A stretch of 58,457 bases of DNA from Verrucomicrobiota bacterium (GTDB lineage Bacteria; Verrucomicrobiota; Verrucomicrobiia; Limisphaerales; CANJXF01), in the NCBI GenBank assembly GCA_038214755.1, contig JBBQRQ010000021.1, positions 1 to 58,457 on the forward strand, read 5' to 3'. Positions 1-58,457 of this stretch are shown piece by piece. Position 1 is the first letter of the stretch. Each line of letters opens with the position of its first letter. The translations under genes were made by a program, and so were the position numbers. Under the pieces are notes generated by a model. That model did no database searches. It saw nothing but the letters and a program-made list of their open reading frames with translations, and was not told the origin of the DNA.

Positions 1-3000
1 GGTTCACATCGGCAGGAGGATTTTTTTCGTCGTGCGCCGCAACTTTGATCGCCGTGGTGGTGCGGTCGTCGAAGTAAGTTGTTTGGTCATTCAACAAAGC
101 GAGCGCGTGTTGGATTTCTTTTTCGTTTGGTTTACGGCCAACGCAGAGTCGAAACGCATATTCAGCTCGAGCGCGATCATTCTTGCCGCCTTCTTTCCAA
201 ACTCGCAACGCCATCGCCTGCGCCGCTTCCTGAAAAACCGGATCGTTCAAAGTCGTCAGCGCTTGCAACGGCGTGTTCGAGCGCAAGCGGCGCGGGCAGG
301 AAAAATCGGCGTTGGGCGCATCGAAAATTGAGAGCGACGGATACGGCACCGAGCGTTTCCAAAACGTGTACATGCCGCGACGAAAACGATTCTCGCCAGT
401 TTCAATTTCCCATTTCATCGGGGCACCGTAACCGAGGCCTAACACGCCATCGGGAATCGGGGGATAAACACTTGGCCCGCCAATTTTAGCCGTGAGCAGT
501 CCACTCGCGGAAAGCGCAATGTCTCGAATCACTTCCGCTTCGACGCGAATGCGGGGCCCTCGCGCGAGCAAACGATTGTACTGATCGCGTTCGTAAAGCT
601 TTGGAGTGACAACCGAAGATTGGCGATACGTCGCCGAGGTTGCGATCATCCGATGGATTTCCTTTATGCTCCACTGGTGTGCGATAAATTCCGTCGCGAG
701 CCAATCCAACAATTCGGTATGACTCGGTTTCTCGCCCTGCGTCCCCAAATCTTCCGCCGTCATCAACAGTCCGCGCCCAAAATATTCCTGCCACATTCGA
801 TTCACGATCACGCGGGGCGTCAGCGGATTTCTTTTGTCGGCAATCCATTTCGCAAACGCGAGCCGATCCATCGGCTGATTGGTCGCGAGCGGGTGCAGCA
901 CCGACGGAACATTTGGACTGACCAGATCGCCGGGTTTATGAAAATCGCCGCGTTTGAAAATATGCGTTTCGCGCGGATTTTCCTTTCGATTCAGCAGCAC
1001 CAACGTCGTCGTCGCCTTCGGCCATTTGTCCATTTCAGCATCAATTTTTTTATTGGCTTCGGCGAAATTCGTATTGCCCAAACGAAATGCGCTGAACAAT
1101 TCGTGCTGCTGCTCTTTGCTGCGTTTGTCGGAGGTGAGAGAAAGAACTTCCCGCAACTTTTTCGAGAGCGGATCGGCCTGCGGATGCTCGCCCGTCGTGG
1201 CGGAGAGGCGAAAGCGTCCGATGGTGTGTTGCCCGCCAAAAGTTTGGGTCAATGCGAACGTGAAAATCGTTCCGCCGTCGAAGCCAACCATCTCTCTCGT
1301 TTCAAAAACCGCTTTGTTGTCTTTGTTGCGACGACCCGGCCCGCCGTCATTCGCCCAGCCCGTTTTGTTCGTCGTCGTTCCATCAATTGCAGCCTCAACC
1401 GGAAAACCGGCTTGCGAAAAATCCGCCGTCGCACGTTGCAGCGCGACGCGATTGGTTTTCGCCGGATCACTTTCTGGCGCCGCTTCGACGCTGAATTCGC
1501 TCAGCACAAAATTTCCATTGTCGGCGCGACCCGGCCCGTTCGAGGGAAGATTTGGGTCCGTCAACGCTTCAAGCTGAAAGCCGGTAATGCCTTTCAGTTT
1601 TGTTTTCGCGGTGACGGTGTAACCGGAAACGGGCGGACTCGAAGCTGTGGCCAGAAGAGAGTTGTCGTTGAGCTTGTTGAACTTGGTTCCGACCGCGCCG
1701 TAAAACTTTTCCGGCTCCAAAACCGTCCAGTCGCGCACGAGGTCCTGCATCTTCTTTTCCCACTCCTGCATTTGCATCACGGTCTCCGGCCTGGCGAGCA
1801 ACTCATCTTCAATCTTTAAAATGCTCGCCAGAATTTCCGCGCGCTTTTTCTTTTGCTCTGCGGTGGGCACTTCCATCATCGGCTCGTCGTCGTTATTCAG
1901 GAACGCGAAGAGTTGATAATATTCCTTCTGCGAGATGGGATCGTATTTATGGTTGTGACACTGCGCGCAATTGATCGTCAGCCCGAGAAAAGATTTCCCG
2001 ACCGTATCCACGCGATCAATAATTGACTCAATCCGAAACTGCTCCGGATCGACTCCGCCCTCTTCATTCACCATCGAATTGCGCAAAAATCCGGTGGCAA
2101 CTTTTTGTTCCGTCGTGGCGTTGGGTAGTAAATCTCCGGCGAGTTGTTCGATGGCAAATTCGTCGAACGGCATGTCGCGGTTGAATGCGTTGATAACCCA
2201 ATCGCGATACGGCCAGATGGTGCGCGGCAAATCTTTTTCGTATCCGTTGGAATCGGCGTAGCGCGCGACATCGAGCCAATGCCGGCCCCAACGTTCGCCG
2301 TAATGCGGCGACGCGAGCAATCGTTCTAAAACTTTCTCATAAGCATCAGGACTTTTGTCGGCGATGAACGCATCGATTTCCGCAATCGTCGGCGGAAGAC
2401 CAAGCAAATCCAGACTGAGTCGGCGCAGCAGCGTCGCGCGCTCCGCTTCCGGCGACGGCGTGAGATTTTCTTTTTCCAGTCGCGCCAAAACAAAATTGTC
2501 GATGGGATTGCGCGCCCATTTTTTATTTTTCACCTGCGGAATCGGCGGACGAACGGGAGCTTTGAAGGACCAATGATCGCGGTTGTTGACGATTTTGGTC
2601 GAAGCGCTGTCCGGCCAGATTGCGCCTTGATCGATCCAGGCGCGCAGCAAACCAATTTGTTGGGCGGTGAGTCGTTCACCTTTTTGCGGCATGATTTTTT
2701 CTGGATCAAGTCCGGCGACCAGATGAATCATTTTGCTCTCAGCGCTTTTGCCGGGAACGATGACCGGCCCATGTTCGCTGCCCTTCAACGCGATTTCTTT
2801 CACGTCCCACCGCAACTCGGCTTCCTGTTTTTTCGGGCCGTGGCAACCGAGGCAGCTTTGGGTAAAGATCGGTTGGATGTCTTTGACGAAATCAATTTTG
2901 GTCGCGGCGGCAGCAGGCAACTTCGTCAAATCCAAATCGGCACCGATCGCTTTGGCGGCGAGAGATGCTAAAGCCAGAAAGAAAAAAATTCGCGAACGAA

Positions 3001-3040
3001 TTTTTTTCTGCAGGCTGCCATTGAGTGTCAGACAAAACAT
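1..3040 (-). CDS. Planctomycete cytochrome c / DUF1549 / DUF1553 (PSD1-type) protein, 3' end runs off the window
   Basis: Absent from the ORF track, consistent with no stop before base 1. Both ends translated by hand in the same frame from ATG 3040: signal-like N-terminus, [18 protein letters not shown] heme motif, then [24 protein letters not shown] and [12 protein letters not shown]. Confidence 0.88.
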
Positions 3041-3060
3041 AAATATTTGGAAATCCTGAA

Positions 3061-3139
3061 GGAGCGCGGCTGTGTCGCAGACCAGCCGCAGCATTTCACC
3101 ACGCGCGGCGGCTGGTCGAGGACGACACAGCCGCGCTCC
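3061..3139. repeat. Palindromic element family A (GGAGCGCGGCTGTGTC...GACACAGCCGCGCTCC)
   Basis: Inverted arms; second copy at 38933-39018. Confidence 0.85.
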
Positions 3140-3359
3140 GCAAAATTTCGATTAGGACGCTACGCATTTGTTGAGACGCGAAATAGAGACGCTTCCGCCG
3201 TGAATATATTCTAAATTTCTCCCGGAACAAGAACCCGAATCGGATGAGAGCGGAGCGGCTCCGCGCATCGTCACGAAGCGCGGCGTGAGCCGTTGCTTTC
3301 ATTCTTGCGCAGCTTGATAACTCCAAAACTCAATGTTAGCGTGCGCGCCCTTTTAAAAA

Positions 3360-6300
3360 ATGGATTACAAAAACACATTGAATCTGCCGCGCACCGACTT
3401 TCCGATGAAAGCTGATCTCGTCGTGCGCGAGCCACAGCGTTTGGAAAAATGGGAGAAGGAGAATCTTTACGGAAAAATTCAAGACGCGCGTAAAGACGCG
3501 GAAAAATTTGTTCTGCACGATGGCCCGCCGTTTGCCAATGGCGACGTTCACATCGGCACCGCGCTCAACAAAATTCTCAAAGACATCATCATCAAATATA
3601 AAACGCTGCGCGGTTTCAGCGCGCCGTATGTGCCGGGCTGGGATTGTCACGGTTTGCCGATTGAGTTCAAAGTCTCCCAGGAAATGCGCAAGGCGGGCGA
3701 CACGTCTGCCGATGCTGCGACGATTCGCAATGCTTGCGAAACTTACGCGCGAAAATTCATCGACATCCAACGCGCGCAATTCAAACGCCTCGGAATTCTC
3801 GGCGATTGGGAAAATCCTTATCTCACCTTGAACAAGGGATACGAAGCCGACGAATTGCGCATGTTCGCCGACATCGTTGAAAAAGGTTTTGTTTATCGCG
3901 GAAAAAAACCCGTTTACTGGAGCATCCCGTGTCGCACCGCGCTCGCTGAAGCCGAAGTCGAATACAACGATCACGTCAGCCAAAGTATTTACGTAAAATT
4001 TCCTGTGGTCGCGCAGGCTTCCAGCCTGCAAGTTGCGAAGCTTCCAGCTTCGTCGAAGCAGGATGCCTCTGGACCCGCAGACAAGATGTCTGCGCTACAA
4101 AAAACGTTCATCGTCATCTGGACAACGACGCCGTGGACGCTTCCCGCCAATCTCGCGATCGCCTACAATTCAACTTTTAGTTACTCGCTCATTCGCGCCG
4201 GCGACGAAGCGTATATTGTGTCGACGCTGTTGCTCCCGAACGTGGCGGAAAAATGTGGTTGGGCGAATTACGAAATCGTCCGCAGTTTGGACGCGGAAGA
4301 TTTGCCGCGCCTCCAGTATCAACATCCATTTTGCAATCGCATCGGAAAACTTTTCGCGGGCGATAATTTTGTCGAGAGCAGTACGGGAACTGGATTCGTC
4401 CACATCGCGCCTGGCCACGGGCTCGACGACTACAATCTCGGTCGTCAAAATAATTTGCCGATTTATTCGCCGGTCGATGACGATGGCGCTCTGGCCTACA
4501 CCGATGATTTGCCCATCGAACAACAGATGCCCCCCGAGCTTGTCGGCAAATCCATTTTGGAAAAACACGGCAAGAGCGATGCGAACGTCGCGGTGTTGCA
4601 CGAACTGCGAATTCGCAACGCCTTAATTCATCAGGAGAATTATCATCACAGCTACCCATTTTGTTGGCGGAGCAAAACGCCGATCATTTTCCGCGCGATG
4701 AACCAGTGGTTTCTAAAGATCGATCACACGCCCGGTGCGACTGGAATCATCGCAACTGAAACTTTTCGCTCTCGCGCCGAGAATGAAATCGGTCGTGTCG
4801 TGTGGATTCCCGCGTGGGGCACGAATCGAATCAGGGCGTCGGTACAATCTCGTCCCGATTGGTGCATCTCGCGCCAGCGGACCTGGGGCGTTCCCATTCC
4901 GGCATTTTACGACGCGCAAGGAAATGGAATTCTCGACGCCGAAATTGTGCGCAACACCGCAAACTTAATCGAGCAACACGGCTCCAACATTTGGTTTGAA
5001 AAATCATTCAGCGAACTGTGGCCTCTCGTAAAACCTGCGCTTTGGAAAGGAGTGGAGCCGGTTTCCAAATCTACCGACACGCTCGATGTCTGGATCGATT
5101 CCGGCTCGTCATCGCGCGCCGTCTTGATGCGCCGAGGCGAGTTGCAACACGACGTAGCGCAGGCTTCCAGCCTGCAAGTTACTGCGGCTTCCAGCCGCGA
5201 GTCTGCGGGCAGGATGCCCGCTCAACCTGCAGACAGGATGTCTGCGCTACGATGGCAGGCGGATGTTTACCTCGAAGGCAGCGATCAACATCGTGGTTGG
5301 TTTCAATCTTCGTTGCTGCTCTCGCTGGCTGCGAACGGCGTCGCGCCATTCAAAACCGTCTTGACGCATGGCTTCATGGTCGATGCCGACAAAGAAAAAA
5401 TCTCCAAAAGCAAACAAGCTCAAGCCGGTTACGAAAAGCCGCAAACCGCCGAAGCATACGTGAAAAAATATGGCGCGGACATCGTGCGACTTTGGGTGGC
5501 GTCGCAGGATTATCGCACTGATATCGTCGTGAGTGAGGAGCGCATCAACAAGGTGAGCGAAACCTATCGCGGCATCCGCAACACGTTGCGCTATCAACTT
5601 TCAAACCTCTACGATTTTGATCCGGCGAAACATTCTGTCGCCGATGAAAATTTGACCGGGCTTGATCGCTGGATTCTCGCGAAATTTTCAGAGTTGGAAA
5701 AAGAAATCATCGCGGCCTACGACGCCTACGAATTCCACGTTGTCTATCAAAAAATTTCTCAATTCGTGGCCGTCGAACTTTCGTCCATCTATCACGACGT
5801 TGTAAAAGATCGTCTCTACACCGACGCCGCGAATTCCCATCGCCGCCGCTCGACGCAAACCACGCTCCATCGAATCGTGACGGGATTGTGCAAGATGCTT
5901 GCGCCGATTCTGGCGTTCACCGCGGATGAAGCGTGGGAGTTTGTGCCGGGAAAAACGGTGGAGTCCATTCATCGAACGGAGTGGTTGCCGACAGCATTTT
6001 CCATTTCTGAAGCTGAACAAACCAATTGGAGAGCTTGGTTCTCTTTGCGTGACTTGGCGTTGCTCACTCTGGAAACAGCGCGGCAAACCAAACTGATTGG
6101 GAAATCTCTTGAAGCAAAAATTATTTTGGAAGAAGTGCCGAAAGATTTCAGCGATTCGCCAGAAGTTCGAGAAGCTTTGCGTGAGTTGGTCAATGTTTCC
6201 GAGTTGATGGTGGATGATTTCGCGCCGCCGAAAGAGCGAGACCCAAAGGCTTATTGGTCGGCCATGCGGGCCGACGGCCAAAAATGCGAGCGCTGCTGGC

Positions 6301-6386
6301 ATTGGGAAACGGACGTCGGTTCAAATCCCGACCATCCCACAATCTGCGCGCGTTGCGTTGAAGCGGTGAAAAGTTGCGCCGGGTAG
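3360..6386 (+). CDS. ileS: Isoleucyl-tRNA ligase (type 1) with two in-frame repeat insertions
   Basis: HDGPPFANGDVHIGT, GWDCHGLPIE, WTTTPWT, DWCISRQR, EGSDQHRGWF, KISKS and a C-terminal CERC..CARC zinc finger. Confidence 0.97.
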   Translation: MDYKNTLNLPRTDFPMKADLVVREPQRLEKWEKENLYGKIQDARKDAEKFVLHDGPPFANGDVHIGTALNKILKDIIIKYKTLRGFSAPYVPGWDCHGLPIEFKVSQEMRKAGDTSADAATIRNACETYARKFIDIQRAQFKRLGILGDWENPYLTLNKGYEADELRMFADIVEKGFVYRGKKPVYWSIPCRTALAEAEVEYNDHVSQSIYVKFPVVAQASSLQVAKLPASSKQDASGPADKMSALQKTFIVIWTTTPWTLPANLAIAYNSTFSYSLIRAGDEAYIVSTLLLPNVAEKCGWANYEIVRSLDAEDLPRLQYQHPFCNRIGKLFAGDNFVESSTGTGFVHIAPGHGLDDYNLGRQNNLPIYSPVDDDGALAYTDDLPIEQQMPPELVGKSILEKHGKSDANVAVLHELRIRNALIHQENYHHSYPFCWRSKTPIIFRAMNQWFLKIDHTPGATGIIATETFRSRAENEIGRVVWIPAWGTNRIRASVQSRPDWCISRQRTWGVPIPAFYDAQGNGILDAEIVRNTANLIEQHGSNIWFEKSFSELWPLVKPALWKGVEPVSKSTDTLDVWIDSGSSSRAVLMRRGELQHDVAQASSLQVTAASSRESAGRMPAQPADRMSALRWQADVYLEGSDQHRGWFQSSLLLSLAANGVAPFKTVLTHGFMVDADKEKISKSKQAQAGYEKPQTAEAYVKKYGADIVRLWVASQDYRTDIVVSEERINKVSETYRGIRNTLRYQLSNLYDFDPAKHSVADENLTGLDRWILAKFSELEKEIIAAYDAYEFHVVYQKISQFVAVELSSIYHDVVKDRLYTDAANSHRRRSTQTTLHRIVTGLCKMLAPILAFTADEAWEFVPGKTVESIHRTEWLPTAFSISEAEQTNWRAWFSLRDLALLTLETARQTKLIGKSLEAKIILEEVPKDFSDSPEVREALRELVNVSELMVDDFAPPKERDPKAYWSAMRADGQKCERCWHWETDVGSNPDHPTICARCVEAVKSCAG
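4008..4098. repeat. Palindromic element family B, in frame in ileS (copy 1)
   Basis: GTCGCGCAGGCTTCCAGCCTGC...GCAGACAAGATGTCTGCGCTAC, read as VAQASSLQ...PADKMSALQ. Confidence 0.88.
5154..5250. repeat. Palindromic element family B, in frame in ileS (copy 2)
   Basis: GTAGCGCAGGCTTCCAGCCTGC...GCAGACAGGATGTCTGCGCTAC, read as VAQASSLQ...PADRMSALR. Confidence 0.9.
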
Positions 6387-6483
6387 CACCTGCCTCCCCG
6401 TAGTCAGAGCCAGGCCGACCGGTTTGGCCACGATTCAAAAAATAATTGTCGCTCCTCTCAAATCACGGCAGTCTCCGCGCCTC

Positions 6484-7848
6484 ATGCGAGAAGTGAACAT
6501 CGGAATGATCGGCGGCGGCGTGGTCGGCAGCGGAGTATTTCACGCGTTCCAAACGAACGGCGCGCTGATGCAGTCACGCCTCGGCCTCAAAATCAATTTT
6601 CGCAAAATCGCCGTCAAAGCCTTCGATGAACCGCGACCTTACGATATTCCAAAATCATTGATGACCCTCGCCTGGCAGGAAGTGGTCAACGATCCGAAAG
6701 TGGATGTTGTCATTGAACTCGTCGGCGGAACTGGCATCGCCCGGACGATGATTTTGAGCGCGCTCAAACTCGGCAAGCCGGTCATCACCGCGAACAAAGC
6801 GTTAATCTTTGCGCACGGCGAAGAACTTTTCTCCGCCGCGAAAAAATTTGAGACGAATCTTTACTACGAAGCCAGCGTGGCCGGCGGGATTCCGATTATC
6901 AAAGCGTTGCGCGAAGGGTTTGTCGGCAATCGCATCACGCACCTTTATGGAATTGTCAACGGAACGTGCAATTACATTTTGACGCGGATGAAACTTGAAG
7001 GCTCAGACTTCGATTCGACTTTGGCCGACGCGCAAAAACTGGGTTACGCCGAAGCCAATCCGTCGCTCGACATCGATGGCTTTGATTCCGAACACAAAAT
7101 CGGAATTCTCGCTTCCCTCGCGCACGGGTTCTGGGTGAAGCCGGAAGAAATTTACGTCGAAGGCATTCGTTCCGTGACGAAAACCGACATCGAATTTGCG
7201 AACAAGCTCGGCTACACGATCAAGTTGCTCGGCATTGTGAAGTTGATTGACGATTTAGGATTTACGATTGACGCATCAAAAAATAAATCAGCGCGCAAAT
7301 CCAAGATCGTAGATCGTAAATCCATCCAGGTTTCAGTTTACCCGGCGCTCATTCCCAACGCGCATGTTCTGGCCAATGTGAATCACGTTTTCAACGCTGT
7401 CTTCGTTCGCGGCGATATTGTGGGTGACACACTTTTTTACGGACGCGGCGCGGGCAAAGACGCGACCGCCAGCGCGGTCTTGAGCGACGTGGCCGATGCC
7501 GCGCTTGATTTGAAATACGAGTCGAAGCAACGCATTCCTCCCTTCGTGCCGCATGAAGACGATGGCGTCGTGTTGCCAATCGAGGAAATTATTTCGCGCT
7601 ATTATCTGCGCCTTTCCGTGACCGACCGTCCCGGAACTCTCGCCAAAATTGCCGCGATATTGGCGCAGTTGAAAATTGGAATTTCATCTGTCATTCAGCC
7701 CGAAGGACACGAGGGCGAAAGCGTGCCGCTGATTTTCATGATTCACGACGCGCCCAACTCCGCGATGAACAAGGCGCTGGCGAAGATCAAAAAGTTGCCG
7801 GTCATCAAAGCACCGCCGGTAATGATTCGCGTGGAAAATTTTGAGTGA
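6484..7848 (+). CDS. hom: Homoserine dehydrogenase with C-terminal ACT domain
   Basis: IGMIGGGVVGSG, ITANKA, YEASVAGGIPII, GIVNGTCNYIL, YGRGAG..TASAV and DRPGTLA ACT motif. Start placed at ATG 6484. Confidence 0.95.
   Translation: MREVNIGMIGGGVVGSGVFHAFQTNGALMQSRLGLKINFRKIAVKAFDEPRPYDIPKSLMTLAWQEVVNDPKVDVVIELVGGTGIARTMILSALKLGKPVITANKALIFAHGEELFSAAKKFETNLYYEASVAGGIPIIKALREGFVGNRITHLYGIVNGTCNYILTRMKLEGSDFDSTLADAQKLGYAEANPSLDIDGFDSEHKIGILASLAHGFWVKPEEIYVEGIRSVTKTDIEFANKLGYTIKLLGIVKLIDDLGFTIDASKNKSARKSKIVDRKSIQVSVYPALIPNAHVLANVNHVFNAVFVRGDIVGDTLFYGRGAGKDATASAVLSDVADAALDLKYESKQRIPPFVPHEDDGVVLPIEEIISRYYLRLSVTDRPGTLAKIAAILAQLKIGISSVIQPEGHEGESVPLIFMIHDAPNSAMNKALAKIKKLPVIKAPPVMIRVENFE
7245..7322. 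repeat. Inverted heptamer arrays in frame in hom
   Basis: gattgac gatttag gatttac gattgac ... aaatcca agatcgt agatcgt aaatc. Confidence 0.7.
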
Positions 7849-7865
7849 CTCTGTATGGTAATTCC

Positions 7866-8093
7866 ATGAACACGGTTACTGAAATTTCTAATGCGCTCCC
7901 CGCACTAAACAACGAAGAACTTCGCCAAGTGGAACGCGCCCTCATCAGCATTTATCGGCAACGGCGGACTGGAATCATCTATGACGACGCTTACGGCGTG
8001 TGGACGGAAGAGGATCAAATGTCAGTCGCCGATCAAACTTTTGCGCTGATGGATGCCGAGGAACAAAAACAGAAAAAGGCGCGGAAACCATGA
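7866..8093 (+). CDS. Putative antitoxin (small helical protein)
   Basis: 75 aa; ATGA overlap with downstream MazF-like gene; TATGGT lies 6 nt before the ATG. Confidence 0.7.
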   Translation: MNTVTEISNALPALNNEELRQVERALISIYRQRRTGIIYDDAYGVWTEEDQMSVADQTFALMDAEEQKQKKARKP

Positions 8094-8404
8094 GTTTGCC
8101 ACAGCGGGGAGAAGTCTGGTTGTGCGACTTGGGTATGATCGCAAAAGTGCGACCAGTTCTTATTCTCAGCGTTCCCTTCGGCGACCGGGACTACGCGCTT
8201 TTTCATATTGTTCCACACACCACGGCGGTGAGGGATTCGCAATTTGAAGTTCCCTCGACTGTCTCCTGGCTGCATCGGGGCGTTTTTAATATCCAAGGTT
8301 CGCAGTCAGTTCCGCGCAGCAACCTTCTCCGATTACTGGGAACTTTGACCAAAGATCAGTTGGCGCAAATCGAAGGATCATTCCGGCGTTGGCTGAAATT
8401 GTAA
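8090..8404 (+). CDS. PemK/MazF family toxin
   Basis: PQRGEVWLCDLG..KVRPVLILS..IVPHTT, C-terminal LGTL..DQLAQIE. Confidence 0.88.
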   Translation: MSLPQRGEVWLCDLGMIAKVRPVLILSVPFGDRDYALFHIVPHTTAVRDSQFEVPSTVSWLHRGVFNIQGSQSVPRSNLLRLLGTLTKDQLAQIEGSFRRWLKL

Positions 8405-8408
8405 CCCA

Positions 8409-9773
8409 ATGGCCGCACTTCTTTTTCGCAGCACTAACGAACAATCGCCCGCAGTCAATTTGCGCGACGCGATGCTGATTGGCCAAGCGCCGGACCGCGG
8501 ACTTTATTTTCCAGAAAAGTTCCCGCGACTCACCCCAGACGAAATCGCCGCGTTTGCCAAACTGCCTTATCACGAAATCGCTTTCCGCGTTTTGTCGCGT
8601 TACACCGAGGGCGTGATTCCAGACGGCGCGCTCGCCGCGATGTGCCACGACGCTTACAACTTTGTTATTCCACTCGAAAAAACTTACGACCGCGTCCACG
8701 TCATGCGGCTCGATCAAGGCCCGACCGCATCGTTCAAAGATTTTGCCGCGCAGATGATGGCGCGAATGTTCGGACATTTTCTGCGCGAAACTGGAAAGCA
8801 ACTCACTATTCTCACCGCCACCAGCGGGGACACAGGCGCGGCGGTGGCGCACGCGTTTCACAACATTCCCGGCGTGCGCGTCATCGTGTTATTTCCGTTC
8901 GAGGAAGTGAGCCGGTCGCAACGCAAGATGATGACCACGCTGGCCGACAACGTCCGCACCGTGGCGATTGACGGGAAGTTCGACGATTGCCAGGCCATGG
9001 TGAAACAAGCCTTCGCCGATCCCGCGCTCAACCACATTCCGCTGTCGTCGGCGAATTCGATCAACATTGGCCGCCTGCTGCCGCAGAGCGTTTATTATTT
9101 TTACGCCGCGTCGCGCGTCGCGAAACCCGGCGAGCCAATCGTCTTCTCCGTGCCGAGCGGAAATTTCGGCGACATGATGGGCGCAGTCGTCGCCGGACAA
9201 ATGGGTCTGCCAATCAAGAAACTCATTGCGCCCGTGAACAGCAACGATGCCTTCCCGCGATTTCTGGAAACCGGTCATTACGAAAAAATTGTGCCGTCGC
9301 GCAACGCCGTTTCCAATGCGATGAACGTGGGCCATCCCAGTAATCTGGCGCGGCTCGTGGCCGTGTATGGCGGGCGCATGGACGAGACGGGCAGGATTCA
9401 TCAGATGCCCGACCTCGTCGCGATGCGTCGTGATATTTTTTCCAGTTCTGTTTCCGATGAACGCACGCGCGAAACGATTCGCGAAGTGTGGACTAAATAT
9501 GAATTATTGCTGGAAGCGCACGGCGCGGTCGCGTGGCGCGGATTTCTCGACTGGCTCAAGGTTGAATCGCTGGAGGATGGTCCCGCCGTGATTCTTGAAA
9601 CGGCGGATCCCGCGAAGTTCCCGGAAGAAATTGAAAAGACGATTGGCTTTTCGCCGGACGTTCCGCCCGCCATGGAGGCGATGAATAAATTGCCGGAGGA
9701 TTTTGATCGCATGGACGCGGATTACGAGAAGTTCAGGAAATATTTAATCCAGAAGGAAATTTCGTTGTTTTGA
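8409..9773 (+). CDS. thrC: Threonine synthase
   Basis: GQAPDRGLYFP, GPTASFKDF (PLP lysine), ATSGDTG, SANSINIGR, VPSGNFG, ETADPAKF. Confidence 0.95.
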   Translation: MAALLFRSTNEQSPAVNLRDAMLIGQAPDRGLYFPEKFPRLTPDEIAAFAKLPYHEIAFRVLSRYTEGVIPDGALAAMCHDAYNFVIPLEKTYDRVHVMRLDQGPTASFKDFAAQMMARMFGHFLRETGKQLTILTATSGDTGAAVAHAFHNIPGVRVIVLFPFEEVSRSQRKMMTTLADNVRTVAIDGKFDDCQAMVKQAFADPALNHIPLSSANSINIGRLLPQSVYYFYAASRVAKPGEPIVFSVPSGNFGDMMGAVVAGQMGLPIKKLIAPVNSNDAFPRFLETGHYEKIVPSRNAVSNAMNVGHPSNLARLVAVYGGRMDETGRIHQMPDLVAMRRDIFSSSVSDERTRETIREVWTKYELLLEAHGAVAWRGFLDWLKVESLEDGPAVILETADPAKFPEEIEKTIGFSPDVPPAMEAMNKLPEDFDRMDADYEKFRKYLIQKEISLF

Positions 9774-9899
9774 ATTTGCGCGAGTCGAATCCAATTGTTG
9801 TCCGCCGGTAACATTCCTTTGGCCTCAATTCGCTGATGACCGCCGTATTTGAATTGTCAGTTGAGCGCGCTTCACAAACGGTTTAACTTCGCTTTCGCC

Positions 9900-12143
9900 A
9901 TGAACCAAGAAAGGTTTTCAATCTTGAATCGGACTTCCCAACGGTTAGCTCCATTTCTATTTGCCGCTTTTTTTGCCGCGGCCAATTCGTTCGGCGCCGA
10001 CAAGAAAAAGACCGAAATAAAAATTCGTTCCATTGATCCACAAGAAGCCGCGAAAGTCAGTTTCACTCGCGACATCCAACCGATTCTCATCAACACCTGC
10101 ACCGAATGTCATTCCGCCGAAGATCGCAAAAGCGATTTTGAAGTAACGACCGTCGCGACGTTGCAACAGAAAGGAAAGAAGGCCGGTTCGGGCGTAATCC
10201 CTGGCAAGCCCGATGAAAGTTCCGTGGTGAAATACATTCGCGGTCTCGCGGATGGGCCACAAATGCCGAAAGGCTCGCCTCCGTTAAGCGAAGAAGAACT
10301 GCATTTGATTCGTTCATGGATCGCCGCCGGCGCAAAAGATGATTCCGCTGAAATGGCAAAGGTTGGGAATACGAATGGCTCTTTCGGAAACTTAAAAGCT
10401 GATGCTCAAAAACTTTTGAATCGTCTCCTTTACGAAAATCTTTCCGCCGAAGAACGTTTCCTTTTGACCCGCCAATTTCGCGCCACGTTTTTACCGCCTG
10501 CGCCGAGGATTCCTGAAGTTCCCGTAGCCGCCGACGTGAGGAGGCGGAATGACTCGACAGCTAAAAATATTTCCAGTCCGCCTCCTCACGTCGGTGGCTA
10601 CGATGCAATTGACGCTTTCATTTTCGCCAAATGGAGCGACGTCAAATTACCCGAAGCAAAAAATCCTCCTCCACTTTGCGACGACTCGACTTTCATTCGT
10701 CGCATTTACCTCGATCTCATTGGTCTCATTCCTTCCGCCGACGCCGCGCAGAAATTTGTCGCGGACAAATCGCCCGACAAACGCGCGAAATTAATCGAAC
10801 AACTTTTGGCGCGCGCCGATGATTATGCCGCGCATTGGACGCCGTTTTGGGAAGAGGCGTTGTGCAGTTCGACGACTGATGTGAATGGCGGCATCGGTTC
10901 GCGCGGCAATAATCGCCAATGGATTTTTGACAGCTTCAAAACGAACAAGCCCTACGATTTATTCGTCGCCGAATTAATCGATCCAACCTTGCCCGGCTAT
11001 CGCGCGCCCAAAGCTTACACGCCGAATGAGCACCGAGTCATCTCCGGTTACATCAAGAGCGAGACGCACGAAGAGACGCTGCAAACTGCCGCGAACGTCA
11101 GCCAGGTTTTTCTCGGCACCGGAATGAAATGCGCGAGTTGTCACAGCCATTTTCTGAACAAGGAATGGCCGCAAGCGCGCTTCCTTTCCTTCGCCGGAAT
11201 GTTCGCGCCACACGACCTCGAACTGATTCGCTGCGAGAAAAAAAGCGGGCAAATCATTGCGGCAAAATTTCCATTCGATCTGCCGAACGCGCCATCCGAT
11301 GCGCCGAAAGATGAAACAAATCGTCTGCATCGCGTCGCGCAACTTCTGGTTGACCCCACGAATCCGCGTTTCGCCAAAGCGTTCGTCAACCGACTTTGGA
11401 AACGTTACCTCGGCCTCGGCTTGTTTGAGCCGATTGATGATTTCCGTCTCGACCAGCCGCCCAGCCATCCTGAATTGCTCGAATGGCTCGCGCAGGATTT
11501 CATTCGCAGCGGCTGCGATATCAAACACACCGTGCGCTTGATTTTGAACAGTCGCGCCTATCAACTCGCCTACAGTCCTGCGCTGGCCGATCACTTCGAG
11601 GCGCAGAAGCCGACTGAGCCGCGCTACTTCCGCTCCCCGTCGTTGCGCCGCCTGACCGCCGAGCAACTCATCGACAGCATCCGCGCTTCGACGACAAAAA
11701 ATTGGAAAAATGAAAGCCGCACCTACCTCGACAAATCGTCGTCGCCGCTTACGCGTACGCTCGGTCGTCCCGCCGCGCACAACGAAGTCAGCACGGGTCG
11801 CTCCGATGATGCCGCCGTGGTGCAATCACTCGAACTTTTGAACGGAACCGAACTTTATAAAATTATTTATTCCAGCGAAGCGCTGAACGAAATCGCCGGC
11901 GAGAAAAATTTAGAAAAGGCCGTCGATAAAATTTATTGGCTCGCCTTGAGCCGCGCGCCGAAAAAGGCCGAGCGCGATTTGGCTTTGAAATATTTGACCG
12001 CGAGCGAAGAAAACATTTCTCTAAAAAAGGAAGGCGCGGGTGATTCGTCGAAGGAAAGTGAACCCCAAAAACCAATGAAAGAAGCCGTTGGAGATTTGCT
12101 CTGGGCGCTGTTCGTCAGCCCGGAGTTTCAGTATCTTCATTGA
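9900..12143 (+). CDS. Planctomycete cytochrome c / DUF1549 / DUF1553 protein
   Basis: VSFTRDIQPIL..CTECH, FIRRIYLDLIG, CASCH, VNRLWKRYLG, PSHPELLEWLA, RRLTAEQLIDS, SPEFQYLH. Confidence 0.9.
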   Translation: MNQERFSILNRTSQRLAPFLFAAFFAAANSFGADKKKTEIKIRSIDPQEAAKVSFTRDIQPILINTCTECHSAEDRKSDFEVTTVATLQQKGKKAGSGVIPGKPDESSVVKYIRGLADGPQMPKGSPPLSEEELHLIRSWIAAGAKDDSAEMAKVGNTNGSFGNLKADAQKLLNRLLYENLSAEERFLLTRQFRATFLPPAPRIPEVPVAADVRRRNDSTAKNISSPPPHVGGYDAIDAFIFAKWSDVKLPEAKNPPPLCDDSTFIRRIYLDLIGLIPSADAAQKFVADKSPDKRAKLIEQLLARADDYAAHWTPFWEEALCSSTTDVNGGIGSRGNNRQWIFDSFKTNKPYDLFVAELIDPTLPGYRAPKAYTPNEHRVISGYIKSETHEETLQTAANVSQVFLGTGMKCASCHSHFLNKEWPQARFLSFAGMFAPHDLELIRCEKKSGQIIAAKFPFDLPNAPSDAPKDETNRLHRVAQLLVDPTNPRFAKAFVNRLWKRYLGLGLFEPIDDFRLDQPPSHPELLEWLAQDFIRSGCDIKHTVRLILNSRAYQLAYSPALADHFEAQKPTEPRYFRSPSLRRLTAEQLIDSIRASTTKNWKNESRTYLDKSSSPLTRTLGRPAAHNEVSTGRSDDAAVVQSLELLNGTELYKIIYSSEALNEIAGEKNLEKAVDKIYWLALSRAPKKAERDLALKYLTASEENISLKKEGAGDSSKESEPQKPMKEAVGDLLWALFVSPEFQYLH
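10524..10601. repeat. Palindromic element family C, in frame (26 codons)
   Basis: GTAGCCGCCGACGTGAGGAGGCGG...CCGCCTCCTCACGTCGGTGGCTAC; same arms occur intergenically at 16613-16676 and 28795-29092. Confidence 0.9.
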
Positions 12144-12326
12144 AGGAAGATAGGCTCGCGCCCTAAGTCATTTTTTCAACGCTGGCGAATAGACGCGGCA
12201 ATTACTCAACGAACAGGGCTTTTCCACCTATGCCCCCACGCCACCGGAAATTTTGCAGCCCGCACACCTGACCTCAGCCGAAGAAGTTTTTGCTGAAAGA
12301 TCAATCCTGCGTTCTGACTTGGGACC

Positions 12327-12641
12327 TCAGATCGCGAGTCGCTCCGCCAGAGAATCAAGAACACGATTCGTCTCCATTTCGGTCAGGACTCCGAGCTTGC
12401 GCTCCAGCTTGACGGTGGAGACGGATTGAATTTGTTGCAAATGGAACGCGCCGGGTTTTAGGAATGACTTGGGAATGGAAAGTTCCCAACGATTTCCGCG
12501 GAGTGAAGTCGTGTGCAAGAGAACAGTGACGAGATCAAGTTCTTCATCGGCGGGATTGCCGGTAAGCAGCAAGGCCGGGCGGACTTTGGCGGCCAGCCCG
12601 AAATCTACCATCCAGACCTCACCGGGGTTGAGGGCGGGCAT
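12327..12641 (-). CDS. PemK/MazF family toxin
   Basis: NPGEVWMVDFGLAAKVRPALLL..LHTTS..KLGVLT; paralogue of 8090-8404. Confidence 0.88.
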   Translation of the reverse strand: MPALNPGEVWMVDFGLAAKVRPALLLTGNPADEELDLVTVLLHTTSLRGNRWELSIPKSFLKPGAFHLQQIQSVSTVKLERKLGVLTEMETNRVLDSLAERLAI

Positions 12642-12807
12642 CTTCTTCCTCCATCCGGTCAAGCATCATTGCGCCTTCCAAGGCGGCTTGGTCGCACCAC
12701 GCCACAGCTTCATTTTCCGCCGCGAGTTCAACCATCTTCTGGCGCACCGCCCGCCGTTCCGCGTCGGTCAGTTTCGGCAGCTCATTCAGGATTTCGGTCG
12801 CGCTCAT
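12619..12807 (-). CDS. Putative antitoxin (small helical protein)
   Basis: 62 aa overlapping the toxin start; TAGTGT lies 6 nt before the ATG. Confidence 0.7.
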   Translation of the reverse strand: MSATEILNELPKLTDAERRAVRQKMVELAAENEAVAWCDQAALEGAMMLDRMEEEDARPQPR

Positions 12808-13021
12808 GGTGCAACACTATCTCGGCTGCGATTCTCTGACAAGCTCTCCGTTTCCGAATATCGGTTTGCGAGTTTCGCGCCCAGATTGCACGGGGGAAAT
12901 CGCGGCGTTGTCCGGCGTGGGTGAGATTTGACAAATCGTTGCAGCCAGCATTTGCCCCGTTGCCAATTTTGTTTTCCTGGAGCAAATTATTCGTCATCCT
13001 ACCGCTTGAGAGGAGAACCTT

Positions 13022-13471
13022 GTGAAAACAATTGAGCCAACCGAAACTTCCGAAATGGGAAAAGTCGTTACCAAAATCGATTTGCAAAATTGGGCGGACA
13101 TCGAAGCGGTCGCCGCAGGGTATCGCGACGAAGTTCCACGTAAAATTTCGGTCGATGCTTTGGTGGATACAGGCGCGACGAGTCTTTACCTGCAAAAATC
13201 GGTCATCAAAAAACTGGGTCTGCGCCCTATCCGCGAAGTGCAATCGCGCACCATGTCGGATCGTTTTGAGCGGCGGCAGGTTTATTCGCCAGTGAATTTG
13301 AAAATCGAAGGACGTGAGATGAACACCGATGTGATAGAAATTCCTGACACGTTGCCGAATCTGGTCGGACAAATTCCTTTGGAGTCGTTGGATTTCGTGG
13401 TGGATCTGCGTCTGCATAAATTGGTGCAAAACCCCGATCATCCCGACGGCCCGATGTGGGAAGAGTTTTGA
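13022..13471 (+). CDS. Clan AA (retropepsin-like) aspartyl protease
   Basis: ALVDTGAT motif and C-terminal LVGQIPLESLD; AGGAG before the GTG start. Confidence 0.85.
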   Translation: MKTIEPTETSEMGKVVTKIDLQNWADIEAVAAGYRDEVPRKISVDALVDTGATSLYLQKSVIKKLGLRPIREVQSRTMSDRFERRQVYSPVNLKIEGREMNTDVIEIPDTLPNLVGQIPLESLDFVVDLRLHKLVQNPDHPDGPMWEEF

Positions 13472-13534
13472 AAGCTCACCTGATTCGCTAATTCCCTCGT
13501 TGTTATTTCCGTCGTGTTGGAGCACGATTTGCCC

Positions 13535-13768
13535 ATGAGCTACATCGGCACAGTCAATGAAGATGGAGTTATTACCTTGCCACCCGAAGCGCAACTTTTG
13601 CCCGGCGTCCAAGTGCGCGTGGATGTAATTGTCTCGCGTCCGGCTTCGGAATTACCCATCGGAAAAAAACTTTTGGCGTTGAGTGGTAAGGTCAAGGGTT
13701 GGCCAGCGGATTTTGCTGAGAACCATGACCATTATCTCCACGGCACCCCCAAGCGTGGCAAGAAATGA
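13535..13768 (+). CDS. Putative VapB-type antitoxin (AbrB-like N-terminus)
   Basis: GTVNEDGVITLP..GVQVRV and DFAENHDHYLHG; ATGA overlap with the PIN gene. Confidence 0.75.
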   Translation: MSYIGTVNEDGVITLPPEAQLLPGVQVRVDVIVSRPASELPIGKKLLALSGKVKGWPADFAENHDHYLHGTPKRGKK

Positions 13769-14166
13769 AAGCCGTTTTCGCGGATACATTTTTCTTCATC
13801 GCGTTACTGAGCGAAAAAGACGCGGCGCATCATCCAGCCCAGGCATTCAGCGAAGACAACAATCGGCCTTTCGTGACGACGGCTTGGATTTTGACGGAAA
13901 TCGCCGATGGATGCGCCACGTCTCAACAACGCCGAGCGTTTCTTCAGTTACTTTCCTTACTTCGCGAATCAACGGATACAACGATTGTCCCATTCAGCGA
14001 GCAACTTTTTGAAAAGGGCATCGGGTTATTCGCGAAACGGTTGGACAAAGAATGGTCGCTGACGGACTGCATTTCATTTGTCGTGATGGAGGAGATGAGA
14101 TTAACGGAAGCACTCACGTCGGATCACCATTTTGAACAGGCCGGTTTTCGCGCACTGTTGAAGTAG
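13765..14166 (+). CDS. PIN-domain (VapC) toxin
   Basis: VFADTFFFIAL, TTAWILTE, SLTDCISF, ALTSDHHF. Confidence 0.92.
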   Translation: MKAVFADTFFFIALLSEKDAAHHPAQAFSEDNNRPFVTTAWILTEIADGCATSQQRRAFLQLLSLLRESTDTTIVPFSEQLFEKGIGLFAKRLDKEWSLTDCISFVVMEEMRLTEALTSDHHFEQAGFRALLK

Positions 14167-14220
14167 AATAATGGCACGGCGCAGGTTGAAATTCCACTCT
14201 TGCTGGCGTAAAAATTATAC

Positions 14221-15708
14221 ATGCCTTTATCTATTACTCGCCGAAAGTTTCTTCAGTCCAGTGCTCTCGCTACGGCTGGGTTGAGTCTATCGCCATTGGC
14301 ATTTGGCGCGGAAGAATCAGCCAAGCCAAAACTAAAACTCACGCCCAAAGCCGACGCGATGATTTTGATCTGGTTGCCGGGTGGGATGGCGCAGACGGAT
14401 ATGTGGGACCCAAAAAAATTCACGCCGTTCCGCGTCGGGATGAAAGGCAACGAATTGCTCGGCACGTGCAAATCGATTCCCACTTCGGCGGACGGAATTT
14501 TTCTCGGCGAAGGTTTGGAAGGCATCGCGTCGCAGATGCAGCACGGCGCGATTTTGCGCAGCCTGACGAGCGACACGAAGTTCGGCGCGGTGCATCTCAA
14601 GGCGCAATATTACGCGATGACCGGATTTCTTTTTCCGGCGGGCGTGAAAGCCCCGAGCATCGGTTCGGTCGTGGCGCGCTCGCTCGGACGCCGCGAGAAA
14701 ACTGTTCCGCCTTACATTTATATCGGGCGCGACATCGACACTTCCGATGAAGAAAAACTTTTTATCAGCGAGTACCTCGGCCCCGGTTTTTACGGAGTGA
14801 ACTACGCGCCATTCATGATTCCCGACCCGACGAAGGGTTTGGAAACTTTAAACGCGGTCGGCGGGATGAAAATGGATCGGCTGGATCGTCGGCAGGAATT
14901 GTTGAAGAAAATTACCGGCCTGAGCGCGAAGGAACTTCAAGACTCCGCCAAGGCGCAGGATTATTTGCAGGTGATGGATGAAGCGCGCGCCATGATGGAT
15001 TCTCCGGTGAAACGGGCATTCGATTTTGCGAAGGACGAAAAGCCCGAAGTGCTCGCGGCGTATCAGCCAAAGATCGCGGCGGAACAACAACTCGATCCCG
15101 CCTATTACAATGGAAGTCGTTTTGGAAATGGCCTGCTGCTTGCGCGGCGGCTCGTCGAGCGCGGCGCGCGTTTCGTGCAGGTGGAATATCAATATGGCCC
15201 GTTCAAAGGTTTCGACATGCACGAGAACGGCCAGAAGCGCATGGTCGAAATGAAAAAACAAATTGACGGCCCGATTGCGCAACTCATCAAAGACCTCAAC
15301 GAACGCGGCCTGCTCGAACGCACGCTCGTTTGCATCATGACGGAATTTGGCCGCACGATTGCCAGCGCGCCTGCTGCGGGAAAAGAAGCGGAAGGTTTCG
15401 CAGAAAAAAACACGGGCGCAAATCTCGTGATCGACAACGAAAAAATGTTCGGCTTCCACGGTCATTTCAGCAGTTGCAATTGCATGACTTTTTTCGGCGG
15501 CGGTTTCAAACGCGGTTTTGTTTACGGCAAAACGAAGGATGAACATCCGATGCTGGCCGTCGAACAACCGGTGAACCTCGACGACACAAGAGCGACGATT
15601 TTCAAAGCTCTGGGAATTCCGGCGGATCACAACTACGTCACTGAAAGCCGTCCGTTTTACGTGACGAAAGATGGAAAAGGTCAGGCGATCGATGCGTTGC
15701 TGGCGTGA
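14221..15708 (+). CDS. DUF1501 family protein (Tat signal)
   Basis: TRRKFL Tat motif, WLPGGMAQTDMWDPK, LLARRLVERGARFV, LIKDLNERGLLERTLV..EFGRT. Confidence 0.9.
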   Translation: MPLSITRRKFLQSSALATAGLSLSPLAFGAEESAKPKLKLTPKADAMILIWLPGGMAQTDMWDPKKFTPFRVGMKGNELLGTCKSIPTSADGIFLGEGLEGIASQMQHGAILRSLTSDTKFGAVHLKAQYYAMTGFLFPAGVKAPSIGSVVARSLGRREKTVPPYIYIGRDIDTSDEEKLFISEYLGPGFYGVNYAPFMIPDPTKGLETLNAVGGMKMDRLDRRQELLKKITGLSAKELQDSAKAQDYLQVMDEARAMMDSPVKRAFDFAKDEKPEVLAAYQPKIAAEQQLDPAYYNGSRFGNGLLLARRLVERGARFVQVEYQYGPFKGFDMHENGQKRMVEMKKQIDGPIAQLIKDLNERGLLERTLVCIMTEFGRTIASAPAAGKEAEGFAEKNTGANLVIDNEKMFGFHGHFSSCNCMTFFGGGFKRGFVYGKTKDEHPMLAVEQPVNLDDTRATIFKALGIPADHNYVTESRPFYVTKDGKGQAIDALLA

Positions 15709-15750
15709 CTGGTGGCCGACTTTTGTGACAGCGCGGATGACACCACCACC

Positions 15751-15833
15751 GGGTAGCATCTGCCTCTGGCGGGTGCGAAATTTCCAAGTCGATGAAGAGG
15801 TGAACTCGCACCCGCCAGAGGCAGATGCTACCC
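15751..15833. repeat. Palindromic element family D (GGGTAGCATCTGCCTCTGGCGGGTGCGA...)
   Basis: Perfect inverted arms; second copy at 50673-50830. Confidence 0.9.
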
Positions 15834-15876
15834 CGGTGGTTTTCAGTCCGCGCTCTCAAGAGACCCGGCTATGAGA

Positions 15877-16341
15877 TCACCACAAAAAAGATTTCTGCTC
15901 GGCGATTTGTTTGTCTCCCTCCCAAAGAGTCGCGCGCCACGCCACCAATTCCCCAAAATTTTTATAAGCTTCGTCGCGCAAAACCAGCGAAGACCAGGTG
16001 TTGAACCAACCCGTTTTTCGAATTGCGCTTTCTAAAACTTCGACGCGAATCTTGTCATTTTGACCACCCCGTGTTTCAAGGCGCAGGCGAAGATTTTTAT
16101 CCCGACGGTCGCCGGACCAAAGCACGTCAAATCGAATTCCAGCGCATTCGCGGGGATGGGTTCGCAAGTAAGCCTGATAGGCGTCGCGCTCGAAAAGGCT
16201 GGGAGAAATTGAGTTGCGACCTTTAGTGTCGATCAAATGCGGCAAAACTTTTTTGATGCGAAGAGGAGCCGACTCCGCCGCTGCGCAAAAAGTAATCGCC
16301 AGAAAAAGCAGCCCGCAAATTTTAATTCTTCGCGCGAACAC
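15877..16341 (-). CDS. Exported hypothetical protein
   Basis: Signal-peptide-like N-terminus from GTG 16341, with TATACT 6 nt upstream. The longer ORF-track start lies inside a repeat. Confidence 0.7.
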   Translation of the reverse strand: MFARRIKICGLLFLAITFCAAAESAPLRIKKVLPHLIDTKGRNSISPSLFERDAYQAYLRTHPRECAGIRFDVLWSGDRRDKNLRLRLETRGGQNDKIRVEVLESAIRKTGWFNTWSSLVLRDEAYKNFGELVAWRATLWEGDKQIAEQKSFLW

Positions 16342-16402
16342 ATCGCCAGTATAGGAAACGAGAATTGGGCAGCAATGAATTTCAATGGCGGTGGCCGCCG
16401 AC

Positions 16403-16609
16403 GGGCGCATCTCGCTTTCTTGCAATGTTCCTTTCGAATCTCATTAGCACCCGGCTTCAGCCGGGTGTTGAGGTCGCGAGGCCGGTTCAACCGTTTCAGG
16501 GGCTTGCTTCATGTGGGAAACCGCTGAAGCGGTTGAGGGTCGCAATCTGTTCCTGTTCACCCGGCTGAAGCCGGGTGCTAATGAGAGGTTGCCAGACTGA
16601 GATGCGCTC
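16403..16609. repeat. Palindromic element family E (GGGCGCATCTC...GAGATGCGCYC shell with CTCATTAGCACCCGGCT core)
   Basis: Three similar copies: 16403-16609, 28828-29046 and 55160-55367. Confidence 0.92.
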
Positions 16610-16612
16610 ACT

Positions 16613-16676
16613 GCCGACGTGAGGAGGCGGATTTCAGATGGAAAACCAGACTCCGCCTCCTCACGTCGGCGGCTAC
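16613..16676. repeat. Palindromic element family C
   Basis: GCCGACGTGAGGAGGCGG...CCGCCTCCTCACGTCGGCGGCTAC; its left tip GTGGCCGCCGAC lies at 16391-16402, before element E. Confidence 0.85.
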
Positions 16677-16711
16677 GAAAATACTTCTCTGAAATATTTC
16701 CCGATCCAACG

Positions 16712-19705
16712 TCACGGTTTTTTCTCAGGCGGCAAAGTGCTCGCGGGGGTCGGATTAGTTTTGTCCGGCGTGAACGCTTTTTTCATGGAGTGAAACGGGC
16801 GCAACGTCATCATCAAAAAGTTTGGGATATAAACCGGTTCACGTTCGGGATGGCTGAGTGTCCCGCTGACTTTATATTCAAAAAGTTTGCTGAGCGGAGT
16901 TAACGCCAAACTCACCAGGCGACCGATGACCCATGTGTCCCGCAAAAGTTCAGCCTCAACTCGGCCCTCAATCCGCTGCTCGAAATCCACTCTGCCGCGA
17001 TATTGCATTCGCAAACTGGGCGCGCGGATTTCCATATCGTCGGAGGAGATATTGCCATCGCCAACCAGAAACGTCGCAGAAGCTTCACGGGCGCGGCTGT
17101 GTCCAGCTCCCGGGACAATGGCATTTAAAATTGGCGAAAAAATTCCGAACAACGGAACGTCCCAGAGCAATCCGTCGCGCACGTTGACGCGGCCGTGCCC
17201 GCGCAAAGTTTTTAAATCGCGGGTGTTGCCGGATGCCAAAGTCATTTGCCCGTGGAGAATTCCCTCGAGACGATTGGTTTTTTTCTCCAGACTTTTTACG
17301 GCGCTTTGCAAATCAATATCCGCGACCGCCAGATCGAAACGATACTCCGCGCCTTCGTCCGGCTGGAATTGAAAATAACTCCAACCCACGGCGTGACCGT
17401 GATAGATGCCGGCGTCCAGGTTGGTAATAAGCAGCGTGAGACCGACCCAATCCACCTGGCCGGAAATTTTGTCGGCGACAAAACGCATCCATTCGAATTG
17501 CGTTCCCTGGACGAGAAAATGCAAATCGGCCTCTTCAATTTTTCCGATGGTGAACCCGCCGTTAACCCGAATTGCGGGCGGTTCGGAAAAGCGATACGGC
17601 GCGAGAGTGGCCGCGACTTTTTTTCCAATCAAGCCGGCGACGAGATAGGGATCGACCGTGCTGTAAAGATTCGTGAAAAAAAGTCTTTTCGTCGGAAAGT
17701 CCAGGCTGATTTCCGGGGTCGAAACAATTTTCCCGGCGCTTTCGAGGCTTAACTTTTCAGCGCGAAGATGTTGGTTGGTCAGTTGCAAAGAACTGGTGAG
17801 TTTATCAATCAAATTGCCACGGTAGGAAAAATTGTTGAGCGCAATTTCTCCTTCGCCAGACAGTTGGCTGATTTCGTTCCAATGGCCTTTTAGCTCCGCG
17901 CGAATTTTCGGCGGCGTGGTGAATTTAAAATCATCCAGCACGCGCTGCTGCGGTTCTCCCAACAACTGACGAATGGCTTTCGGATCAATTTCACTCTGAA
18001 TACGCCAGTGAAAATCATGCGCTCGATCGCTCGCCACCAAAGTTAATTCCGCGCCGCCTTCCGGTCGCTTCACTCGCAGATGGGGCAAAGTCCAAACGCG
18101 ATTCGAGTAGGTGAAATCAGTTTTTGCAGAATCGACTGGCACGTCACGATAACTGCCGCGCTCAACGGAAACCTGCCCCTCCATCTCCAATGTCGGTAAA
18201 ACTTCTTCCCGCCAATTCGCCGCGTGATTCGTCCACGCGGGCAATATGACGTGCAATTCGCCACCGAGCTGAGGCGGTTTTTCCCAGGTGTATTTCGCGA
18301 GCCACCGTTGGCCGAATGGCGTGAGCAGCGGAGAAATTTTTTGGACATCGAAATCGGAAGATCCTTTTACGCCGGCTTCGCGCGTCGCGACATTGAGTAT
18401 TCCTTTCGCGGCGATTTCACCCTCAAAAAGTTCGGCGTTCAAATCTGCAATACGCAACTCAGGCGCAAGCCACGAGCCAGCGCTGGAAAGTTTTTCGATC
18501 TGCAACCTGGGCGTTTCGATTCCAATGAGGCGCATTTCCCAGTGGCCGAGAAATGGTTCTGCCTTCTGCCAACCCGCCCACGTCTCGTCGGCCCGTTTTG
18601 GCGCGGTGTTGGTGGCCGCCGAAAAAATAATTTCAGCGGACTCGGCTTTGCCCCATTTCGTTTCGGCAGAGAGCAATTGGGTTTTTCCTCTGATGTTGCT
18701 CGGAATGAGATTGGTCAGCGATTGCTCAGTGCGACCAGCGAATTGGATCGACGCCGTCTGGCCCAATTCGGCGTGAAGTTGTTTTGCGGAAATTTTTAAT
18801 TCCGTGGCAAAAGTAGCGTTGGTCAACGGGCTGGAAAGTTTGGCGATTCCGTTGAAATTGGAGGCGCTGCCCCACGGCGTCCGCGCGGAATTTATTCTGA
18901 CGCGAATAAAATTATTTTCTCCCGGCGTTTCCCAATCCTGAATCCTCGCTGTGACGGAAAGATTGGTCCCCGCGCCCCACGGTGTCGCGATTTCGGCTGT
19001 GGAAAAACGAAGCAAGGCACGAATACTTTTGGGATCGGCGGCGTCACCGGCCAGATCGAGAGTTAGCTTGGAATTTCCCGCCAGATGAATCTTTTCCATG
19101 GTTTCAGCGAATCGATCCAGTGCGCCTTTGCCTTCTCTTTTTTTGCGGGGCTGGAAAATTTTCCACTGACGCGCGTCGGCAAAATTGGTGACGGTTCCGG
19201 AAATTTTTAAGGGGACATCCGCGAAGTCGCCTTCGAGTTGTTCAAAGCGAATTTCGTTTTCAGAGGGGAATTCGATTCGCGCCGCAATGTTACTGAACGA
19301 GAGGCTGGTGTGATTGGTTTTTGAAATCGGCCAGACGAAGATTCCTTTTTTGACGGTGACCGAGTTCAAATGGACACGGGAGTCGAGCAACGAACGCAGG
19401 TCGAGATTCACGTCGGTCTCAACGAAAGAAAATTGTGGCTGCGCCGACGACTTCAAAAAAGTTAACGCAGCGTCGTCCACCACGATGCCGCGATGCCAAT
19501 GCCAGCGCGCGCGCGTGAAATTCAATTGCACTCCTTTCGCGTGCAGTTGGGCGAGCAAGGGGCGCTTCAAAAAATCGGGCAGGCCAACCTTGCGGAGATA
19601 GATTCCAAAAGCCGCGACCACGAGCACCGCGACCAACAGCAAGAGCGCGCACCAAAAACAAATTCGACGCAAACGAAATGGGCGGCGTTGAACGGGTTTT
19701 GCCAT
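16712..19705 (-). CDS. AsmA-like / YhdP-like protein
   Basis: About 1000 aa, one N-terminal TM helix, beta-rich repeats and an AsmA-type C-terminus (GRVDFEQRIEG..LFEYKVSGTLSHP). Confidence 0.75.
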   Translation of the reverse strand: MAKPVQRRPFRLRRICFWCALLLLVAVLVVAAFGIYLRKVGLPDFLKRPLLAQLHAKGVQLNFTRARWHWHRGIVVDDAALTFLKSSAQPQFSFVETDVNLDLRSLLDSRVHLNSVTVKKGIFVWPISKTNHTSLSFSNIAARIEFPSENEIRFEQLEGDFADVPLKISGTVTNFADARQWKIFQPRKKREGKGALDRFAETMEKIHLAGNSKLTLDLAGDAADPKSIRALLRFSTAEIATPWGAGTNLSVTARIQDWETPGENNFIRVRINSARTPWGSASNFNGIAKLSSPLTNATFATELKISAKQLHAELGQTASIQFAGRTEQSLTNLIPSNIRGKTQLLSAETKWGKAESAEIIFSAATNTAPKRADETWAGWQKAEPFLGHWEMRLIGIETPRLQIEKLSSAGSWLAPELRIADLNAELFEGEIAAKGILNVATREAGVKGSSDFDVQKISPLLTPFGQRWLAKYTWEKPPQLGGELHVILPAWTNHAANWREEVLPTLEMEGQVSVERGSYRDVPVDSAKTDFTYSNRVWTLPHLRVKRPEGGAELTLVASDRAHDFHWRIQSEIDPKAIRQLLGEPQQRVLDDFKFTTPPKIRAELKGHWNEISQLSGEGEIALNNFSYRGNLIDKLTSSLQLTNQHLRAEKLSLESAGKIVSTPEISLDFPTKRLFFTNLYSTVDPYLVAGLIGKKVAATLAPYRFSEPPAIRVNGGFTIGKIEEADLHFLVQGTQFEWMRFVADKISGQVDWVGLTLLITNLDAGIYHGHAVGWSYFQFQPDEGAEYRFDLAVADIDLQSAVKSLEKKTNRLEGILHGQMTLASGNTRDLKTLRGHGRVNVRDGLLWDVPLFGIFSPILNAIVPGAGHSRAREASATFLVGDGNISSDDMEIRAPSLRMQYRGRVDFEQRIEGRVEAELLRDTWVIGRLVSLALTPLSKLFEYKVSGTLSHPEREPVYIPNFLMMTLRPFHSMKKAFTPDKTNPTPASTLPPEKKP

Positions 19706-19706
19706 G

Positions 19707-21491
19707 TCACCTTTTCGGAACACTCAGGCTGTCCTCAACTGCCATGAAGAGCGGCCACGGAAATTCAAAAATCATTCTCGCGCCGTCGCGGGTGATCGCG
19801 GTGTAGCGTGTGCCGAACTCGGTGAAACCGCCGAATTGGAGGGACAACGTTTCGGTTTTATCGGAGCGTTTAAGTTCAATCGCAAGAGTGTGGTCAGCCT
19901 CTTTGAATCCGAATCGATCCAGATTTTTTTCGTCGGGCGAGATCCAAAACACCGCTCTCAACTCGCCGAGACGATAAAGAAGCTCGTTAAAAGAAAAGGG
20001 ATTGATCATTCCTTGCGAGCCGGGCGCGAACGTCCACTCACCTTTGGCGTTGCGAATAATTTTTCGCTCCCGGCCTTGCTGATGAATGGTCACACTGGCG
20101 ACTTCGTTCGACGTAAAACTCCAGATGCGCCGGTCGCGAAATTGCCAAGAAGCGCGCGGCAAGCGGGCATAAATATCGGCCTGCATTGAATTCACCGCGT
20201 CGGGATATTCGTCGAGTCGGCGGACGAAAACTTTTTCAGATTGATTAGTGCCAAAAACGATTTGCGCGAGAATGGGATTGGAAGCGCCGACGGTTCGCAA
20301 AGTGTATTCCAACGCAGGGGGCGCCAGACCGTAAGATGCGAAATCGGTCACGGGGTCTTTTTCAAAATCAATTTGGGCGCGGCTGAACAAGTTCAAGACC
20401 TCCCGTACCAGGTCCGAATCAACTAAAAAATTTGTGACGCCGCTGATGGCCCAGGAATTTCCGGCGCGTTGCAAAGTGAATTGGTCATCACCGCGCACGT
20501 CGATTTGGGCCACATCTTTTGTCGGAAAATTCACGAGGCTCCGATCGATAAAATTAGTCGGCGAACCGCGCCAGGCTTCCAGCGGTTCGCGGGGCACGAG
20601 GAAAATATGATTTTGATTTGGCAGCCGCGCGAAAACTTGCGACGGGTCGTTTGTCGGACTGCGCCCAACCTGGAGCGTCGCAAAAATATTCGTGTCGGTG
20701 GCGAAAGAAATTTCCAGTTCGGGCGTGAGCAATCCAAAGGCGTCGAGGTCCGGTTGAGGATTATCGGTTTCAAATTTTGAGATTTGGAGCGCGGCGGTTT
20801 TTTTCAACAACTCCAGGATTTTGGAGTCGTCGGCATGCGCTTGTTGCGGAGCGGTCACGCGCCAGGACTGGTTGGTGCGGGTCAACGCGAAAATTTTATT
20901 TCCGGCGCGAGCTTTTATGACGTTGATGGACGGGGGCAGGCGAAGCAAATTTGGGTCGCGCCAATCGCTGGGAGACTGTGGCAAAAAATTCAAGAACTCC
21001 GAATCTACGAGGTAAACTCCGGCGTCGCCCACGACTTGCAGATATATTTGCCGACCCACCGGTGTGTTGGTGCCGATGAGCAAATTGACTAAAACTTCCT
21101 CGCCGCGCCGCGCCGTCAGTGAAACCAGCGGAGTGGCAAAACCAAATTCCTCTTGCGCCTTGGGCCGGCTTTTTAATTCCCCCGGAGTGATGCGCGCCTG
21201 CCAATTTAGATCCGCCAGCGCTTGAAAAAGTTTTTCGATTTTCTCCGGCGCGGCGGGATAAATCAGAGGGCTGGTCAGGAGCCACGAATCGTTCGTCCGT
21301 TCCGCGCGAATTTCCCAGTGGCCCGCGCGGAGAACTTCGATCTGAGTCGCCGCGTTAGTTTTGAGGTCGCGGAAAATTTTTGTCGTGCGCGCCGCGTTGT
21401 CTTGTTCGCGAAAAGGATGTTCGACAAAAAAAATAAATCCGAAAAGCAGTCCGGCAATTGCGACGCAAGTCCATGTCGTTTTTGAATTCAT
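19707..21491 (-). CDS. DUF4340 domain protein (repeated domains)
   Basis: N-terminal TM; repeated FGL..P, W.L..P and WRD motifs; follows gldG-like gene. Confidence 0.8.
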   Translation of the reverse strand: MNSKTTWTCVAIAGLLFGFIFFVEHPFREQDNAARTTKIFRDLKTNAATQIEVLRAGHWEIRAERTNDSWLLTSPLIYPAAPEKIEKLFQALADLNWQARITPGELKSRPKAQEEFGFATPLVSLTARRGEEVLVNLLIGTNTPVGRQIYLQVVGDAGVYLVDSEFLNFLPQSPSDWRDPNLLRLPPSINVIKARAGNKIFALTRTNQSWRVTAPQQAHADDSKILELLKKTAALQISKFETDNPQPDLDAFGLLTPELEISFATDTNIFATLQVGRSPTNDPSQVFARLPNQNHIFLVPREPLEAWRGSPTNFIDRSLVNFPTKDVAQIDVRGDDQFTLQRAGNSWAISGVTNFLVDSDLVREVLNLFSRAQIDFEKDPVTDFASYGLAPPALEYTLRTVGASNPILAQIVFGTNQSEKVFVRRLDEYPDAVNSMQADIYARLPRASWQFRDRRIWSFTSNEVASVTIHQQGRERKIIRNAKGEWTFAPGSQGMINPFSFNELLYRLGELRAVFWISPDEKNLDRFGFKEADHTLAIELKRSDKTETLSLQFGGFTEFGTRYTAITRDGARMIFEFPWPLFMAVEDSLSVPKR

Positions 21492-21501
21492 CGAGCGACT
21501 C

Positions 21502-22144
21502 AGAGTTTAAAGTTCAAAGTTTAAAGTTCAAAGTTGGAGAGGGTCACGGGTGTGATTAAGCGGCGGTCACGATCAGTGGTGTTAAAAGCGGCGGAGGGCC
21601 GCCGCACTCCAAGACGCTGGCGCGAATTTCGACGGTGCATGAATATCGCGATAGCGTCTTGGAGTGCGCCAGCCCTCTGGCGCTCTCGTTCTGACCGCCA
21701 GTTTAAATCACACGCGCGGCTCGCATGTCGAGTGCATCTGACGGGATTGTTGTCCAAATGGAAAGAAGCGCGGACAGCGTTGTCCGCGTGAATCCAGAAA
21801 GGTGAAAACGTCTGGATTTTTGTCCGTTTCAAAACTCGCGGACAAGGCTGTCCGCACTCCACTCGCAAAGTAGCGCAGTGCGTTTCGCCTGCGCCGGAGG
21901 CGCATCTCACTAAATTGCCGGTTGCAAATTTTAGGAAAAAGGGGAAAACGGAACGCCGATCTCCAGATCGGCATTGGAATGCTCCCCATTTTCCGCGAGC
22001 CGATCGGGAGATCGGCGTTCCGTTATTTTGCGAGAAATTGAGATGCGCCCTTGCGCCGGTAGCACCTTCCTTTTTCCATGCGCAGGCGAGACGCACTGCG
22101 CTACTTTTTTGACTTTGAACTTTGAACATTAAACTTTGAACTTC
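21502..22144. repeat. Composite repeat cluster: inverted heptamer arrays enclosing O(L), F and G(E-shell(H)) elements
   Basis: aaagtty arrays at 21502-21536 and their inverse at 22110-22144; O 21548-21715, L 21585-21684, F 21765-21860, G 21870-22104, E-type termini 21899-22050, H 21947-22024. Confidence 0.85.
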
Positions 22145-22151
22145 TCTGGGG

Positions 22152-23678
22152 TCAGTTCCGTCGCCCCAGCCAAACGAGTCCGCCGATCAACAAAACCGCG
22201 CCCGGCATTCCAGCGAGCAAAATCCATTTTAGTTTCGTCATTTGGGTGGGAGTCAGAACGAGTTTGTATTCCTTGATCGGACGCGGACCGATGCCCGCGA
22301 GCAACATTTGCGGCTGATCGACCAGCCAGTTGACGGCGGCGTTGGCGAAATAATGATTTGCCGCCGTGTCGAGATGCTGATTGTCGAAACAAAGCGAATC
22401 GCCCAGGACGAGGATGCGCGTGACCCCGCGCTCGGTGCTGACGTTTTTGATGGAGCCGTATTCCACCGCGACCATCAACTCAAACGCCCCCGTTAATTCG
22501 TGGGCTTCGAAGGTCCCATCGGCGGTCTGAGTTTTGTATCGTGCCACTGCGTTCGTGCTGGTGGTGGCAAGGATTTCAACCTGGGGCGCATCGGCCGTTC
22601 GTGCGCCCGCGATGGGCTTGGTGGGAAAAACGGTGCGGGGCGAAATGAGATAAATTTGCAGCCCTTCCGACGCAATGGGTTTGAAAATGGGATGATTGCC
22701 ATTGACCTGCGCGGGAACCAGATCGGAACCATCCGTGGAAAATTTCCGATCTTCCAAAAGATAACCGAGGACGCCGACATTCCATTTGGTCAAAACTTTT
22801 TCGATGCCCGAATCGCCGCCGGAAGAAACATTATTTAAAAGCACGAGGAGGCGACGGCCTTGCTTGAGATAGTTTTCGATTTTGGCCAGTTCCGCTTCAT
22901 CGAAACGCGCTTTGCTGGGGCCGGCAATAATGAGGAGGTTGCAATCGGCGGGAAGGTCGTTGGTGCCGAACAAAGAAAGTTTTTCCCAATCGATATTGGA
23001 TTGGTCTTTGAGGATGGCCGCGAACTTGGCGTAGCCCTGATCGTGGCCGCTGTTTTCGGGATCGTTTTCGCCGTGGCCGTAAACGAAATAGGCTTTGGTT
23101 TTGCGCGAGTCAGTCACCGCAAAAATCGCCGAAGAAAAAAGTAATTCACCTTTAAAGGCGTTGCGCCGAACGGAATTGCTTTGCCCGGAGAGCACGGAGT
23201 TCAGGTCGTAATCGTAGAGTTCGTTGCCGTAAATAACTTTCGATTTTCCGCCCGAATCGAACACGACGAAGTTTTTGTCCTTGAGGTTGGCCAGTTTGTA
23301 TTTGGCCAGAATGGTCCCCGCTTTTCCGGGCGAGCGTGTGTAGTCGATGCTTTGAACGGTGATGTTCGGATTGGCGTAGCTGTATTGTTTGAGCAAGCCG
23401 AGCGTGAGGCTGTAAATCTCTTCGTTCGCTTGTTGATCGAAAAAAATGGTGACATCGATTTTGTTGGTGCGCTGAAGAAGGGAAATGGTTTGGGGCGAGA
23501 GCGTCGAAAGAGAATTGGCGCTGAGTTGGAGGCGTTTGAAATGCCCGGCAGCGAGATAGTTGGCCATGGCCACGAGCACCAAAACCGCAATGACGCCGAC
23601 AATCAGGTTGAACCACTTCAACCAGCGGCGGCTCGGGGAGAAACTGGGTTTGGCAGTGGCGTCCATTTTCATTTCCAA
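22152..23678 (-). CDS. GldG-like ABC transporter auxiliary protein
   Basis: N- and C-terminal TMs, TLSPQT, YFVYGHGE, LIIAGP, ILVLGDS and AVNWL. Confidence 0.85.
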   Translation of the reverse strand: MEMKMDATAKPSFSPSRRWLKWFNLIVGVIAVLVLVAMANYLAAGHFKRLQLSANSLSTLSPQTISLLQRTNKIDVTIFFDQQANEEIYSLTLGLLKQYSYANPNITVQSIDYTRSPGKAGTILAKYKLANLKDKNFVVFDSGGKSKVIYGNELYDYDLNSVLSGQSNSVRRNAFKGELLFSSAIFAVTDSRKTKAYFVYGHGENDPENSGHDQGYAKFAAILKDQSNIDWEKLSLFGTNDLPADCNLLIIAGPSKARFDEAELAKIENYLKQGRRLLVLLNNVSSGGDSGIEKVLTKWNVGVLGYLLEDRKFSTDGSDLVPAQVNGNHPIFKPIASEGLQIYLISPRTVFPTKPIAGARTADAPQVEILATTSTNAVARYKTQTADGTFEAHELTGAFELMVAVEYGSIKNVSTERGVTRILVLGDSLCFDNQHLDTAANHYFANAAVNWLVDQPQMLLAGIGPRPIKEYKLVLTPTQMTKLKWILLAGMPGAVLLIGGLVWLGRRN

Positions 23679-24424
23679 CGGCGGCTTTCAATGACGCGAT
23701 AAGTCAGGAACAGAAAAAAAATGGTGAGGCTTAAATAAAAAACGATGTAACGCGTGTCGATAATCCCGCGGGTAAAATCGCGCATTTGTTCCCGCATCGC
23801 CACATAGCTGAGCGCCTGCGCTCCCCAGGTTTTTCCGATGTTGATTTGTTCGGACAAAAAACTCAGCAGAAAAAAAGTGATGCCGATAACAAAGCTGATC
23901 ATCGCGGCAATGATTTGACTGCGGGTCAAAGCGGAAGCAAAACAGCCGAGGGACATGTAGAGACAACCGATTAGAAAAATTCCGAGATAAGTGCTGGCGG
24001 CAATTGGAAGATCAAAGCCCGCGCTTTCGTGGGTAAAATATCGGACTAACAAAATACATCCCAGTAACGGCAGCCACATCACCATGTAAAAAATCATCGC
24101 CGCGAAAAATTTCGCGAGCACCACTTGCAAATCGCCGACGGGCGTTGTCATCAATGTTTCAAAAGTGCCGGAATATTTTTCCAGCGCGAAGAGACGCATC
24201 GTGATCACTGGTGCGGAGAGCAGCAGAATCAGCCAGAAGAAGGCGGTGACGTAAAAAATTTCGGTGACGGGCATCGGCGTCGCTTCGCCGTTCAGATTGT
24301 TGAGGAGGATGACGAAGCTCAGTCCCATTTGGAAAACGGCGGCGGCGATGATGACGTAGCCGGTGAGCGAGACGAAAAATCCGGCCAGCTCGCGACGGGT
24401 CAAAGTCAGGAAGGCTTGCATCAA
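23669..24424 (-). CDS. GldF-like ABC-2 permease
   Basis: RRELAGFF.S..GY, PVITMRLFALE..GTFETLMTTP, GIIDTR, ESRRWK. Confidence 0.9.
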   Translation of the reverse strand: MMQAFLTLTRRELAGFFVSLTGYVIIAAAVFQMGLSFVILLNNLNGEATPMPVTEIFYVTAFFWLILLLSAPVITMRLFALEKYSGTFETLMTTPVGDLQVVLAKFFAAMIFYMVMWLPLLGCILLVRYFTHESAGFDLPIAASTYLGIFLIGCLYMSLGCFASALTRSQIIAAMISFVIGITFFLLSFLSEQINIGKTWGAQALSYVAMREQMRDFTRGIIDTRYIVFYLSLTIFFLFLTYRVIESRRWK

Positions 24425-25383
24425 GTCGCGTCCCCTTCGTGATCCGGTCGAGTCACGCGCATGTAAATGTCTTCGAGAGATTGCTGGCGGCGCGAGAGTT
24501 CACGCAGCATCCAGCCCCGCTCCTTCGCACGGGAAAAAATTTGCGCGCGCAGGTCTTCTCCATTGAGCGGAATAAGCGCGCAGCGAAAAAATTCTCCGTC
24601 AGCCGGTGCGATGTCGAAATGTTCAATCCCAGCCATTTCTTCCCAACAATTTTTTAACTCTTCGAGCGGCGCGGCGATCTCGGCGATGATTTGTCCGTCG
24701 CTCATGTCCTTGCGCAGATTTTCCGAAGTGTCCGAGACCAGAATTTTTCCGCCGCGCATGATCATCACCCGATTGCAGGTCATTTCAACTTCGGACAAAA
24801 TGTGGGTTGAAATCAGGACGGTATGATTGCCGCCGAGATTTTTGATGAGTTGACGCACGGAGCGAATTTGATGCGGGTCGAGGCCGATGGTCGGCTCGTC
24901 GAGAATGATCAATTCCGGTTCATGCACGAGCGCATCGGCCAAACCGACGCGCTGGCGATAACCCTTCGAGAGGTGGCCGATGATTTTTTTCTGCACATCG
25001 GTCAAACCGCATTGTTGCAGCACGACGTCGACTCGTTCGCGCGAACGACGAATGCCAAGACCTTTCAAGCGCGCGCGGAATTTTAAATATTCCCGCACGC
25101 GCATTTCGGGATGGAGCGGATTATTTTCCGGCATGTAACCGATGCGGCGGCGAACTTCATCCGCCTGGAAAAAAACATCGAAACCGGCGACGCGCGCGGT
25201 GCCGGAGTTGGCGGGAAGAAAGCAGGAAAGAATTCGCATGGTGGTGCTTTTGCCCGCGCCATTTTCGCCGAGGAGTCCAACGATTTCCCCGCGCCCCACC
25301 GAAAATGAGAGATCAGAAATTGCCGTGTTCCCCGCGTATCGCTTGGTCAAATTGGAAACTTCGATCATCGGTCCAGTGCTCAT
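24421..25383 (-). CDS. GldA-like ABC ATP-binding protein
   Basis: GENGAGKST, LSKGYRQRVG, ILDEPT, STH. Confidence 0.93.
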   Translation of the reverse strand: MSTGPMIEVSNLTKRYAGNTAISDLSFSVGRGEIVGLLGENGAGKSTTMRILSCFLPANSGTARVAGFDVFFQADEVRRRIGYMPENNPLHPEMRVREYLKFRARLKGLGIRRSRERVDVVLQQCGLTDVQKKIIGHLSKGYRQRVGLADALVHEPELIILDEPTIGLDPHQIRSVRQLIKNLGGNHTVLISTHILSEVEMTCNRVMIMRGGKILVSDTSENLRKDMSDGQIIAEIAAPLEELKNCWEEMAGIEHFDIAPADGEFFRCALIPLNGEDLRAQIFSRAKERGWMLRELSRRQQSLEDIYMRVTRPDHEGDAT

Positions 25384-25439
25384 TTTCAGAAAAACATTTT
25401 TAACCTATCACATCCAAACGCCGAACTTCGCTTTCGAAC

Positions 25440-25628
25440 GTAGCGTCGGGCATCCTGCCTGACGTAGAGCCGTGGCTTCCAGCCCGGCGGAAAACACCGT
25501 CATCCACCAACCGCTCCGAACTTTCTCTGAACGGTTCGACAAACCATAATTTCCAAAAACCATTTCACCGTTTCAGCCAGGCGGCGAGACGCGCGCCCTC
25601 TACGGCAGGCGAAGACGCCTGCCGCTAC
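25440..25628. repeat. Palindromic element family I (double GTAG-tipped arms)
   Basis: GTAGCGTCGGGCATCCTGCCTGACGTAGAG...CTCTACGGCAGGCGAAGACGCCTGCCGCTAC. Confidence 0.75.
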
Positions 25629-25650
25629 AATCCATTTCATCACGGAGAAG

Positions 25651-27024
25651 TTAACGGACAACGACCCGCGTCGTCGCTTGCTCCACAAAAAAATTGCCAG
25701 GCCTGCCTCGAATGGCGGTGACGCCGAGCGGAATTGCCGCGCCAGGTTTTTTTCCGTAAAAGATTTTCGCGGCCTCGACAAGGTTCGCTGGAATTTCGCG
25801 GTCAATACTCTCGATGATAAATCCGCGTTGGAGTCCTGCTTTTTCGGCGGGGCTGTTCGGGTCGATTCCCGCCACGATGAATCCCTGTCGCGTAGCTCGC
25901 TCCAGATACTGTTGCAGGTCGGGAGTGATTTCCTGGAGTGTTGCGCCAATTTTTTTGCGAATTAAATCCGCGTTGAAAACATTTTTTTGAGCGATCAACC
26001 GAACAGATGAGTTGATCCGCTCATGGGCGCGCGCCAGTTCGAGAGGAATCACCGTCTCCTTGTTATTTTTTTGTTGGTCGGTCAGGCGCAAAAACTCCAC
26101 GACGAACTCGATAAAATTGCGCGGAGATTTCCCGCCGATTTCTGAAATGACATCGTCTTTGCGCAGACCAGCTTTTTCAGCGGGGCTGCCCGATTCCACC
26201 GCGGAAATTTTCAAAGCGCCCGCTCTGGAAATAATTTTCGCGCCGAACCACAGCGGTTGATTGTTTTCCTGGGAGGTGAAAATTTCCGAGAGCGCTTCGG
26301 CCACGCGGCGAATGGGAATGGCGAAACCGATGCCCTGCGCGTTTTGCTCGCGGTAAACCGCCACGTTCAAACCGATTAATTCTCCACGCACATTGACAAG
26401 CGGCCCGCCGCTGTTGCCTGGATTGATCGCTGCATCGGTTTGCAACCAATCTTTGTAATCGAGCGGGCCTTGATCGGTCTCGGGCCGACGCGTGGTGGAA
26501 CTTAAAATGCCGCGACTGACCGAGGAACCCAAGCCGAACGGATTGCCCAGCGCGACGACGGTTTCGCCGAGCAAGACATCATCATCGCGCGCGAAGGTTA
26601 TCGCGCGAAATTTCCCGACGCCGCGTGATTCGATTTTCAGCAGAGCCACATCAATGGTCGGGCTGACTGCGATGAGCTTTGCCGGATAAAAATTCGTGCC
26701 AATGGCGACTTCAATTCGCGTCGCGCGCTGGACCACATGACTGTTGGTCAGAATGTAACCGTCTTCGTCCACCAGCACTCCGGAGCCAAGGCTTTTGCGC
26801 TCGGCTTCATGTGCGGGACCATAAAAAGACCCGAGAGCGGTTTCCCATTGGTCTCGAACAATGATTCGTTGCAGTGTGCTGATGTTCACCACGGCGGGCC
26901 TGACTTTCTCGACGGCTTCGACCACGAAATCGCGCCGAATATCCACTTCGGCTTTCGCGACGAGAACAGTGAAAATACTGCAAATCAAAAACCAGCAGCG
27001 TAAAAATAAGAAAAAATTTCGCAT
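25651..27024 (-). CDS. HtrA/DegP-family serine protease with two PDZ domains
   Basis: LGSGV, ILTNSHVV, DVALLK, QTDAAINPGNSGGPL, and two SPAEKAGL PDZ motifs. Confidence 0.93.
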   Translation of the reverse strand: MRNFFLFLRCWFLICSIFTVLVAKAEVDIRRDFVVEAVEKVRPAVVNISTLQRIIVRDQWETALGSFYGPAHEAERKSLGSGVLVDEDGYILTNSHVVQRATRIEVAIGTNFYPAKLIAVSPTIDVALLKIESRGVGKFRAITFARDDDVLLGETVVALGNPFGLGSSVSRGILSSTTRRPETDQGPLDYKDWLQTDAAINPGNSGGPLVNVRGELIGLNVAVYREQNAQGIGFAIPIRRVAEALSEIFTSQENNQPLWFGAKIISRAGALKISAVESGSPAEKAGLRKDDVISEIGGKSPRNFIEFVVEFLRLTDQQKNNKETVIPLELARAHERINSSVRLIAQKNVFNADLIRKKIGATLQEITPDLQQYLERATRQGFIVAGIDPNSPAEKAGLQRGFIIESIDREIPANLVEAAKIFYGKKPGAAIPLGVTAIRGRPGNFFVEQATTRVVVR

Positions 27025-27065
27025 CGTTATTCAGACAGGCAGATCAAATTTTGTTCAGTAACAAA

Positions 27066-27258
27066 GTAGCGCAGTGCGTCTCGCCTGCGCCCGCCGTAAT
27101 TCTTGCCCCGCGCAGCGGGACGCACCGCGCTACTTGCGCCGTATCTACTTTGATCAGGTGTGTTCAAGATTTGTCGTTCAGCGTTTGCGCGCGTTTTGTC
27201 TTGCGCGCGTTCTGCCGGTTGCAAACCGGCGATACGGCAGGATTCAATCCTGCGCTAC
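27066..27258. repeat. Family G element (27066-27133) plus a family J arm (about 27213-27258)
   Basis: GTAGCGCAGTGCGTCTCGCCTGCG...CGCACCGCGCTAC; CCGGTTGCAAACCGGCGATACGGCAGGATTCAATCCTGCGCTAC. Confidence 0.8.
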
Positions 27259-27294
27259 GTTTTAAAAAAGAACCGGGCTTGACTTTGCGAAAGC

Positions 27295-28785
27295 ATGCAC
27301 GGAAAAGCAATGCCGGTGTCCCCGCTCGCCACAAATTTTTACGCCGATTGGCGGCAACAGGCTCGCTCCACTTTTTTGCGTGAGGGGTCGCCCGTGCCCG
27401 AACGGCTCTTGCAAATTGTGTGGCATCATCAACGGCTCCTGCGCGATCAATTGAAAACGTTGGACGGGAAAACAGTGCGAGTTCTTCACCCCGGTTTTTG
27501 GAATCACGAAGCGGGGCCGGACTTTCGCGGAGCGGTTTTGCAAATCGGCGAAGATCACGCAAAAAGCGGCGATGTCGAAATCGATTTGCGCTCGGAGGGC
27601 TGGAGAGATCACGGCCACGATAAAAATCCTAACTTTGCCAACGTTCTCCTGCACGTGGTCTGGGAAACGGACGACACGCGTGGAATTTCCGCGCCGACGC
27701 TGGCGTTGAAACCGTATCTCGATTCGCCCATCAACGAACTGGGTCTTTGGCTGGGCAGCGATTCGGCGCAAAAATTTCCGCTCGCTTCGATGGGTCAATG
27801 CTGCGCGCCGCTCGGTGAATTGTCGGAAGAAAAGTTGTCCGAGTTGCTTCAACAAGCGGCGTCGGTGCGGCTGCAACGCAAGGCCAATGATTTTCAAGCG
27901 CGCGCGCGCCAGGTCGGCTGGGAGCAATCGTTGTGGGAAGGAATTTTTCGCGCGCTCGGTTACAAACAAAATGTCTGGCCAATGCGGCGGCTCGCGGAAC
28001 TGCTGCCCAACGCGGATCTCGGAACTCTGAACTCGGAAAATTCCGCGTTCCCCGTTCCGCGTTCCGCATTGTCCTGGCAGGCGTGGTTGCTGGGTATGAG
28101 CGGACTGCTTCCGACGCAACCCGAAGAAAAGGAAAATGAATTTTATCTTCGCGAAATCTGGAATATCTGGTGGCGCGAACAACACTTAGCAAGCGACTCG
28201 ATTCTTCCGAAAAGTTTGTGGCGCTTCAACGGAATGCGCCCGGCGAATTTTCCACAACGCCGGCTCGCGCTGGTTTCGCACTGGCTCGCTGATGAGAAAT
28301 TTTTTTCCAAACTGGAAAACTGGTTTGTGGAAAAAACGTCGTCTCCATTGAATTCATTGCTCAAATTTTTGCAGGTCGAAGACGACGAATTTTGGTCGAG
28401 GCATTGGACGTTCCGCTCCCCGCGTTTGCCTCGACCGCAGCCGCTGATTGGCGCGGCGCGCGTTTCCGATCTGGCCGTCAATGTAATTCTTCCGTGGTTT
28501 TGGCAGCGCGCGGTCATTGGAAAAAACGAGGAATTGCGACAACGCGCCGAACAAATTTATTTCGACTGGCCCGCGGCCGAGGACAATTCGATTTTGCGTT
28601 TGGCGCGGCAACGTTTGCTCGGCGGCATAAAACGTCGGCGACTACCCAGTGCCGCCGCGCAACAAGGACTCCTCCAGATCGTCAAAGATTTTTGCGAAAA
28701 CTCCAACGCGATTTGCGCCGACTGCCGGTTTCCCGATTTAGTGCGCAGTTGGAATTTGACTGACTCTGTAGCGGCGCGGCTGTGA
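27295..28785 (+). CDS. DUF2851 family protein
   Basis: ERLLQIVW, PGFWNHEAGPDF, GDVEID..W..HGH..NPNF.NV.LHVVW, RPANFP.RR, QQGLLQI..FC...C..C. Confidence 0.85.
   Translation: MHGKAMPVSPLATNFYADWRQQARSTFLREGSPVPERLLQIVWHHQRLLRDQLKTLDGKTVRVLHPGFWNHEAGPDFRGAVLQIGEDHAKSGDVEIDLRSEGWRDHGHDKNPNFANVLLHVVWETDDTRGISAPTLALKPYLDSPINELGLWLGSDSAQKFPLASMGQCCAPLGELSEEKLSELLQQAASVRLQRKANDFQARARQVGWEQSLWEGIFRALGYKQNVWPMRRLAELLPNADLGTLNSENSAFPVPRSALSWQAWLLGMSGLLPTQPEEKENEFYLREIWNIWWREQHLASDSILPKSLWRFNGMRPANFPQRRLALVSHWLADEKFFSKLENWFVEKTSSPLNSLLKFLQVEDDEFWSRHWTFRSPRLPRPQPLIGAARVSDLAVNVILPWFWQRAVIGKNEELRQRAEQIYFDWPAAEDNSILRLARQRLLGGIKRRRLPSAAAQQGLLQIVKDFCENSNAICADCRFPDLVRSWNLTDSVAARL
28014..28070. repeat. Heptamer arrays in frame in the DUF2851 gene
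   Basis: ggatctc ggaactc tgaactc ggaaaat tccgcgt tccccgt tccgcgt tccgcat. Confidence 0.6.
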
Positions 28786-29128
28786 CCGCCGCCCGTAGCC
28801 GCTGACGTGGGGATGCGGAGGTTGAGGGGGCGCATCTCAGTTTCTTGCAAATCGAGGACCCCTCTCATTAGCACCCGGCTGCAGCCGGGTGAACCGGAAC
28901 CGATTGCGACCCTCAACCGCTTTAGCGGTTTCCCGCAGGGAACAAACCGCTGAAGCGGTTGAACTCGCCTCACGACCTTAACACCCGGCTGAAGCCGGGT
29001 GCTAATGAGATTCGGAACGAACATTGCAAGAAACTGAGATGCGCCCATGTTGAGGGCATCGCTGGAATCCGCCTCCTCACGTCGGGGGCTACGGCCAAAA
29101 TTTGCGGCGGCCACAGACGCGCCGCTAC
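28768..29128. repeat. Triple-nested palindromic elements N(C(E))
   Basis: N arms GTAGCGGCGCGGCTGTGACCGCCGC / GCGGCGGCCACAGACGCGCCGCTAC; C arms at 28795 and 29068-29092; E at 28828-29046. Confidence 0.88.
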
Positions 29129-29130
29129 AG

Positions 29131-29892
29131 TTATGGGTGACCCAGAGTTGCGTCTAACTGCGCGAAGGGAGTGCTTCCGAAAGAAGAAGGTTGCTCGGCA
29201 GCGTTGGTGGAAATTTTTGCTGGCTTTTGCTCTTTTAAATCCGCTTCCGGCTCGCCGTTATTTTGCGCGTTCTTTTCTTCTTCGGCGCGCTCTTCCGCCA
29301 GTTCGATATCGCGTTCGGCTTGTCGCGGATTCTTGGCGCGCTTGTTTCGCGGCAAGGGACTCAACATCACGTTGAGACCTTTTCCGATGAGCTTGGGCGG
29401 GGCGTCTGGATGCCCGTATGGAGCGAGCGCCGCGATGAATTTTTGGATTTGTTGAAAGCCAAATTCTTTGTGCGCCATTTCACGTCCGCGAAAACGCAAC
29501 GTGACTTTCACCTTCATGTCTTCGCACAAAAAATTTACCGCGTGATTGAGCTTCACTCCGAAATCATGCGGGTCGATGTTCGCCGTCAGTTGAATTTCTT
29601 TAACCTTGTTGGCGTGCTGATGTTTTTTAGCGTCCTTGTCGCGCTTGGCCAATTCATAGCGGTATTTTCCAAAGTCAACCAGACGACACACCGGCGGCGT
29701 GGCGTTGGGCGCAATTTCCACGAGGTCAACCCCATTGGCGCGCGCTTGGTTGATGGCATCGCCGAGAGATAAGACACCGAGTTGCTCGCCCTTGACGCCG
29801 ATGACGCGGACTTCGCGGGCGCGGATTTTCCCGTTGACGCGAATAAAGGAAGCGGCGGAAGGAGCGGGACGAGGAGAATAAGGGCGACTCAA
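29131..29892 (-). CDS. infC: Translation initiation factor IF-3 (TTG start, long C-terminal tail)
   Basis: IRAREVRVI, DLVEIAPNATPPVCRLVDFGKYRYE, KVKVTLRFRGRE; GGTGAGG upstream of the TTG. Confidence 0.95.
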   Translation of the reverse strand: MSRPYSPRPAPSAASFIRVNGKIRAREVRVIGVKGEQLGVLSLGDAINQARANGVDLVEIAPNATPPVCRLVDFGKYRYELAKRDKDAKKHQHANKVKEIQLTANIDPHDFGVKLNHAVNFLCEDMKVKVTLRFRGREMAHKEFGFQQIQKFIAALAPYGHPDAPPKLIGKGLNVMLSPLPRNKRAKNPRQAERDIELAEERAEEEKNAQNNGEPEADLKEQKPAKISTNAAEQPSSFGSTPFAQLDATLGHP

Positions 29893-30069
29893 GAGGCCCT
29901 CACCAGTTGGAACTTGTTCATGTAGTAATCAAAACTGAGTTGGGCAGTTGCCCTTCACACCAGCATTTCTACGATGAAAACATCTGTGCCGCAAGCCAAA
30001 ATCGTACAAAAGACTTTTGTGTAAGATGTTTTGATTTGTCTCAAAACTTTGGTGAGCTACTCTCTCATC

Positions 30070-30282
30070 GTGACTTCTACCGTTGATTTACACCAGATGA
30101 CCACGACCGATAAACTCCGTCTGATGGAAGCATTGTGGCAGGAGCTTTCTGATGCGGAAATAATTTCTCCGAAATGGCACGGCGAAGTTCTGTCGGAGCG
30201 AGAGAGACTGACCAATTCTGGCGAAGAAAAATTCATCGATTGGGATATTGCGAAAAAGCAATTGCGCGAAGAGTTGCACTGA
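30070..30282 (+). CDS. Addiction module antitoxin (TIGR02574-like)
   Basis: DKLRLMEALW..SPKWHGEVL.ER..FIDW; TACTCT lies 6 nt before the GTG. Confidence 0.8.
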   Translation: MTSTVDLHQMTTTDKLRLMEALWQELSDAEIISPKWHGEVLSERERLTNSGEEKFIDWDIAKKQLREELH

Positions 30283-30580
30283 GAATTTCCATCCAACAAT
30301 CGGCCTTGGCTGATTTGAAACAAGGATTTCGATTTTACGAGAGAAGAGAGAAAGGATTGGGAAACTATTTTCTCGACTCTCTTTTTTCTGATATTGATTC
30401 CTTCAACTCTACGCCGGAATTCACGCCATTCATTTTGGCCGCTTCTTCCGGCTGCGTTCCGAGAGATTTCCTTACGCCATTTATTACCAGAGCAAAGAAG
30501 AAGTCGCTCTCGTGCGAGCAGTTTTAGATTTGCGCGGCGACCCGGTTTGGATTGAAAACGAATTGCAGAAACTGGAATGA
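30279..30580 (+). pseudogene. RelE/ParE-family toxin, frameshifted
   Basis: One frame gives RISIQQSALADLKQGFRFYE..GLGNYFLDSLFSDIDS. After about 30401 another frame gives QLYAGIH..RFPYAIYY..AVLDLRGDP. The start-position codon is CTG. Confidence 0.8.
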
Positions 30581-30638
30581 GCGACCGACTTTGAACGTGT
30601 CTTTTGCGTCCACTCGAGTATTTTGCGTGCCGAACTTT

Positions 30639-31856
30639 ATGGCTGAAATAAAACCTTTCCGTGCTCTCCGCCCAAAACCTGAATTAGCCGCGCAAATTTG
30701 TGAATTGCCCTATGACGTGATGTCGTCCGCCGAAGCGCGCGAAATCGCAAAAGACAATCCGCTGAGTTTCCTGCACGTGAGCAAACCGGAAATTGATTTG
30801 TCGCCTTCGACCGATGTTCATGACGACTTCGTTTACGCCAAGGGCAAAGAAAATTTCAACAAACTCATTGCGCAAGGCGCGCTCAAACAAGATTCGCACC
30901 CGTGCTTTTACCTTTATCGGCAAGTCATGGGAAATCATAGCCAGGTGGGAATCGTGGCCGTGGCGAGTTGCGAAGAATATTTGCAAGGCGTCATCAAAAA
31001 ACATGAGTTTACGCGACCGGACAAAGAAGATGATCGCGTTCGGCACATGGAAGCATTGAATTCCCAAACGGGTCCCGTGTTTCTGACGTATCGAGCTATC
31101 GCCGGCGTGGATGAATTTGTCGCCACGAAAATTTCTGAAGCGCCAGCAATTGATTTTGTTGCCCAGGACGGTGTTCGACATTCCGCCTGGATTATTTTGT
31201 CAGGCGAGGAGATTGAGAAATTAAAATCCTTGTTTGAGCGCATTCCGTTTCTCTACATCGCCGATGGGCATCATCGCAGCGCGGCGGCGGCGCGGGTTTA
31301 TCAATCACGAAAAGGCGCCGGAAACAGCGCCTCGTTTCTCACGGTAATTTTTCCGCACAACCAGGTGCAGATCCTTCCCTACAACCGCGTGCTGAAAAAT
31401 TCAAATAGCCTGACGGCCGAATCGCTTCTTAAAAAACTCGACGCCATTTTTATCGTCAAAGAAAATGGCGCAGCCCAACCAGCGCGGAAACATGAACTCG
31501 GATTCTACCTCGACGGCAAATGGCGCACGCTCAATTTTCGCCCGCAGTTCGCCGCGACCAATGATCCGATGGAAAAACTCGACGTGACCCTTTTGCAAAA
31601 ATTTGTGCTTGCGCCGATTTTTGGGATTGAAGATCAGCGCACCAGCCAGGCAATTCATTTCGTGGGCGGGATTCGCGGCGCGAGCGAATTGGAGAAGCTG
31701 GTCAACCGCGGAGAATTTTTCTGCGCCTTCTCCATGTTTCCGACCAGCATTGAGGACTTGATGACCATTGCGGACGCGGACGGAATCATGCCGCCCAAGA
31801 GTACCTGGTTCGAACCGAAACTGCGCGACGGAATGTTCTGCCACATGATCGGGTGA
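30639..31856 (+). CDS. DUF1015 family protein
   Basis: IKPFRALRP, PYDV, IKKHEFTR, YIADGHHR, MPPKSTWFEPK. Confidence 0.9.
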   Translation: MAEIKPFRALRPKPELAAQICELPYDVMSSAEAREIAKDNPLSFLHVSKPEIDLSPSTDVHDDFVYAKGKENFNKLIAQGALKQDSHPCFYLYRQVMGNHSQVGIVAVASCEEYLQGVIKKHEFTRPDKEDDRVRHMEALNSQTGPVFLTYRAIAGVDEFVATKISEAPAIDFVAQDGVRHSAWIILSGEEIEKLKSLFERIPFLYIADGHHRSAAAARVYQSRKGAGNSASFLTVIFPHNQVQILPYNRVLKNSNSLTAESLLKKLDAIFIVKENGAAQPARKHELGFYLDGKWRTLNFRPQFAATNDPMEKLDVTLLQKFVLAPIFGIEDQRTSQAIHFVGGIRGASELEKLVNRGEFFCAFSMFPTSIEDLMTIADADGIMPPKSTWFEPKLRDGMFCHMIG

Positions 31857-32019
31857 TCGATCCAACGGCTGTTAGATGAGCGGTTTTGCCACCGTCGTGA
31901 TTTGAGCAAGTTTCCCCGATCAGGATGATGCTGCGAATCTCGCGCCACCGGGAAAAAAACCGTGGCCGGGAGTTTTTGATAACTTGAATGAGACAGTTGT
32001 ATCCTTTATTTTCGACCTC

Positions 32020-32496
32020 ATGACCTGGGTAGAATTATGCCACGATAAGAACCTGCAGGACTTGCCTTACAAAATTGAATTGAACCGCGCGGGCAAAATC
32101 ATCATGAGTCCGACACGCAATCTCCACGGCTATTACGCGAGCAATATCGCTCACATTCTTAAAAATCTTTTGCCGAGTGGCGAAACGATTACCGAATGCG
32201 CCATCGAAACCGAAGACTCAACCAAAGTGGCGGATGTCGTCTGGGCCTCGAAAAAAACTTTTGCGATCATCAAAAACGAATTCAGTTGCTCCGTCGCGCC
32301 GGAAATTTGCGTGGAAGTTTTGTCGCCCTCCAACGCAAGGGCGGAAATGGAATTCAAGAGAGAACTTTATCTTAAAGCCGGTGCGCAGGAATATTGGGTG
32401 TGCGACGAAATCGGCGCGCTCACATTTTTTAATGCGGTTGGAGAGATTGAGCGCTCGCTTCTTTGCCCCGCCTTTCCGACTAAGTTGGAAGCCTGA
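32020..32496 (+). CDS. Uma2 family (PD-(D/E)XK) endonuclease-like protein
   Basis: GKIIMSP, ADVVW, APEICVEVLSPSN, YLKAGAQEYW. Confidence 0.88.
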   Translation: MTWVELCHDKNLQDLPYKIELNRAGKIIMSPTRNLHGYYASNIAHILKNLLPSGETITECAIETEDSTKVADVVWASKKTFAIIKNEFSCSVAPEICVEVLSPSNARAEMEFKRELYLKAGAQEYWVCDEIGALTFFNAVGEIERSLLCPAFPTKLEA

Positions 32497-32499
32497 TTT

Positions 32500-32892
32500 A
32501 TGGCTTCTCATTACCACGTCATCCTGGAAAAAGAACCTGTTGGTGGTTATCACGCTTCCTGCCCCACTTTGAAAGGTTGTCACAGCGAAGGCGAAACCGA
32601 ACAGGAAACTTTGAACAACGCTCGGGAAGCAATTGAAGTTTATTTGGAAAGCCTCGCGGCGCATAATGAACCCATTCCCCAGGATTTGCCGATAAAATCC
32701 GTTCCAGCAACGCAAGTTGCCCGGCGGATTGGTTTTAAGTTTGACCGGCAAAAAGGCAGCCATGTCGTGTACCGCCACGACGAAAAGCGCATAGTGATTC
32801 CCTTGCACCATGAAGATTTGAAATCTAAGACTCTCCATGGATTGATCAAAGACATGGGACTGACCCCCGCTGAATTTGCCAGCCTTCTCTGA
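32500..32892 (+). CDS. HicB-HicA fusion protein
   Basis: Residues 1-63 are HicB-like (GGYHASCPTLKGCHSEGET..NAREAIE.YL); the C-terminal half is HicA-like (GF..DRQKGSH..VIPLH..L..TLHGLIK). Confidence 0.8.
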   Translation: MASHYHVILEKEPVGGYHASCPTLKGCHSEGETEQETLNNAREAIEVYLESLAAHNEPIPQDLPIKSVPATQVARRIGFKFDRQKGSHVVYRHDEKRIVIPLHHEDLKSKTLHGLIKDMGLTPAEFASLL

Positions 32893-32904
32893 TTTTGATT
32901 CTTT

Positions 32905-32932
32905 TTGACAAGACCCACCCTTGCCCTACCGT
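32905..32932 (+). promoter_or_regulatory. Sigma70-like promoter of secA
   Basis: TTGACA-N16-TACCGT, 20 nt before the ATG. Confidence 0.55.
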
Positions 32933-32952
32933 TTTCCAAACGTGATTAAGCC

Positions 32953-35900
32953 ATGATCGGTTACATCGTTAAAAAAGTTCTCGGCTCCAAAAACCAACGC
33001 GAGGTGAAAAAACTTCGTCCGATGGTGGCGAAGATCAACGAGATCGAAGCGTCACTGCAAAATGTTTCTGCGGATGAGTTGCGCCAAAAAACCGCCGCTT
33101 GGAAAGAGGAGCTTTCGAAAATTGAAGACAACGCAGAACTCAAACAACGGTTGCTGGAGATTTTGCCCGAAGCTTTTGCCGTCGTGAAAAATGCCTGCCG
33201 CAGGCTTTGCGGACAGGACGTGATCGTGCGCGGTCATCCGCTGAAATGGGAAATGATTCCCTTCGATGTGCAATTGATCGGCGGTTATGGATTGCACAGC
33301 GGGCGCATCGCGGAAATGGCGACGGGCGAAGGCAAAACTCTGGTCGCGACGTTGCCCGTTTATTTGAACGCCCTCACTGGCCGCGGTGTTCATGTCGTGA
33401 CCGTGAACGATTATCTCGCCGCGCGCGACGGCGAGTGGATGGGCGCGGTTTACAAATTTCTTGGGCTGACGGTCGGTTGCATTTTGCACGATCAATCGCC
33501 GAACGAACGGCGCGCTCAATATGATTGCGACGTTACCTATGGCACGAACGCGGAATTCGGTTTCGATTATTTGCGGGACAACGGCATGGCGACGCGCAAG
33601 GAAGACCAGGTCCAGCGCGGCCATTACTTCGCCATCGTTGACGAAGTGGATTCCATTTTGATCGACGAAGCGCGCACGCCTCTCATCATCAGCGGGCCGG
33701 CGGTCGTCGCCTCCGACAACGCCATTTACGATCAGTTCAAACCCCCAATTGAATCTATCGTTCACACGCAGGAAAAATTGTGTAACCGGTTTCTCTCCGA
33801 AGCGGAAGCGTTGCTCAAAAAATTACGTCCCGAAGATGGCGCGCAACCGAAGAACCCAACAGCGCTCGAAAAAGAAATTGGCCTCTTGCTTTATCGCGTG
33901 AAAATCGGCAACCCGCGCTCGGCCTCCTTGATGAAGGTTTTGGAGGAGCCGGAAAATATTCGCTTGATGAACGCGGCGGAATTGCAACTTCACGCTGACC
34001 AAAAGAAGACCGATCTTTACGCCGAGAAAGAGGAATTATTTTTCGCCATCGATGAAAAAAGCCATGAGGCTGACTTGACAGAAAAAGGCCGAACCTTCAT
34101 GCGCCCGCAAGATCCCGACGCGTTTGTGTTGCCGGATTTGACGGTGAAATTTCAGGAGATTGATTCGCTGCCCGAAGTTGACGCGCGCAAACGTCTCGAA
34201 CTCAAAGCGCAGGTTCAGCAGGAATTTGAATTGAAGGCGCAGCAGATTCACACCATTTCGCAACTGCTCAAAGCCTACTGTCTCTACTTGAAAGATGTGC
34301 AATACGTCGTGCAGGAAAACAAAGTCATCATCGTCGATGAAAACACCGGACGCCTGATGACGGGCCGCCGTTGGAGCGATGGATTGCACCAGGCCGTCGA
34401 AGCGAAGGAAGGCGTGGAGATCGAACGGGAAACGCAAACACTCGCGACGATCACGATCCAAAATTATTTTCGGCTTTATCACAAACTGGCGGGCATGACC
34501 GGCACTGCGGAAACCGAGGCGTCGGAATTTTTCGACATCTACAAACTTGGTGTGCTCGTCATTCCGACAAATCGTCCCATCGCGCGAAAAGATGCCAATG
34601 ATTCCGTTTACAAAACCAAGCGCGAAAAATTCAGCGCGGTGCTCAAAGAAATCACAACGATTCACAATCTCGGTCGCCCCATTCTCGTCGGCACCGTTTC
34701 GGTGGACACGAGCGAGCAAGTTTCGCGCATGTTGAAAAAGGCGGGAATTATTCACTCGGTGCTCAATGCGAAATATCATCAGCAGGAAGCTGAAATCGTC
34801 GCGCGCGCGGGGCAACGCGGCGGTGTCACCATCGCCACGAACATGGCGGGGCGCGGCACGGATATTAAACTTGGCGCAGGCGTCCCGGACATTGGCGGGC
34901 TTCATGTTATCGGCACGGAGCGCCACGAGTCGCGCCGTATCGATCGGCAGTTGCGTGGACGTTGCGCGCGCCAGGGTGATCCCGGTTCGTCGCACTTTTT
35001 CATTTCGCTCGAAGACGATTTGATGCGCCTGTTCGGTTCGGATCGCATCGGCAAGATGATGGAGAAAATGGGTTTTGAAGAAGGACAGGAGCTTGAACAT
35101 TTCATGCTCAACAAATCCATCGAGACCGCGCAGAAACGGGTCGAGGCGCACAACTTTCAGCAGCGCAAACGCACGCTCGAATACGACGACGTGATGAACA
35201 AACAGCGCGAAGTCATTTACGGCTTCCGCAACGAAATTATTCGCGCCGAAGATGTGCGCGACCGCCTCCTCGACATCATGGAGGAAGTTGTGATTTCCAA
35301 AGTGGCTGAATTCAGCGCGGCTGGGACCGATGTTCATGAGTGGAACATTCGCGGCCTCGCCGACTGGGTGAATCTGAATTTCCCGATTGGTTTGCCCGAA
35401 GAAGAAATTGTCAAAGTCGCCAACGCCGGTGACGAAGCGCCTCTGCCCGATTCCGTTTTCGATGGACTCAGCCCCGCGCAATTTGCCGTCTGCCAGTTTC
35501 TGATCAGCAGCGTGCGCAAGGCGTATGAATTAAAAGTCAGTTACGAAACCAATCTTGACGCGGTTCGCGGAATCGAGCGGTACACCATTCTCAGTGCGAT
35601 TGATAAACTGTGGCAGGAACATCTTTATAGCATGGACAGTTTGCGCAACGCGATTGGACTGCGCGCCTACGGCCAAAAAGATCCGCTTATCGAATACAAA
35701 GCAGAAGCGTTTAAAATTTTTGAAGAGTTGATGGTCAACATCAAGACCGAGATTTGCCACAACATCTTCCGCAGCGCGTCGAGCCTGATGGCGTTCGAGA
35801 ATTTTCTGCACAACATTCCGAAGCGGACCATTCACCAATCCACCAGCGCGTTCGGCGGGCAGGCAACCACAACCAGCGATGCTACGACGCGCACTGCGTC

Positions 35901-36051
35901 GTCCGGCGCGGCCAGTGACGTAGTGAACGAAGCGATGGAAGCCGTTTCCAAAGCGAAGCCGGTTCGTTCCGGGCCGAAAGTCGGGCGCAACGATCCTTGT
36001 CCGTGTGGCAGTGGAAAAAAATATAAGCAGTGCTGCGGGAAGAATGGGTAA
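32953..36051 (+). CDS. secA: Preprotein translocase ATPase SecA
   Basis: MATGEGKT, DEVDSILIDEARTPLIISG, ATNMAGRGTDI, and SEC-C motif GRNDPCPCGSGKKYKQCCG. Confidence 0.98.
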   Translation: MIGYIVKKVLGSKNQREVKKLRPMVAKINEIEASLQNVSADELRQKTAAWKEELSKIEDNAELKQRLLEILPEAFAVVKNACRRLCGQDVIVRGHPLKWEMIPFDVQLIGGYGLHSGRIAEMATGEGKTLVATLPVYLNALTGRGVHVVTVNDYLAARDGEWMGAVYKFLGLTVGCILHDQSPNERRAQYDCDVTYGTNAEFGFDYLRDNGMATRKEDQVQRGHYFAIVDEVDSILIDEARTPLIISGPAVVASDNAIYDQFKPPIESIVHTQEKLCNRFLSEAEALLKKLRPEDGAQPKNPTALEKEIGLLLYRVKIGNPRSASLMKVLEEPENIRLMNAAELQLHADQKKTDLYAEKEELFFAIDEKSHEADLTEKGRTFMRPQDPDAFVLPDLTVKFQEIDSLPEVDARKRLELKAQVQQEFELKAQQIHTISQLLKAYCLYLKDVQYVVQENKVIIVDENTGRLMTGRRWSDGLHQAVEAKEGVEIERETQTLATITIQNYFRLYHKLAGMTGTAETEASEFFDIYKLGVLVIPTNRPIARKDANDSVYKTKREKFSAVLKEITTIHNLGRPILVGTVSVDTSEQVSRMLKKAGIIHSVLNAKYHQQEAEIVARAGQRGGVTIATNMAGRGTDIKLGAGVPDIGGLHVIGTERHESRRIDRQLRGRCARQGDPGSSHFFISLEDDLMRLFGSDRIGKMMEKMGFEEGQELEHFMLNKSIETAQKRVEAHNFQQRKRTLEYDDVMNKQREVIYGFRNEIIRAEDVRDRLLDIMEEVVISKVAEFSAAGTDVHEWNIRGLADWVNLNFPIGLPEEEIVKVANAGDEAPLPDSVFDGLSPAQFAVCQFLISSVRKAYELKVSYETNLDAVRGIERYTILSAIDKLWQEHLYSMDSLRNAIGLRAYGQKDPLIEYKAEAFKIFEELMVNIKTEICHNIFRSASSLMAFENFLHNIPKRTIHQSTSAFGGQATTTSDATTRTASSGAASDVVNEAMEAVSKAKPVRSGPKVGRNDPCPCGSGKKYKQCCGKNG

Positions 36052-36074
36052 GTGGCGCGCGATCCCAACAGCCA

Positions 36075-36941
36075 TCAATCTTTTGTCGCCGACAGCGTAA
36101 AGTGAAAACTTGTTCCACGACCGACTTCGCTTTGGACCCACACATCGCCGCCGTGGCCTTGCACCACGTGTTTGACAATGGCCAGTCCCAAACCCGTTCC
36201 ACCCTGCTCACGTGAGCGCGCTTTGTCCACGCGATAGAACCGTTCAAAGACGCGATGCTGCGCGTCAGTGGGTATTCCAAAGCCATCGTCTTTTACCCAA
36301 ATTTCGATCTGACGCTCATGCGCGCGACCGCCGATGACGACGGTTCCTTCCGGTCTTCCATATTTCACGGCGTTGTCGATCAGGTTCCAAAAAACTTGTT
36401 CCAACCGATCCAAATCCGCGTGGGCGGAAAGCTCGCGCGGAACGTCGTTGATCAAAGAAACCTTTTTTTCCACCGCGCGAGCTTGCAAATCGCCAATGAC
36501 TTTTTCCACCAGCGGATGCAAGCGATTCGTCTGATAATTCAAAATGATTTGTCCCGACTCCAATTTTGAAATCGTCAACAAATCTTCGATCAGATAGGTG
36601 AGCCGGTCGGTGTGACGATCGATCGTTTGCAGAAATTTTTCCGCCACTTCAGGATTATCCTTCGCGCCGTCGAGCAGCGTTTCGATATAACCCTTGATCA
36701 TCGAGAGCGGCGTGCGCAATTCGTGACTGACGTTGGCCACGAATTCCTGCCGAGTATTTTCCAATTGGCGGAGGGCGTATTCCTGCGCCTGCACTTTGCT
36801 GATGGCTTCGCGCTGGTCTTCGCGGATTTCGGCCAGTTGCTCTTCTTTCCGCTTCATCGCCCGCAAAAATTTTTGTCGCCACGCGCAATGCACGCCAAAA
36901 ATTCCCACGAGAAAAAAGAACGAAAGCAGCGGCCAAAACAT
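36075..36941 (-). CDS. PhoR-like sensor histidine kinase, short form without PAS
   Basis: One TM, a coiled coil, then FVANVSHELRTPL, NLIDNAVKY, DDGFGIP, FERFYRVDKARSR..GGTGLGLAIVKH. Confidence 0.88.
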   Translation of the reverse strand: MFWPLLSFFFLVGIFGVHCAWRQKFLRAMKRKEEQLAEIREDQREAISKVQAQEYALRQLENTRQEFVANVSHELRTPLSMIKGYIETLLDGAKDNPEVAEKFLQTIDRHTDRLTYLIEDLLTISKLESGQIILNYQTNRLHPLVEKVIGDLQARAVEKKVSLINDVPRELSAHADLDRLEQVFWNLIDNAVKYGRPEGTVVIGGRAHERQIEIWVKDDGFGIPTDAQHRVFERFYRVDKARSREQGGTGLGLAIVKHVVQGHGGDVWVQSEVGRGTSFHFTLSATKD

Positions 36942-36945
36942 AAGA

Positions 36946-37629
36946 CTACTCCGACTTGAACCGATAACCGACGCCGCGAACGGTATCGAGATACTGCGCG
37001 GCGCCGCCCATTTTTTCGCGAAGCCGCCGCATGTGCGTGTCCACGGTGCGCGTGTCCACTGAGTTGTCGTATTCCCACACGTCGCGCAGCAAACGATCTC
37101 GCGATTGCACGACATCGCGGCGTTGCGCCAAAACGGTCAGCAACCTGAACTCGGTCGCGGTCAGTTCGATTTTTTTGTTTTTGAATTTCACGATGTGACG
37201 TGGCACGTCGATTGATAAATCTCCGAACTGAAAATTTTCCTTTGTCTCGGCGACGCTTTGCCTGCGTTCCAAAAGTTTTTTGATGCGTAGCACCAATTCT
37301 CGCGGGCTGAACGGCTTGGTCAAATAATCGTCCGCGCCCAATTCCAACCCGAGGACGCGGTCGATTTCACCCGCCTTTGCCGTCAACATGAGAATTGGAA
37401 TCGCCGCCGTGTTCGGGTCGCGGCGCAGGAGTTTGCAGATTTCGAAGCCGTCAATTTCCGGCAACATCACGTCGAGTACAATCAAGTTCGGCAACGCCGA
37501 ACGCGCTTTCGCCAAAGCTTCGCCGCCGTTGCCGGCGGTCTTCACCTGGAAACCAGCGTTCTTCAAATTGAACTCGATCAACTCAATCGCGTCGGGTTCA
37601 TCATCGACTACGAGAATGGTTGGTTTCAT
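36946..37629 (-). CDS. PhoB/PhoP-like OmpR-family response regulator
   Basis: LVVDDE, LDVMLP, GADDYLTKPFSPREL, and winged helix RTVDTHMRRLREK..TVRGVGY. Confidence 0.9.
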   Translation of the reverse strand: MKPTILVVDDEPDAIELIEFNLKNAGFQVKTAGNGGEALAKARSALPNLIVLDVMLPEIDGFEICKLLRRDPNTAAIPILMLTAKAGEIDRVLGLELGADDYLTKPFSPRELVLRIKKLLERRQSVAETKENFQFGDLSIDVPRHIVKFKNKKIELTATEFRLLTVLAQRRDVVQSRDRLLRDVWEYDNSVDTRTVDTHMRRLREKMGGAAQYLDTVRGVGYRFKSE

Positions 37630-37738
37630 GAGGCGCTGGCGGTCTGCCATTCGCGATCCGGGAACAAAGTAAAAGCGGAATATTTTTCTTTCACAAAATA
37701 TTTTTACCAAGCAGGGAAAGGAAGGCAACCATCGAGCG

Positions 37739-37765
37739 GTGACAAGCAGGTTACGATTGGTTGTC
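37739..37765 (-). promoter_or_regulatory. Pho-box-like 11-bp-spaced repeats upstream of the phoB-like gene
   Basis: Minus strand reads GACAA-N6-GTAAC-N6-GTCAC. Confidence 0.55.
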
Positions 37766-37858
37766 AGAAGCGCGACGCTCTTTCTCAGGGCTGACGCACA
37801 GAAAAAAATCAAAGTCAAAAAAAACGCCATGTCACACGAATTTAACATTCGACTGTGC

Positions 37859-37989
37859 GTAGGGCAGTCTTTCCAGACTGCCGGTTACGAAACTTTTCAG
37901 TTTCGTGGAAAAAGATATGGACATTGCTTCACTTGTTTCCGAGGGACTGGAAAGTCCCCGGCACCGGCAGGCTGAAAAGCCTGTCCTAC
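37859..37989. repeat. Palindromic element family K
   Basis: GTAGGGCAG...CCTAC; inverted second copy at 42592-42711. Confidence 0.88.
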
Positions 37990-38012
37990 GGTGAAAGCCT
38001 TGCGAGCAGATT

Positions 38013-38048
38013 TTCACGCAATCGTAACGGAGCCGCCGTTGGATCGTC
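38013..38048 (+). promoter_or_regulatory. Conserved promoter module upstream of exbB
   Basis: TTCACGCA-N3-GTAAC-N13-GATCGTC, same module as at 42731-42766. Confidence 0.65.
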
Positions 38049-38072
38049 ATGTTCCTTTGGTTTAATCGGTGC

Positions 38073-38882
38073 ATGGATAATTCTTTAAGTCCGATCTTCG
38101 CCAACGCCCTCTCGTTCGCTTTCGAGAAAGCCACGATTGAGGGAAAGATTACCATCACACTTTTGGCCATCGTCTCGCTCCTGAGCTGGACGGTGATGAT
38201 TACAAAATTTCGGCAGTTGATTCGCGCCCGCAAAATGGCGAGGAAATTTTTCGAGGCTTACCGTGCAACGCGCGATCCGCAGGAACTTTTTCGCGGGAAA
38301 CAGGAATTCGAGGGCGCGCCCGCTTACGAAGTCTATTACGCGGGGGCCGAGGAGTTGAGTTATCAATTCAAAAACAATCCGGTGCGCGTCCACAACCAGA
38401 CCAAGATCAGCCACGCTTCATTTGAATCGGTCAAAGTCGCTCTCGAGCGCAACGTGAGCGCGGAAGCGCTCTCCTTGGAAAAAGGAATGATCGTGCTCTC
38501 GACCGCAGTGTCCGGCGGGCCGTTCATCGGTTTGCTCGGAACGGTTTGGGGTGTGATGGAAACTTTTTCCGGCATCGCCAAAGCGAACACCGCCAGCTTG
38601 ACCGTCATGGCTCCGGGTGTGGCGGGCGCATTGATCGCGACGGTCATCGGCCTACTCGTAGCGATTCCTGCGATGTTCGCCTACAACTTCATGGTCACGA
38701 GCATTCGTGGCATCACGCAGGAACTGGATAATTTTGCGACGGAATACGCGACGGCAATTGAACACAGCTACGTGGATAATCGCGCGCTCGCCGATGAAAT
38801 CGCTGATGCGTTGAAAGGAATGTTGAACAAAGAGGAACCGGCGTATCGGGATTTTGAAACGGCAGAGGCATTCAAAGTTTAA
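38073..38882 (+). CDS. exbB: MotA/TolQ/ExbB proton channel protein
   Basis: LSTAVSGGPFIGLLGTVWGVM..F and APGVAGALIATVIGLLVAIPA. Confidence 0.9.
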   Translation: MDNSLSPIFANALSFAFEKATIEGKITITLLAIVSLLSWTVMITKFRQLIRARKMARKFFEAYRATRDPQELFRGKQEFEGAPAYEVYYAGAEELSYQFKNNPVRVHNQTKISHASFESVKVALERNVSAEALSLEKGMIVLSTAVSGGPFIGLLGTVWGVMETFSGIAKANTASLTVMAPGVAGALIATVIGLLVAIPAMFAYNFMVTSIRGITQELDNFATEYATAIEHSYVDNRALADEIADALKGMLNKEEPAYRDFETAEAFKV

Positions 38883-38899
38883 CGCGGCGATTTGATTTC

Positions 38900-39041
38900 A
38901 ACCACGAATGAACACGAATCGAAATAGAGCGAGGAGCGCGGCTGTGTCGTCCTCGACCAGCCGCAGCGCGTTAACTTTTTCGAGGCGCTGCGGCTGGTCT
39001 GCGACACAGCCGCGCTCCGTTTCGTTGGCGCATTCATTCGT
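38900..39041. repeat. Family M arms (CACGAATGAACACGAA) enclosing a family A element (38933-39018)
   Basis: Lies between exbB and exbD; related M arms at 46524-46669. Confidence 0.7.
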
Positions 39042-39056
39042 CCTTCCTTCTTAAAC

Positions 39057-39461
39057 ATGAAAAAATATTCCAAGACATCGCATCATTCGCTCAGCGAACT
39101 GAACATCACTCCGTTGCTCGATCTCGCGTTTGTGTTGTTGGTGATTTTTATCATCACGACCGCGCCGACGGTCAGCGACATTTCGATCAACCTTCCCAGC
39201 GCGCAGAGCGTTCCCAAAGATGCGCCGCCCAAAATAAATTATGTCAGCGTCGATAATTCCGGGAAAATTTATCTTAACCAAAAGGAAGTCAGCAACAGCC
39301 AACTGCTGGCGTTCCTCGTGGACTTCCGAAAAGCCGATCCTGATTTGAACGTCGTCGTTCGCGGAGACAGCGCGGTGCAATACAAAAAAATTGTCGAGGT
39401 GTTGGACACGCTCTCGCAAGCCAACGTCACCAAAGTCGGTTTGGCGACGGAACCGCAATAG
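39057..39461 (+). CDS. exbD: ExbD/TolR family protein
   Basis: ELNITPLLDLAFVLLVIFII (essential Asp) and VRGD..V.Y..IV.VLD. Confidence 0.92.
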   Translation: MKKYSKTSHHSLSELNITPLLDLAFVLLVIFIITTAPTVSDISINLPSAQSVPKDAPPKINYVSVDNSGKIYLNQKEVSNSQLLAFLVDFRKADPDLNVVVRGDSAVQYKKIVEVLDTLSQANVTKVGLATEPQ

Positions 39462-39500
39462 AACGTTTCAAAAGCATGTTGCGAAATTGGAACGCGGATA

Positions 39501-39606
39501 GGAGCGCGGACAGCTTGTCCGCGAGTGAATCGTGCAATGCGGAATGGCTAATCGTTTCGCGCATTTTTAAACCTCGACAACTCGCGGACAAGGCTGTCCG
39601 CGCTCC
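39501..39606. repeat. Palindromic element family F
   Basis: GGAGCGCGGACAGCTTGTCCGC...GCGGACAAGGCTGTCCGCGCTCC; other copy at 21765-21860. Confidence 0.85.
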
Positions 39607-39615
39607 TGTAAAGCA

Positions 39616-42582
39616 ATGCCGCGTGTAAAAAAGGATTCCACCAAATCCAGCCTGACGATTGCAATTGTCGCGCACGTTTTGGTTTTTCTGGTGATTTTCG
39701 TTTGGGCGGCGAAGACGGGGAAACTCGATCCCGTTTTGCGCGTGTTCAATCTTGTTCCAACAAAAAAACCGGAGCCGCCAAAAGAAAAACCGAAACCAGC
39801 GGAGCCAAAAATTGCGGAGCCGAAAGAAATTGTTGAACCGCAGGAAGCTCAAAAGCAGCCGCCGCCGACCACTCAAGCCTTGACTACTTCCGCTCCGAAT
39901 CCGAACGCGCCGCCTGCGCTTTCACCAGGTTTTTTCCAAGCAGAAAAGCGCGCGCCGAACGCGAAGCCGACGCCGTTTCAACCGCAAGTTCGCAGCGGCA
40001 AAACCACTGGTAAGGGAAGTAAAACGAACACGGGAACACCGTCGCTATTTTCAAACAAATCCACCAGGCCCAGCACCGTCGCGTCGGTGCTGGAAGATCG
40101 AAAGGCCGCAGTGGCTTCGCAGGACGCGATCAGTTCCGAGCAGATTACCAAAACAACCGCGAGCGACGCCGCCGCCGTGGTTTCAAAAATTTCCGGCGCC
40201 TCCATCGTGGAAGGAAAGTTCGTGGTCGTGCGCGGATTGAGTGATCGCTACAACACGACCACGTTGAACGGCGCGGACATTCCGACGGCCGATCCGTATC
40301 GCAAGGCCGCGCAACTCGACTTGATTCCCACGGCGATGATTGACCGGATCATTGTGAATAAAACTTTTACGCCGGACCAGCCGGGTGGTTTCGCGGGCGG
40401 CGCGGTGAATGTAGTGACGAAATCTTTTCCGGCGAAACCGTTCGCGTCGTTTTCTCTCGGCGCGGAATACAACACGCAATCCAGTTTGAACGAAAATTTT
40501 TTAAGTTATCACGGCGGCGCGACGGATTGGCTCGGGATGGACGACGGGTCGCGCGCGTTGCCGGGGAAATTGGAGAACGCGAACATTCCCACGCCGCCTC
40601 GGACCGCGCCCTCGCGTGAAACTCCAGCAGCGGCTGCGGCAAGACAAGCGCAAGCCGATTTGCTGGCCAGACTGACGGGTTCATTTCGATCCACGCAATT
40701 CGCCGCCAAAGAAAATACTTCGCCGCTGAATCAAAACTTTTCCCTGTCATTGGGCGACACCGCGCTTTTGGCGGAACGGCCATTCGGAATTTTCGCCAGT
40801 CTCAGTTACAAACGGGAATTTAATTTTTACGGGGATGGAGTTTCCGCGCGTTACAACAATGCCCTCGACTTGACCAAGCGTTGGGTGGACGCGCGCGGCA
40901 ACGAAACGGTGAACTGGGCGGGCGCGGTCAATCTCGCCTACCAACTGCATCCGAATCACGAATTGGGATTTAGTTTTCTTTACAACCAGAACAGCGAAGA
41001 CATCGGGCGGCGGCGCGTCGGGACAGATTTTACGACCGGCAGTCCCGAACTGGTCAGCGATTTAAACACGCTGCAATTCATCGAGCGCCAGTTGCACACG
41101 TTTCAACTCAAAGGCAAACATGAGTTGCTGCCGGAATCGCTCGAACTGAAAATTAATTGGCTGGCCGCGCTTTCTAATACTTCCCAGGACGAACCGGATT
41201 TGCGTTACTTCAATTATTATCACACGACCAGCGGCCGCACGTTCACCTTCGACAATTCCTTGCCTGAGCCGCGTCGGCCCACCCGATATTTCCGCGCATT
41301 GGAAGAGGACAATTTTAATACCAAGGTGGACGGCACGATTCCGTTTTGGTTTTTCAACGACGAACGCGGCGAACTTAAGGCAGGCGCATTTTACAGCAAG
41401 TCTGAAAGAACTTACGATGAACGGACTTTTTCTTACGCATCGCAAAGGAGCGATTCCGGTTTCGGCAATCCGCTTGATCCAAACACCTATCTCAATTCCA
41501 CGAACCTGAATTACACCACCGTGGTCGGGCCGCGCGGCACGAATTATATTTTTCCACGCTACCTCACTTCGGAACTGGGCAACAGCACTTACATTGGCAA
41601 ACAGGAAATCCAAGCGGCCTATTTGATGACGACATTGCCGTTCACGTCCCGATTGCGCGCGGTGGGCGGGGCGCGGGTGGAATCCACGGACTTGAGCGTC
41701 GCCTCGACGAGCGGCGCGTTGGCTTCCACCAACACAGCGCTTCGCCAAACTGATTTGTTGCCGGCGTTGAGTTTGATCGGCGACATCACTTCAAACCTGA
41801 CGTTACGCTTGAGTTATTCGCAGACGATTACGCGCCCGACTTATCGCGAGATTGCGTCGGTGCGCAGTTACGATTTGCCGACCGATACTTTGCTCGATGG
41901 CAATCCGAATTTGCAAATCACCTCGATCAAAAACTACGACGCGCGGCTGGAATGGTTTCCCAATCCCGGAGAAGTTTTTGCCGTCAGCGTTTTTTACAAA
42001 AACCTCAAAGCACCGATTGAAAAATATTCCGTGAATCAGGAATCCACCATTCTCACTTACATCAATCGCGACGCGGCGAAGCTCTATGGCGTGGAATTGG
42101 AAGCGCGCAAATCGCTCGGTTTTATTGATCCGCTTTTGAGCTACTTCAGCATCGGCGCAAATCTTTCGCTCATCGAATCAGAGGTAAAACTCACCGCCGC
42201 CGAACTCGCCAATAAACGTCCGTTGCGCCCGAATACGCCGACGAGCCGTTCGCTCTACGATCAATCGCCCTACATTTTCAACGCCGATTTTAATTACGAC
42301 AACCCGCGTCTCGGCACTTCCGCTTCATTGAGCCTCACGCTCGCCGGTCCGCGCGTTTTTTTCGTCAATCCATCCGGCCCCGACATCTACGAACATCCGC
42401 CGACGACCTTGGATTTTACTTTGGCGCAACGGCTGGGACGAAATCTGCGAATGAAATTTTCCGCAAAAAATCTGCTCGATCTTCCCTATCAGGTCACTTA
42501 CGGAAACAAGCCGGACGAATTTGTTTACACGTCCTACCGTCGCGGCGTCACGCTGGGGGTTTCGCTGGCTTACGATTTCTAA
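39616..42582 (+). CDS. TonB-dependent receptor with fused N-terminal TonB-like anchor and Pro-rich linker
   Basis: TM LTIAIVAHVLVFLVIFVW; KKPEPPKEKPKPAEPK linker; plug VVVRGLSDRY..LDLIP..I.V.KTFTPD..GGAVNVVTK; barrel GNPNL..NYDARLEWF and KNLLD; C-terminal LAYDF. Confidence 0.88.
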   Translation: MPRVKKDSTKSSLTIAIVAHVLVFLVIFVWAAKTGKLDPVLRVFNLVPTKKPEPPKEKPKPAEPKIAEPKEIVEPQEAQKQPPPTTQALTTSAPNPNAPPALSPGFFQAEKRAPNAKPTPFQPQVRSGKTTGKGSKTNTGTPSLFSNKSTRPSTVASVLEDRKAAVASQDAISSEQITKTTASDAAAVVSKISGASIVEGKFVVVRGLSDRYNTTTLNGADIPTADPYRKAAQLDLIPTAMIDRIIVNKTFTPDQPGGFAGGAVNVVTKSFPAKPFASFSLGAEYNTQSSLNENFLSYHGGATDWLGMDDGSRALPGKLENANIPTPPRTAPSRETPAAAAARQAQADLLARLTGSFRSTQFAAKENTSPLNQNFSLSLGDTALLAERPFGIFASLSYKREFNFYGDGVSARYNNALDLTKRWVDARGNETVNWAGAVNLAYQLHPNHELGFSFLYNQNSEDIGRRRVGTDFTTGSPELVSDLNTLQFIERQLHTFQLKGKHELLPESLELKINWLAALSNTSQDEPDLRYFNYYHTTSGRTFTFDNSLPEPRRPTRYFRALEEDNFNTKVDGTIPFWFFNDERGELKAGAFYSKSERTYDERTFSYASQRSDSGFGNPLDPNTYLNSTNLNYTTVVGPRGTNYIFPRYLTSELGNSTYIGKQEIQAAYLMTTLPFTSRLRAVGGARVESTDLSVASTSGALASTNTALRQTDLLPALSLIGDITSNLTLRLSYSQTITRPTYREIASVRSYDLPTDTLLDGNPNLQITSIKNYDARLEWFPNPGEVFAVSVFYKNLKAPIEKYSVNQESTILTYINRDAAKLYGVELEARKSLGFIDPLLSYFSIGANLSLIESEVKLTAAELANKRPLRPNTPTSRSLYDQSPYIFNADFNYDNPRLGTSASLSLTLAGPRVFFVNPSGPDIYEHPPTTLDFTLAQRLGRNLRMKFSAKNLLDLPYQVTYGNKPDEFVYTSYRRGVTLGVSLAYDF

Positions 42583-42591
42583 TTGCGCCTC

Positions 42592-42711
42592 GTAGGGCAG
42601 GCTTTCCCGCCTGCCGGTGCCGGGGACTTTCCAGTCCCTCGGAAATATTTAAAAAACCCATTCACGAAACTGGAAAGTTTTGTCACCGGCAAGCTCGAAA
42701 GCCTGCCCTAC
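42592..42711. repeat. Palindromic element family K (copy 2)
   Basis: Reverse-oriented relative of 37859-37989. Confidence 0.88.
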
Positions 42712-42730
42712 AACATCCTGTGAAAAAAAC

Positions 42731-42766
42731 TTCACGCATTTGTAACTCCACCGACCTTTGATCGTC
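42731..42766 (+). promoter_or_regulatory. Conserved promoter module upstream of the exported protein
   Basis: TTCACGCA-N3-GTAAC-N13-GATCGTC. Confidence 0.65.
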
Positions 42767-42828
42767 GCAGCATTGTGTCAGCTTCGTCCGCGTAGAAAAA
42801 AATCCGAAACAGAAATTGACAACTGACT

Positions 42829-44418
42829 ATGAAAAAAATCCTCCTCTCGCTCTTAACCGCGCTGGCGATACAAAGCGCCAGTGCCAGCACGAACAATATT
42901 TCCGGCAGCCTGACCGGAACAAATAATTGGTTCTCAACCAACACTTACATTCTAAACGGTCCAGTCTATGTGTTGAGCAATGCGGTGTTGAACATCGAGG
43001 CTGGCACGGTGATCAAAGGCCAGACTAACGCCAGCGCGGCGACCATTTCGATGCTCATCATTACACGTGGCGCAAAAGTTTTTGCGAACGGCACGGCGAA
43101 TAGTCCGATCATTTTTACCTCGGTGCTGGATGATGTTAATGATCCGTTTGATCTGCCGATCTATCAGCGCGGGCTTTGGGGTGGTGTCGTGATTTTCGGC
43201 AGCGCAAAGATCAACACGGCCAGCGACGCAGCGGGCAATGCCGCCAGTCCGAAATACGACGTTTACGAAGGTCTCGCCGACACTCAAATCAGCGGCCAAT
43301 TCGTCCATCGTTTCGGCGGAACAAATGATGACGATAGTTCCGGTGTTTTCCGTTATGTCTCGATTCGTCACGGCGGAAAAGTTTTGGAATCGAACAAGGA
43401 AATCAACGGACTTTCGCTCGGCACGGTCGGTCGCGGAACGACGATTGAATATGTCGAAGCTTACGCGATTGCCGACGACGGGTTTGAATTTTTCGGCGGC
43501 TCGGTTAATTGCAAATATTTAGTCAGCGCCTTCAACGACGACGATACGTTCGACGCCGATCAAGGTTACTCTGGAAAACTGCAATTCCTTTTCTCCATCC
43601 AAGAGCCGGGTGCGCGCGACAAAGGTTGGGAACTTAACGGTGAACCCAACGGAATCGCCGTGGGCGCATTGCCCACGATGAAAATGGAAGTTTATAACGC
43701 GACGACCATCGGCGCAGGAACCAACGGCGGCGGCTCGGCCAACAACGCCTTCACGATTCGCGAATTCGCCTCGCCGAGTTTTTTCAACTGCATCTTTACC
43801 GACTATTCGCAACGCGGCCTTTCCATCGGCGCCAACTGCACCAACTTCCTCAATTCTGGTTCGCTGGACATGAGAAATAATCTTTGGTGGGGTTTCGGCA
43901 CGAGCGCCGGCGCGAACACGGTGACGAATATCGTGATTGATAACGGCAGCGTGTTGTTCACCGATTCGACGCGCAGCAATTCCATCGTCAACCCGCAACT
44001 GCGCGGCATCAAACGCGATGACACCGGCGGACTCGACCCTCGCCCCTTGCCCGGCAGCCCCGCTCTCACCGGCGGTCGCACTCCGCCGAATAACGGGTTC
44101 TACACTCAAGTGAATTATCAAGGCGCTTTCGATGCGAATGATTTGTGGATCGCCGGTTGGACTGCGTTGTCGAAATACCAAATCATCCCGCTGGTGGTTG
44201 TGGCGCCGACGATCACATTCAACCGCAGTGGCGGTTCCATTGCGCTGAGTTCCACTTCGCAAATCGGACACACTTACCAACTCCAGTCCGTCAACACGTT
44301 GGGAACATTGCCCGGCTGGACCAATTCAGGAGCACCGGTAACGGGAACGGGATCGAACATCACTTTCATCAAACCCATCGGGGCGACGAATACATTTTAT
44401 CGCATCATGGTTCAGTAG
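42829..44418 (+). CDS. Exported, probable beta-helix protein with a C-terminal '...FYRI' domain
   Basis: Sec signal; GLWGGVVIFG, DDSSGVFRYVSIRHGG, EINGL, DDGFEFFGG, DDDTFD motifs; ends YQLQS..W..GTG..FYRIMVQ. Confidence 0.75.
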   Translation: MKKILLSLLTALAIQSASASTNNISGSLTGTNNWFSTNTYILNGPVYVLSNAVLNIEAGTVIKGQTNASAATISMLIITRGAKVFANGTANSPIIFTSVLDDVNDPFDLPIYQRGLWGGVVIFGSAKINTASDAAGNAASPKYDVYEGLADTQISGQFVHRFGGTNDDDSSGVFRYVSIRHGGKVLESNKEINGLSLGTVGRGTTIEYVEAYAIADDGFEFFGGSVNCKYLVSAFNDDDTFDADQGYSGKLQFLFSIQEPGARDKGWELNGEPNGIAVGALPTMKMEVYNATTIGAGTNGGGSANNAFTIREFASPSFFNCIFTDYSQRGLSIGANCTNFLNSGSLDMRNNLWWGFGTSAGANTVTNIVIDNGSVLFTDSTRSNSIVNPQLRGIKRDDTGGLDPRPLPGSPALTGGRTPPNNGFYTQVNYQGAFDANDLWIAGWTALSKYQIIPLVVVAPTITFNRSGGSIALSSTSQIGHTYQLQSVNTLGTLPGWTNSGAPVTGTGSNITFIKPIGATNTFYRIMVQ

Positions 44419-44446
44419 TCAGCCACTCTGCCAACGTCGGCAACAT

Positions 44447-44476
44447 GAGAAGCCCGACTGGGCTTCTCTTTTTTTT
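44447..44476 (+). terminator. Intrinsic terminator
   Basis: GAGAAGCCC-GACT-GGGCTTCTC followed by a T-tract. Confidence 0.8.
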
Positions 44477-44504
44477 CCAGACCAGGGAAGATGCTTGAAA
44501 CTTT

Positions 44505-44927
44505 CTAAATTGTTTCTGCCTCGGCGTTCAAAAGCGGATTTCGCAAGACCAGCACTTCTCCCACTCGCGCCACCAGTTCGCCTGGGCTGAACGGTTTGGT
44601 GAGGAAGTCATCCACGCCGGCTTTGATCGCGACAAGTTTGGTTGTCGCGCTCGCGCAAGCCGTCAGCATTAAAATGGGAATGGACGCGGTGGAGGGCAGC
44701 TTGTGGAGAATTTCGCAAACGGTGGCGCCGTCGAGGTCCGGCAACAGCAAATCCAAAATAATTAAATCCGGCAAAAAGGAGCGCGCTTTGTTCAGAGCTT
44801 CGAGGCCGGACTCGGCCGTTTCCACTTCGTAACCCGCACTCCGCAAATTGAACCCAACCAGATCAACCACATCTCGCTCGTCATCGACCACCAGCACTTT
44901 GGACTGCAAACGAATTTTTAATTGCAT
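44505..44927 (-). CDS. Single-domain response regulator (receiver similar to the phoB-like gene)
   Basis: VLVVDDE, IILDLLLP, LMLTA, DDFLTKPFSPGEL; no output domain. Confidence 0.88.
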   Translation of the reverse strand: MQLKIRLQSKVLVVDDERDVVDLVGFNLRSAGYEVETAESGLEALNKARSFLPDLIILDLLLPDLDGATVCEILHKLPSTASIPILMLTACASATTKLVAIKAGVDDFLTKPFSPGELVARVGEVLVLRNPLLNAEAETI

Positions 44928-44952
44928 GCTCTTTGAATAATGCCGGGGCCGC

Positions 44953-44999
44953 GACGCAGCAACGACGGGAGCGTTACGTCCTGGTTAAGATTAAGTGTC
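44953..44999 (-). promoter_or_regulatory. Pho-box-like triple repeat plus CGTC
   Basis: Minus strand reads GACAC-N6-TTAAC-N6-GTAAC-N16-CGTC. Confidence 0.6.
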
Positions 45000-45073
45000 G
45001 CGCACGCCGTGGTGAGCCGCGGCAATCATTGACCCAATCTATACCTCAATGGATTGCCTCACGCGTTTCACTT

Positions 45074-45934
45074 TCATTTGAACCGAATGGCTCGGCGCGC
45101 GAAGCGGCCCGGTGGCTCTCTGTAAATTTTTTCCGCCAACTTAAACGCGCGCTTTTGAAGTCGGGAACGTTGTCGGCAAATCTCCTCCCGAATTTTTTTA
45201 ATGGCGGGCGGCTTGAGCGAAAGATTGTGGCTCTTTAGCCCGGCGCTCAAGGAAGCAAGATCGTGATCTTTGCCGAGGCAATCACCCAACGCCGTGATTC
45301 TTTTGCGCGGGCTTCGCGTGGGGCAGAGACGCTGTCGTTGCAAAAGTCCGAACTGATGTTCCAGGTCTTTTACCCGCTTGCGCAGAGTATGAAGCTGTTT
45401 GTCGCCAGGATTTTTCTCCGCTTTTCGAAACGCTTTCCGCCCTCGCCGAAACGTTTCCTGCACTCCGTCACGCAGATCGTCCGCCGTGAATTTTTTACTC
45501 AGCCACGTTTCCACACGCGGGCGAGCGAGATTCAGCAGATGCAAAGAATTTCTTTTTCTGGCGTTCGCTGTTTTGAGCGCAGCCTCTCCTTTTAGTAAAA
45601 CGGCGATCACTTGCGACAGGCCCGCACAATGTTTCTTGGAATCTTTTTTCAGCGACTCGGCGGCGCTGACCAGAGCGCGGGCGTCACGAATGGGCGCGAG
45701 TCTCCGGCCAATGTCGCGGAAAGTCCGATTCTCTTTTTCAAAAACCGTGGCAGGAATTTCGTTTCGGAGAAGCCGAAGCAGCGCGCGCAGTTTTTTCAGG
45801 CGCCGCCGCGCTTCGTGGATATTTTCATGTTGCAGGGGACTCTGCCCAAGTTCAGCCGAGGCGGCATCCATCTCTTCGCGCGCGATCTGGCGCATGGCGC
45901 TGCGCAGTGTTTGTTCTTTTTCTGTAGAGGCCAT
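45074..45934 (-). CDS. CHAD domain (polyphosphate-binding) protein
   Basis: IHEARRRLKKLRALLRL, RDA, LHTLRKRVKDL, LGDCLGKDHD. Confidence 0.88.
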   Translation of the reverse strand: MASTEKEQTLRSAMRQIAREEMDAASAELGQSPLQHENIHEARRRLKKLRALLRLLRNEIPATVFEKENRTFRDIGRRLAPIRDARALVSAAESLKKDSKKHCAGLSQVIAVLLKGEAALKTANARKRNSLHLLNLARPRVETWLSKKFTADDLRDGVQETFRRGRKAFRKAEKNPGDKQLHTLRKRVKDLEHQFGLLQRQRLCPTRSPRKRITALGDCLGKDHDLASLSAGLKSHNLSLKPPAIKKIREEICRQRSRLQKRAFKLAEKIYREPPGRFARRAIRFK

Positions 45935-46004
45935 AAGTCGCTATCAATTTATTTTACGGACGGCGGACTGCATCTGGAGAAGCTGCCGTTTTTGAGGCGC
46001 GGCT

Positions 46005-46508
46005 CTACCTCTTTCGGATTTGCACAAGTTGACTTGGCTTCAACAACCATTCCAACTTCGCGCAACGGCCGGCTCGCAATTCGCCCACCGTCAATTTGCA
46101 CAAGCCTGCCTTTTTGAAGTTCAGTGATAGTTTTGGGCCGCCCGTGCTCAACAGCGAACTCAGCCCGCTCAAATAAGGTTCGTGCCCGACCAGCAAAATG
46201 TTTTTTAGCGAAGGATAATCTTCGTTTAGTTCTTCGATCAACTTTCGCGCATCTCCGCCGCTCGCCAGATTTTTTGACGAGCGCAATTTGTTGGATTTAA
46301 AAACTTCCGCGACGATTTCTCCAGTTCGTTTGGCGCGAACGAACGGGCTGGTTAGAATCAAATCGAAACTCAATTTCATCCGGCGCATTCCCCCGGCGAC
46401 ACGGACCATTTCCCGCTCGCCCTCGGTCGTGAGCGGACGCTTGCTGTCGTCCGGAAAACGCGAGCCGCGTTCCTCCGCTTTGGCGTGTCTCAGAAAATAG
46501 AGGTTCAT
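46005..46508 (-). CDS. sixA: Phosphohistidine phosphatase SixA
   Basis: LRHAKA, RPLT, SPFVRA..T, LVGHEP. Confidence 0.9.
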   Translation of the reverse strand: MNLYFLRHAKAEERGSRFPDDSKRPLTTEGEREMVRVAGGMRRMKLSFDLILTSPFVRAKRTGEIVAEVFKSNKLRSSKNLASGGDARKLIEELNEDYPSLKNILLVGHEPYLSGLSSLLSTGGPKLSLNFKKAGLCKLTVGELRAGRCAKLEWLLKPSQLVQIRKR

Positions 46509-46523
46509 CGTTTTTTAGTTTGA

Positions 46524-46669
46524 AACCACCAATCGACACGAACGCACACGAAAAAGAATAATTCCCAAAATGTATTTCGGCTTGAATTCACCCACGGCGT
46601 TCGCCGACGACGTTGATAAAGGGAACGGTCGTTGTTTTGTTTCGGGTTGATTCGTATTCGTCGGTGGTT
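46524..46669. repeat. Family M inverted arms
   Basis: AACCACCAATCGACACGAACGCACACGAAA...TTCGGGTTGATTCGTATTCGTCGGTGGTT. Confidence 0.6.
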
Positions 46670-46824
46670 GTCATGGCGAAAAATGGTTGGGTCAGGAAAT
46701 ACCAAATTGCTGTGTCAGCCAAATGGCGCGCACGTCACGTTCAGGTAACAAATCTCAGCAGCATTCATAATCCAGATTTGAAATGTGCGCGACGAAGGCG
46801 CTGACCGCCTATTGGAATCGCACC

Positions 46825-48075
46825 CTATGCCTGGCAAAATTTCTCGAACGCGCCGCCGAAAAGATCGGCCACGTCACGCTCAATTTCAGCGCGGGAAATT
46901 TGCCAGCCGGTGTCCAACAAGTCGGAATATTTATCCGCCAAAACGCGGGTGATAATGTTTTTGCTGTGTTGCCATTTGTAGATGATTTGATCGAGCACCC
47001 GCGCGTCGGAATGCTGCGGGGTCACACTCAAGCCAAGCATCTCCAGACGCATCCGCGTCGTCTCGTCGATGAGTTCGGGATTGTTCATAAACCACCAGCA
47101 ACCGAAGATGTGCAGGTTGCGAAATTTCCGCGCCAGCACGCAAAGCTCGTGTTGATTTTCCCTCGCCAAAACGGTGCAGAGAAATTTGTTTTCCGGGAAC
47201 ATCGCGCAAAGGTTTAAGAGCGAGGTGAGATTGCTTAAGCCAACTCCGTCACCGGCCAACCGGAGTTGCGGATTGGCCGCGCGGCGGACGCCGAGCATGA
47301 TGGCGAAGGGCAAATTGAAATCCCGGCAATGCGGCAAGATCGCTTCTTCAATGAGGCGATTAAAATCGGTTTTGTCGGGAAAAAGAAAATCGGGCGGCAA
47401 AGAAATCATCAGGTAACGCGCTTGCAATTTCTTGCTCCAATCGTCGAGAAAACGACGCATTTCGGAAAATGTTTTTTGGGAGAGCGCGGTGGTGACATTG
47501 TAGCCCCAACTGGCGAGACGGGCCGCCGTGCCGGGCCAGTCTAAAAACAACGGATCGATGCGCAGCGCCGCGACAAATCGCGGGTCGCGCGCAAAACCAT
47601 TTTCCCAAACCGGCCGCTCCAAATCGTCGAAAGGCGAATTGGTCATGTAGATGGATTTTGCGTTGGCCAGCTTCAGGCAGCGATTGATGTGTTGCGCGGG
47701 TTTTTGCGCCGCGAACCATTTGCGTAGCGAGCGGAGGTCGCGTTTTTTTACATCGAGATCGAGCGCGTTCAACGTGGTCAAAATTCCACGGCAGGATTCC
47801 GAAATCGGCGAATGTTGCGTGAAGAGCGCGTCCCAAATCATGCTGGCCTGATCGATCTTGGAGAGGCCCCAGAAATCTTTGTAAGGGATGTCGAAATAAC
47901 GAAACGATTCGGAGATGAGATAATGATAGGTCAGTAAATCGTCGATGCCCCAAAGGAGAAGTTTGCCAAACGCCGGGTCGTAGAGATGGGTGTGGACGTC
48001 GATGATGGGTGTGCTCTGGACGATTTTTTCGACTTGCGCGGCCAGCAATTTTTTTTTCGCGGCGGAGGCGTTCAT
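46825..48075 (-). CDS. uxaC: Uronate (glucuronate) isomerase, amidohydrolase fold
   Basis: DVHTH, WGIDDLLTYHYL, MTNSPFD, FGCWWF, QHSDARVLDQIIYKW. Confidence 0.8.
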   Translation of the reverse strand: MNASAAKKKLLAAQVEKIVQSTPIIDVHTHLYDPAFGKLLLWGIDDLLTYHYLISESFRYFDIPYKDFWGLSKIDQASMIWDALFTQHSPISESCRGILTTLNALDLDVKKRDLRSLRKWFAAQKPAQHINRCLKLANAKSIYMTNSPFDDLERPVWENGFARDPRFVAALRIDPLFLDWPGTAARLASWGYNVTTALSQKTFSEMRRFLDDWSKKLQARYLMISLPPDFLFPDKTDFNRLIEEAILPHCRDFNLPFAIMLGVRRAANPQLRLAGDGVGLSNLTSLLNLCAMFPENKFLCTVLARENQHELCVLARKFRNLHIFGCWWFMNNPELIDETTRMRLEMLGLSVTPQHSDARVLDQIIYKWQHSKNIITRVLADKYSDLLDTGWQISRAEIERDVADLFGGAFEKFCQA

Positions 48076-48448
48076 GACAGCGACGCTACAAAAGGCGGAT
48101 TGTTCCCGCTATGAGAATTTTTGGAAAGTTATGGTGGCGGGCGATGATGCCGCTTCCTGGGCTTCACTCGGATCAACCGTTGTCGGCGGTGGCGGCCGGA
48201 CCAATGTGCTGGTGAACCTCGACACTGCGACTAAGTTCCTGCGACTGGTTCAATCGCCCTGACGCACGCTCCGAACAGACGCGTCCTACCGTTTAATAAA
48301 CAACGGCCAACACCGCTGCTTGTTCAGCGGATTTCAACACGTCATCGAACTTTGAGAAGCAGGCTGCGGCGGTTCCGGCGATAGCTGCGCGTCTAACCCG
48401 ATCGTCATCCGGCCGGAATCGGATGATCAATTCCGCGGCGCGTCCAGG

Positions 48449-49252
48449 TTAGCCAGGCTTGGCGGTGTTCTGCCTGGAGATCGAGCAATTCCGCAACAAC
48501 TCATCGACGCGGATAAACTCATAGCCGCGTTTTTGTAATTCATCCAGCAAAGCACCAAAACGTTCGTGCATTTTATCCGTGCGCTTTGGGCCGACTCCGA
48601 AATGGAGCAGCAACAACAATCCGTTCAGGCCATTGGGGTCGTCGCGCTCTCGCTGGAGAATGCTGTCGAAAATAATTTTGGATGAGACGAAATTTTTCGC
48701 GTCATCTTCTGTGTAATCGGCGTTGGAGCGCGTGCCCGGCGTGTAATTGATCAAGGTCAAATTAAGTTCCCGGCTCCATAAAACGATCTCTTCGTTGTAA
48801 TGTTCGTAGGGCGGAATCCAGAATTTAATTTCCTTTCGCTTCACGCCGATGCGCTCGATCTTCTTCAAATTGTTTTCCAAATCCCGAATAAAAAACTCTT
48901 TTGTCACCAACGTTTTCTTCGGTCCTTCCCACGGGCAAAGCAGCGGATGCGTGTCGGAATGCGGGCCGAGATAATGTCCTTCTTGGACAATGCGCCGGGC
49001 CAGCAACGTGTTTTTAGAACTCGTGAAAAAATTTCCGGTGAAAAAGAATGAAGCCTTGGCGTGGCGCCTGGCCAGTTCATCGAGAATGGTTTTTCCACCT
49101 TCGGCAAATTGATCAGACGTGAATTCGAGCGCGATTTGTTTTTTGTTCTTAGGCCCTCGAGTAATTCCTCCCTCGCGAAATTCGCATTGATTAGTTTCAG
49201 AGAGGCCGTGGCAACCGCAGCAACAAATCAAAATGGAAAAGATGAATTTCAT
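48449..49252 (-). CDS. Polysaccharide deacetylase (NodB-like)
   Basis: ASFFFTG, GPHSDTH, IPPYE, LLLH; ATGA overlap with the permease. Confidence 0.8.
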   Translation of the reverse strand: MKFIFSILICCCGCHGLSETNQCEFREGGITRGPKNKKQIALEFTSDQFAEGGKTILDELARRHAKASFFFTGNFFTSSKNTLLARRIVQEGHYLGPHSDTHPLLCPWEGPKKTLVTKEFFIRDLENNLKKIERIGVKRKEIKFWIPPYEHYNEEIVLWSRELNLTLINYTPGTRSNADYTEDDAKNFVSSKIIFDSILQRERDDPNGLNGLLLLLHFGVGPKRTDKMHERFGALLDELQKRGYEFIRVDELLRNCSISRQNTAKPG

Positions 49253-50661
49253 TGCGCAGTTTTTTTCGCCGCAAAACGCTGCCAGAAATAAATGGGTAGG
49301 CCGAGCGCAATGAGCACCAGTCCGGCGGTGGATTCGACGCGGCTCGTCATCCACGTGTTAATTAGCAATGCGATGGCGACAAGAACGAAGAGGAGCGGGA
49401 CGACCGGATAACCGAGAGTGCGGTAAGGACGCGGCGCTTCTGGCATTTTTTTTCGCAGAACGAAGACGGCGGCAGTGGTTGCGGCGTAAAAAATCCAACC
49501 GGCAAAGACGACGTAATCGGTGAGTTGATCGAATGTGCCGGAAAGAGCGAGCACGCTCGCCCAAATTGCCTGAAGCAAAATCGCGGCAACCGGGACCGCG
49601 CTTCGTTTGCTCAACTTGGCAAAGCTCTGAAAAAAAAGACCATCGCGCGCCATCGCAAAAGGAACCCGCGCGCTCGTCAAAATCGATCCATTCAAAACTC
49701 CGATGGTGGAAAGTAAAAATGCGATTGAGACCAGCGCCGGGCCATTCGCTCCCAAAAAAGTTTGAGCGGCTTTGCTGGCCACGGGGAGAGCATCGCGGTG
49801 CGCCGTGGAATTTGCAGTGAGAATTTCCGGAAAGGGCAGCGCGTAAAAATAGGCAAGGTTCGCCAAACCATAGACCAGCAGCACGATCAACATTCCGACG
49901 ATCAACGCGCGCGGAATATTTTTTCCCGGATCTTTCACTTCGCCCGCCACCATCGGCATGTTGTTCCAGCCATCGAACGCCCAGAGCGCCGCGAGTATGG
50001 CCGCGCCGAAGGCGGAGAAGCCAGACCAGGCGGCAGTTCCGGGTGGCGCGCGGAAATTTTCCCAGGTCGCAGTTGGCGCAAAAAAGAACACGCCAAAAAT
50101 AATCGCGGCAATTCCCAGAACTTTCGCGGCAGTGAGAACGGTTTGAATGCGTCCCCCGAAAACAACACGCAGGCAGTTGATCGCCGAAAACAGTAAAATA
50201 ATTCCGATGGCGACGATTTGTTTCTCGCCGAATTCCCAATCGATGTTTTGTCCGAGCAGAACGAAAGATTTTTTCGCCCAGACAATTTTCAAGGGAATCA
50301 GCGCGGAAAGAAAGGTGGCGAACGCGACTCCGAAGATGGCGATGGATCCGGTGGAGCCAACGACGATTCGCATCCAACCGAAAAGGAATGCGGGTAAATC
50401 TCCGTAGGCGGCGCGGAGGAAAACATATTCGCCTCCTGCCTTGGGTAGCATCGCGCCGAGTTCGGCGTAAGTGAGCGCGCCGGCGAGCGACAAAATTCCG
50501 GCAGCGACCCACGCCAGCAAAACCAATTGCGGCGAGCCGACCGCTTGCGCCATTTTCGCGGTCTTCAAAAAAACGCCGGTGCCGATAATTGTGCCGACGA
50601 CCAGCGCGGTGGTGTCGCGCAAAGTGAGTCCGCGAACGAGTTGAAGTTTTTCTTCGGGCAT
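49249..50661 (-). CDS. APC family amino acid/polyamine permease
   Basis: GTIIGTGVF, YAELGAMLPKAGGEY, WAFDGW, GEVKDP.KNIP, RPYR. Confidence 0.92.
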   Translation of the reverse strand: MPEEKLQLVRGLTLRDTTALVVGTIIGTGVFLKTAKMAQAVGSPQLVLLAWVAAGILSLAGALTYAELGAMLPKAGGEYVFLRAAYGDLPAFLFGWMRIVVGSTGSIAIFGVAFATFLSALIPLKIVWAKKSFVLLGQNIDWEFGEKQIVAIGIILLFSAINCLRVVFGGRIQTVLTAAKVLGIAAIIFGVFFFAPTATWENFRAPPGTAAWSGFSAFGAAILAALWAFDGWNNMPMVAGEVKDPGKNIPRALIVGMLIVLLVYGLANLAYFYALPFPEILTANSTAHRDALPVASKAAQTFLGANGPALVSIAFLLSTIGVLNGSILTSARVPFAMARDGLFFQSFAKLSKRSAVPVAAILLQAIWASVLALSGTFDQLTDYVVFAGWIFYAATTAAVFVLRKKMPEAPRPYRTLGYPVVPLLFVLVAIALLINTWMTSRVESTAGLVLIALGLPIYFWQRFAAKKTAQ

Positions 50662-50672
50662 AATTATTTTCT

Positions 50673-50830
50673 GGGTAGCATCTGCCTCCGGCGGGTGCGA
50701 TCCATCTTCATTCGATGTTCAGGGTTCAATGTTGAACGCTGAGGTTCCTGAATTGAAGCAAATATCGAACAACGAATATCCAACATCGAAGGCAAAAAGT
50801 TTTCGCACCCGCCGGAGGCAGATGCTACCC
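50673..50830. repeat. Family D element enclosing inverted heptamer arrays
   Basis: D arms flank ttcgatg/ttcaggg/ttcaatg ... aatatcg/aacaacg/aatatcc/aacatcg; the GTAG tip forms the stop of the upstream gene. Confidence 0.85.
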
Positions 50831-52189
50831 GAACATCAGTCGGCAAATAATAATTGAGGCGATCACGCCCGCGAGATCGGCGAGTAATCCGGCGGCAACG
50901 GCATAGCGCGTTCGGCGGATTCCGACCGAGCCAAAATAAACGGCGATGACATAAAAAGTTGTTTCCGTACTGCCAAGAATTGTCGCGCCCATTAAACTGA
51001 ACAGGTGATCAGGCCCGTAGGTTTTTACGAGGTCGGAGACCAGCGCGATGCTGCCACTGCCGCTCAAGGGGCGCATCAAAACCAGCGGCAATAATTCCGT
51101 CGGAAAGAGAATCAAATCCAACGCGGGTTTTAGAAATTTAGTGAGCAGAGCGATTCCGCCCGCGCCGCGAAACATTCCCACGGCTGTGAGAATGGCGACG
51201 AGAAATGGAATGATGCGAATAGCGACTTGAAATCCTTCCTTCGCGCCTTCGATAAATTCCTCGTAAACTTTCACGCGACGCAACGCGGCGTAGAGCGGGA
51301 AAAACGCGAGGAAAAATGGAATCGCCAGAACGGAAATCGCGTTGACCATTTGGACCAACTGATTCGGTGTTGCGTTGTCGGCGGTCAGCGTCGATGTGGA
51401 AAAGTTTTTGGGAAAGATATTTTGAAGTCGCATTTCCGGTTTGAGCACCACCAGAAAAAAATAGGCGAACAAAATCAGGAACAGCGCGAGCACAACTTTT
51501 CCGCCGCCAGAAATTTTGGGCGGTTCGAGCGTGACAGCCAATAGCGGCTCGGCTTCGACGGGGGTTGCCTCGTCCTTGGAAGTATCTGCCAACGGATTAC
51601 TCGGTGATTTGGAATGCCCTTTTGCAAATAATTTTGCAAAAAAAATTCCAACCGCCGTCGAACAAACCGTGGCAATAAAAGCAGTGCCGACAATCGCCGT
51701 TGGATTTTTTGAACCAGCGCCAGCGAGAATGGCCACGGCCGTGGCGGGAATGAGTTGAACGGAACTGGTGTTGATGGTGAGAAACATGCACATGGCATGG
51801 GTGGCGGTCGCCGGATGCGGATTTAATTTTTGCAAATGCGTCATCGCGCGGAGACCCAGCGGCGTGGCGGCATTGTTCAAGCCGAGCATGTTCGCGGCGA
51901 TGTTCATGAGCATTGCGCCCATCGCAGGATGTTCCGGCGGAACTTCCGGAAAAAGCCAGCGCATGATCGGACGCATCGCGCGCGAGAGGATCAGCACCAG
52001 CCCGGATTTCTCGGCGAGCCGCATGATGCCCAGCCAAATCGTCATGACCGCTGAGAGCGGCAAGGCGATTTCCATGACGGCGGTTTTCGCCATGTCGAAT
52101 CCGGCTTTCGTCACTTCCGGTAACAGGCCGTTGCAACCGCCGATGATGACGGCGAGCAGAACCAGCCCCAGCCAGATGTAGTTTAACAT
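50825..52189 (-). CDS. SpmA-SpmB fusion (nucleoside recognition/Gate) membrane protein
   Basis: MLNYIW, ANMLGLNNAATPLGLRAM, EEFIEGAKEG, RPLSGSGS, GSTETTFYVIAVYFGSV. Confidence 0.88.
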   Translation of the reverse strand: MLNYIWLGLVLLAVIIGGCNGLLPEVTKAGFDMAKTAVMEIALPLSAVMTIWLGIMRLAEKSGLVLILSRAMRPIMRWLFPEVPPEHPAMGAMLMNIAANMLGLNNAATPLGLRAMTHLQKLNPHPATATHAMCMFLTINTSSVQLIPATAVAILAGAGSKNPTAIVGTAFIATVCSTAVGIFFAKLFAKGHSKSPSNPLADTSKDEATPVEAEPLLAVTLEPPKISGGGKVVLALFLILFAYFFLVVLKPEMRLQNIFPKNFSTSTLTADNATPNQLVQMVNAISVLAIPFFLAFFPLYAALRRVKVYEEFIEGAKEGFQVAIRIIPFLVAILTAVGMFRGAGGIALLTKFLKPALDLILFPTELLPLVLMRPLSGSGSIALVSDLVKTYGPDHLFSLMGATILGSTETTFYVIAVYFGSVGIRRTRYAVAAGLLADLAGVIASIIICRLMFG

Positions 52190-52205
52190 GGAAAAATCTC
52201 GCGGC

Positions 52206-52997
52206 TCATTTCTCGCGGGCGGAATTTATTTTCAACGACGGCAAATTCCATTTGCTTTGCACTCGGAGAAATTCATCTTCGGGAAGCTGCACCAAAACGG
52301 GGTTGGCTCTGGCGTCGAGCCACAAAATTAATTTTTCCATTTCGCTTTTTTCCATGGCGGTGCAACCGCTCGTGCCGCTACCGTCGCCTTTCCAGATGTG
52401 CAGGAAAATGCAGGAACCTTTTCCTGAGGTGCGCGGGTCGGTGTTGTGTTCGACGACGACACCGAGCCGGTATTGTTCTCCGACCGCGAGCATCTTCTCC
52501 GAACTTTTCCAATCGGAATTGAAGATGTGCGTGTTATCGACCAGGGAATTGTAGCGAACAGAATTGATATCATCGATGCATTCCAGCGCGTCCGTCACGT
52601 GCAAGTAACGCACTTTCAATTTCATTTCGTCGGGCGGCGCGAAACCGAACGCGGAGGACAAACGAAAGATTCCCGCCGGGCTTTTTCCGTCGCCTTCTTT
52701 TTTTTGCGGCTCGGTTTTTATTTCCTCGTGCAGTCCCCGTCCCCAGCCCAGCCCATTCCGGCCTACCACAATTTTGATAGGCGAACTGGCGGCGCGCCAT
52801 TCCGCAGCTAGATCGCTGCGCTCGAACCTTTGCAACGTGCCCGAAACTTTTTCCCAATTCTCCGTCGTGACCAAAACCATTTGGCGCGAGTTCTTGAAAA
52901 AGTCTTTGGTGAGAACCGGGGTGTAGATGAGTTCGGCAGCCCCGGCGAAAGACAACAGCCCGACAAAAATCGCCGCCAGGAAAAGTTGGCATCGCAT
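52206..52997 (-). CDS. L,D-transpeptidase (YkuD-like) family exported protein
   Basis: KEGDGKSPAGIF and GSCIFLHIW..GTSGC; start may be 53018. The ORF-track extension lies in a repeat. Confidence 0.8.
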   Translation of the reverse strand: MRCQLFLAAIFVGLLSFAGAAELIYTPVLTKDFFKNSRQMVLVTTENWEKVSGTLQRFERSDLAAEWRAASSPIKIVVGRNGLGWGRGLHEEIKTEPQKKEGDGKSPAGIFRLSSAFGFAPPDEMKLKVRYLHVTDALECIDDINSVRYNSLVDNTHIFNSDWKSSEKMLAVGEQYRLGVVVEHNTDPRTSGKGSCIFLHIWKGDGSGTSGCTAMEKSEMEKLILWLDARANPVLVQLPEDEFLRVQSKWNLPSLKINSAREK

Positions 52998-53082
52998 GTG
53001 AGCGGCGATCGTCTTCATCAGCGCGAGCGATGTTGCAAATGTTCCCGCGGAAAAACAACAGGAAAGCATTTGCATTGAAAAC

Positions 53083-53325
53083 GTAGCGCAAGTTTTTAAC
53101 CTGCCGTATCGCCGATTTGCAATCGGCAAGGGCGTTGGGGGGTGTGATTCAAACTGGCGGTCAGTTGGTCAGATGTAGCGCAGGATTTGATCCTGCCGTA
53201 TCGCAGGTTTTCAACCTGCGTCATGCCGCCAGAACGGAAGACCTTCGGGAACCAGAGACTTTCTATGGTTGCGACATTCAGCCGGTTTCAAACCGGCGAT
53301 ACGGCAGGATGCAATCCTGCGCTAC
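53083..53325. repeat. J-type arm, O left terminus (53140) and complete 151-bp J element (53175-53325)
   Basis: 53140-53325 is closely similar to 58264-58449. Confidence 0.88.
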
Positions 53326-53369
53326 GAGGACGGTGATGTCCGTTGACAAAACGTCCTGCGATTTATTAC

Positions 53370-53543
53370 ATGCCTCCCGTGTTTTTCAAAAAAAAGGGCG
53401 CAAGAAAAATCTATTTTCTCTTTACCACGTCGAGGAGGGAAGGACGGAAAAGATATTACAGGAATTTAATGTGGTCGCTCGGAGTGGGTCTTCTTTTCTC
53501 CGCCATCGTTGCGGTTCTCATTTTTATTTTTAACCGCCGCTGA
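53370..53543 (+). CDS. Small basic protein with one C-terminal TM helix
   Basis: 57 aa; TTGACA at 53343; ends 5 nt before the ABC gene. Confidence 0.5.
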   Translation: MPPVFFKKKGARKIYFLFTTSRREGRKRYYRNLMWSLGVGLLFSAIVAVLIFIFNRR

Positions 53544-53548
53544 GTCGC

Positions 53549-54334
53549 GTGACCAAATCTGTTCTGCAAATCTCCCATCTGTGCGTTGTGCGGGGACCCA
53601 TCACCATTCTCGAAAATATTTCCTGGCGGATCGACCGCGGGCAGCACTGGGCCATGCTTGGCGCCAACGGCTCCGGCAAAACCTCGCTGCTCGATGCGCT
53701 GGCTGGTTATCTCAATTTCACTTCCGGCGAAATCGAAGTCCTCGGAGAAAAGTTTGGACAAACTGACTGGCGCGAGTTGCGCAAACAAATCGGTCTGGTC
53801 AGTTCCTCACTCCGCCAAATGATGGCCGAGGACGAGCCGGCATTGCTGACCGTCTTGAGCGGCAAAAATGCGGTCATTGATTTTTGGGGAAAAGGTTCCC
53901 CGAAAGATCGGGCGCGCGCGCGAAAAATTTTGAAGCAGGTCGAATGCGAATATCTCGCGGACCGGCCGTGGCGGGTTTTGTCCCAAGGTGAACGGCAACG
54001 GGTTTTGATCGGACGCGCGCTGATGGCCCAACCGCGATTGCTTATTCTCGATGAACCGTGCGCGGGACTCGATCCGGTCGCCCGCGAAAATCTCTTGCAG
54101 TTTTTGCAACGGCTCGGTTCGCAGAAAAGTTCGCCGACGCTGATTCTCGTCACGCATCACGTTGAAGAAATCATGCCGGTGTTTTCGCACGCGCTGATTT
54201 TGAAAGCAGGAAAAGTCATCGGCTGCGGAGAAAAAATTAAGGTGATGACTTCAAAACTTTTATCGGAGGCATTCGACACAGAAATAAAAGTCGGTCGAAA
54301 AGAAAATCGTTTTACGGCGAAAGTCTTTCAATAA
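53549..54334 (+). CDS. ABC ATP-binding protein (ModF-like)
   Basis: GANGSGKTS, LSQGERQR, LILDEP, VTHH. Confidence 0.9.
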   Translation: MTKSVLQISHLCVVRGPITILENISWRIDRGQHWAMLGANGSGKTSLLDALAGYLNFTSGEIEVLGEKFGQTDWRELRKQIGLVSSSLRQMMAEDEPALLTVLSGKNAVIDFWGKGSPKDRARARKILKQVECEYLADRPWRVLSQGERQRVLIGRALMAQPRLLILDEPCAGLDPVARENLLQFLQRLGSQKSSPTLILVTHHVEEIMPVFSHALILKAGKVIGCGEKIKVMTSKLLSEAFDTEIKVGRKENRFTAKVFQ

Positions 54335-54950
54335 TCCACAAGCCATCGCCGTTCTTTGCATAACGGAAGCGATCATGCAAGCGGTTCACGCGGCCTTGCC
54401 AAAATTCAATCGTTTCCGGGGCAACGACGTAGCCGCCCCAATTTGGGAGCACTGGAATTTCCTGCCCGGAATATTTTTTTCCCAGTTCCTGAAATTTGTT
54501 TTCGAGAACTTCGCGGTTTTCCACAACCAAGGATTGTTTTGAAACCCATGCGCCGAGCTGACTGCCGACTGGCCTGGCCTTGAAATAAAAATCCGACTCC
54601 TCGGCGGGAATCTTTCGCGTCAACCCACGGATGCAAACCTGTCGTTCCAATTCTTTCCAAAAAAATAAAAGCGCGGCGTTCGGGTTGGAGGCGAGTTCCG
54701 CTCCCTTGCGGCTCTCGTAATTCGTGCAAAAAATAAATCCGCGTTCATCGACGGCCTTGAGCAAAACCGTCCGCAGCGATGGCTGACCCAATTCATTGAC
54801 CGTCGCGACGGACATCGCGGTCGGCTCCGGCACTTCGGCTTTGACGGCTTGTTGCAACCATTCTTCAAATTGCAAAATCGGATTTTCGGCGAGATCGCGG
54901 CGACGCAACCCAGCGAGCGTGTATTCTTTTCTGAACTCAGTCAGGTTCAT
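54312..54950 (-). CDS. pdxH: Pyridoxamine 5'-phosphate oxidase
   Basis: RTVLLK, TNYESRKG, YFKARP, WGGY, EFWQGR..RLHDR, ERLSP. Confidence 0.96.
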   Translation of the reverse strand: MNLTEFRKEYTLAGLRRRDLAENPILQFEEWLQQAVKAEVPEPTAMSVATVNELGQPSLRTVLLKAVDERGFIFCTNYESRKGAELASNPNAALLFFWKELERQVCIRGLTRKIPAEESDFYFKARPVGSQLGAWVSKQSLVVENREVLENKFQELGKKYSGQEIPVLPNWGGYVVAPETIEFWQGRVNRLHDRFRYAKNGDGLWIIERLSP

Positions 54951-55019
54951 GCCCGAATTGAAACATCCGCGCGTGAAGACTCAAGGGACAAAATAATTGT
55001 CCGCGGTGACGGGAAAACG

Positions 55020-55095
55020 AAAAGAAAAACCCGCTGGTATCTCGGTGAACGAACCGCTAGGTAAACCCAGCGACCGTGCCACCGCCGACAGCGGG
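55020..55095 (-). ncRNA. Candidate structured RNA / long terminator hairpin upstream of pdxH
   Basis: CCCGCTG...CAGCGGG followed by a U-tract; inner stems contain G-U pairs on the minus strand. Confidence 0.4.
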
Positions 55096-55159
55096 CGACC
55101 AACCCGTACCACCACTGTCAACCGGAGAGAAAGTCAAAACTTCTGAAGAGGTTTCCGAT

Positions 55160-55367
55160 GGGCGCATCTTAGTTTCTTGCAATGTTCATTCCGAATCTCA
55201 TTAGCACCCGGCTTCAGCCGGGTGTTGGGGTCCTGAGGTGAGTTCAACCGCTTCAGCGGTTTGCCCCATGCGGGAAACCGCTGAAGCGGTTGAGGGTCGC
55301 AATCTGTTTCTGTCCACCCGGCTGAAGCCGGGTGCTAATGAGAGTTGCAAGAAACTGAGAGGCGCCC
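55160..55367. repeat. Palindromic element family E (copy 3)
   Basis: Same termini and core as the 16403 and 28828 copies. Confidence 0.92.
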
Positions 55368-55517
55368 GTTTCCGATTCTGTCAAAGACACGTCAGCGAAT
55401 ACAGCTCGAGGCCGCGCAGCAACGAGACCGATGGGCAAATCGAGTAACGGATCATCGCTGAGATGCGCCGCAGGAAACGTGGTTGAAACTGCCACAAAAT
55501 AAATTCATAACACTGCC

Positions 55518-56714
55518 ATGAAATTTTCAACCGTTCGGTGCCGTTTTGTTTTTCTGATTTTTGTTTTCGCTCCATTGCTCTCTTTCGCGGCCAACGAAAC
55601 AAACTTTTTTCCGATCATGCCGTGGAATTCGATTCCCAATGATCCCGCGGTGTTGAGGAAAATTCGCGAGTGCGGATTCACCATTGCCGGCTTCGTGCCG
55701 CCGTCCGCTTTGACGAATTGCGAAGTCGCTGGACTAAAAACCATCGTGAGCGACGCCCGCGTCGGCGGTTACGATTGGAGAAAGGTTGACGAAAGCGTCG
55801 CGCGTTCCAACGTCACCAGCCTCATCAGGGAAATTGGAAAACATCCGTCGATCTACGGCTATTATTTGCGAGACGAACCGCCCGCCGGATTTTTTCCCGG
55901 TCTGGAGAAAGTCGCCTCGGTTGTGCGCGAACTTGCTCCGACGAAATGGGCTTACGTAAATTTGTTTCCGAACTACGCCGAGAACTGGCAATTGGAAACT
56001 TCCGGTTACGCCGATTACATCGAGAAATTCATCTCGACCTGTCACCCGACGCAGTTGAGCTTCGATCATTACCCACTGCTGGAAGGCGGCGGGATGCGCG
56101 GCAACTACTGGGAAAATCTGGAACAAATCAGCGCGGCGGCGAGAAAGTATAAACTGCCTTTTTGGAGCATCGTGTTGTCGGTGGGCGGGCTGAATTATCG
56201 CGAGCCATCGGCCATCGATTTGCGTTGGGAGGTTTATAGTTCGTTGCTCTACGGCGCGCGCGGTCTGGCTTACTTCACTTATTTTGCGCCGCCGGTGGGA
56301 AATTATCACGGCGCGCCGATTGACCAATTCGGCAACGCGACGCCGACATGGAACCACATTCAGAATATCAATCTGCAAGTCTTGAAACTCGCGCCGACGC
56401 TTTTGAAATTAACTTCCGATGACGTTTATCATTTCGGAACTTTGCCGGCGGGTTGTCACGGTCCCGGCGAAAAAAGTTTGGTCAAATCCGCTGACGCCCA
56501 TTTTGCCATAGGCGATTTCACTCATGAAGATGGCAGCCGTTACGTGATGGTGATGAATAAATCGATGGCGGGTTCGTTACCCGGCTGGCCACAATTTCGG
56601 GTCGCGCCGAAAGCGTTGAAATTGATTTCGGCATTTACCGGAGAAGCCACGACGTTTGAAGGCGAACAAGTTTGGGTTGGTCCGGGTCAAGGAATTTTGT
56701 TGAAGGTGGAATGA
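55518..56714 (+). CDS. Exported glycoside-hydrolase-like (TIM barrel) hypothetical protein
   Basis: Signal peptide; GYYLRDEP, VNLFP, SFDHYP, YGARGLAYFTY. Family not assignable by eye. Confidence 0.6.
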   Translation: MKFSTVRCRFVFLIFVFAPLLSFAANETNFFPIMPWNSIPNDPAVLRKIRECGFTIAGFVPPSALTNCEVAGLKTIVSDARVGGYDWRKVDESVARSNVTSLIREIGKHPSIYGYYLRDEPPAGFFPGLEKVASVVRELAPTKWAYVNLFPNYAENWQLETSGYADYIEKFISTCHPTQLSFDHYPLLEGGGMRGNYWENLEQISAAARKYKLPFWSIVLSVGGLNYREPSAIDLRWEVYSSLLYGARGLAYFTYFAPPVGNYHGAPIDQFGNATPTWNHIQNINLQVLKLAPTLLKLTSDDVYHFGTLPAGCHGPGEKSLVKSADAHFAIGDFTHEDGSRYVMVMNKSMAGSLPGWPQFRVAPKALKLISAFTGEATTFEGEQVWVGPGQGILLKVE

Positions 56715-56715
56715 T

Positions 56716-56946
56716 TCCAAATCCGAAGTCAGAAATCCGAAATCCGAAAGAAATCCGAAGTCTGAAATCCGAGTGCGGAATGGAACGCCGAACTCCAGTT
56801 CGGCTCGCGGCGGTCAAGTGTCCGGCCCTTGCCGATTAGGAAATCGGCGCTCCGATCCGGAATTCTCTTTCGGCAACCGAGATCACCTGGCTTTTAGACT
56901 TTGGATTCGGCCTTCTTTCGGTTTTCGGCTTTCGGTTTTCGGATTT
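56716..56946. repeat. Inverted tccgaaa heptamer arrays enclosing a family H element (56782-56853)
   Basis: tccgaag tcagaaa tccgaaa ... tttcggt tttcggc tttcggt tttcgga. Confidence 0.85.
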
Positions 56947-56954
56947 CCCGTGGG

Positions 56955-58205
56955 CTATTTTCCGCCCGCCCACTTCGGCTGCTGTTTCAAATGATAAAGC
57001 ATCTCGCCTGCTTTCGGCACGAGGAGCACACCTTCGTCTTCGCGATTGGCAAAATCTTCGAGGCGAATGATCTTCGGATTGCGGTAGCCAAGATTTATTT
57101 TTTTGCAAACTGATTCAGAAATTTGGGTGGCAAGCGTGACTTGCGCGCGGCATTTTTCGACGCCATTTTCAAAAGAGCCGATTCCGCGAACGTGAGTCGA
57201 ATGCGCGACGACACCCCACGGAAAATCTTTGAATTTGTCCCATTGCTTCAAAAAATAATCACGGCAGTGATAGCCGATTTCCATGATGGTGCAACCGTGC
57301 GCCACGCAAACTTCGGAAATGTGCGGCGCGTAAATGATGAGTTCGCCGCCGTCGGCCAGCACGGGTTCGAGTTTATACATGCACTTTCCCGCCGTCCAAA
57401 TTTCATCATACATTTTCGGCGCGCAACTCAGAATCGTGTGGAACGGATGGTCTTTGTAAGTGATGTGGCGCTGGCGCGAAAGTTCGCTCGCCTGATCCCA
57501 CGCCGACTCGGGCGAACCGGCAAAAACTCCGGCGAGTTCCTTGCCATCGATGACGAGCGCGAAGCAAAGTTTCGGCACGCTGACCATCGAACCCGCTTTG
57601 TCCACGACGGCGCGAACGGGCGTCCACTTGTTGCCGATGATCATCGGATTCGTCACAACGGCACCGAGCCAATGGAAAAAATTCAAGATTTCCGGCCCGC
57701 CAATTCCTGGAAATAAATATTTGTTGCCGCCGGAAAAGCCGACGACTTCATGCGGAAAGACCGGCCCGATGATGATGATTTGGTCGTAATCAAAAACGAG
57801 TTTGTTGATTTCGACGGGTACATCCATCGCGAACAAGCCGTCGGAAAGTTTTGAAATTTCATCCGCGGAAATGACGCCAATCTTTCGGAGCGCATCCGGA
57901 TGATCCCACTGGTGATTGAAGAAACGAACTTTTCTAAATTTTTCGTGCCGCTCGGATTCGGAAATTTCCAGTCGTTCGCGAATGGCGACTTCGGTCATGG
58001 CCTGATGGGTGCCGAGGGCAATGAGCACGTCCAGATTTTTTGTGACTTCGCCGATTTGGTCGAACAAAGTTTTGAACATCAAACCAATGGGCGCGGTGCG
58101 CGTTCCGTCGGGAACAACGAGCAAAACTTTTTTGCCGCGATAATCTTTGGCCGGACAAGCCGAGGCGACAATTTCGGAAACTTTTTCTTGGGAGATAACG
58201 TTCAT
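56955..58205 (-). CDS. Lactate racemase (LarA) domain protein
   Basis: VPDGTRT, IALGTH, PHEVVGFSGGNKYLFPGI. Confidence 0.85.
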   Translation of the reverse strand: MNVISQEKVSEIVASACPAKDYRGKKVLLVVPDGTRTAPIGLMFKTLFDQIGEVTKNLDVLIALGTHQAMTEVAIRERLEISESERHEKFRKVRFFNHQWDHPDALRKIGVISADEISKLSDGLFAMDVPVEINKLVFDYDQIIIIGPVFPHEVVGFSGGNKYLFPGIGGPEILNFFHWLGAVVTNPMIIGNKWTPVRAVVDKAGSMVSVPKLCFALVIDGKELAGVFAGSPESAWDQASELSRQRHITYKDHPFHTILSCAPKMYDEIWTAGKCMYKLEPVLADGGELIIYAPHISEVCVAHGCTIMEIGYHCRDYFLKQWDKFKDFPWGVVAHSTHVRGIGSFENGVEKCRAQVTLATQISESVCKKINLGYRNPKIIRLEDFANREDEGVLLVPKAGEMLYHLKQQPKWAGGK

Positions 58206-58263
58206 GAACTTGTTTTAAATTAACCACTAAAACTTGCGACATAAAGTCAAACCGCGCGCCAAT

Positions 58264-58457
58264 GGGTGTGATTTAAACTGGCGGTCAGTTGGTCAGTTGT
58301 AGCGCAGGATTGCATCCTGCCGTAGCGCAGGTTTTCAACCTGCGAGATGCCGCCAGAACGGGATACCTTCGAAACCTAAAGACTCTCTCTATTTGCGACG
58401 TTCAGCCGGTTTCAAACCGGCGATACAGCAGGATGCAATCCTGCGCTACGTGACCGC
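58264..58457. repeat. O shell enclosing a J element (58299-58449), cut by the window end
   Basis: Begins GGGTGTGATTTAAACTGGCGGTCAG; terminal GTGACCGC matches the start of the other O arm. Confidence 0.85.

Follow-up and report, generated by a model that had tools for sequence, protein, structure and literature searches.

The DNA analysed here (58,457 nucleotides; hereafter the window) is a contig (JBBQRQ010000021.1) of a metagenome-assembled Verrucomicrobiota genome of 175 contigs (GCA_038214755.1). The fusion open reading frame described here follows exbB and exbD as the third gene, and it is followed by a gene for a secreted beta-helix protein. The genes and features of the region, all on the forward strand, are the following:

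38049..38882, +: exbB/tolQ-like motor subunit, 277 aa (Pfam MotA_ExbB, 1.9e-29)
39057..39461, +: exbD/tolR-like motor subunit, 134 aa (Pfam ExbD, 8.9e-30)
39616..42582, +: whole fusion ORF, 988 aa, TonB N-terminal half, plug and barrel (single ORF without a stop; Pfam domains; AF2; Foldseek)
39616..39645, +: basic cytoplasmic tail, residues 1-10, MPRVKKDSTK (sequence; basic tail conserved in alignments)
39646..39711, +: predicted membrane helix, residues 11-32, with His20 and with Ala16 at the S/A position (invariant His, AF2 helix, run length, colinearity with stand-alone TonB anchors)
39730..39759, +: putative D-box-like stretch, residues 39-48, PVLRVFNLVP, proline-flanked, just before the Pro-rich rod (alignment with stand-alone TonB relatives)
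39760..39915, +: Pro/Lys/Glu-rich rod, residues 49-100 (58% P+K+E; pLDDT below 50 and no regular secondary structure in AF2)
39898..39951, +: conserved linker motif, residues 95-112, NPNAPPALSPGFFQAEKR (A98 invariant; P99, F107 and R112 kept by 90% or more of the sequences)
39952..40107, +: S/T/G/K-rich spacer and pre-plug helix, residues 113-164 (fused/unfused alignment; AF2 helix at 155-168)
40108..40401, +: Plug domain, residues 165-262 (5.2e-9 with Pfam PF07715, a score above the cut-off)
40708..42582, +: beta-barrel, residues ~365-988, C-terminus LAYDF (Pfam PF00593; AF2 long strands from residue 365; Foldseek)
42829..44418, +: co-encoded secreted beta-helix protein, 529 aa (conserved neighbour of fused and unfused receptors)
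44447..44468, +: terminator-like hairpin of 9 pairs with a T-run, after the beta-helix gene (consensus match only)

The ExbB-like protein scores higher with the NCBIfam model for tolQ (163.5 bits) than with that for exbB (129.3 bits), both values being below the equivalog cut-offs, and the transmembrane Asp22 of the ExbD-like protein is invariant among 29 orthologues (mean column identity 69%). Three of the four ExbB loci of the source genome adjoin a TonB_C or TonB_2 gene, located after exbD on contigs C77 and C6 and before exbB on C19; at the fourth locus the fusion occupies the tonB slot after exbD. These three are the TonB_C/TonB_2 genes found elsewhere in the genome, and both domains are absent from the window, in agreement with the initial annotation, which had seen neither a TonB C-terminal domain nor a separate tonB there. 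The 529-aa protein has no match in the local Pfam collection; its nearest Atlas clusters (possibly including its own) are assigned to 'Pectate-lyase like beta helix' (PF28492, score 0.99). The hairpin behind its gene is a mere consensus match, because the 12 terminator-like sites of the region do not exceed the mean of 13.4 in shuffled sequence.

The initial annotation had described one uninterrupted frame that starts with a basic tail and a single His-bearing helix and ends in a plug and a barrel closing with LAYDF, and each of these elements was recovered. The Plug domain scores 41.7 bits in a whole-genome scan, and TonB_dep_Rec_b-barrel (PF00593) matches residues 523-953 (6.4e-29). The AF2 model of the 988-aa protein (pLDDT 79.9, pTM 0.76) shows a helix at residues 11-33, disorder at residues 45-183 and a TBDT fold in the remainder, for which Foldseek matched PhuR, PfeA and FecA with E values of about 1e-25. 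Residues 11-32 (SSLTIAIVAHVLVFLVIFVWAA) form a run of 22 residues in which K, R, D, E, Q, N and P do not occur. His20 within this run is invariant in two alignments, of 38 and of 33 diverse sequences, and in the former it is the sole invariant residue among the first 97 positions. The position four residues ahead of it is Ser in 70 and Ala in 27 of 97 fused homologues; the SxxxH motif invoked earlier thus applies to the histidine and to most of the family, but the window protein itself has Ala rather than the classical Ser (AxxxH). In a joint alignment PVLRVFNLVP matches IAVTMV/LSVTMV of stand-alone TonB relatives, which resemble the E. coli D-box peptide QPISVTMVTPAD (PMC10907165), and by this resemblance residues 39-48 are a putative D-box-like strand. 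The linker comprises residues 33-164 (~130 aa), and its earlier description as Pro/Lys/Glu-rich is correct for residues 49-100 only, the rest being rich in S/T/A/G/N/Q. From position H-5 to the plug motif RGLSDRY the distance is 180-234 residues (median 202, 52 loci).

Of the 120 best database homologues, 97 (clusters at 42-88% identity) have the fused architecture, and so do 54 of the 80 loci taken from other genome records, so that the junction, whose confinement to this assembly had been named as a possible objection, recurs widely. Among the 51 fused loci with at least 1700 nt of upstream DNA, all have orthologous exbB-exbD directly upstream, extending the gene order noted in the window to other genomes; strict thresholds for both genes were reached in 50, and in the remaining locus (L082) exbB is accompanied by an exbD ORF which the automatic filter missed because of ORF overlap. 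An assembly, frameshift or gene-calling error joining tonB to a neighbouring receptor gene might be suspected given the metagenomic origin of the window and the repeat elements in the flanking spacers, at which independent contigs break. However, these repeats lie outside the ORF, a remnant of a TonB C-terminal domain is absent in every frame of the window, and a separately assembled contig of 3650 bases (38989-42638), whose sequencing run may be that of the source sample, covers exbD through the whole ORF with zero differences. Together with the recurrence of the same continuous ORF, this leaves the artefact reading a negligible probability, and for practical purposes we reject it: the fusion is encoded as one continuous protein by a group of Verrucomicrobia. 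Within the phylum it is rare: of 401 genomes sampled, 19 had a receptor match, and 2 of these showed the fusion. We found no published description of such a TonB-anchor/receptor fusion in the literature.

Similarity of the N-terminus to TonB proteins had been left as a question by the initial annotation. A profile of residues 1-60 searched against 1.84 billion proteins gave 144 matches at E<=1e-3, the best E values reaching about 1e-11, and 27 of the 30 scanned matches of 200-300 aa carry a C-terminal TonB_2 domain; some of these stand-alone proteins are named 'TonB family protein' by their sources. Residues 7-112 of one of them, P0155, align to window positions 39619-39927 with 41% identity (E 2e-16). 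The joint alignment of fused and stand-alone proteins is colinear through tail, helix, AA[KR]xG, D-box-like strand and KEKxPE, and in the stand-alone relatives an APPAA..F.F motif like that of residues 95-112 immediately precedes the TonB_2 domain. Relatives of a second such protein, P0191, found in a metagenome scan, are located in exbB-exbD-tonB-exbD operons of uncultured bacteria (exbB upstream in 33 of 33 and exbD in 32 of 33 loci with enough upstream DNA), the ExbB of these operons matching the window ExbB at 1e-91 to 1e-121. Judged by its sequence, the N-terminal module of the fusion, over ~110-125 residues, is homologous to real TonB. Where the stand-alone family ends in a globular TonB_2 domain of ~85 residues, the fusion has a spacer, plug and barrel of more than 800 residues, and the window lacks the second exbD of these operons, whose ExbB and ExbD are otherwise near-orthologous to its own. 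An HMM of the N-terminus found no other match among the 17,270 ORFs of the source genome, whose own TolA/TonB anchors are therefore not detectably similar.

The receptor half also has unfused sisters in Verrucomicrobiota, with a plug and barrel 50-68% identical to the fused ones. These sisters consist of an ordinary signal peptide, a CarboxypepD_reg domain, a TonB-box-like motif (E[ML]EE[YF]EV) just before the plug, the plug and the barrel, and they sit behind an ExbB-ExbB-ExbD-ExbD-TonB-TPR cluster, that is, with a separate TonB (TonB_C 1e-18 to 1e-21) and a different motor set; the exbB-exbD orthologues of the fused loci lie directly upstream in none of 18 complete unfused loci. In the fused forms the place of the motif is taken by residues 113-164, and neither the alignment nor the sister-clade regex detected a TonB-box-like motif ahead of the plug (0 of 54 fused versus 13 of 18 complete unfused loci), in line with the initial annotation, which had seen no EVVVT-like TonB box in the window. 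Where at least 1500 nt of downstream DNA are available, a beta-helix homologue follows the receptor in 16 of 34 fused loci and in 10 of 15 unfused ones. In the barrel tree fused and unfused architectures interleave, some unfused barrels being nearer to fused than to other unfused ones, which could also mean that the N-terminus is a swappable targeting or anchoring module and not a force transducer.

Every beta-barrel protein requires Sec export, which the N-terminal helix would provide, and the TonB-like N-terminus might serve export and targeting only and then be lost, through signal-peptidase cleavage after VWA or through a cut made in the linker by a periplasmic protease; this would leave, as the mature protein, an ordinary outer-membrane receptor that carries a long extension at its N-terminus and is TonB-independent or otherwise energised. 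The helix of the window protein does end in VWA|A, a permitted -3/-1 pattern for signal peptidase, and the barrel core of the sisters works with an ordinary signal peptide, N-termini having been exchanged several times. This helix end is, however, not kept as a cleavage site: run ends among the 97 fused proteins commonly read WAA (27), ILS (14), WAY (13) or WAW (12), and only 23 of 97 have a small-x-small pattern. The uncharged run measures 20-26 residues in fused proteins (median 22, n=97) versus 9-18 in sister signal peptides (median 14, n=20). An ordinary signal peptide is unlikely because of this run length, the invariant His and the homology to the uncleaved anchors of stand-alone TonBs, which function only if left uncleaved. 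A discarded peptide would also give no role to the His, the juxtamembrane motif and the linker motif, would leave the strict exbB-exbD linkage unexplained and would yield a receptor with no TonB-box-like motif to engage any TonB; we regard processing of this kind as improbable. An intact chain spanning both membranes might instead work not as an importer but as an energised tether of the envelope, or as a sensor informing the inner membrane of outer-membrane or ligand state, on the model of Tol-Pal-like maintenance or Dma-like signalling. In line with this, the motor subunits score best against TolQ and TolR models, the stand-alone relatives carry TonB_2, the only Pfam family matching the TolA-position protein of the genome, and the dual-membrane single chains known so far are sensors. 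Yet a separate, complete tolQ-tolR-tolA-tolB-pal cluster is present on contig C77 of the same genome, and the cytoplasmic tail has only 10 residues and therefore no signalling domain. The core is predicted to adopt a full plug-in-barrel transporter fold, it is interchangeable with a TonB-box-bearing version linked to a TonB operon, the secreted beta-helix partner accompanies both versions, and the patchy occurrence of the gene across the phylum is not that of a housekeeping envelope system. A tether or sensor thus seems to us a rather doubtful alternative.

The explanation we favour, with a probability of roughly 60%, is that the motor-coupling half of TonB and a TonB-dependent-type transporter are naturally fused into a single chain, whose gene stands third in an exbB-exbD operon. 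This supports the initial annotation, which had suggested that the ExbBD motor could pull on the plug through a covalent tether. The TonB half would supply the His-bearing membrane anchor, the juxtamembrane D-box-like strand and the Pro/Lys-rich rod. The N-terminal helix would remain in the inner membrane without being cleaved and would dock on the ExbB-ExbD proton motor, while the linker would cross the periplasm to a barrel located in the outer membrane. Movement of the motor would pull on the chain, whose entry point into the plug is precisely the site of the TonB box in ordinary receptors, and the plug would partly unfold and let the substrate pass. The non-covalent handshake between TonB C-terminal domain and TonB box would thus be replaced by a peptide bond. 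The cargo, although this is put forward tentatively, is probably a glycan or other polymer product handled by the co-encoded secreted beta-helix protein. In known systems the TonB box couples energy use to ligand binding; a permanent tether offers no obvious coupling of this kind, which counts against the favoured explanation, and we know of no precedent for the assembly of a 22-stranded barrel whose N-terminus is held in the inner membrane. The permitted cleavage pattern at the helix end, the Ala in place of Ser, the rarity of the architecture and the lack of detectable similarity to the TolA/TonB anchors of the source genome likewise weigh against it.

With the canonical Ton system (FepA, FecA and BtuB of E. 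coli; PhuR and PfeA of P. aeruginosa) the locus has in common the ExbB/ExbD genes with the transmembrane Asp of ExbD, the TonB-type anchor with its His, putative D-box-like strand and Pro/Lys rod, and the predicted plug-in-barrel fold. It differs by the missing TonB C-terminal domain and TonB-box-like motif. VirB10 of type IV secretion systems is likewise TonB-like, Pro-rich and anchored in the inner membrane, extends to the outer membrane, where it inserts, and acts as an energy sensor, but its outer-membrane part is helical and belongs to a multi-subunit core complex, with no beta-barrel, plug or ExbBD motor. A closer likeness in topology, which for the fusion is a prediction, is offered by Dma1 of Bacteroides, for which PMC10927553 reports experimental evidence that a single chain joins an inner-membrane helix at the N-terminus, through a long disordered linker in the periplasm, to an outer-membrane beta-barrel at the C-terminus. 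In Dma1, which acts in signalling, a cytoplasmic anti-sigma domain and a barrel of 8 strands are present, whereas the fusion has a short tail, a plugged TBDT and a proton-motor partner; Dma1 is a precedent that such a single-chain dual-membrane topology can be made. Coupling in the canonical system is transient and shared among many receptors; with transducer and receptor in one polypeptide it would therefore be covalent, 1:1 and permanent. If this is true, a permanent tether across the cell envelope replaces the textbook transient contact in these Verrucomicrobia.

The genome that contains the window (5.1 Mb in 175 contigs, rated 97% complete) carries on this contig (C21) an uninterrupted open reading frame of 988 amino acids which follows exbB and exbD. 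The initial annotation had described it as a single chain running from a basic tail through a histidine-bearing helix and a linker into a receptor plug and a barrel with a LAYDF end, and this description is correct. The genes of the region are:

36075-37115 and 36946-37848, both minus strand: PhoR/PnpS-like histidine kinase and PhoB-like response regulator, below the NCBIfam equivalog cut-offs
38049-38882, plus strand: exbB/tolQ-like gene, 277 aa (MotA_ExbB, 1.9e-29)
39057-39461, plus strand: exbD/tolR-like gene, 134 aa (ExbD, 8.9e-30)
39616-42582, plus strand: fusion gene, third in the row
42829-44418, plus strand: gene for a secreted protein of 529 aa, fourth in the row

The kinase and regulator genes lie immediately upstream of exbB and are divergent from it. 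A family-wide link to this pair, which would have pointed to phosphate regulation, was rejected, as the pair stands beside the operon only in the closest relatives (loci L025 and L026); other partial recurrences near the operon are a PhoB-like regulator in L050 and a PhoR/PnpS-like kinase in L041. Each of the three intergenic spacers of the operon (38883-39056, 39462-39615, 42583-42828) contains palindromic dispersed repeats, which belong to three different families with 39, 92 and 88 blastn-short matches across the genome, and because of these repeats the spacers are longer in the window than in relatives. Two of the three spacer repeats coincide with break points of independently assembled contigs, with a depth there of 45-115 compared to about 20.

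At the level of the gene the fusion is certain. A separately assembled contig of 3650 bases spans positions 38989-42638 without any difference, which represents an independent assembly and not an independent sample, as the run may be the source; a search of sequencing runs for this stretch returned one DNA run, possibly from the source sample, and listed no RNA run. The same architecture is found in many other records. Among 8000 candidates scored in a search of 5.8 billion proteins, 483 were receptor homologues at E<=1e-5, and the best 120 of these comprised 97 proteins with the same kind of histidine helix, 19 with a signal peptide and a start of the CarboxypepD_reg type, and four that were truncated or unclear. 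A scan of one genome per species recovered 415 related stretches, and 54 of the best 80 loci were fused, 46 of them from records labelled Verrucomicrobiota and eight from records otherwise labelled (labels as given). Verrucomicrobia-type genes were also noted in records titled Klebsiella, Bifidobacterium and Akkermansia muciniphila (L031, L033, L035, L039, L040, L053, L091 and others), and these labels look wrong for the gene content. When 401 genomes sampled from the phylum were first examined under stricter conditions, 19 contained a receptor match at E<=1e-50. The fused form occurs in only two of the 19, the genome of the window and a second genome from its order. The fused architecture is conserved and diverse (42-88% identity) yet phylogenetically patchy.

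No Pfam or NCBIfam model matches residues 1-164 of the fusion protein. The chain starts with a basic tail of ten residues, MPRVKKDSTK, predicted to be cytoplasmic, which is followed by a 22-residue run, SSLTIAIVAHVLVFLVIFVWAA, free of charged residues and of Q, N and P, and then by KTGKLD-PVLRVFNLVP. Across 38 diverse fused proteins that were aligned, no residue of the first 97 positions is invariant except His20. The transmembrane histidine that had been likened to the SxxxH motif of TonB and TolA thus holds, and the complete motif does not for the window protein, which has alanine at H-4; this position is occupied by serine in 70 and by alanine in 27 of 97 fused homologues. Similarly, the Pro/Lys/Glu-rich linker noted initially is confined to residues 49-100 (58% Pro, Lys and Glu; 29% Pro), and the remaining linker up to the plug is rich in S, T, G, A, N and Q. 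A second linker motif, (D/N)AP.A...(F)F...R, is conserved amid variable sequence in mid-linker (residues 95-112, window 39898-39951) and includes A98, which is invariant, and P99, which is kept in at least 90% of the 38 sequences. Helix and plug are separated by approximately 130 residues in the window protein, presumably a distance comparable to that of the E. coli TonB linker; counted from position -5 relative to the histidine to the plug motif RGLSDRY, the distance is 180-234 residues with a median of 202 (52 loci).

A profile built from the first 60 residues of 33 fused loci gave 144 matches at E<=1e-3 among 1.84 billion representative proteins, of which 31 reached E<=1e-10. Besides fused proteins and fragments, these matches included many proteins of 200-300 aa, called 'TonB family protein' or 'protein TonB' wherever their sources give a name, and 27 of 30 that were scanned carried a C-terminal TonB_2 domain (PF13103), the other three being one truncated fused protein and two proteins with no domain; the similarity of the N-terminus to TonB proteins, on which the initial reading depended, is thereby borne out. 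The joint alignment is colinear over five elements, namely the basic tail, the histidine helix, a juxtamembrane AA[KR]xG, a short beta-prone stretch and the start of the rod, KEKxPE. Residues 7-112 of P0155, one of the stand-alone TonB_2-type relatives, align with window positions 39619-39927 at 41% identity (E 2e-16), and the stand-alone relatives show APPAA..F.F, similar in form to the second linker motif of the fusion, directly before the TonB_2 domain. Used alone as a query against metagenome contigs, P0155 retrieved no relative. With another stand-alone relative, P0191, a metagenome scan yielded 80 loci of relatives. Upstream sequence of 1400 nt or more was available for 33 of them, and it contained exbB in all 33 and exbD in 32. 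Most of the longer loci among those listed (L126-L188, metagenome contigs) have a second exbD after tonB, so that the operon of the stand-alone relatives is exbB-exbD-tonB-exbD; this second exbD is absent from fused loci. ExbB of these loci matches the window's ExbB at 1e-91 to 1e-121, which is the range seen for ExbB of fused loci. An N-terminal HMM of 97 family members found no other match at E<=10 among 17,270 ORFs of the window's genome, whose own TolA and TonB anchors are apparently too divergent for this model to detect, and when shorter proteins with residues 1-150 in common were sought by a word-based method, a single fragment of 111 aa was returned. Judged from its colinearity with the stand-alone proteins, the N-terminal module of the fusion is the front half of a real TonB.

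In the stretch behind the helix, several stand-alone relatives have IAVTMV or LSVTMV, and the window protein has RVFNLV between prolines (PVLRVFNLVP). Passages of a study of E. coli describe the capture of the TonB D-box peptide, QPISVTMVTPAD, as a strand by an ExbD dimer (PMC10907165). The D-box pattern fits 4 of 25 relatives in a strict and 13 of 25 in a loose form, and the apparent resemblance of the post-helix stretch to the D-box is only a lead. A complex predicted for fusion residues 31-125 and two copies of the periplasmic domain of ExbD (40-134) obtained a score of 0.00 and a mark of 0.32, which gives no answer either way.

The remainder of the chain is a TonB-dependent receptor. The Plug domain (PF07715) covers residues 165-262 (E 5.2e-9) and the barrel domain (PF00593) residues 523-953 (E 6.4e-29). 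Plug scores 37 bits, where the cut-off is 23.9, and 41.7 bits when the genome is scanned. The C-terminus, SLAYDF, has the aromatic last residue of a beta-signal, and the family consensus ends in YDF. An AlphaFold2 model built with a 38-sequence alignment (mean pLDDT 79.9, pTM 0.76) shows a helix at residues 11-33, disorder at 45-183 (pLDDT <50) and a confident plug and barrel beyond, the latter with a pLDDT of about 90. Foldseek found 174 PDB chains at E<=0.001, and among the top matches listed only TonB-dependent transporters occur (PhuR, 9e-26, PfeA, FecA, FepA and others). An open frame of 1245 codons at C15:15690-17003 (minus strand), elsewhere in the genome, reaches 50.6 bits with the receptor barrel model and has no Plug match at E<=0.001. 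The genome otherwise has just two receptors with a plug, and this frame may encode an atypical third barrel protein.

The unfused sisters of the fused receptors are related receptors with a signal peptide, a CarboxypepD_reg domain and a motif in front of the plug. The sister motif, E[ML]EE[YF]EV, which by the general consensus resembles a TonB box, is absent at the aligned place in fused proteins, and the regular expression matches none of the 54 fused loci compared to 13 of the 18 complete unfused loci, as expected from the initial view that the chain lacks a TonB box. The helix after the motif site (...LEDRKAAVA...) is common to both forms. The fused receptor has, as far as the alignment can tell, lost its partner-binding motif, and since the motif is missing and the following helix is kept, the junction of chain and plug would coincide exactly with the point at which force would be applied to a TonB box. 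Ligand-gated exposure of the TonB box is lost in the fused design.

A different interpretation of the N-terminus is that of an ordinary signal peptide, which would be cleaved and would leave a conventional receptor in the outer membrane. The end of the helix in the window protein, VWA|A, is a permissible site for signal peptidase, and a crude small-x-small test at the end of the uncharged run, positive for 23 of 97 fused proteins and 5 of 20 sister signal peptides, does not separate the two groups. The uncharged run itself differs, with 20-26 residues (median 22) in the 97 fused proteins against 9-18 residues (median 14) in the 20 sister signal peptides, and the residues at the helix end are variable among fused proteins (WAA, WAY, WAW, WAH, ILS). 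The long run, the invariant histidine, the homology to TonB anchors and the variable helix end argue for an anchor that is probably not cleaved.

Upstream sequence of at least 1700 nt is available for 51 of the 54 fused loci, and in 50 of the 51 both exbB and exbD are strongly matched immediately upstream; the 51st, L082, has exbB and an exbD ORF that the filter missed through overlapping over-extended ORFs, and the three loci whose flanks are short contain as much of the pair as their length allows. The initially proposed search for the same architecture beside exbBD in other genomes is thus positive for every fused locus with enough upstream DNA. These exbB-exbD orthologues are found directly upstream of none of the 18 complete unfused loci. 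At least 12 of the 18 (L047, L049, L054, L065, L068, L071-L073, L088-L090, L104) are located about 2 kb behind another cluster of six genes, which encode an ExbB of 467 aa with a long N-terminal extension, a further ExbB, two ExbD proteins, a TonB of 220 aa, whose TonB_C match is at 1e-18 to 1e-21, and a roughly 490-aa TPR protein.

The window's genome has four ExbB loci, three of which adjoin a TonB_C or TonB_2 gene, located after exbD on contigs C77 and C6 and before exbB on C19; at the fourth, that of the window, the fusion occupies the tonB slot after exbD. No Pfam match to TonB_C or TonB_2 was found in the fusion protein, which agrees with the initial annotation, nor anywhere on the window's contig, so that the reported lack of a separate tonB applies to the contig and not to the genome, where TonB-type proteins are encoded outside the window. 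We also considered the window locus as the Tol-Pal system of the organism. This is rejected because C77 holds a complete system, and the motor of the window is thus not the Tol system:

C77:3751-7582: complete tolQ-tolR-tolA-tolB-pal; the protein in the TolA position carries an S-x3-H anchor and is the one TonB_2 match in the genome

Trees calculated from plug plus barrel (FastTree, n=134; IQ-TREE, n=57) both show fused and unfused forms interleaved. The labels need seven changes, at least four of which are forced by branches with SH-aLRT >=95, and a constraint uniting 35 fused rows costs 712 log-likelihood units (AU p 1.4e-93, for a group named after the first tree had been seen). A single origin of the fused form is rejected on these grounds. 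Pairwise identities agree with the trees, the unfused sister P0094 being 67-68% identical to fused barrels and only 54% to another unfused clade, and both forms are present in some genome records. Because trees and identities agree, the transporter core seems to have switched at least twice between a covalently attached half of TonB and the combination of signal peptide, CarboxypepD_reg, TonB-box-like motif and separate TonB; alternatively, barrels may have recombined between paralogues. This interchangeability is the best argument, although an indirect one, that the fused form would do the same job as the TonB-dependent form.

The nearest Atlas clusters of the secreted protein encoded downstream are of the 'pectate-lyase like beta helix' type (PF28492, score 0.99), and the protein possibly forms a cluster of its own. 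It is present in 16 of 34 fused and 10 of 15 unfused loci with enough downstream DNA, with homologues of about 530 to more than 1600 aa in L026, L028, L032, L033, L043, L049, L050 and L104, and local Pfam gave no match to any of these proteins beyond Ig-like domains, seen in two of the long versions, and PhoX below threshold in one version. The best NCBIfam model for the receptor is the TonB-Xanth-Caul subfamily (246 bits, below the cut-off of 310 bits), which we take to be associated with carbohydrate-uptake receptors. That the cargo consists of glycan-derived substrates is a reasonable guess, no more.

Taken together, the fusion is best explained as an uncleaved, motor-pulled, single-chain importer, to which we assign a probability of roughly 0.6, and the initial reading is supported at every point within reach of sequence analysis. 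The N-terminal helix would dock on ExbB5-ExbD2, the periplasmic domains of ExbD may take hold of the juxtamembrane strand, rod and spacer would span the periplasm, and movement of the motor would put the chain under tension and unfold the N-terminal part of the plug. A little less confidently, with odds slightly better than even, we regard the protein as a one-chain trans-envelope machine with an uncleaved inner-membrane anchor and a 22-stranded barrel in the outer membrane, pulled by ExbB-ExbD via its own linker. A topology of this kind is feasible in principle because of Dma1 of Bacteroides thetaiotaomicron, a single polypeptide across both membranes that, according to passages of the study in which this was demonstrated experimentally, consists of a helix in the inner membrane, a linker that is disordered and a barrel of 8 strands in the outer membrane (PMC10927553). 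Helix, disordered linker and C-terminal barrel in one chain are common to both proteins, in the case of the fusion by predicted architecture only. In contrast to Dma1, the fusion has a tail of ten residues in place of a cytoplasmic anti-sigma domain, and its neighbours are exbB, exbD and the beta-helix protein instead of an ECF sigma gene.

We found no description of a natural TonB-receptor fusion in the full-text literature, a coverage that lies mostly outside the subscription journals. New classes of transducers that are tethered to the inner membrane are presented in a survey of periplasmic force transducers from 2025, and no TBDT fusion occurs in the passages of the survey consulted (PMC12204202).

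A transducer welded to its gate fixes the stoichiometry at 1:1, removes the cycle of binding and release and puts the pulling point at the N-terminus of the plug. There is still debate on how TonB uses the movement of the motor to open a gate in the outer membrane, and a natural fusion makes it testable whether anchor, D-box and rod are sufficient for transmitting force. If our reading is true, the handshake between TonB C-terminal domain and TonB box would be dispensable for force transduction, and the barrel-assembly machinery would fold a large barrel while it is tethered to the inner membrane, which raises direct questions for biogenesis by Sec, chaperones and BAM. The fusion would then join Dma1 as the second kind of helix-and-barrel polypeptide known across both membranes, and it would be the first whose barrel is large and plugged. 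Furthermore, because one and the same transporter core would have switched between both modes, covalent and non-covalent coupling would be functionally interchangeable, and the unfused relatives with their separate TonB and TonB-box-like motif represent a natural matched control.
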